Sequence record: DRR378314_1792
DNA: 22,322 nt
Reading direction: 5' to 3' (one strand)
Part shown: piece after piece, positions 1-22,322 of the stretch
Numbering within the stretch: the stretch's first letter is position 1
Layout of the letters: every line of letters begins with the position of its first letter
Notes under the pieces: model-generated
What the model saw: the letters and a program-made list of their open reading frames with translations, nothing else
Databases searched by the model: none
Told to the model about the DNA's origin: nothing
Program-made: the position numbers and the translations under genes

Positions 1-1497
1 GTTGTCGCCATTATGGGCCACGTTGACCATGGTAAGACGTCCTTGCTGGATGCTATGCGGAAAACGGACGTTGCTGCAGGCGAAGCCGGCGGGATCACGC
101 AGCATATTGGTGCGTATCAGGTCAACCTGGAATCTGGTGAGGTTATTACCTTCCTGGATACTCCTGGCCATGAAGCTTTTACCGCAATGCGGATGCGCGG
201 CGCTAAAGTAACTGATGTGGTCATTCTTGTGGTTGCTGCTGACGATAGTGTCATGCCGCAAACCATTGAGGCGATTAAACACGCCAAGGCGGCTGAAGTT
301 CCAATTATTGTGGCCATCAACAAAGTTGATAAACCTGGTGCAGATCCAAATAAAGTTCGCCAGGAACTGTTGCAGCATGAAGTCTTCGTGGAAGAAATGG
401 GCGGTGATGTTCTGTCTGTTGAAGTGTCTGCGCTGAACGGCACAGGCCTGGATAAACTGCAGGAAGCGATCCTTCTTCAGGCTGAGGTTCTGGAACTGAA
501 AGCGAATGCAAACCGAAGTGCGCAAGGCTCTGTTGTTGAAGCTAAAATTGAGACCGGCCGCGGCATGGTAGCAACTGTTCTTGTTAAGCGTGGTACATTG
601 CGTATCGGTGACAACTTTGTTGCCGGACCTGCCTACGGTAAGGTCCGTGCCCTATTGGATTATCGCGGAAACCAAGTGGAAGAAGCGGGACCGTCTGTTC
701 CTGTTGAAGTCCTGGGTATTCAAGGTAATCCAGAAGCCGGTGACGAATTTATCGTAACTGAAAATGAAGCGAAGGCGAGAGAGATTGCCAGCTATCGTGA
801 TCAGTTAGCGAAAGAGAAGAAAGTCACTGCGTCAGCCCGGGGCTCCATCGAACAGATGTTCACAGCAATTCAGGAAGGAACTGCTGATGAACTTCCTGTG
901 GTGATCAAAGCAGATGTTCAAGGCTCTGCTGAAGCCATTGCCACCTCGCTGGAAAAACTGGAAACTGACGAAGTTAAGGTCAACGTCCTGTTATCCGCTG
1001 TTGGTGGTATTACCGAATCTGACGTCAACCTGGCTGCTGCCTCTAACGCCATGATTATCGCATTTAATACGCGTGCGAATAAACAGGCTCAGGAAGCGGC
1101 AAAAGCCCAAGGTATTGATATTCGATACTATTCCGTCATCTATAATGTCATTGATGATGTCAGAGGTATGCTGTCGGGCATGCTGGCACCGACATTGCGA
1201 GAAGATTTCCTTGGTTATGCGGAAATCCGCGAAGTCTTCAATATTACCAAGGTTGGTAAAATTGGTGGCTGCATGGTAACCGAAGGAAATGTGAAACGCG
1301 GTGCCAAAGTTCGCTTGCTTCGCGATGACATTGTGATCCACGAGGGCACATTGGCAACTCTGAAACGCTTTAAAGACGAAGTCAAAGAAGTTAAATCTGG
1401 CATGGAATGTGGTATGGCTTTCGAGAATTACCATGACATCCAGACTGGCGATTTCATCGAGTGTTTCGAAGTGGTTGAAGTGGCCAGAGAACTCTAG
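1..1497 (+). CDS. infB: Translation initiation factor IF-2 (5'-truncated; G domain to C-terminus)
   Basis: Frame is open from base 1 ([13 protein letters not shown]). GTPase motifs [28 protein letters not shown] and NKVD; C-terminal [16 protein letters not shown]; followed by rbfA. Confidence 0.99.
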
Positions 1498-1533
1498 GTC
1501 AGACCAGAGTCAACAGAATCTACGATTGATTAC

Positions 1534-1557
1534 TCAGGGGCCGATCGCGGCCCCTGA
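1534..1557 (+). terminator. GC-rich hairpin between infB and rbfA (weak terminator or processing/stabilising stem)
   Basis: Perfect 10-bp stem TCAGGGGCCG-ATCG-CGGCCCCTGA; only a poor U-tract (CCTTATTCT) follows. Confidence 0.45.
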
Positions 1558-1584
1558 CCTTATTCTGCTGAAAGTTAATTTGAT

Positions 1585-2025
1585 ATGGCTAGTCGAAAAT
1601 CCCCTGCAAGATCAGCGAGTAAACGGCAACTTCGTGTCGGAGAACAGCTGCGCCATATCATTTCGGAAGTTCTCGCCGAAGGCAATATTCACGACCCAGA
1701 TGTATCCGGAACATCCGTAACAGTAACCGAAGTCCAGCCAAGCCCGGACATGCGGAACGCAACTGTTTATGTGATCCCTCTAGGTGGCATTAACGAGGTG
1801 GCAATTATCAAAGGCCTGAACAGGTCAAACGGTTTTATCCAGTCTGAGGTGGGAAGGCAGCTCAGCATGAAATTCACGCCGCGCCTGACTTTCAAAAAAG
1901 ACGAATCTTTCGAATATGGTGATCATATTGACACCCTGCTCCGAAAAAACGCGACTGATGACCCAAAAGATCAGGACCCGGAAGATCGGGACCCGGAAAC
2001 AGACCAGGATGAGACAAAACGGTAA
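1585..2025 (+). CDS. rbfA: 30S ribosome-binding factor A
   Basis: RQLRVGEQLRH, VTVTEVQPSPDMRNATVY and KFTPRLTF..D.SF motifs; position between infB and truB. Confidence 0.98.
   Translation: MASRKSPARSASKRQLRVGEQLRHIISEVLAEGNIHDPDVSGTSVTVTEVQPSPDMRNATVYVIPLGGINEVAIIKGLNRSNGFIQSEVGRQLSMKFTPRLTFKKDESFEYGDHIDTLLRKNATDDPKDQDPEDRDPETDQDETKR
1960..2004 (+). repeat. Imperfect 15-bp tandem repeat (about 3 units) encoding the acidic RbfA tail
   Basis: GACCCAAAAGATCAG / GACCCGGAAGATCGG / GACCCGGAAACAGAC = DPKDQ DPEDR DPETD. Confidence 0.75.
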
Positions 2026-2031
2026 TCCGAC

Positions 2032-2928
2032 ATGGGGCGACGTCGCAAAGGAATACCTATTCACGGATGGCTGAATATTGACAAACCGGTCGGCATGACT
2101 TCTGCCGGGGTTGTCAATAAGGTCAGATGGATTACAAAAGCACAAAAGGCCGGTCATGCGGGAACATTGGATCCGTTTGCCACAGGCGTTCTTCCCATTG
2201 CCCTTGGTGAAGCAACAAAAACCATTCCCTTCATCGTTGATGATATTAAAGAATATCAATTTACCGCCTGCTGGACGAACGAGCGCAATACAGATGATAT
2301 CGAAGGGGAAATCACCAAATCTTCGGATTTCAGGCCCACGCAATCAGATATAGAAGCCTGTATTCCGTCTTTTACAGGATCCGTGTCACAAGTCCCCCCC
2401 GCCTATTCAGCCATTAAAATTGACGGACAGAGAGCTTATAAACTGGCGCGGAAAGGCAAAGACATTGTCATGCCGGAGCGAACCGTCGAGATTTACCAGC
2501 TTCAGCTCCTGGATATGCCTGATACTGATCATGCCCGCTTCCACGTCCAATGTTCCAAAGGAACCTATATCCGCGCCTTAGCAAGAGATTTTGCCCGTCA
2601 CCTGAACGGGGTTGCACACTTGTCACAGCTCCGGCGGGGAAAAGTCGGACCATTTTTGGAAAAAAATGCGATTTCGCTGGATAAGTTGGAAAAGCTATGG
2701 CAGTGTCCGGCGGAATTTGAGGACTTGCTTCCACTGACGACCGCGCTGGACGACATCCCGGCGGTGGCCATATCGGAAACTCAGGCAATCCGCGTGAGAC
2801 ACGGCAATGACGTGGCAGTTCCAAATACCGCAGACGGTATTGTCTGTGCAATGGATCAAGGTAGTCCAGTGTCAATTTCAAAAGTTGAAAATGGCATTCT
2901 CTATCCAGTCCGTGTTTTTAATATTTAA
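2032..2928 (+). CDS. truB: tRNA pseudouridine(55) synthase
   Basis: IDKPVGMTS, GHAGTLDPFATG (catalytic Asp), QVPPAYSAIK and CSKGTYIRALARD motifs; synteny with rbfA and rpsO. Confidence 0.98.
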   Translation: MGRRRKGIPIHGWLNIDKPVGMTSAGVVNKVRWITKAQKAGHAGTLDPFATGVLPIALGEATKTIPFIVDDIKEYQFTACWTNERNTDDIEGEITKSSDFRPTQSDIEACIPSFTGSVSQVPPAYSAIKIDGQRAYKLARKGKDIVMPERTVEIYQLQLLDMPDTDHARFHVQCSKGTYIRALARDFARHLNGVAHLSQLRRGKVGPFLEKNAISLDKLEKLWQCPAEFEDLLPLTTALDDIPAVAISETQAIRVRHGNDVAVPNTADGIVCAMDQGSPVSISKVENGILYPVRVFNI

Positions 2929-2944
2929 CGTTGGAGTTTAATCG

Positions 2945-3214
2945 ATGTCGATTAGTGCTGAGAAAAAAGCAGAATTGATCAAGAAATATGCGACTAAAGA
3001 AGGAGACACAGGGTCTCCGGAAGTTCAGATCGCAATTCTTTCAACCCGTATTTCAAACCTCACTGAACATTTTAAAGACCACAATAAAGACAAGCATTCT
3101 CGTCGTGGTCTGCTCAGCTTGGTTAGTAAACGTCGCCGTTTGCTGGACTATCTGAGAAAAAACAGTGAAGAGCGTTACCAGAAAGTAATCACGGACCTTG
3201 GTATTCGTAAATAA
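2945..3214 (+). CDS. rpsO: 30S ribosomal protein S15
   Basis: 89 aa; [21 protein letters not shown] and RRRLLDYL motifs; GGAG Shine-Dalgarno (SD) upstream. Confidence 0.99.
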
Positions 3215-3260
3215 TGATTGCTATTCCAACCCCTGTCTTATGCAGGGGTTAGTCCTACAC

Positions 3261-3314
3261 AACGCCGGTTCGGCTTCGGACATTTTGTCCGACGCGGCCG
3301 GCGTTTGCTTTTTC
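3261..3314 (+). terminator. Long hairpin plus U-rich tail after rpsO (intrinsic terminator and/or RNase III-type site in the pnp leader)
   Basis: Outer stem AACGCCGG...CCGGCGTT, inner stem TCGGACA-TTT-TGTCCGA, followed by TGCTTTTTC. Confidence 0.65.
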
Positions 3315-3424
3315 TGAGTTTTACTCAGCTGTCTTGAAGAGACAAAGACAAATTGTTTGCCATCGCATAGGGCGATGGATAATAGCGGTCAGACATCGGG
3401 TCGAGCCGCATGGAAGGAAAAGAA

Positions 3425-5536
3425 ATGTTTGAGATACATCGCAAGGAAGTGATGTGGGGCGGACGTCCGCTCGTATTGGAAACAGGTAAAGTTGCGCGTC
3501 AGGCTGATGGCGCCGTCATGGTAACATATGGCGGTACACAGGTTCTGTGTACTGCAGTTGCAGCAAGATCAGAAAAACCCGGGATCGATTTTTTCCCACT
3601 GACAGTCAATTATCAGGAAAAAGCCTATGCTGCTGGCAAGATCCCTGGTGGCTTTTTTAAACGGGAAGCACGCCCGAGTGAAAAAGAAACGCTGGTCTCC
3701 CGGTTGATCGACCGTCCGCTTCGCCCGTCATTCGTCAGCGGCTTTAAAAACGAAACACAAATCCTGTGTACAGTCGTTGCCCATGATCTTGAAAATGATT
3801 CAGACGTCGTTGCCATGATCGGTGCGTCGGCCGCTTTAACGATTTCAGGCATTCCGTTTATGGGTCCTGTTGGTGCAGCTCGCGTCGGTTTCAAAGACGG
3901 CGAATACATCCTGAACCCAACATCTGAGCAGCTTGAAGACACAGATCTGGATCTGGTTATTGCCGGTACAGACGAAGCGGTTCTGATGATTGAATCCGAA
4001 GCCAATGAACTCACCGAAGAGCAGATGCTCGGCGCTGTCATGTTTGGCCATAAAGAATTTCAGCCTGTTATCAATGCCATCATTGATCTTGCCGAAGACA
4101 GTGCCAAAGAGCCTTGGGATTTCCAGCCACCGGAAGTAAACGCGGATCTGGAAGCAAAAGTAAAAGCCAGTGCAGAAGCCGGCCTTGCTGATGCTTATAA
4201 AGAACAGGTCAAACAGGACCGGGTTGAGAAAATCACCGCAGCCAAAAAGGCCGCGCTGGAATCGCTCGAAGAAGATGAAGTCGAAGCCGCCAACGGTATC
4301 CTCAAGAAAATCGAAAAATCCATCGTCCGCGGGAATATCATTTCCACTGGCACTCGGATTGACGGCCGTGATACCCGGACAGTTCGTCCGATTGTTGCTG
4401 AAGTTGGTTCACTCCCTCGCGCACATGGCTCTTCGCTCTTCACACGCGGTGAAACCCAGGCACTTGTTGTCACCACATTGGGTACAGGCCAAGATGAACA
4501 GATCGTTGACGCCCTCGACGGTGAATATCGTGAAAACTTCATGCTGCATTATAACTTCCCACCTTACAGTGTTGGTGAAGTTGGCCGGGCGGGCTTTACC
4601 AGTCGCCGCGAAGTTGGTCATGGTAAGTTGGCATGGCGGGCCGTTCATCCACTGCTGCCAAGCAAGGAAGAATTCCCTTACACATTACGTGTGGTTTCTG
4701 AAATCACAGAATCCAATGGCTCCTCTTCTATGGCGACCGTTTGCGGTGCCTCATTGGCTCTGATGGATGCCGGTGTTCCCTTGAAAAGCCCGGTTGCCGG
4801 AATTGCAATGGGACTGATCCTGGAAGAAGACGGTCAGTTCGCTGTTCTCTCTGACATCCTGGGCGATGAAGATCACCTGGGTGACATGGACTTTAAGGTT
4901 GCAGGAACGGACAAAGGCATTACATCTCTACAAATGGATATTAAAATTGCCGGTATTACCGAAGACATCATGCGTCAGGCACTTGCCCAGGCGACTGAGG
5001 GTCGGCTGCATATCCTTGATGAGATGGGTAAAGCCATCGACGCTGCACGTGAGGGTGTCCGTGATGGAGCTCCGCGCATCACTCAACTGAGTGTTGCCAA
5101 GGACAAAATCCGCGACATCATCGGAACTGGCGGTAAGGTCATTCGCGAAATTTGCGAAACAACCGGCGCCAAGATCGATATTGATGACGATGGTAGCGTC
5201 AAAGTCGCTGCGACGACGACCGAATCTGCAGAGGCGGCCGTAAATTGGATCAAATCCATCGTGGATGATCCAGAAGTTGGCCATACCTATACAGGTAAAG
5301 TCGTAAAAGTTGTCGACTTCGGTGCTTTCGTGAATTTCTTTGGCAACCGGGACGGTCTGGTTCATATTTCTGAACTGGCGCCAAAACGGGTTGCCAAGGT
5401 TACAGACATTGTCAACGAAGGTGACGAGGTCCAAGTTAAGGTTCTGGAAATTGATGGCCGGGGCAAAGTTCGCCTGTCAATGAAGGCTGTCCTTGCAGAC
5501 CAGGAAAAAGCTGACGAAGAAAGCAGCGACGACTAA
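3425..5536 (+). CDS. pnp: Polyribonucleotide nucleotidyltransferase (PNPase)
   Basis: Two RNase PH domains ([35 protein letters not shown]) plus KH ([10 protein letters not shown]) and S1 (DGLVHISEL). Start placed at ATG 3425 because AAGGA lies at 3414-3418; the ORF track starts at 3410. Confidence 0.99.
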
Positions 5537-5548
5537 GTGATATTGGGA

Positions 5549-5577
5549 AGAGGCGGCTGCGCTACTATGCCGCCTCT
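5549..5577 (+). terminator. Hairpin after pnp
   Basis: AGAGGCGGC...GCCGCCTCT 9-bp stem just after the stop codon; no clear U-tract. Confidence 0.45.
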
Positions 5578-5658
5578 CCTACCATGTTTAGCGCTTGGTG
5601 TTGTGAGCCGATTGCGTTAAATGGTAGGGTATAGGAAAGTCAGAGTTAGGGTTATCTC

Positions 5659-7059
5659 GTGAAGTCACTGAATTCCATATTAATGTCGGGTAAAGAAGTT
5701 CTGCCCGTGATCGAAGGCGGCAAGGGTATTGCTGTTTCCTCCGGCCAAAGCTCAGGTGCTTGGGCTGCAGCAGGAGGTGTTGCAACTTTTTCTGGCGTCA
5801 ATGCAGATAGTTACGACGATAATGGTCAACGCATTCCTCAGGTTTATTATGGTCGCACCCGTCGGGAGCGACATGATGAGCTGGTTGCATATGGCATTAG
5901 TGGTGGCATTGCACAGGCACAGATCGCCCACGAATTAGCCGCTGGACAAGGCGCCATTCATATGAATGTTCTGTGGGAAATGGGCGGTGCAGAGCGGATC
6001 CTTCATGGTGTCCTTGAAGGGGCGAAAGGCCTGATCAATGGGATCACCTGCGGCGCAGGCATGCCTTATCGTGTTGCTCAGATCGCAGCTGACTATAAAG
6101 TTCACTATTATCCAATTATTTCCTCTGCCCGGGCGTTTCGCGCCTTGTGGAAACGCGCGTATCATAAATTTTCAGACTGGCTTGGCGGCGTTGTATACGA
6201 AGACCCGTGGCTAGCAGGTGGCCATAACGGCCTTAGCAATTCCGAAGACCCGCGATCACCGGAAAACCCGTATCCACGCGTTGCGGCACTTCGTAAATTG
6301 ATGAATGAAATTGGCCTTCAGGACACGCCCATTATTATGGCAGGCGGTGTCTGGCATATTGAAGACTGGGAAGACTGGCTGGACAACCCGGAAATTGGGC
6401 CGATCGCGTTTCAGTTCGGGACACGGCCCCTCCTCACCCAGGAAAGCCCGATTTCCGATGCCTGGAAGAAAAAGCTGAGCACTTTGAAAAAAGGCGATGT
6501 GTTTCTCAACAGGTTCAGCCCAACGGGCTTTTGGTCCTCTGCGGTCAATAACGACTTTATTGGGGAACTTAAAGAACGCTCAGAACGACAGGTGGCGTTT
6601 TCAACCGAGCCCGTCGGCGCACATACTGCTGCGTTCAGCATGGGTGCCCGTAAACGCGAAGTTTTCTTGACCGAAGAAGACAAGAAAAACGCTGAAAAAT
6701 GGGTAGCTGACGGCTTTGATCAGGTCATGAAGACACCCGATACGACCCTGATTTTTGTTGGTAAAGACAAGATGCAGGAAATCCGCAAAGACCAAGTGGA
6801 TTGTATGGGCTGTCTGTCTCAATGCTCTTTCTCCAACTGGGCTGAGAATGAAAAAGGCAATACAGGTCGCAAGGCCGATCCCCGCAGTTTCTGTATTCAG
6901 AAAACGTTGCAGGATGTCATTCATTCTGAGGCGAACATTGAGAATAATCTCATGTTCGCAGGACATGGCGCCTATCGTTTTGCAACCGACCCGTTTTATT
7001 CGGACGGCTTCATTCCGACAGTAAAACAACTTGTTGATCGGATAATGACCGGTAAATAA
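5659..7059 (+). CDS. FMN-dependent oxidoreductase of the nitronate monooxygenase/FabK superfamily with a C-terminal 4-Cys motif (FabX/UfaA-like)
   Basis: LPVIEGGKG, ITCGAGMP, EDPWLAGGHNG, PIIMAGGVW and FQFGTR TIM-barrel motifs; C-x2-C-x3-C-x22-C (DCMGCLSQC...FCIQ) followed by NLMFAG; GTG start. Confidence 0.9.
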   Translation: MKSLNSILMSGKEVLPVIEGGKGIAVSSGQSSGAWAAAGGVATFSGVNADSYDDNGQRIPQVYYGRTRRERHDELVAYGISGGIAQAQIAHELAAGQGAIHMNVLWEMGGAERILHGVLEGAKGLINGITCGAGMPYRVAQIAADYKVHYYPIISSARAFRALWKRAYHKFSDWLGGVVYEDPWLAGGHNGLSNSEDPRSPENPYPRVAALRKLMNEIGLQDTPIIMAGGVWHIEDWEDWLDNPEIGPIAFQFGTRPLLTQESPISDAWKKKLSTLKKGDVFLNRFSPTGFWSSAVNNDFIGELKERSERQVAFSTEPVGAHTAAFSMGARKREVFLTEEDKKNAEKWVADGFDQVMKTPDTTLIFVGKDKMQEIRKDQVDCMGCLSQCSFSNWAENEKGNTGRKADPRSFCIQKTLQDVIHSEANIENNLMFAGHGAYRFATDPFYSDGFIPTVKQLVDRIMTGK

Positions 7060-7084
7060 GACCCAGTATCCCGCTTGATCGTTT

Positions 7085-7096
7085 GATAATATTATC
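7085..7096. promoter_or_regulatory. Perfect palindrome GATAATATTATC in the putative irr promoter
   Basis: 12-bp palindrome built from Fur-type GATAAT half-sites; overlaps TTGATA (7083-7088), with TATATT/TATTAT 16-18 bp downstream. Confidence 0.35.
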
Positions 7097-7146
7097 GGTA
7101 CACCTATATTATTGGTCAAAGAAACTTTTAATCACCAAGGGTGTGT

Positions 7147-7563
7147 ATGACGACAAGCAATCAGGGACTGGAAGGCCGGCTTAAACAGGTCAATTTGCGA
7201 GCAACGCGCCAGCGTCTAGCGCTGGCGAACCTATTGCTCACAAATGGAAACCGTCATATTACAGCGGAACAGCTTCACGCTGAAGCATTGAGGTCCGGCG
7301 TCAGAATTTCCCTGGCCACCATCTATAATAACCTGCACCAGTTTACGCAGGCAGGGCTATTGCGCGAAGTTATAGTGGATGCAAGCCGCTCTTATTTTGA
7401 CACAAACACCTGCCATCACCATCACCTCTTCCATGAACGCGATGGCATTTTACAGGATCTGCCGGCAGACTCTCTCAAGATCACTGGTCTTCCCGACCTT
7501 CCCGAAGATACTGAGATTAATTCCGTAGATGTGATCGTCAGAGTCGGCAAAAAATCCAATTAG
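7147..7563 (+). CDS. irr: Iron response regulator Irr (Fur family)
   Basis: LRATRQRLAL, RHITAEQLH, SLATIYNNLHQFT.AGLL and YFDTN..HHH motifs, with C-terminal VDVIVRV typical of Irr. ATG 7147 has AAGGG upstream; GTG 7141 is an alternative start. Confidence 0.92.
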   Translation: MTTSNQGLEGRLKQVNLRATRQRLALANLLLTNGNRHITAEQLHAEALRSGVRISLATIYNNLHQFTQAGLLREVIVDASRSYFDTNTCHHHHLFHERDGILQDLPADSLKITGLPDLPEDTEINSVDVIVRVGKKSN

Positions 7564-7613
7564 CGGCACATTTCCCGCTTTCCCTACGCCATCCCATAAA
7601 TGAAATAACTCGG

Positions 7614-8105
7614 CTAGCGGACCTTTTCATTCGCGTGAACACCATAGAAATGGTCTGTTTGCAGCCATCCTTCATTGCCGGCAATATCCACCAGACACCA
7701 ACGACCATCACATTCCAAGAGCCGCCCCTGAACCCCTGGATCAGCTAACAGGATAACACTGCTATCTGTCGTGGAATCCTCAAAGACCGGGCGCTGAGCG
7801 TCAGTTATCAACACAGTCCGGCGGTTGGACAATAAACTGGAATGAATCCATCCGGTTGCCCCTTCCACATCGCGAATTTGACGCCACAGCTCATATTCCG
7901 CAATCACCTCAACTGGCCACCCGCTGCGGACATACACCCAGGAAATCGGATATCGCTTGCCCGGCCCTACCCTCACGTTCACTTTTGAAGACGACAGCGA
8001 CACAAAACGGGGGATGTTGGAGCTAGCAGCCCCGGATAAGGTGCTGGTAACGGAAAACGTAATAAGGACAGCGACTAATAAGCCGAATTTCAGCGAGAGT
8101 TTCAC
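7614..8105 (-). CDS. Exported protein with two bacterial SH3 domains
   Basis: Signal peptide (MKLSLKFGLLVAVLITF...), IPRFVSL, VNVRVGPG..YPI.W, WRQIRD.EGATGWIH and C..RWC...GWL; usual neighbour of irr and the 2-hydroxyacid dehydrogenase in alphaproteobacteria. Confidence 0.92.
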   Translation of the reverse strand: MKLSLKFGLLVAVLITFSVTSTLSGAASSNIPRFVSLSSSKVNVRVGPGKRYPISWVYVRSGWPVEVIAEYELWRQIRDVEGATGWIHSSLLSNRRTVLITDAQRPVFEDSTTDSSVILLADPGVQGRLLECDGRWCLVDIAGNEGWLQTDHFYGVHANEKVR

Positions 8106-8143
8106 GGTTACGACCCTGATATCAATTTTCTTTGTGAAAGTTC

Positions 8144-8172
8144 TTTATGCGGGGTCAGGTGGACTGGGTCAA
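8144..8172 (-). promoter_or_regulatory. Candidate sigma70-type promoter for the SH3 gene
   Basis: Minus strand TTGACC-N17-CATAAA. Confidence 0.35.
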
Positions 8173-8283
8173 GAAATCAAAAAAAGCACGTGAAGTCGGT
8201 CCATCTGATTGTGTCCTGAAACGCGATCTGCTAAAAAAATGGGAATATCAAGAACTAAGAGACCCTAAAGAGAGGCCTCACCC

Positions 8284-9279
8284 ATGGCAGGTACACCTAA
8301 GAAGAAACCAGTCGTCGTCGTCACACGTAAGCTTCCCGAGGCAATTGAGGCCCGGATGATGGAGCTTTTCGACACGCGCCTGAACCACGAAGATAAGCCA
8401 ATGTCACAAGCAGAACTGATCGAGGCCGCCAAAATGGCCGACGTTTTGGTTCCAACCGTAACGGATAAAATTGATCTTGGGGTTCTGAGCCAGGCCAATC
8501 CGGAATTAAAGCTGATTGCCAGTTTCGGAACCGGTGTCGACCACATTGATCTGGCAACAGCCCGCCAGCGGAATATTACCGTGACGAATACACCAGGCGT
8601 TCTCACCGAAGATACAGCCGATATGACTATGGCCTTAATCATGGCAGTCCCTCGCCGCCTGACTGAGGGGGAACGGTTGATGCGTGCTGGTGAATGGAAT
8701 GGCTGGTCACCGACGGGCATGCTGGGTCACCGAATCTGGGGTAAACGGCTGGGAATAGTTGGTATGGGCCGCATTGGTCAGGCGGTTGCGCGCCGGGCAA
8801 AAGCCTTTGGCCTCTCCATTCATTATCACAACCGAAACCAGCTGCCTGACTATATTGAAGACGAATTGGAGGCAACTTATTGGGAAAGCCTGGATCAAAT
8901 GCTGGCACGGATGGATATTGTGTCCACCAATTGCCCGCACACACCTGGCACCTTTCATCTGCTGAACGCCCGTCGACTGAAGCTACTGCAGAAACATTCC
9001 TATGTGGTCAACACCTCGCGCGGAGAGGTGGTGGATGAAAATGCCCTGACCCGCATGCTGCGTAACGGTGAAATCGCAGGTGCTGGCTTGGATGTTTTCG
9101 AACACGAACCTGCTGTCAATCCGAAACTCCTGGAGCTGGATAACGTGGTTCTATTGCCCCATATGGGATCTGCAACCATTGAAGGGCGGATTGATATGGG
9201 CGAGAAGGTCATCATCAATATCAAAACATTCATTGACGGACATACGCCACCGGATAGAGTTTTGGCCGCAATGCTTTAA
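8284..9279 (+). CDS. D-isomer-specific 2-hydroxyacid dehydrogenase (D-glycerate dehydrogenase/glyoxylate reductase, GyaR-like)
   Basis: VTNTPGVLTEDTAD, GIVGMGRIG (Rossmann fold), NTSRG, LDVFEHEP and LLPHMGSAT (Arg/Glu/His catalytic set); GAGAGG SD. Confidence 0.95.
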   Translation: MAGTPKKKPVVVVTRKLPEAIEARMMELFDTRLNHEDKPMSQAELIEAAKMADVLVPTVTDKIDLGVLSQANPELKLIASFGTGVDHIDLATARQRNITVTNTPGVLTEDTADMTMALIMAVPRRLTEGERLMRAGEWNGWSPTGMLGHRIWGKRLGIVGMGRIGQAVARRAKAFGLSIHYHNRNQLPDYIEDELEATYWESLDQMLARMDIVSTNCPHTPGTFHLLNARRLKLLQKHSYVVNTSRGEVVDENALTRMLRNGEIAGAGLDVFEHEPAVNPKLLELDNVVLLPHMGSATIEGRIDMGEKVIINIKTFIDGHTPPDRVLAAML

Positions 9280-9286
9280 CCCAAGG

Positions 9287-9317
9287 AAAGGCCCGCGCAA
9301 TCGGGCCTTTATTTCTT
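9287..9317 (+). terminator. Terminator-like hairpin between the dehydrogenase gene and arfB
   Basis: AAAGGCCCG-CGCAAT-CGGGCCTTT followed by ATTTCTT. Confidence 0.6.
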
Positions 9318-9318
9318 C

Positions 9319-9744
9319 ATGCTGACCGCTACCCCTCATATTACCATCCCAGATCAAGAACTGGAGGAAAGCTTTGTCCGCTCTTCCGGGCCGGGGGGGC
9401 AGAATGTCAATAAAGTGGCAACAAGCGTCCAGCTCCGCTTTGATGCGAAAAATAGCACGGTTATCCCAGGATACGTCTTTACCCGCTTGAGAAACGTGGC
9501 AAGCCACCTTATGACCAAGGACGGGGTGATCATTATTGTCGCCGATACGCACCGGCTTCAAAGCCGTAATCGCGAGGATGCACGGGATCGTCTTGCATCC
9601 TTAATAGCAAAAGCCAGCGAACGCCCCAAGAGGCGCATTCCGACCAAGCCCTCCCGTGCTGCCAAGGCCAAACGGGTTGATGCCAAGAAACAACGGGGAA
9701 GCCTGAAAAAGCATCGCCGGCCTGTCACTAAATCTGATTACTAG
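9319..9744 (+). CDS. arfB: Alternative ribosome rescue aminoacyl-tRNA hydrolase ArfB
   Basis: FVRSSGPGGQNVNKVAT (GGQ motif), R.Q.RNREDA..RL and a basic tail RIPTKPSRAAKAKRVDAKKQRG..K..RR. Confidence 0.96.
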   Translation: MLTATPHITIPDQELEESFVRSSGPGGQNVNKVATSVQLRFDAKNSTVIPGYVFTRLRNVASHLMTKDGVIIIVADTHRLQSRNREDARDRLASLIAKASERPKRRIPTKPSRAAKAKRVDAKKQRGSLKKHRRPVTKSDY

Positions 9745-9747
9745 ACG

Positions 9748-10215
9748 CTAACCGCGTCCTCTGTACCCAGGGACACCCTGATCCGGGATCCAGATGCCAT
9801 CTGGAGCGGGCCCTGTCTGATAAAACACATCGATGGGAATGCCACCCCTTGGGTACCAATAACCCCCAATCCTGAGCCATTTGGGGCTCAAAAGCGTGAC
9901 AAGTCGTTTACCAATGGAAACCGTGCAGTCCTCATGGAAGGCCCCGTGATTACGAAAAGATCCCAAAAATAATTTCAGGGACTTACTCTCAACCAGACTA
10001 TCAACAGGAATATAATCAATCACCAAGTGGGCAAAGTCGGGCTGGCCGGTGATGGGACAGAGAGATGTGAATTCAGGTGCCGCGAAGCGAACCATATAGT
10101 CAGTTCCCGCTTGCGGGTTTGGAACTTTTTCAAGGATCGCCTCCTCCGGTGAGGCGGGCAATCCTGTCTGCTGGCCCAGTTGTTCCAGATTGCTATAAAT
10201 ACTGTCATCGCCCAC
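9748..10215 (-). CDS. queF: NADPH-dependent 7-cyano-7-deazaguanine (preQ0) reductase, short unimodular type
   Basis: [16 protein letters not shown] (catalytic Cys/Asp), [10 protein letters not shown] QueF motif, FHEDC and PRGGIPI; GTG start with GAAAGGA SD. Confidence 0.97.
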
Positions 10216-10287
10216 GGCCTAATTCCTTTCAACAGGGTCCACTGCCATTCACATATGACCGGTTTTTCTTATTGGCAAGAAAAGGCC

Positions 10288-10322
10288 AAAAGAAGCGGTG
10301 ATCAGATGATCACCGCTTCTTC
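10288..10322 (-). terminator. Intrinsic terminator of the VPLPA-CTERM gene
   Basis: AAGAAGCGGTGATC-N4-GATCACCGCTTCTT stem about 20 nt after the stop; the minus strand runs into TTTT. Confidence 0.8.
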
Positions 10323-10341
10323 ATACCCCTCAGCAGAAATT

Positions 10342-10938
10342 TTATGCTTCTGCGCGACGCCGGCGCCAGCCCATAAACCCAAGAAGGGCCATGCCTGCAC
10401 CATATAGTGGCAACGCTGCCGGAAGCGGAACAGCTGAGATAGCGACATTCGCAAATTCAAAAGAGTTGCCTGTTGACAGGAAGCGAACCTCATCAAAAGA
10501 ACCATTTGTCAGAATTGTTGCCATAATGAAGTCAGCACCTTCAGTTGCGCCTTCGTCAATTGCATCCTGACCGACCACTGAATCAACGAGCTGGCCGTCA
10601 CTATAGAATTCCATAGAGTTATACAGATCCACAGAACCCCACATAAATGTCAGGCTATTCATCATTGACTGGAAGTAAAACGTTGCTGACGCACCGCCGA
10701 ATACAGATGTGTAGGTGTTTCCAGTATTTGATGTCGTATCCCATGGGGACCGACGTTGGCTGGACACTGAACCGGTTACACCTTGTTGAACTGTACCGCT
10801 TGTAGCATCTGCGGTTGGAACACCAATATCATTTAATGGCTCATCAAAGCTGACACTAACTGTTGCAGCCTGTGCGGATGCTGCAAAAAGAATAACTGCA
10901 CCAAAAGCACCGATAAAAGTCTTAACTAAGGACTTCAT
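10342..10938 (-). CDS. VPLPA-CTERM exosortase-sorted surface protein (core resembles the Npun_F0296-like family)
   Basis: Signal peptide ending ASAQA|ATV; Ser/Thr/Asn-rich beta-type core with WGSVD.YNS.EF and N.FEF.NV; C-terminal VPLPAALPLYGAGMALLGFMGW-RRRR (motif, transmembrane helix, Arg cluster); AGAGGGG SD. Confidence 0.92.
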   Translation of the reverse strand: MKSLVKTFIGAFGAVILFAASAQAATVSVSFDEPLNDIGVPTADATSGTVQQGVTGSVSSQRRSPWDTTSNTGNTYTSVFGGASATFYFQSMMNSLTFMWGSVDLYNSMEFYSDGQLVDSVVGQDAIDEGATEGADFIMATILTNGSFDEVRFLSTGNSFEFANVAISAVPLPAALPLYGAGMALLGFMGWRRRRAEA

Positions 10939-11155
10939 TTTTCTACCCCTCTACAGGTTAAACAACTGTCGCCAAAAATCACGTTGGCTAAATTTCTTGC
11001 GCCCTTTTTGGAGGCTAATAAAAGATTGGTCAAACCAAAATAGCGGCTTTTGTTAAAATTTTACGTATTTTTCATTCGGCTTACTGCATATGAGGTATGA
11101 AACAAATGGTGTTGTTAACCATAATTTTTGAAAAAGCGGGATCTGGCCTGGAAAT

Positions 11156-12097
11156 TTAGAGAATCATCTGCAAAAACAGCAACCAGCCCGATATAGAAAC
11201 CACCCCAAGAACCGTACTTTGCAAAACCGTATTGGCCGCAACATCAGTCGAACGGTTATAAAAAGTCGCAAAAATATAGACATTCAGCCCCGATGGCATG
11301 GCAGCCGTGAGGGTCGCTACTCGAACCAGATCATTGGAAAGCGCAAAGACATAGTGCGTAAAAATAAAAGCAATGAGGGGATGCAGCACCAGTTTCAGCA
11401 GGCTTGAGATCAATGCCTGCCCCCAGCTTTCCCGAAGCTTATACTGAACCAGCGCGCCGCCGAGGCCAAAAAGCGCGGCTGGTAGAACTGCTGTTGCCAT
11501 CATCTTCGTTGCATCGTCAATAATGGAGGGCAACTCCACACCCAACAGGTTCATCATAATTCCAAGTGAAATCCCGATCAGTAAAGGATTTTTCAAAACT
11601 CGGGCAATCGCCTCTCCGACCGCTTTTCCAAGAGGCTCTCCATCCCGGCGGGCAAACTCCATGACAATCATGCCGAAACTCATCAGAAGCGGGGCATGAA
11701 ACCCGACAATTGCAAATAGAAGCGGTAATGCCTCATCTCCATAGGCTCGCTGAATAATGGGTAAGCCCAGCAAAACGGTATTGGTGAAATAAGCCGAAAA
11801 ACCGACAGCAACAGACTCGCCATTGCGGCGTTTAAACGCCATCTTTGCGATGGCAAATGAAATGCCAAAACAAATAAACGCCCCCAGATAAAAGGAGAAA
11901 AGATATTGGGGATTAAAGGTCGATTGGAAATCCACCCGCAGCATTGCCTGAAACAACAGACATGGCGTCGCGAAATTATTCACGAAACTAATGAGCCCTG
12001 ACACACCCGCCTTTGGATAGAGCTTCAATCGGACACTAAAATATCCCAGCGCTACCAACGCAAACACAGGCCCGATCACACTGAGAACAGTGAGCAT
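11156..12097 (-). CDS. AEC family transporter (auxin efflux carrier/malonate MdcF-like)
   Basis: About 10 hydrophobic segments; PVFALVALGY, FATPCLLF, NTVLLGLP, KNPLLI, KLVLHP and AAMPSG.N motifs. Confidence 0.92.
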   Translation of the reverse strand: MLTVLSVIGPVFALVALGYFSVRLKLYPKAGVSGLISFVNNFATPCLLFQAMLRVDFQSTFNPQYLFSFYLGAFICFGISFAIAKMAFKRRNGESVAVGFSAYFTNTVLLGLPIIQRAYGDEALPLLFAIVGFHAPLLMSFGMIVMEFARRDGEPLGKAVGEAIARVLKNPLLIGISLGIMMNLLGVELPSIIDDATKMMATAVLPAALFGLGGALVQYKLRESWGQALISSLLKLVLHPLIAFIFTHYVFALSNDLVRVATLTAAMPSGLNVYIFATFYNRSTDVAANTVLQSTVLGVVSISGWLLFLQMIL

Positions 12098-12128
12098 GAC
12101 CTAACCTTTCTAATTTTCTATGGCAGAA

Positions 12129-15002
12129 CTAGTGCGCTTCGCCCCAGTTATCCCCAATTCCGGCATCCACAATGAGCGGTACCGACACCTCCACAGCAGG
12201 CGCTGCGGCATTTTCCATTATATCCCGAATAACCGCCGCTGTTTTATCCGTCTCTTCTTCCGGAACTTCAAAAATCAGCTCATCGTGAACTTGTAATAAC
12301 ATTCTGGCGGTCAAGCCTGCCTCTTCCAGTGCAGCTGGCAGACGGATCATTGCACGCTTGATGATATCAGCGGCCGTTCCCTGAATTGGGGCGTTAATCG
12401 CTGCGCGCTCCGAAAAGCTGCGGCGCGCCCCATTTTTATCGGTAATCCCCGGTAAATGAACTTTCCGACCAAACAAGGTTTGTACATACCCGTTTTCTTT
12501 ACAGAAAGCCTTTGTTTCGTCCATATAACGCTGAATACCTGGATATTGCTCAAAATAAGCGGTGATATAATCCTGGGCTTGTGTCCGGCTTACATCCAAC
12601 TGACGCGCCAGGCCAAAGGCACTAATCCCATAGATAATCCCAAAATTAATAGCCTTGGCAGATCGTCGCATCATCGGATCCATTCCGTCCAACGGGATAC
12701 CAAAGACCTGAGACGCCGTTTTTGCATGAATATCCAGCCCATCCGCAAATGCCTGTTTCAGGCTTTCGATATTGGCAATATGGGCCAGAATCCGAAGTTC
12801 AATCTGTGAATAATCTGCACTGATCAGCTTACAACCCTCTTCAGCGATAAATGCCTTTCGAAGTTTCCTGCCTTCTTCGGTCCGGATCGGAATATTCTGC
12901 AGGTTTGGCTCACTGGATGCCAAACGGCCTGTGGCCGCCGCCGCCAGACTGAAAGAGGTATGAATACGGCCTGTATGCTCATTAACCTGCGCCTGAAGGG
13001 CATCAGTGTAGGTACTTTTCAATTTGGAAAGCTGACGCCAATCCAGAACCCGCTGAGCCAGTTCCACCCCGCTCGCGGCCAATGTTTCCAGAACATTGAC
13101 ATCGGTGGTATAGGCACCGTTTTTGCCTTTCTTGCCCCCTTCCAATCCCATTTTATCAAACAGGATCTCCCCAAGCTGCTTTGGGGAACCGACATTGAAC
13201 TCTTCCCCGGCAAGGTCATGGATTTCTGAGACATAAGCCTCCATCCGGCCGCCGAAATCCTCAGATAACTGGTTTAAGTAAGCTTTATCTACCTTAATCC
13301 CATTTTGCTCCATCATGGCAATTACCGGAACCAAAGGGCGCTCAATTGTTTCGTAAAGCGTGGCAACTTTTTTCCGAAACAGGCTAGGCTTCAGTAATTT
13401 ATGAAGCCGCAGCGTGATATCCGCATCTTCTGCTGCATATTCGGTGGCTTTTTCAACCGGAACTTCGGCAAAGCTGATCTGTGATTTCCCGGTACCGGTG
13501 ATTTCTTTGTAGGGAATAGGGGCAATGTCCAGATGCATTTTGGACAATTCATCCATGCCATGTCCATGCAAGCCGGCATCAAGACAATAAGACAAAAGCA
13601 TCGTATCATCGACCGGTGAGATCTGCAGGCCTTCTTTGGCAAGGATGGTCATGTCATATTTAATATTCTGACCAACCTTCAAAATTCCCGGATCTTGCAA
13701 AATACCTTTGAGGGCTTCAATAACCTCTTTCTTGGGGAGCTGTTTGATACTTTGATCCTGGCTATCACCAGCGGCGCCATCACCAAAATCAAACCCACCT
13801 TGTTCTGCTGGTTTACGGTGCCCGACCGGGATGTAACAAGCCTCTCCCGCATCAATCGACAAAGAGATACCGACCAGTTCTGCGGCCATCGGGTTCAAGC
13901 TGGTTGTTTCCGTATCAATGGCAAGCAGGCCAATTTTCTCAGCTTTTTTGATCCATTTCGCCAAATCCTTCATATCCGTAACAGTCGAATAGGATTTCTC
14001 GACAGATTTGAGGTCGATATTACTGGCAGAAGCAACCAGCGCCCCGGTATCTTTTTTCTGGGACTCAATGGTGACCGCAAAATCGGGACCGTAAAACGAA
14101 GCAACCCTGCTGCTGAGCTGTCGAAACTCGTTGGTTTTCAAAAAACCTTTCAAAGCATCCGGTTCCGGATCCCGAATATTGAGATCCTGCACAGCAACTT
14201 CAAGTTCCACATCATCTTTCAGACGAACAAGCTCTCGACTGATGCGGGCTTGATCAGCATTTTCTAAAAGCTTCTCGCGCCGGCCTTTCTGCTTAATCTC
14301 ACCAGCCCGCTCCAGGAGTGTATCCAGATCCCCATATTCATTGATCAGAAGCGCCGCGGTTTTAATGCCAATACCGGGAACGCCTGGGACATTATCCACA
14401 CTGTCACCAGCAAGCGATTGAATATCCACCACCTTTTCCGGTCCAACGCCAAATTTTTCGTGAACCTGTTCCACATCAATGGAGATGTTTTTCATCGGAT
14501 CCAGCATGGTAACCGGGCCGCCGACCAGTTGCATCAAATCCTTATCGGAAGAGACGATGACGCATTCCATATCCTGCTCGCGAGCCTGGCGGGCATATGT
14601 TGCGATGATGTCATCAGCTTCAAAACCGGCTTTTTCAATCGCTGGAACGTTGAACGCACGGGTCGCTTCACGCACCAACGGGAACTGAGGGACTAAATCT
14701 TCAGGTGGCGCATCCCGATTGGCTTTATATTCAGGGTAAATATCTGTGCGGAAGGTTTTCCGGCTGGTATCAAAAATCACCGCAAGGTGGCTGACCCGAC
14801 TATCACTTTGGGTGTCTTGGATCAGCTTGAACAGCATATTGGAAAAGCCGAGTACCGCACCGGTCGGTGTCCCATCTGAGCGGGTCATGGGCCCGCGCCC
14901 CCGGATCATTGCGAAATAAGCCCTAAAAATGTAACCGGAGCCATCTACAAGATAAACGCGGTGCTTCTGGTTAGGATCGCCAGTGACGTCGGCTTCCTTC
15001 AT
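12129..15002 (-). CDS. polA: DNA polymerase I
   Basis: 5'-3' exonuclease (LVDGSGYIFRAY, YKANR, EADD), intact 3'-5' exonuclease motifs (DTETT, NIKYD, YAAEDAD) and polymerase motifs A/B/C (ADYSQIELR, KAINFGIIYG, QVHDEL). Confidence 0.99.
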   Translation of the reverse strand: MKEADVTGDPNQKHRVYLVDGSGYIFRAYFAMIRGRGPMTRSDGTPTGAVLGFSNMLFKLIQDTQSDSRVSHLAVIFDTSRKTFRTDIYPEYKANRDAPPEDLVPQFPLVREATRAFNVPAIEKAGFEADDIIATYARQAREQDMECVIVSSDKDLMQLVGGPVTMLDPMKNISIDVEQVHEKFGVGPEKVVDIQSLAGDSVDNVPGVPGIGIKTAALLINEYGDLDTLLERAGEIKQKGRREKLLENADQARISRELVRLKDDVELEVAVQDLNIRDPEPDALKGFLKTNEFRQLSSRVASFYGPDFAVTIESQKKDTGALVASASNIDLKSVEKSYSTVTDMKDLAKWIKKAEKIGLLAIDTETTSLNPMAAELVGISLSIDAGEACYIPVGHRKPAEQGGFDFGDGAAGDSQDQSIKQLPKKEVIEALKGILQDPGILKVGQNIKYDMTILAKEGLQISPVDDTMLLSYCLDAGLHGHGMDELSKMHLDIAPIPYKEITGTGKSQISFAEVPVEKATEYAAEDADITLRLHKLLKPSLFRKKVATLYETIERPLVPVIAMMEQNGIKVDKAYLNQLSEDFGGRMEAYVSEIHDLAGEEFNVGSPKQLGEILFDKMGLEGGKKGKNGAYTTDVNVLETLAASGVELAQRVLDWRQLSKLKSTYTDALQAQVNEHTGRIHTSFSLAAAATGRLASSEPNLQNIPIRTEEGRKLRKAFIAEEGCKLISADYSQIELRILAHIANIESLKQAFADGLDIHAKTASQVFGIPLDGMDPMMRRSAKAINFGIIYGISAFGLARQLDVSRTQAQDYITAYFEQYPGIQRYMDETKAFCKENGYVQTLFGRKVHLPGITDKNGARRSFSERAAINAPIQGTAADIIKRAMIRLPAALEEAGLTARMLLQVHDELIFEVPEEETDKTAAVIRDIMENAAAPAVEVSVPLIVDAGIGDNWGEAH

Positions 15003-15033
15003 GCTATGCCTCTCATGTCAAACGGGTTGCGCC

Positions 15034-15231
15034 TCAGTGAGCGCCAGATACCTTCGCGCCTTCTTTCAACACGAATTCACGGCCACAATAAGGACAGTCC
15101 ACTTGGTGTTTATCCCCCAGGTTTAAATAAACCCGAGGATGACCAAGGGCTCCTTTACCACCATCACAATGAACTTTCAGGGTCTCTACCTCAACTCTAT
15201 CAGGTGCAGTCATAACCTTTTCACTTTCCAT
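15034..15231 (-). CDS. Zinc-finger (zf-CHCC) protein, NDUFS6/NUMM homologue
   Basis: C-DGG...LGHPRVY...CPYC pattern in 65 aa; the start could be 15231 or the second Met. Confidence 0.9.
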   Translation of the reverse strand: MESEKVMTAPDRVEVETLKVHCDGGKGALGHPRVYLNLGDKHQVDCPYCGREFVLKEGAKVSGAH

Positions 15232-15380
15232 TATTGGCTCATGCTACTTGCAACAAATGCCTTGAGACATTAAATCATGTCGCAACGGCTCAATAAGATA
15301 TGGGTCGGATGATATCGAACAATAGTGCTTTCGCAAGATGAAAAGCACGCCTCACATCACAAACACCAGGTTTCATTCCC

Positions 15381-16346
15381 ATGGCAGCATCCCCCGCCTT
15401 TTCTACCCAACCCGAAAACGCACTCGAAGTCCGCGATCTTCGAAAAGTGTATAAAGGAAAAGGCAAAGTCGCCGATAAGGTTGCCTTGAAGGGAATTACA
15501 CTGGATGTGCCAAAGGGCTCCTTTTTTGGCTTGCTGGGTCCCAATGGGGCCGGCAAATCCACCTTGATCAATATTCTGGCTGGGCTTGTTAATAAAACCT
15601 CCGGAACCGCTAAAGTCTGTGGCTATGACATCAATGGGCAAATGCGGCTGGCACGGCGATCGCTTGGCGTTGTGCCACAAGAATTGAACCTGGATGCTTT
15701 TTTCTCTGCGCGCGAGGTGATGGAATTTCAGGCTGGTTTATTCGGTGTCCCCAAAAGTCAGCGCCAGACCGACGAAATTCTCAGCGCAATGGGACTGTCT
15801 GATAAGGCAGACAGTTACGCGCGCACCCTGTCAGGCGGAATGCGCCGCCGGCTACTGGTTGCAAAAGCAATGGTGCACCGTCCAGATGTCATTATCCTGG
15901 ATGAACCGACCGCTGGTGTGGATATTGAGCTTCGCCAACAACTGTGGAGCTATATCCGGAAATTGAATGAAGCCGGAACCACTATCATTCTAACAACTCA
16001 TTACCTCGAAGAAGCGGAAGAGTTATGTGACCAGATTGCCATTATCAACCATGGCGAAGTTGTTGCGTGCGAGCCGACAGAAACTCTTCTCTCTAAACTG
16101 GACGCCAAAACCATCACGATCGTGCTGGATAGAGACATCGATGTTATTCCCGCGGCCCTACACCCTTATCACCCTGCCCTGTCCCATGGTAGGCGGCTGA
16201 CAATTCAGTATAAGCCAAGTGAAACCGATATTGGATTGATCCTGACAAAGTTATCAGAAAGTGGCCTTGGAATAATGGATTTGTCGACAGAAGAGCCTGA
16301 CCTTGAAGATGCTTTCCTGCAAATGACATCAAGTCGCCAATCCTGA
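15381..16346 (+). CDS. ABC-2-type transporter ATP-binding protein (YadG-like)
   Basis: Walker A GPNGAGKST, signature LSGGM, Walker B ILDEPT, H-loop TTHYLEEAE and C-terminal DLEDAF; no adjacent permease. Confidence 0.95.
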   Translation: MAASPAFSTQPENALEVRDLRKVYKGKGKVADKVALKGITLDVPKGSFFGLLGPNGAGKSTLINILAGLVNKTSGTAKVCGYDINGQMRLARRSLGVVPQELNLDAFFSAREVMEFQAGLFGVPKSQRQTDEILSAMGLSDKADSYARTLSGGMRRRLLVAKAMVHRPDVIILDEPTAGVDIELRQQLWSYIRKLNEAGTTIILTTHYLEEAEELCDQIAIINHGEVVACEPTETLLSKLDAKTITIVLDRDIDVIPAALHPYHPALSHGRRLTIQYKPSETDIGLILTKLSESGLGIMDLSTEEPDLEDAFLQMTSSRQS

Positions 16347-16467
16347 ATAAGGCCTATAAATTTTTCTGGAAATGAGCTAAGCTTCTATGACATAATTGTG
16401 GGATATCAAACAAAATTCGCTGTTTGAAAGTCTGTCTTGCAGCTAGATACTCAAAAATAGGTTTTTT

Positions 16468-17649
16468 ATGTCATCAGTACTTTATTCAGGTGGACTCCTT
16501 TTTGATGGAGAAGGCCCCCTTAAGGAAAACTTTGCCGTTCTTGTCGAAGGCGATACCGTTAAAGATGTCGCACCGGTTGAGAAATTTGCCGATTATCAAG
16601 GTGAAAAAGTTGATACCACTGGTGCGACCCTTATGCCGGGAATTGCCGACTGTCATGTCCATTTGATCTACCGGGGGGAAGCTAACCCCCATGCCAGCGT
16701 TCAAAGTGCCAGCCCCTCCGAACTGGCGCTTCGTGTTCTGGAAAACGCCCAGACATCATTGAAAAGCGGCATTACATCTGTCCGCGATTGCGGCGGTAAA
16801 GACTATATTGAATTTCCTGTGCGCGACGCGATCAACTCTGGTCGCTTTTTGGGCCCAAATATTATGGCGTCCGGTCGCATGATCTGCATGACCGGCGGGC
16901 ACGGAAACAGATACGGCCGTGTGGCTGATGGCTGTGATGAGGTTGTTAAGGCTGTTCGCGAACAGGTTCATGCTGGCAGCGACCTGATTAAAATCATGGC
17001 AACAGGTGGTGTTATGACCCCGGGCGTCAATCCGGAAGATGCCCATTATTCCGCAGATGAAATGAAAGCGGGCGTTCATGAAGCCAATCGGTTTCATCGC
17101 TCAACTGCCTCCCACGCACAAGGGGCGGAGGGGATTATGAACGCGGTTAACGCCGGCATCACATCAATTGAGCACGGCATTTTCATGGATCAGGAATGCC
17201 TGGATGCCATGTTGGAGCGAGGAACCTACCTGGTGCCGACCCTGGCGGCAGTCAAGAACATTATCAACAACAAAGACAATGGTATTCCGGCCTATGCCGT
17301 TGAAAAATCTTTGCGCGTTTATGATCGTCATCAGGAAAGTTTTGCCATGTTCTACAAGGCAGGCGGCAAGATTGCCATGGGCACCGATGCCGGCACCCCC
17401 TTTAACCTGCATGGGAAAAACGCCTTGGAGCTGGCCTATATGGTCGAATGCGGAATGAGCCCTATCGACAGCTTAAAAGCAGCCACATCTGTTGGTCATG
17501 CCTGTATGCAGTATGAAGATCGCGGACAAATCAAAGAAGGGTTTAAAGCGGACATGCTGATCGTCAATGGAAACCCTGAACAGGATATTATGATGGCTGC
17601 AGACCCGGTAAATTATAAAGCTGTGATCAAGAACGGCAATCGGGTTTAA
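16468..17649 (+). CDS. Metal-dependent amidohydrolase (Xaa-Pro dipeptidase/carboxypeptidase-like subfamily)
   Basis: Binuclear-site ligands DCHVH, IKIMATGG (carbamylated Lys position), ASHAQG, IEHG and MGTDAG; no signal peptide. Confidence 0.93.
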   Translation: MSSVLYSGGLLFDGEGPLKENFAVLVEGDTVKDVAPVEKFADYQGEKVDTTGATLMPGIADCHVHLIYRGEANPHASVQSASPSELALRVLENAQTSLKSGITSVRDCGGKDYIEFPVRDAINSGRFLGPNIMASGRMICMTGGHGNRYGRVADGCDEVVKAVREQVHAGSDLIKIMATGGVMTPGVNPEDAHYSADEMKAGVHEANRFHRSTASHAQGAEGIMNAVNAGITSIEHGIFMDQECLDAMLERGTYLVPTLAAVKNIINNKDNGIPAYAVEKSLRVYDRHQESFAMFYKAGGKIAMGTDAGTPFNLHGKNALELAYMVECGMSPIDSLKAATSVGHACMQYEDRGQIKEGFKADMLIVNGNPEQDIMMAADPVNYKAVIKNGNRV

Positions 17650-17681
17650 TTTAACTAATCCATTACCCTCCTCTTTTATGG

Positions 17682-17712
17682 AAAAGCCGGTGATTTTCAT
17701 CGGCTTTTTTTT
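17682..17712 (+). terminator. Intrinsic terminator after the amidohydrolase gene
   Basis: AAAAGCCGGTGA...TCATCGGC followed by 8 T (one G-U pair in the stem). Confidence 0.88.
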
Positions 17713-17774
17713 CGATTTCTTCAGTTTCCGCCCTACATCTATTCTAAGTTCATATAACCATCGGAGGAGATGAA

Positions 17775-17969
17775 ATGGGACTCAGTCGGGATATGGCAAG
17801 AGCTGCAGATCGAAAGCATCGGTACTGGCAACGGGTGGAAAAAGAAAGAGCTATGGATCGGGATCAGGGATCTGATCATGCCAGCGAATATTCAAAGATT
17901 ATCCAGTCAGAAAAAGACCATTACAAATATTTGTCTAAAATTCACCAAATGAGACGTAAAAATGATTAA
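17775..17969 (+). CDS. Small, highly charged hypothetical protein (64 aa)
   Basis: Strong SD GGAGG at 17763-17767, 7 nt before ATG 17775; fills an otherwise empty intergenic gap; no family recognised. Confidence 0.7.
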   Translation: MGLSRDMARAADRKHRYWQRVEKERAMDRDQGSDHASEYSKIIQSEKDHYKYLSKIHQMRRKND

Positions 17970-18021
17970 CAATTGGGCAAATGCTCAATTTAAATTCGAA
18001 TTAGATCATTAAATACCTGAC

Positions 18022-18050
18022 TAGACATAAACCTAAAATTTCGCTACCGT
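18022..18050 (+). promoter_or_regulatory. Candidate sigma70-type promoter for the ATP-grasp operon
   Basis: TAGACA-N17-TACCGT in an AT-rich intergenic region. Confidence 0.4.
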
Positions 18051-18078
18051 ATTTCAATAATACTTGGAAATGGTGGAT

Positions 18079-19539
18079 ATGAAACCTTTAAAAGGCCTTC
18101 TTTCAGACTATGATCAGGGTGAATTCTTTTGTGAACTTCTTGGTTTACCTGATAAAAGCTCGGTAAGCGCCCCAATACTTGAAACGATTATTGGCAGACT
18201 TGATAAAATGAGTCTGAAGACCTTGCGTAAACGGGCCGAAGCCACTGAAAAAGAACTCTACAATTTGGGCATTACATTTACGGTTTATACAGACAGTCAG
18301 GCGATAGACCGGATTTTACCTTTTGATGTCTTACCCCGCGTCATTACTGCTCAGGATTTTGAGAAGATTGAGCGCGGCGTGCAGCAGCGGGTCAAAGCCA
18401 TCAACACGTTCCTTAAGGACATCTATCACGATCAAAAAATCCTGAAAGATGGTGTCATTCCAAAAGAACTGGTGCTGGGAAACGAAAATTACTGCAAACA
18501 GATGGAAGGGGTCCATATCCCCGAGGATACATATGTTCACATCTGTGGCATTGATTTGGTTCGCGATGTGGATGGTCACTTCAAAATTCTGGAAGATAAC
18601 GCCCGGACACCGTCGGGAGTATCATATGTGGTGGAGAACCGCCACCTGATGCTTCGAACCTTTCCTGACTTTTTGAAAGGTGTGGGAATTCGGCGGGTCT
18701 CTGACTATGGCTTGCACCTCTACAAAGCGCTGGCAGAGGTTGCGCCCGAAAGTGCAGGGTCAAACCCCTCTGTGGTCCTTCTGTCCCCGGGTGTCTATAA
18801 CTCGGCCTATTTTGAGCATGTCTTTCTGGCCCGCGAAATGGGTGTGCCCCTGGTCGAAGGGGGTGACCTGACGGTTGAAGATGACAAGGTATACATGAAG
18901 ACGACCGCAGGCCTTCAAAAAGTGGATGTGATTTACCGAAGGATCGGTGATGACTTTCTGGATCCAAAGGCCTTTCGAAAAGACAGCATGCTGGGTGTTC
19001 CTGGGCTTTTCGGGGCCTACACAAAGGGCAATGTCACTCTTGCAAACGCCATCGGGACCGGCGTTGCAGACGATAAGGCGGTCTACGCCTATATGCCTCG
19101 CATCATTAAATATTATCTGGATGAAGATGCCATTCTTGATAATGTAGATACACATATCTGCGGTGAAAAAGAAGGTTTGGATTACACTCTTGATAATCTT
19201 GAAAACCTGGTGGTCAAGCCCGTTGGTGAGGCCGGTGGCTACGGCGTCATCGTCGGGCCCCGAGCGACCCAAAAAGAACTACAGCAACGGAAACAGGAAT
19301 TGCTGGATGACCCGGCAAATTATATTTCTCAACCCATGATCGGACTGTCCGTTTGTCCGACCTTGGTGCAAGGGGGAATTGAGTCTCGACATGTTGATCT
19401 GCGACCCTTCGCGGTGACGGGGAAAAGCACCTGGGTTTTACCCGGTGGCCTGACCCGTGTCGCCTTGAATAAAGGGTCGCTCATTGTTAACTCCTCGCAA
19501 GGGGGCGGATCTAAGGATACCTGGGTACTTGAAAAATAG
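18079..19539 (+). CDS. Circularly permuted type 2 ATP-grasp protein (predicted peptide/amide ligase)
   Basis: GITFTVY, DRILPFDVLPR, LEDNARTPSGVSY, NSAYFEH, VDVIYRR, GTGVADDK, VVKP..EAGGYG, RHVDLRPF, PGGLTRVAL and VNSSQGGGSKDTWVL. Start uncertain (18064 TTG, 18070 ATG or 18079 ATG). Confidence 0.96.
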   Translation: MKPLKGLLSDYDQGEFFCELLGLPDKSSVSAPILETIIGRLDKMSLKTLRKRAEATEKELYNLGITFTVYTDSQAIDRILPFDVLPRVITAQDFEKIERGVQQRVKAINTFLKDIYHDQKILKDGVIPKELVLGNENYCKQMEGVHIPEDTYVHICGIDLVRDVDGHFKILEDNARTPSGVSYVVENRHLMLRTFPDFLKGVGIRRVSDYGLHLYKALAEVAPESAGSNPSVVLLSPGVYNSAYFEHVFLAREMGVPLVEGGDLTVEDDKVYMKTTAGLQKVDVIYRRIGDDFLDPKAFRKDSMLGVPGLFGAYTKGNVTLANAIGTGVADDKAVYAYMPRIIKYYLDEDAILDNVDTHICGEKEGLDYTLDNLENLVVKPVGEAGGYGVIVGPRATQKELQQRKQELLDDPANYISQPMIGLSVCPTLVQGGIESRHVDLRPFAVTGKSTWVLPGGLTRVALNKGSLIVNSSQGGGSKDTWVLEK

Positions 19540-20488
19540 TCTGCTATCACGATTTGCGTTAAATATCTTCTGGCTCGCCCGATATATGGAGCGAACAGAT
19601 AGTCTGGCACGCCGGCTGGAAGTGACGGAAACCCATTCCCGGGACGAACATGGAACCCAGGATTGGGAACTCATGCTCAATGTGAATAGCGATCTGGAGC
19701 GCTACAAAAAACAATATAAAAAGATCACACCGGAAAACGTAATCCACTTCTATTCCATTGATAAGACGAACCCCACATCAATGATTACGTCGGTCACCAA
19801 TGCCCGTGAGAATGCCCGCTCCTTAAGACATCTGATCAGCACGGAAATGTGGGCGGAGATCAATGCCCTTCACAATTTTTTTGCATCCGTAAAAAAGCGA
19901 GATATTCAAACCCGGCGCTTTTCAGGTTTCTGTGACAGCATCAAAGAAAGATGCCAGGCACATTCCGGCATTACAGAAGCCACCCTTTATCGGGATCAGG
20001 CCTATAATTTTTATTGGATGGGCAAATTGGTGGAACGGGCCGATCAGGCATCCCGGTTATTGGATGTTGGCTTCACACGGGCGCAGAAACTCGGATATGG
20101 AGATGCAGACGCAGGTGAAAATCTGTCTCACTGGACAGCCCTTCTGCGCTCTGTGGGTGGGTATCAGGCTTATCGCCGCACGCATCCCATCCACCTAAGG
20201 TCCCATGAGATAACTGATTTTATTCTTTTAAACATTTCCTTTCCCCGGTCTGTGAACTATTGTATCGAAGAAATCCGCGACAATATGGTTCAATTGATCG
20301 ACAGCCAGGACGTGGAAAACGCTCGAGAAGCAATGCAGGCGTTAGAGATAATTCGCAAACAATTGGCAGGCGCAGATGTTCAGCTCTTAGTAACCTCTGG
20401 GCTTCATGAATTTGCTGATACCCTGCAGCAACAACTGACTGATTTTACTCAAGTGCTGGCAAAAGGTTGTTTCGGCCAGGATGGCTAG
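19529..20488 (+). CDS. Alpha-E domain protein (DUF403-type)
   Basis: LLSRFA.NIFWLARYMER, ARENARSLR..ISTEMW..IN, second ER motif GKLVERAD..SRLLD and FPRSV. No in-frame ATG precedes the conserved start; TTG 19529 overlapping the upstream stop is the most likely start. Confidence 0.93.
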   Translation: MKNSLLSRFALNIFWLARYMERTDSLARRLEVTETHSRDEHGTQDWELMLNVNSDLERYKKQYKKITPENVIHFYSIDKTNPTSMITSVTNARENARSLRHLISTEMWAEINALHNFFASVKKRDIQTRRFSGFCDSIKERCQAHSGITEATLYRDQAYNFYWMGKLVERADQASRLLDVGFTRAQKLGYGDADAGENLSHWTALLRSVGGYQAYRRTHPIHLRSHEITDFILLNISFPRSVNYCIEEIRDNMVQLIDSQDVENAREAMQALEIIRKQLAGADVQLLVTSGLHEFADTLQQQLTDFTQVLAKGCFGQDG

Positions 20489-20499
20489 GACACATAGAA

Positions 20500-21375
20500 A
20501 TGCAGACCCTACGTATTCGTCACCGCACGGAGTATCGGTATCACAAACCCGTCTCCTTTGGTGAACACCGACTAATGTTTCGGCCTCGGGACAGTCACGA
20601 TTTACGGCATGTCTCCAGTCAACTCAGCATTAAACCGCATGCAGATATTCGCTGGCATCATGATGTGTTTAGCAACTCCATTGCCGTTGCCGAATTTACC
20701 GAACCGGGCGATCATTTAGTTTTGGAAAGTACGGTTGTCGTTGAACATTACGGGCTTGAGGATACCGTGTTTCCCATTGATAATCATGCCAGGCGCCTCC
20801 CCTTCAGCTACAGTGCCGATGAGGTTGGCGATCTTGCGCGAACCCATGAACGTCACTATCCCGATCCTTATGGCAGGATCGTCAGCTGGGCCAACCAATG
20901 CATGACCGAAGGCAACTTTGAGACAGAGCTGACCCTGGCCGCCATGACCCATAACATCCATCAGAATTTTGAATATGTCACCCGGAATGCGGAAGGCACG
21001 CAATCACCCGATGAAACCCTGTTCAAGCTTCAGGGAACCTGCCGGGATTTCGCCTTACTCATGATCGAGGCGGCCCGCACATTGGGGCTCGCCGCCCGAT
21101 TTGTGACAGGCTACCTGTTCGATCCCCATCAAGATGAAACCTCAGGGCTGCGCGGCGCCGGCGCAACCCACGCCTGGGCCCAGATCTTCCTGCCGGGGGC
21201 GGGCTGGATCGAATATGATCCGACAAATGGTATTATTGGCGGGGCAAACCTGATCCGGGTCGCCGTGACCCGGGATCCCGCACAAGCCATTGTTGTTCGC
21301 GGAACCTATGCGGGGGCACCGGAAGACTACAAGGACATGGAGGTCAGTGTCACTGTCGAGAGGGTAGATCCTTAA
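20500..21375 (+). CDS. Transglutaminase-family protein (bacterial transglutaminase N-terminal domain plus core)
   Basis: IRHRTEYRY and DVFSN in the N-terminal domain; triad GTCRDFA (Cys), ATHAW (His), YDPTN (Asp); ARFVTGYL. ATG 20500 with AGGA upstream. Confidence 0.95.
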   Translation: MQTLRIRHRTEYRYHKPVSFGEHRLMFRPRDSHDLRHVSSQLSIKPHADIRWHHDVFSNSIAVAEFTEPGDHLVLESTVVVEHYGLEDTVFPIDNHARRLPFSYSADEVGDLARTHERHYPDPYGRIVSWANQCMTEGNFETELTLAAMTHNIHQNFEYVTRNAEGTQSPDETLFKLQGTCRDFALLMIEAARTLGLAARFVTGYLFDPHQDETSGLRGAGATHAWAQIFLPGAGWIEYDPTNGIIGGANLIRVAVTRDPAQAIVVRGTYAGAPEDYKDMEVSVTVERVDP

Positions 21376-21382
21376 CCCAGTG

Positions 21383-22120
21383 CTATTTCGGCATGGGCGG
21401 CATTCGGTTAAACGCCGCGCGAAGAGCATTCCCCCAGCGCTTTTGAATATCCCTAAGATAGGGGTTTTCCTCATCGATAACCTTCAGGGTATCCACGGTT
21501 AGTGCGTCCCGCCGAAGGGTCACTATATCCAGAGGCGGGCCAACCGAGATGTTGGAGCGAAGTGTCGAATCCATGGAAATCAAGGCAAGCTTGACCGCCT
21601 CATCCAGGTCGAGATCATATTGAATAACCCGATCCAGAATTGGCTTGCCATATTTGGTCTCACCGATTTGAAAATAGGGGGTTTGCTCACTGGCTTCTAT
21701 AAAATTACCGGCGGAATAGATCGTAAAAAGGCGCATTTGACCGCCTCTGATCTGGCCGCCCAGTAAGAAAGTGGCGTTAAACTCCATCCCCTGTTGACGG
21801 AGCGCTTGGCCATCCTGCTTTTCCACCAAACGCAAGGCCTTACCCACGAGCCGGGCTGCATCGCGGATACTGGTTACCGTTGCCATTGTCACCAGTTCGC
21901 CGTCTTCCTCATCCAAGGGGATCCCTTCACGAACCATATCAACAACGGCTTGGGTAACAGCAAGATTTCCCGCTGTAGTCAACGCGATGACCCGCTCACC
22001 CGGCTCATCCCACAAGGTCAGCTTTCGGAATACGGAAATATGATCAACGCCCGCATTGGTACGGCTATCAGACACCATCACCAAGCCTTGGTTGAGGGCC
22101 ATCCCTATACAGTAGGTCAT
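21383..22120 (-). CDS. Anbu proteasome-type Ntn protease
   Basis: M-T-Y-C start (N-terminal Thr nucleophile), SDSRTNAGVD, AGNLA.TQ, YSAGNFIEA, QIGETKYGKPILDR and SMDSTLRSN.SVGPP. AAGGA SD before ATG 22120. Confidence 0.96.
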   Translation of the reverse strand: MTYCIGMALNQGLVMVSDSRTNAGVDHISVFRKLTLWDEPGERVIALTTAGNLAVTQAVVDMVREGIPLDEEDGELVTMATVTSIRDAARLVGKALRLVEKQDGQALRQQGMEFNATFLLGGQIRGGQMRLFTIYSAGNFIEASEQTPYFQIGETKYGKPILDRVIQYDLDLDEAVKLALISMDSTLRSNISVGPPLDIVTLRRDALTVDTLKVIDEENPYLRDIQKRWGNALRAAFNRMPPMPK

Positions 22121-22138
22121 GCGACATTCCTTAAACTG

Positions 22139-22167
22139 GGGGTACCCCCGAAAAACACTGACGACAA
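22139..22167 (-). promoter_or_regulatory. Candidate promoter for the Anbu gene
   Basis: Minus strand TTGTCG-N17-TACCCC; the -10 overlaps the palindrome GGGGGTACCCCC (22138-22149). Confidence 0.3.
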
Positions 22168-22172
22168 AATAC

Positions 22173-22228
22173 CAAAATTTCCCAAAACCCGAAGTAAATC
22201 TATCGGAAGTCGGCAAATTTTCCCAAAA
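22173..22228. repeat. 15-bp direct repeat pair in the Anbu/tRNA divergent region
   Basis: CAAAATTTCCCAAAA (22173-22187) and CAAATTTTCCCAAAA (22214-22228), 14/15 identical, starts 41 bp apart. Confidence 0.6.
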
Positions 22229-22247
22229 GCCCCCAAAGACTTTATCA

Positions 22248-22276
22248 TTGCGCTTTGATTTGAGGTACGTTATACG
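22248..22276 (+). promoter_or_regulatory. Sigma70-type promoter of the tRNA gene
   Basis: TTGCGC-N17-TATACG ending 13 nt before the tRNA 5' end; a -10 lacking the final T is common in alphaproteobacteria. Confidence 0.6.
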
Positions 22277-22289
22277 AAAGTCCTCTTCA

Positions 22290-22322
22290 GCACCCGTAGC
22301 TCAGCTGGATAGAGCGCTGCCC
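22290..22322 (+). tRNA. tRNA-Arg, probably CCG isoacceptor (5' half only, cut by the window edge)
   Basis: GCACCCGTAGCTCAGCTGGATAGAGCGCTGCCC matches the acceptor 5' strand, D-arm and anticodon 5' stem of bacterial tRNA-Arg(CCG); the anticodon itself lies outside the window. Confidence 0.9.

Follow-up and report, generated by a model that had tools for sequence, protein, structure and literature searches.

The window, a stretch of 22,322 nucleotides, comes from a marine alphaproteobacterium with a Sneathiella-like genome. Its gene at 5659..7059 (+ strand), called X here, opens with a GTG start, closes with a stop codon and encodes a protein of 466 amino acids, the long-form FabX-like flavoprotein considered below. 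The GTG start fits the orthologues, since these align from residue 1. The translation matches the Pfam nitronate monooxygenase (NMO) family PF03060 at E 5.7e-10, its 39.5 bits exceeding the cut-off of 28, and every public name encountered for the protein is "nitronate monooxygenase" or NAD(P)H(-dependent) flavin oxidoreductase. X is a single-copy gene whose orthologues are 58-94% identical across the Alphaproteobacteria. Upstream of it lie infB, rbfA, truB, rpsO and pnp, the last encoding polynucleotide phosphorylase (3410..5536, + strand; TIGR03591, 1062 bits). Downstream, irr, the iron response regulator (7141..7563, + strand; NF045678 IrrA, 186 bits), is followed by a minus-strand gene with an SH3 domain and by a gene resembling 2-hydroxyacid/glyoxylate reductases. 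This agrees with an earlier, sequence-only reading, which had placed X between pnp and irr-SH3-2-hydroxyacid dehydrogenase. Just past the pnp stop an inverted repeat with an 8-bp G+C-rich stem can be read from the sequence (5549..5577, + strand). This repeat may be the pnp terminator; in that case X would have its own promoter. A terminator scan did not call the repeat because it has no T-run, the terminator and promoter scans of the window gave consensus-level matches only, and Rfam at its gathering threshold gave no matches in the window.

Two motifs stand out in the translation. The AGGHNG loop (6214..6231, + strand; residues 186-191) carries H189, which aligns with the catalytic His position of FabX (His182), and a four-Cys motif, C382-x2-C385-x3-C389-x22-C412 (6802..6894, + strand), is presumed to be a [4Fe-4S] site. 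For invariance we used 30 orthologues at 68-90% identity to X and 6 representatives reaching down to 42% identity; both sets keep H189 and all four Cys without exception, and for this reason the motifs are not due to chance. The 466-residue NMO-superfamily protein with AGGHNG and C-x2-C-x3-C-x22-C that the sequence-only reading had noticed is thus real, with the Cys motif exactly at 6802-6894.

Helicobacter pylori FabX (HP0773; PDB 7E1Q, 9LT5 and others) is described in PMC8626469 as an FMN/[4Fe-4S] decanoyl-ACP dehydrogenase/isomerase, and the roles of its FMN, H182, phosphopantetheine-contact and ACP-contact residues are taken from that source. Residue pairs between X and FabX were read from a HMMER alignment, with invariance checked in the 30 orthologues and 6 representatives. 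The FMN-contacting residues N99, E175, Q240 and T243 of FabX align with N103, E181, Q252 and T255 of X, all invariant, and H182 aligns with the equally invariant H189. The phosphopantetheine contacts I147, S149, G184 and Y277 correspond to I153, S155, G191 and F291. A basic helix of X (R158, R161, K165, R166, K170; 6130..6168, + strand) is aligned with the ACP-binding helix alpha7 of FabX, and four of the five basic residues of the FabX helix are kept, K152, K159, R160 and R164 corresponding to R158, K165, R166 and K170, each invariant in the 30 orthologues. Other ACP-docking positions in helix alpha7 and the alpha6-beta4 loop are changed (I156 to A162, T130 to Y137 and N131 to R138). The [4Fe-4S] ligands of FabX are given as C300, C304, C308 and C320 (PMC8626469), and a second stretch of the profile alignment places C412-I413 of X and the following helix on C320-I321 of FabX. 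We infer from the sequence that the four-Cys motif of X would likewise bind a [4Fe-4S] cluster; the structural model of X is uncertain for residues 185-193, which form the active-site loop, and for the Cys region (375-408), with pLDDT below 50 in both.

Profile and fold comparisons agree on the closest relative. When the PDB was searched with X as a single sequence, FabX entries were the only matches at E <0.1 (E 6e-20, X residues 15-314), and a profile of 6 members of the X family returned FabX at 1.7e-30, ahead of FabK (0.032) and the best-scoring nitronate monooxygenase, 6bka (0.036). Foldseek likewise ranked FabX first (4.7e-18), then FabK (~1e-11 to 1e-12) and the 2-nitropropane dioxygenase 2gjl (9e-10). 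With VIA-align, residues 1-465 of the model superposed on FabX with Z 30.5 and an rmsd of 3.1 Å over 339 of 363 residues at 28% identity, the alignment extending to the FabX C-terminus, whereas FabK, PA1024 and NMO gave Z 26.2-26.7 over ~300 aligned residues at 18-21% identity. Against the FabK equivalog model TIGR03151, X scored 15.9 bits, far below its cut-off of 453.1. The similarity to FabX is itself modest (28% identity, 74 bits, compared with 186-275 bits for the short forms described below). Characterised nitronate monooxygenases are not the closest relatives of X, their chains ranking below both FabX and FabK by fold. A family representative search with X yielded mostly fragments of the same family and no FabX, FabK or NMO outgroups. 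The claim that X would group with FabX, rather than with FabK or with nitronate monooxygenases proper, is borne out by these profile and fold comparisons.

X had also been described as longer than H. pylori FabX through extra sequence ahead of the Cys motif, and the additional length is indeed mainly an insert of ~60 residues just before that motif. The family-specific insert (about residues 310-372; 6586..6774, + strand) is predicted by AF2 models to form a small beta-beta-beta-alpha-beta-beta domain with pLDDT 81-95. Neither FabX nor any of the 12 short FabX/UfaA-like proteins compared has it, and the alignment with the short forms leaves a gap of ~57 residues at this place. For the insert, a broad VIA search using the C-terminal model produced no convincing fold match (best Z 5.2), and a protein-atlas search with residues 305-466 returned scores of at most 0.83, at lead level only. 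Our guess is that the insert, together with the re-spaced Cys motif, might form an interface for a physiological electron acceptor.

The distribution of X was examined in one fixed set of 301 Alphaproteobacteria genomes of unstated completeness, counting strong matches (E no worse than 1e-94) as X. By this measure X is present in 185 genomes and fabA in 102 (97 above the model cut-off), with fabB in the same 102; no genome has both X and fabA+fabB, and 14 have neither. The mutual exclusion predicted from the sequence alone is thus complete in this sample. Neither fabA nor fabB was detected in the 185 X genomes or in six Sneathiella relatives, and judging from these relatives the organism of the window would lack fabA as well. 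X occurs in ~60% of the sampled alphaproteobacterial species, many of which have genomes of only 1-2 Mb. Of the 185 X genomes, 183 have FabI, and X is thus not tied to FabI-less organisms; FabI matches usually number two in fabA-type genomes and one in X-type genomes. FabF was above its cut-off in all five X genomes checked. Desaturases of family PF00487 are absent from 99 X genomes and encoded in the other 86, so that X need not be the sole route to unsaturated fatty acids (UFA) everywhere; the closest relative of the window (genome G040; 94% identity) encodes two. A wider sample of 236 Pseudomonadota genomes contained fabA in 98, long X in 81, a short FabX/UfaA-like form in 44 and none of these in 13, again with no overlaps. 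The short forms are 367-422 residues long and have four Cys at the aligned site in 12 of 12 compared; two that were tested match FabX at 5e-81 and 7e-54. They probably include UfaA orthologues.

Genomic position follows the same division. Of the testable X loci, 70 of 79 have pnp immediately upstream in the same orientation and 45 of 83 have irr immediately downstream; irr lies within 2.5 kb of fabA at 14 of 20 fabA loci. In the fabA-type arrangement pnp and irr flank fabI-fabB-fabA, which is encoded on the opposite strand, so the proposal that this operon normally occupies the pnp-irr slot holds in fabA-type Alphaproteobacteria; we take Sinorhizobium and Brucella to have it there. A PNPase tree, built from a single gene that is itself a neighbour of the locus, places five switches between the X and fabA states, and a topology with one fabA clade fails the AU test (ΔlnL 238, p 3.7e-60).

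We consider it likely that X belongs, as a long form, to the FabX/UfaA branch of the NMO/FabK flavoprotein superfamily and that it introduces the cis double bond of UFA in its host and in most Alphaproteobacteria without fabA/fabB. The sequence-only proposal of an alphaproteobacterial FabX-type enzyme standing in for fabA/fabB is thereby supported by comparative evidence from homology, residues, phyletic exclusion and locus. Substrate, chemistry, cofactors and electron acceptor are assigned by analogy, the reaction steps being modelled on H. pylori FabX. An acyl-ACP of about C10 would dock on the basic helix and pass its acyl-phosphopantetheine into a tunnel above the FMN, where H189 and FMN would convert decanoyl-ACP to trans-2-decenoyl-ACP. 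During this dehydrogenation one electron might be parked on the [4Fe-4S] cluster presumed to be held by C382, C385, C389 and C412. X would then isomerise the enoyl intermediate to cis-3-decenoyl-ACP, which FabF would elongate to acids of the cis-vaccenate type. Sneathiella is rich in C18:1 ω7c, which we do not count as evidence here; a literature search for its fatty acid profile gave taxonomy text only.

The same phyletic and locus pattern would be expected if X did no more than isomerise trans-2- to cis-3-decenoyl-ACP in the manner of FabM, acting on the FabZ product with no net dehydrogenation and with flavin and Fe-S in structural or redox-neutral roles. Isomerisation is reported to be spontaneous in the FabX tunnel and not to need oxygen (PMC8626469), and such an enzyme would make no reactive oxygen species in aerobes. 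The entire redox set of FabX (FMN ligands, His and four Cys) is, however, invariant across the X family and is therefore hard to explain without redox chemistry, and we regard a purely isomerising X as unlikely. As the replaced operon includes fabI, X might also be a FabK-like enoyl-ACP reductase taking over from that fabI copy, with UFA made otherwise. The shared fold superfamily (Z 26-27), the weak FabK model match of 15.9 bits and the usual fall from two FabI matches in fabA-type to one in X-type genomes are consistent with this. Against it, 183 of 185 X genomes have FabI, the match compares with a cut-off of 453 bits and a profile preference of 1.7e-30 for FabX over 0.032 for FabK, and in FabX the Fe-S subdomain replaces the NAD(P)H site of FabK (PMC8626469). 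Moreover, 99 X genomes without fabA, fabB or a PF00487 desaturase would be left with no known UFA route, and the reductase reading appears highly improbable.

It is very unlikely, too, that X acts on acyl-ACP or acyl-CoA in some other pathway, such as lipid modification or cofactor synthesis, and tracks fabA-less lineages for historical reasons. That the function of X is deduced throughout and that its insert domain has no known relative leave room for such a role, but all five independent switches were exchanges between X and fabA-fabB at one and the same locus, the short FabX/UfaA-like homologues are likewise excluded from fabA genomes, and UfaA and FabX are experimentally linked to UFA synthesis in the accounts of PMC11300592 and PMC8626469. 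Least probable in our judgement is the annotated function, in which X would serve detoxification, either by oxidising nitronates as an NMO or as an NAD(P)H:quinone/flavin oxidoreductase. It has the Pfam NMO match and the public protein names in its favour, but true NMOs and PA1024 are farther from X than FabX is by both profile and fold, and X is a single-copy gene, 58-94% identical across the class, fixed in position beside housekeeping genes and equipped with a four-Cys subdomain.

FabX has been cast as a peculiarity of H. pylori and of a small number of anaerobes and microaerophiles, and even as a "species-specific" drug target (PMC8626469, PMC12079444), and PMC4549310 calls cis-vaccenate synthesis in fabA-less Proteobacteria unresolved. 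Our literature search, which did not include the original UfaA paper, found no description of the long-form X family and no link of FabX/UfaA to Alphaproteobacteria. If our reading is correct, a diverged and longer relative of FabX is the default UFA enzyme in most of the sampled alphaproteobacterial species, and its systematic misannotation as nitronate monooxygenase or flavin oxidoreductase would be corrected. A gap in the metabolic reconstruction of X-bearing bacteria would also be filled, membrane fluidity would be linked to iron-sulphur and flavin supply, and at least five natural swaps between fabAB and X would become available for the study of non-orthologous gene displacement.

The FabX reaction depends on O2 and generates superoxide in vitro. 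A bolder and rather doubtful extension is that the long form is the main, possibly ancestral, double-bond enzyme of Alphaproteobacteria, swapped repeatedly and cleanly with fabA-fabB(-fabI) at a single pnp-irr hot spot, and that, through its insert and its altered cluster-site spacing, electrons from acyl-ACP dehydrogenation may pass to a dedicated cellular acceptor and not to O2. Were the latter true, X would carry out a 'backtracking' desaturation without reactive oxygen species and independent of oxygen.

Among known systems, FabX offers the nearest comparison. X shares with it an FMN-type TIM barrel and, C-terminal to this, a subdomain with four Cys (in X a putative cluster site), the catalytic His, FMN ligands, phosphopantetheine contacts and a basic helix that would dock ACP, an Ile directly after the fourth Cys where a helix begins, and occurrence in genomes that lack fabA/fabB and rely on FabF. 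It differs in length (466 against 363 residues, at 28% identity), in the ~60-residue alpha/beta insert before the Cys motif, in Cys spacing (x2/x3/x22 in X, x3/x3/x11 in FabX) and in the replacement of the ACP contact T130 by Tyr (Y137). The hosts also differ, those of X being mostly aerobic Alphaproteobacteria, whereas FabX homologues at >50% identity are reported mostly from anaerobes and microaerophiles (PMC8626469). UfaA of Neisseria gonorrhoeae (NGO1024) and betaproteobacterial homologues such as Ralstonia RSc0114 are NMO-family proteins described as needed or proposed for UFA synthesis without fabA (PMC11300592, PMC4549310). The short FabX/UfaA-like homologues of Pseudomonadota resemble X in having four Cys at the aligned site and in never occurring with fabA (236 genomes); unlike X they have 367-422 residues and no insert, and their matches to FabX are much stronger (5e-81, 7e-54 in the two tested). 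FabK has the fold, FMN, His and acyl-ACP substrate in common with X, but uses NAD(P)H, has no Fe-S subdomain and matches only marginally in sequence. NMO/2-nitropropane dioxygenase and the NADH:quinone reductase PA1024 share PF03060 and the fold, but lack the four-Cys subdomain, are farther by profile (0.036) and aligned length, and behave differently in genomes. FabA-FabB, with the FabI of their operon, have the same proposed physiological role and occupy the same pnp-irr slot, but they are unrelated to X, comprising a hot-dog dehydratase/isomerase acting on 3-hydroxydecanoyl-ACP and a dedicated KAS I, and work without flavin, iron or an electron acceptor.

X, the 466-amino acid protein encoded at 5659-7059 of the plus strand, is an intact open reading frame with a GTG start. 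The AGGHNG and four-cysteine motifs that the sequence-only reading had placed in this nitronate monooxygenase (NMO) superfamily protein are both present in the plus-strand translation, the former as residues 186-191 (nt 6214-6231) and the latter as C382-x2-C385-x3-C389-x22-C412 (nt 6802-6894). The annotated neighbours likewise agree with its placement between pnp and the irr-SH3-2-hydroxyacid reductase-like genes: infB, rbfA, truB, rpsO and pnp lie upstream, and the downstream side holds irr, a minus-strand SH3-domain gene, a glyoxylate/2-hydroxyacid reductase-like gene, arfB and queF. The pnp stop codon is followed by an inverted repeat of 8 bp, rich in G+C (5549-5577). Between X and irr we also noted a perfect palindrome of 12 bp, GATAATATTATC (7085-7096), resembling a Fur box. 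Promoter-like hexamers on either strand overlap it, so irr may be controlled in a metal-dependent way. Because X is 94% and 90% identical to proteins from Sneathiella limimaris and S. glossodoripedis, respectively, the window derives from a Sneathiella-like alphaproteobacterium. Elsewhere in the window, 18064-22216 carries a cluster of circularly permuted ATP-grasp, Alpha-E domain and transglutaminase-like genes, with proteasome-beta-like gene(s) on the opposite strand, which we take to be the known Anbu-type arrangement, and 10342-10938 (minus strand) encodes a 198-amino acid protein with an exosortase-dependent surface protein domain, Npun_F0296 (44 bits), and without a Pfam match.

The sole Pfam match of X was NMO (PF03060, E 5.7e-10), and its sole NCBIfam match was FabK, which scored 15.9 bits where the cut-off is 453 and so fell far below threshold. 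Membership of the FabK or true nitronate monooxygenase groups was weighed against the proposed grouping with FabX, the FMN/[4Fe-4S] acyl-ACP dehydrogenase/isomerase of Helicobacter pylori. When X alone was searched against the PDB, only H. pylori FabX entries were returned at E < 0.1 (6e-20; X residues 15-314). A profile of six family members gave FabX at 1.7e-30, followed by FabK (2z6i) at 0.032 and nitronate monooxygenase at 0.036, and it aligned a second stretch, X 402-441 on FabX 310-348, which places C412-I413 on FabX C320-I321. We modelled X with AlphaFold2 from 30 orthologues (pLDDT 76, pTM 0.77; weak at 185-193 and 375-408). Foldseek again put FabX first (4.7e-18), with FabK at ~1e-11 to 1e-12 and the 2-nitropropane dioxygenase 2gjl at 9e-10, as did VIA-align, in which residues 1-465 of the model matched FabX with Z 30.5 (rmsd 3.1 Å over 339 of 363 residues, 28% identity) versus Z 26.2-26.7 for FabK, PA1024 and NMO (~300 residues, 18-21% identity).

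Residue roles given for FabX in PMC8626469 were transferred to X by single-sequence alignment. The FMN ligands N99, E175, Q240 and T243 correspond to X N103, E181, Q252 and T255; the catalytic H182 to H189; the phosphopantetheine contacts I147, S149, G184 and Y277 to I153, S155, G191 and F291; and the ACP-helix residues K152, K159, R160 and R164 to R158, K165, R166 and K170. All these X positions, and the four cysteines, were invariant across 30 orthologues, and the catalytic, FMN-ligand and cysteine positions were so too across six representatives with identities as low as 42%. FabX T130, N131 and I156 are not conserved, being Y137, R138 and A162 in X.

If X stands in for fabA and fabB, the two should be mutually exclusive, as had been anticipated, and this was borne out in one fixed set of 301 Alphaproteobacteria genomes (90 being the requested minimum completeness, with per-genome values not reported). 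X had strong matches in 185 genomes (E no worse than 1e-94, mostly 60-73% identity, nearly always single copy); in two further genomes the only match was at E ~1e-5, which we read as paralogues. We found fabA (TIGR01749) in 102 genomes (97 above cut-off) and fabB (NF005935), adjoining fabA, in exactly the same 102 (93 above cut-off). No genome had both strong X and fabA, and 14 had neither (Fisher p 1.7e-65, without phylogenetic correction). Two unpublished genomes in the sample, G037 and G212, are X-positive; without them X is found in 183 of 299 and the claims are unaffected. FabI was present in 296 of the 301 genomes, including 183 of the 185 with X, and absent from 3 of the 14 lacking X and fabA. 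FabF was above cut-off in all five X genomes examined. PF00487 desaturases occurred in 165 genomes, and 99 of the 185 X genomes had none. Among Sneathiella relatives, fabA was not found in six, and PF00487 was absent in two of four tested; the closest, G040, has two.

Several other features of this sample were noted. Estimated by eye and uncounted, FabI matches were mostly two in fabA-type genomes (one in a fabA-fabB-fabI operon) and mostly one in X-type genomes. One fabA-type genome (G173:C8:2045599-2048361) had two tandem fabB matches of equal score adjoining fabA. Seven genomes (G063, G073, G101, G117, G190, G217 and G244) had FabI and were missing X, fabA/fabB and PF00487 desaturase; they are small (0.8-1.6 Mb where size is given) and may be incomplete, lipid-scavenging or users of another route.

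X was directly preceded by pnp on the same strand (<1.5 kb) at 70 of 79 testable loci and directly followed by irr at 45 of 83. Of 20 fabA loci from fabA-type genomes, 14 had irr no more than 2.5 kb away and 11 had pnp inside the 19-kb stretch; eight had both. Three of these loci were annotated: two read pnp, fabI-fabB-fabA on the opposite strand, irr, in line with the fabI-fabB-fabA between pnp and irr that the sequence-only reading gave for Sinorhizobium and Brucella, and the third was alike without fabI. X therefore occupies the exact slot of fabI-fabB-fabA in other Alphaproteobacteria. A FastTree PNPase phylogeny (72 X-type and 11 fabA-type rows) implied five state changes, at least four forced by well-supported branches; a quick IQ-TREE search on 43 of the 83 rows (all 11 fabA and 32 X chosen for diversity) again gave five, all forced. 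On the latter set the AU test rejected a single fabA clade (ΔlnL 238, p 3.7e-60), these being results for a single gene neighbouring the locus, with the fabA group named after the first tree was seen. Two pnp-X loci labelled as a Terriglobales/Acidobacteriota MAG (L063) and Rhizobium sp. Q54 (L028) nested in the FastTree phylogeny within the Dongiaceae and Stellaceae groups; misbinning or mislabelling seems more likely here than gene transfer.

Across 236 Pseudomonadota genomes X matches were bimodal, with none of intermediate strength: in 81 genomes X had a strong match over its full length (E 1e-187 or better, identity 58% or more), and in 44 a weak one (26-35% identity at E 1e-14 to 1e-23; open frames of 335-436 amino acids). 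fabA was present in 98; the three sets had zero overlap, and 13 genomes had none of the three. We retrieved 12 of the 44 weak matches, or short forms. All 12 had four cysteines at the aligned site, six in a CX3CX3CX9C class (367-376 amino acids) and six in a CX5CX3CX12C class (388-422). Because the cysteines are kept and one representative of each class matched FabX over its full length (5e-81 and 7e-54), the short forms appear to be the FabX/UfaA-like proteins proper, with X a deeper, longer branch that is likewise exclusive with fabA.

The proposal that X is a FabX-type stand-in for fabA/fabB is thus supported, the support being comparative throughout: profile, fold, residues, phyletic exclusion and shared locus. 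We consider it probable that X introduces the cis double bond in Alphaproteobacteria lacking fabA/fabB, working like FabX. We found no literature in which this alphaproteobacterial family is connected with the synthesis of unsaturated fatty acids, though Isabella & Clark 2011 may list alphaproteobacterial homologues. The public names we encountered for X orthologues were only nitronate monooxygenase, 2-nitropropane dioxygenase, NAD(P)H-dependent flavin oxidoreductase and hypothetical protein; named hosts include Sneathiella, Oceanibacterium, Tistrella, Dongia, Skermanella, Desertibaculum, Indioceanicola, Azospirillum, Niveispirillum, Elioraea, Falsiroseomonas and a Rickettsiales endosymbiont.

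FabX has been termed species-specific (PMC12079444), and its homologues (>50% identity) are assigned to 1650 species in 31 genera, most of them anaerobic or microaerophilic (PMC8626469). Bacteroidales FabX has been reported, and Neisseria gonorrhoeae NGO1024/UfaA is said to use an unknown anaerobic electron acceptor (PMC11300592); the route to unsaturated fatty acids in Ralstonia is described as unknown, with a UfaA homologue put forward as candidate (PMC4549310). X exceeds FabX by 103 residues. The extra length had been expected ahead of the cysteine motif, and alignment with the 12 short homologues located a ~57-residue insert directly there. It also showed that the Cys3-Cys4 loop of X is extended by ~10 residues and that X has a further short stretch close to its C-terminus. 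AlphaFold2 confidently predicted the insert (~310-372) as beta-beta-beta-alpha-beta-beta (pLDDT 81-95); a search for structural relatives of it gave no convincing match (best Z 5.2). One 476-amino acid family member (P0014), 42% identical to X, has Trp at the family's invariant Gly (e.g. EGGKW, AWWH), which suggests that its source organism reads UGA as Gly, translated here as Trp; in that case the long form would also occur outside Alphaproteobacteria. Compared with FabX and its short homologues, X is, as modelled, a structurally distinct long form of the FabX kind, with an extra domain, a re-spaced cysteine motif and mostly aerobic hosts.
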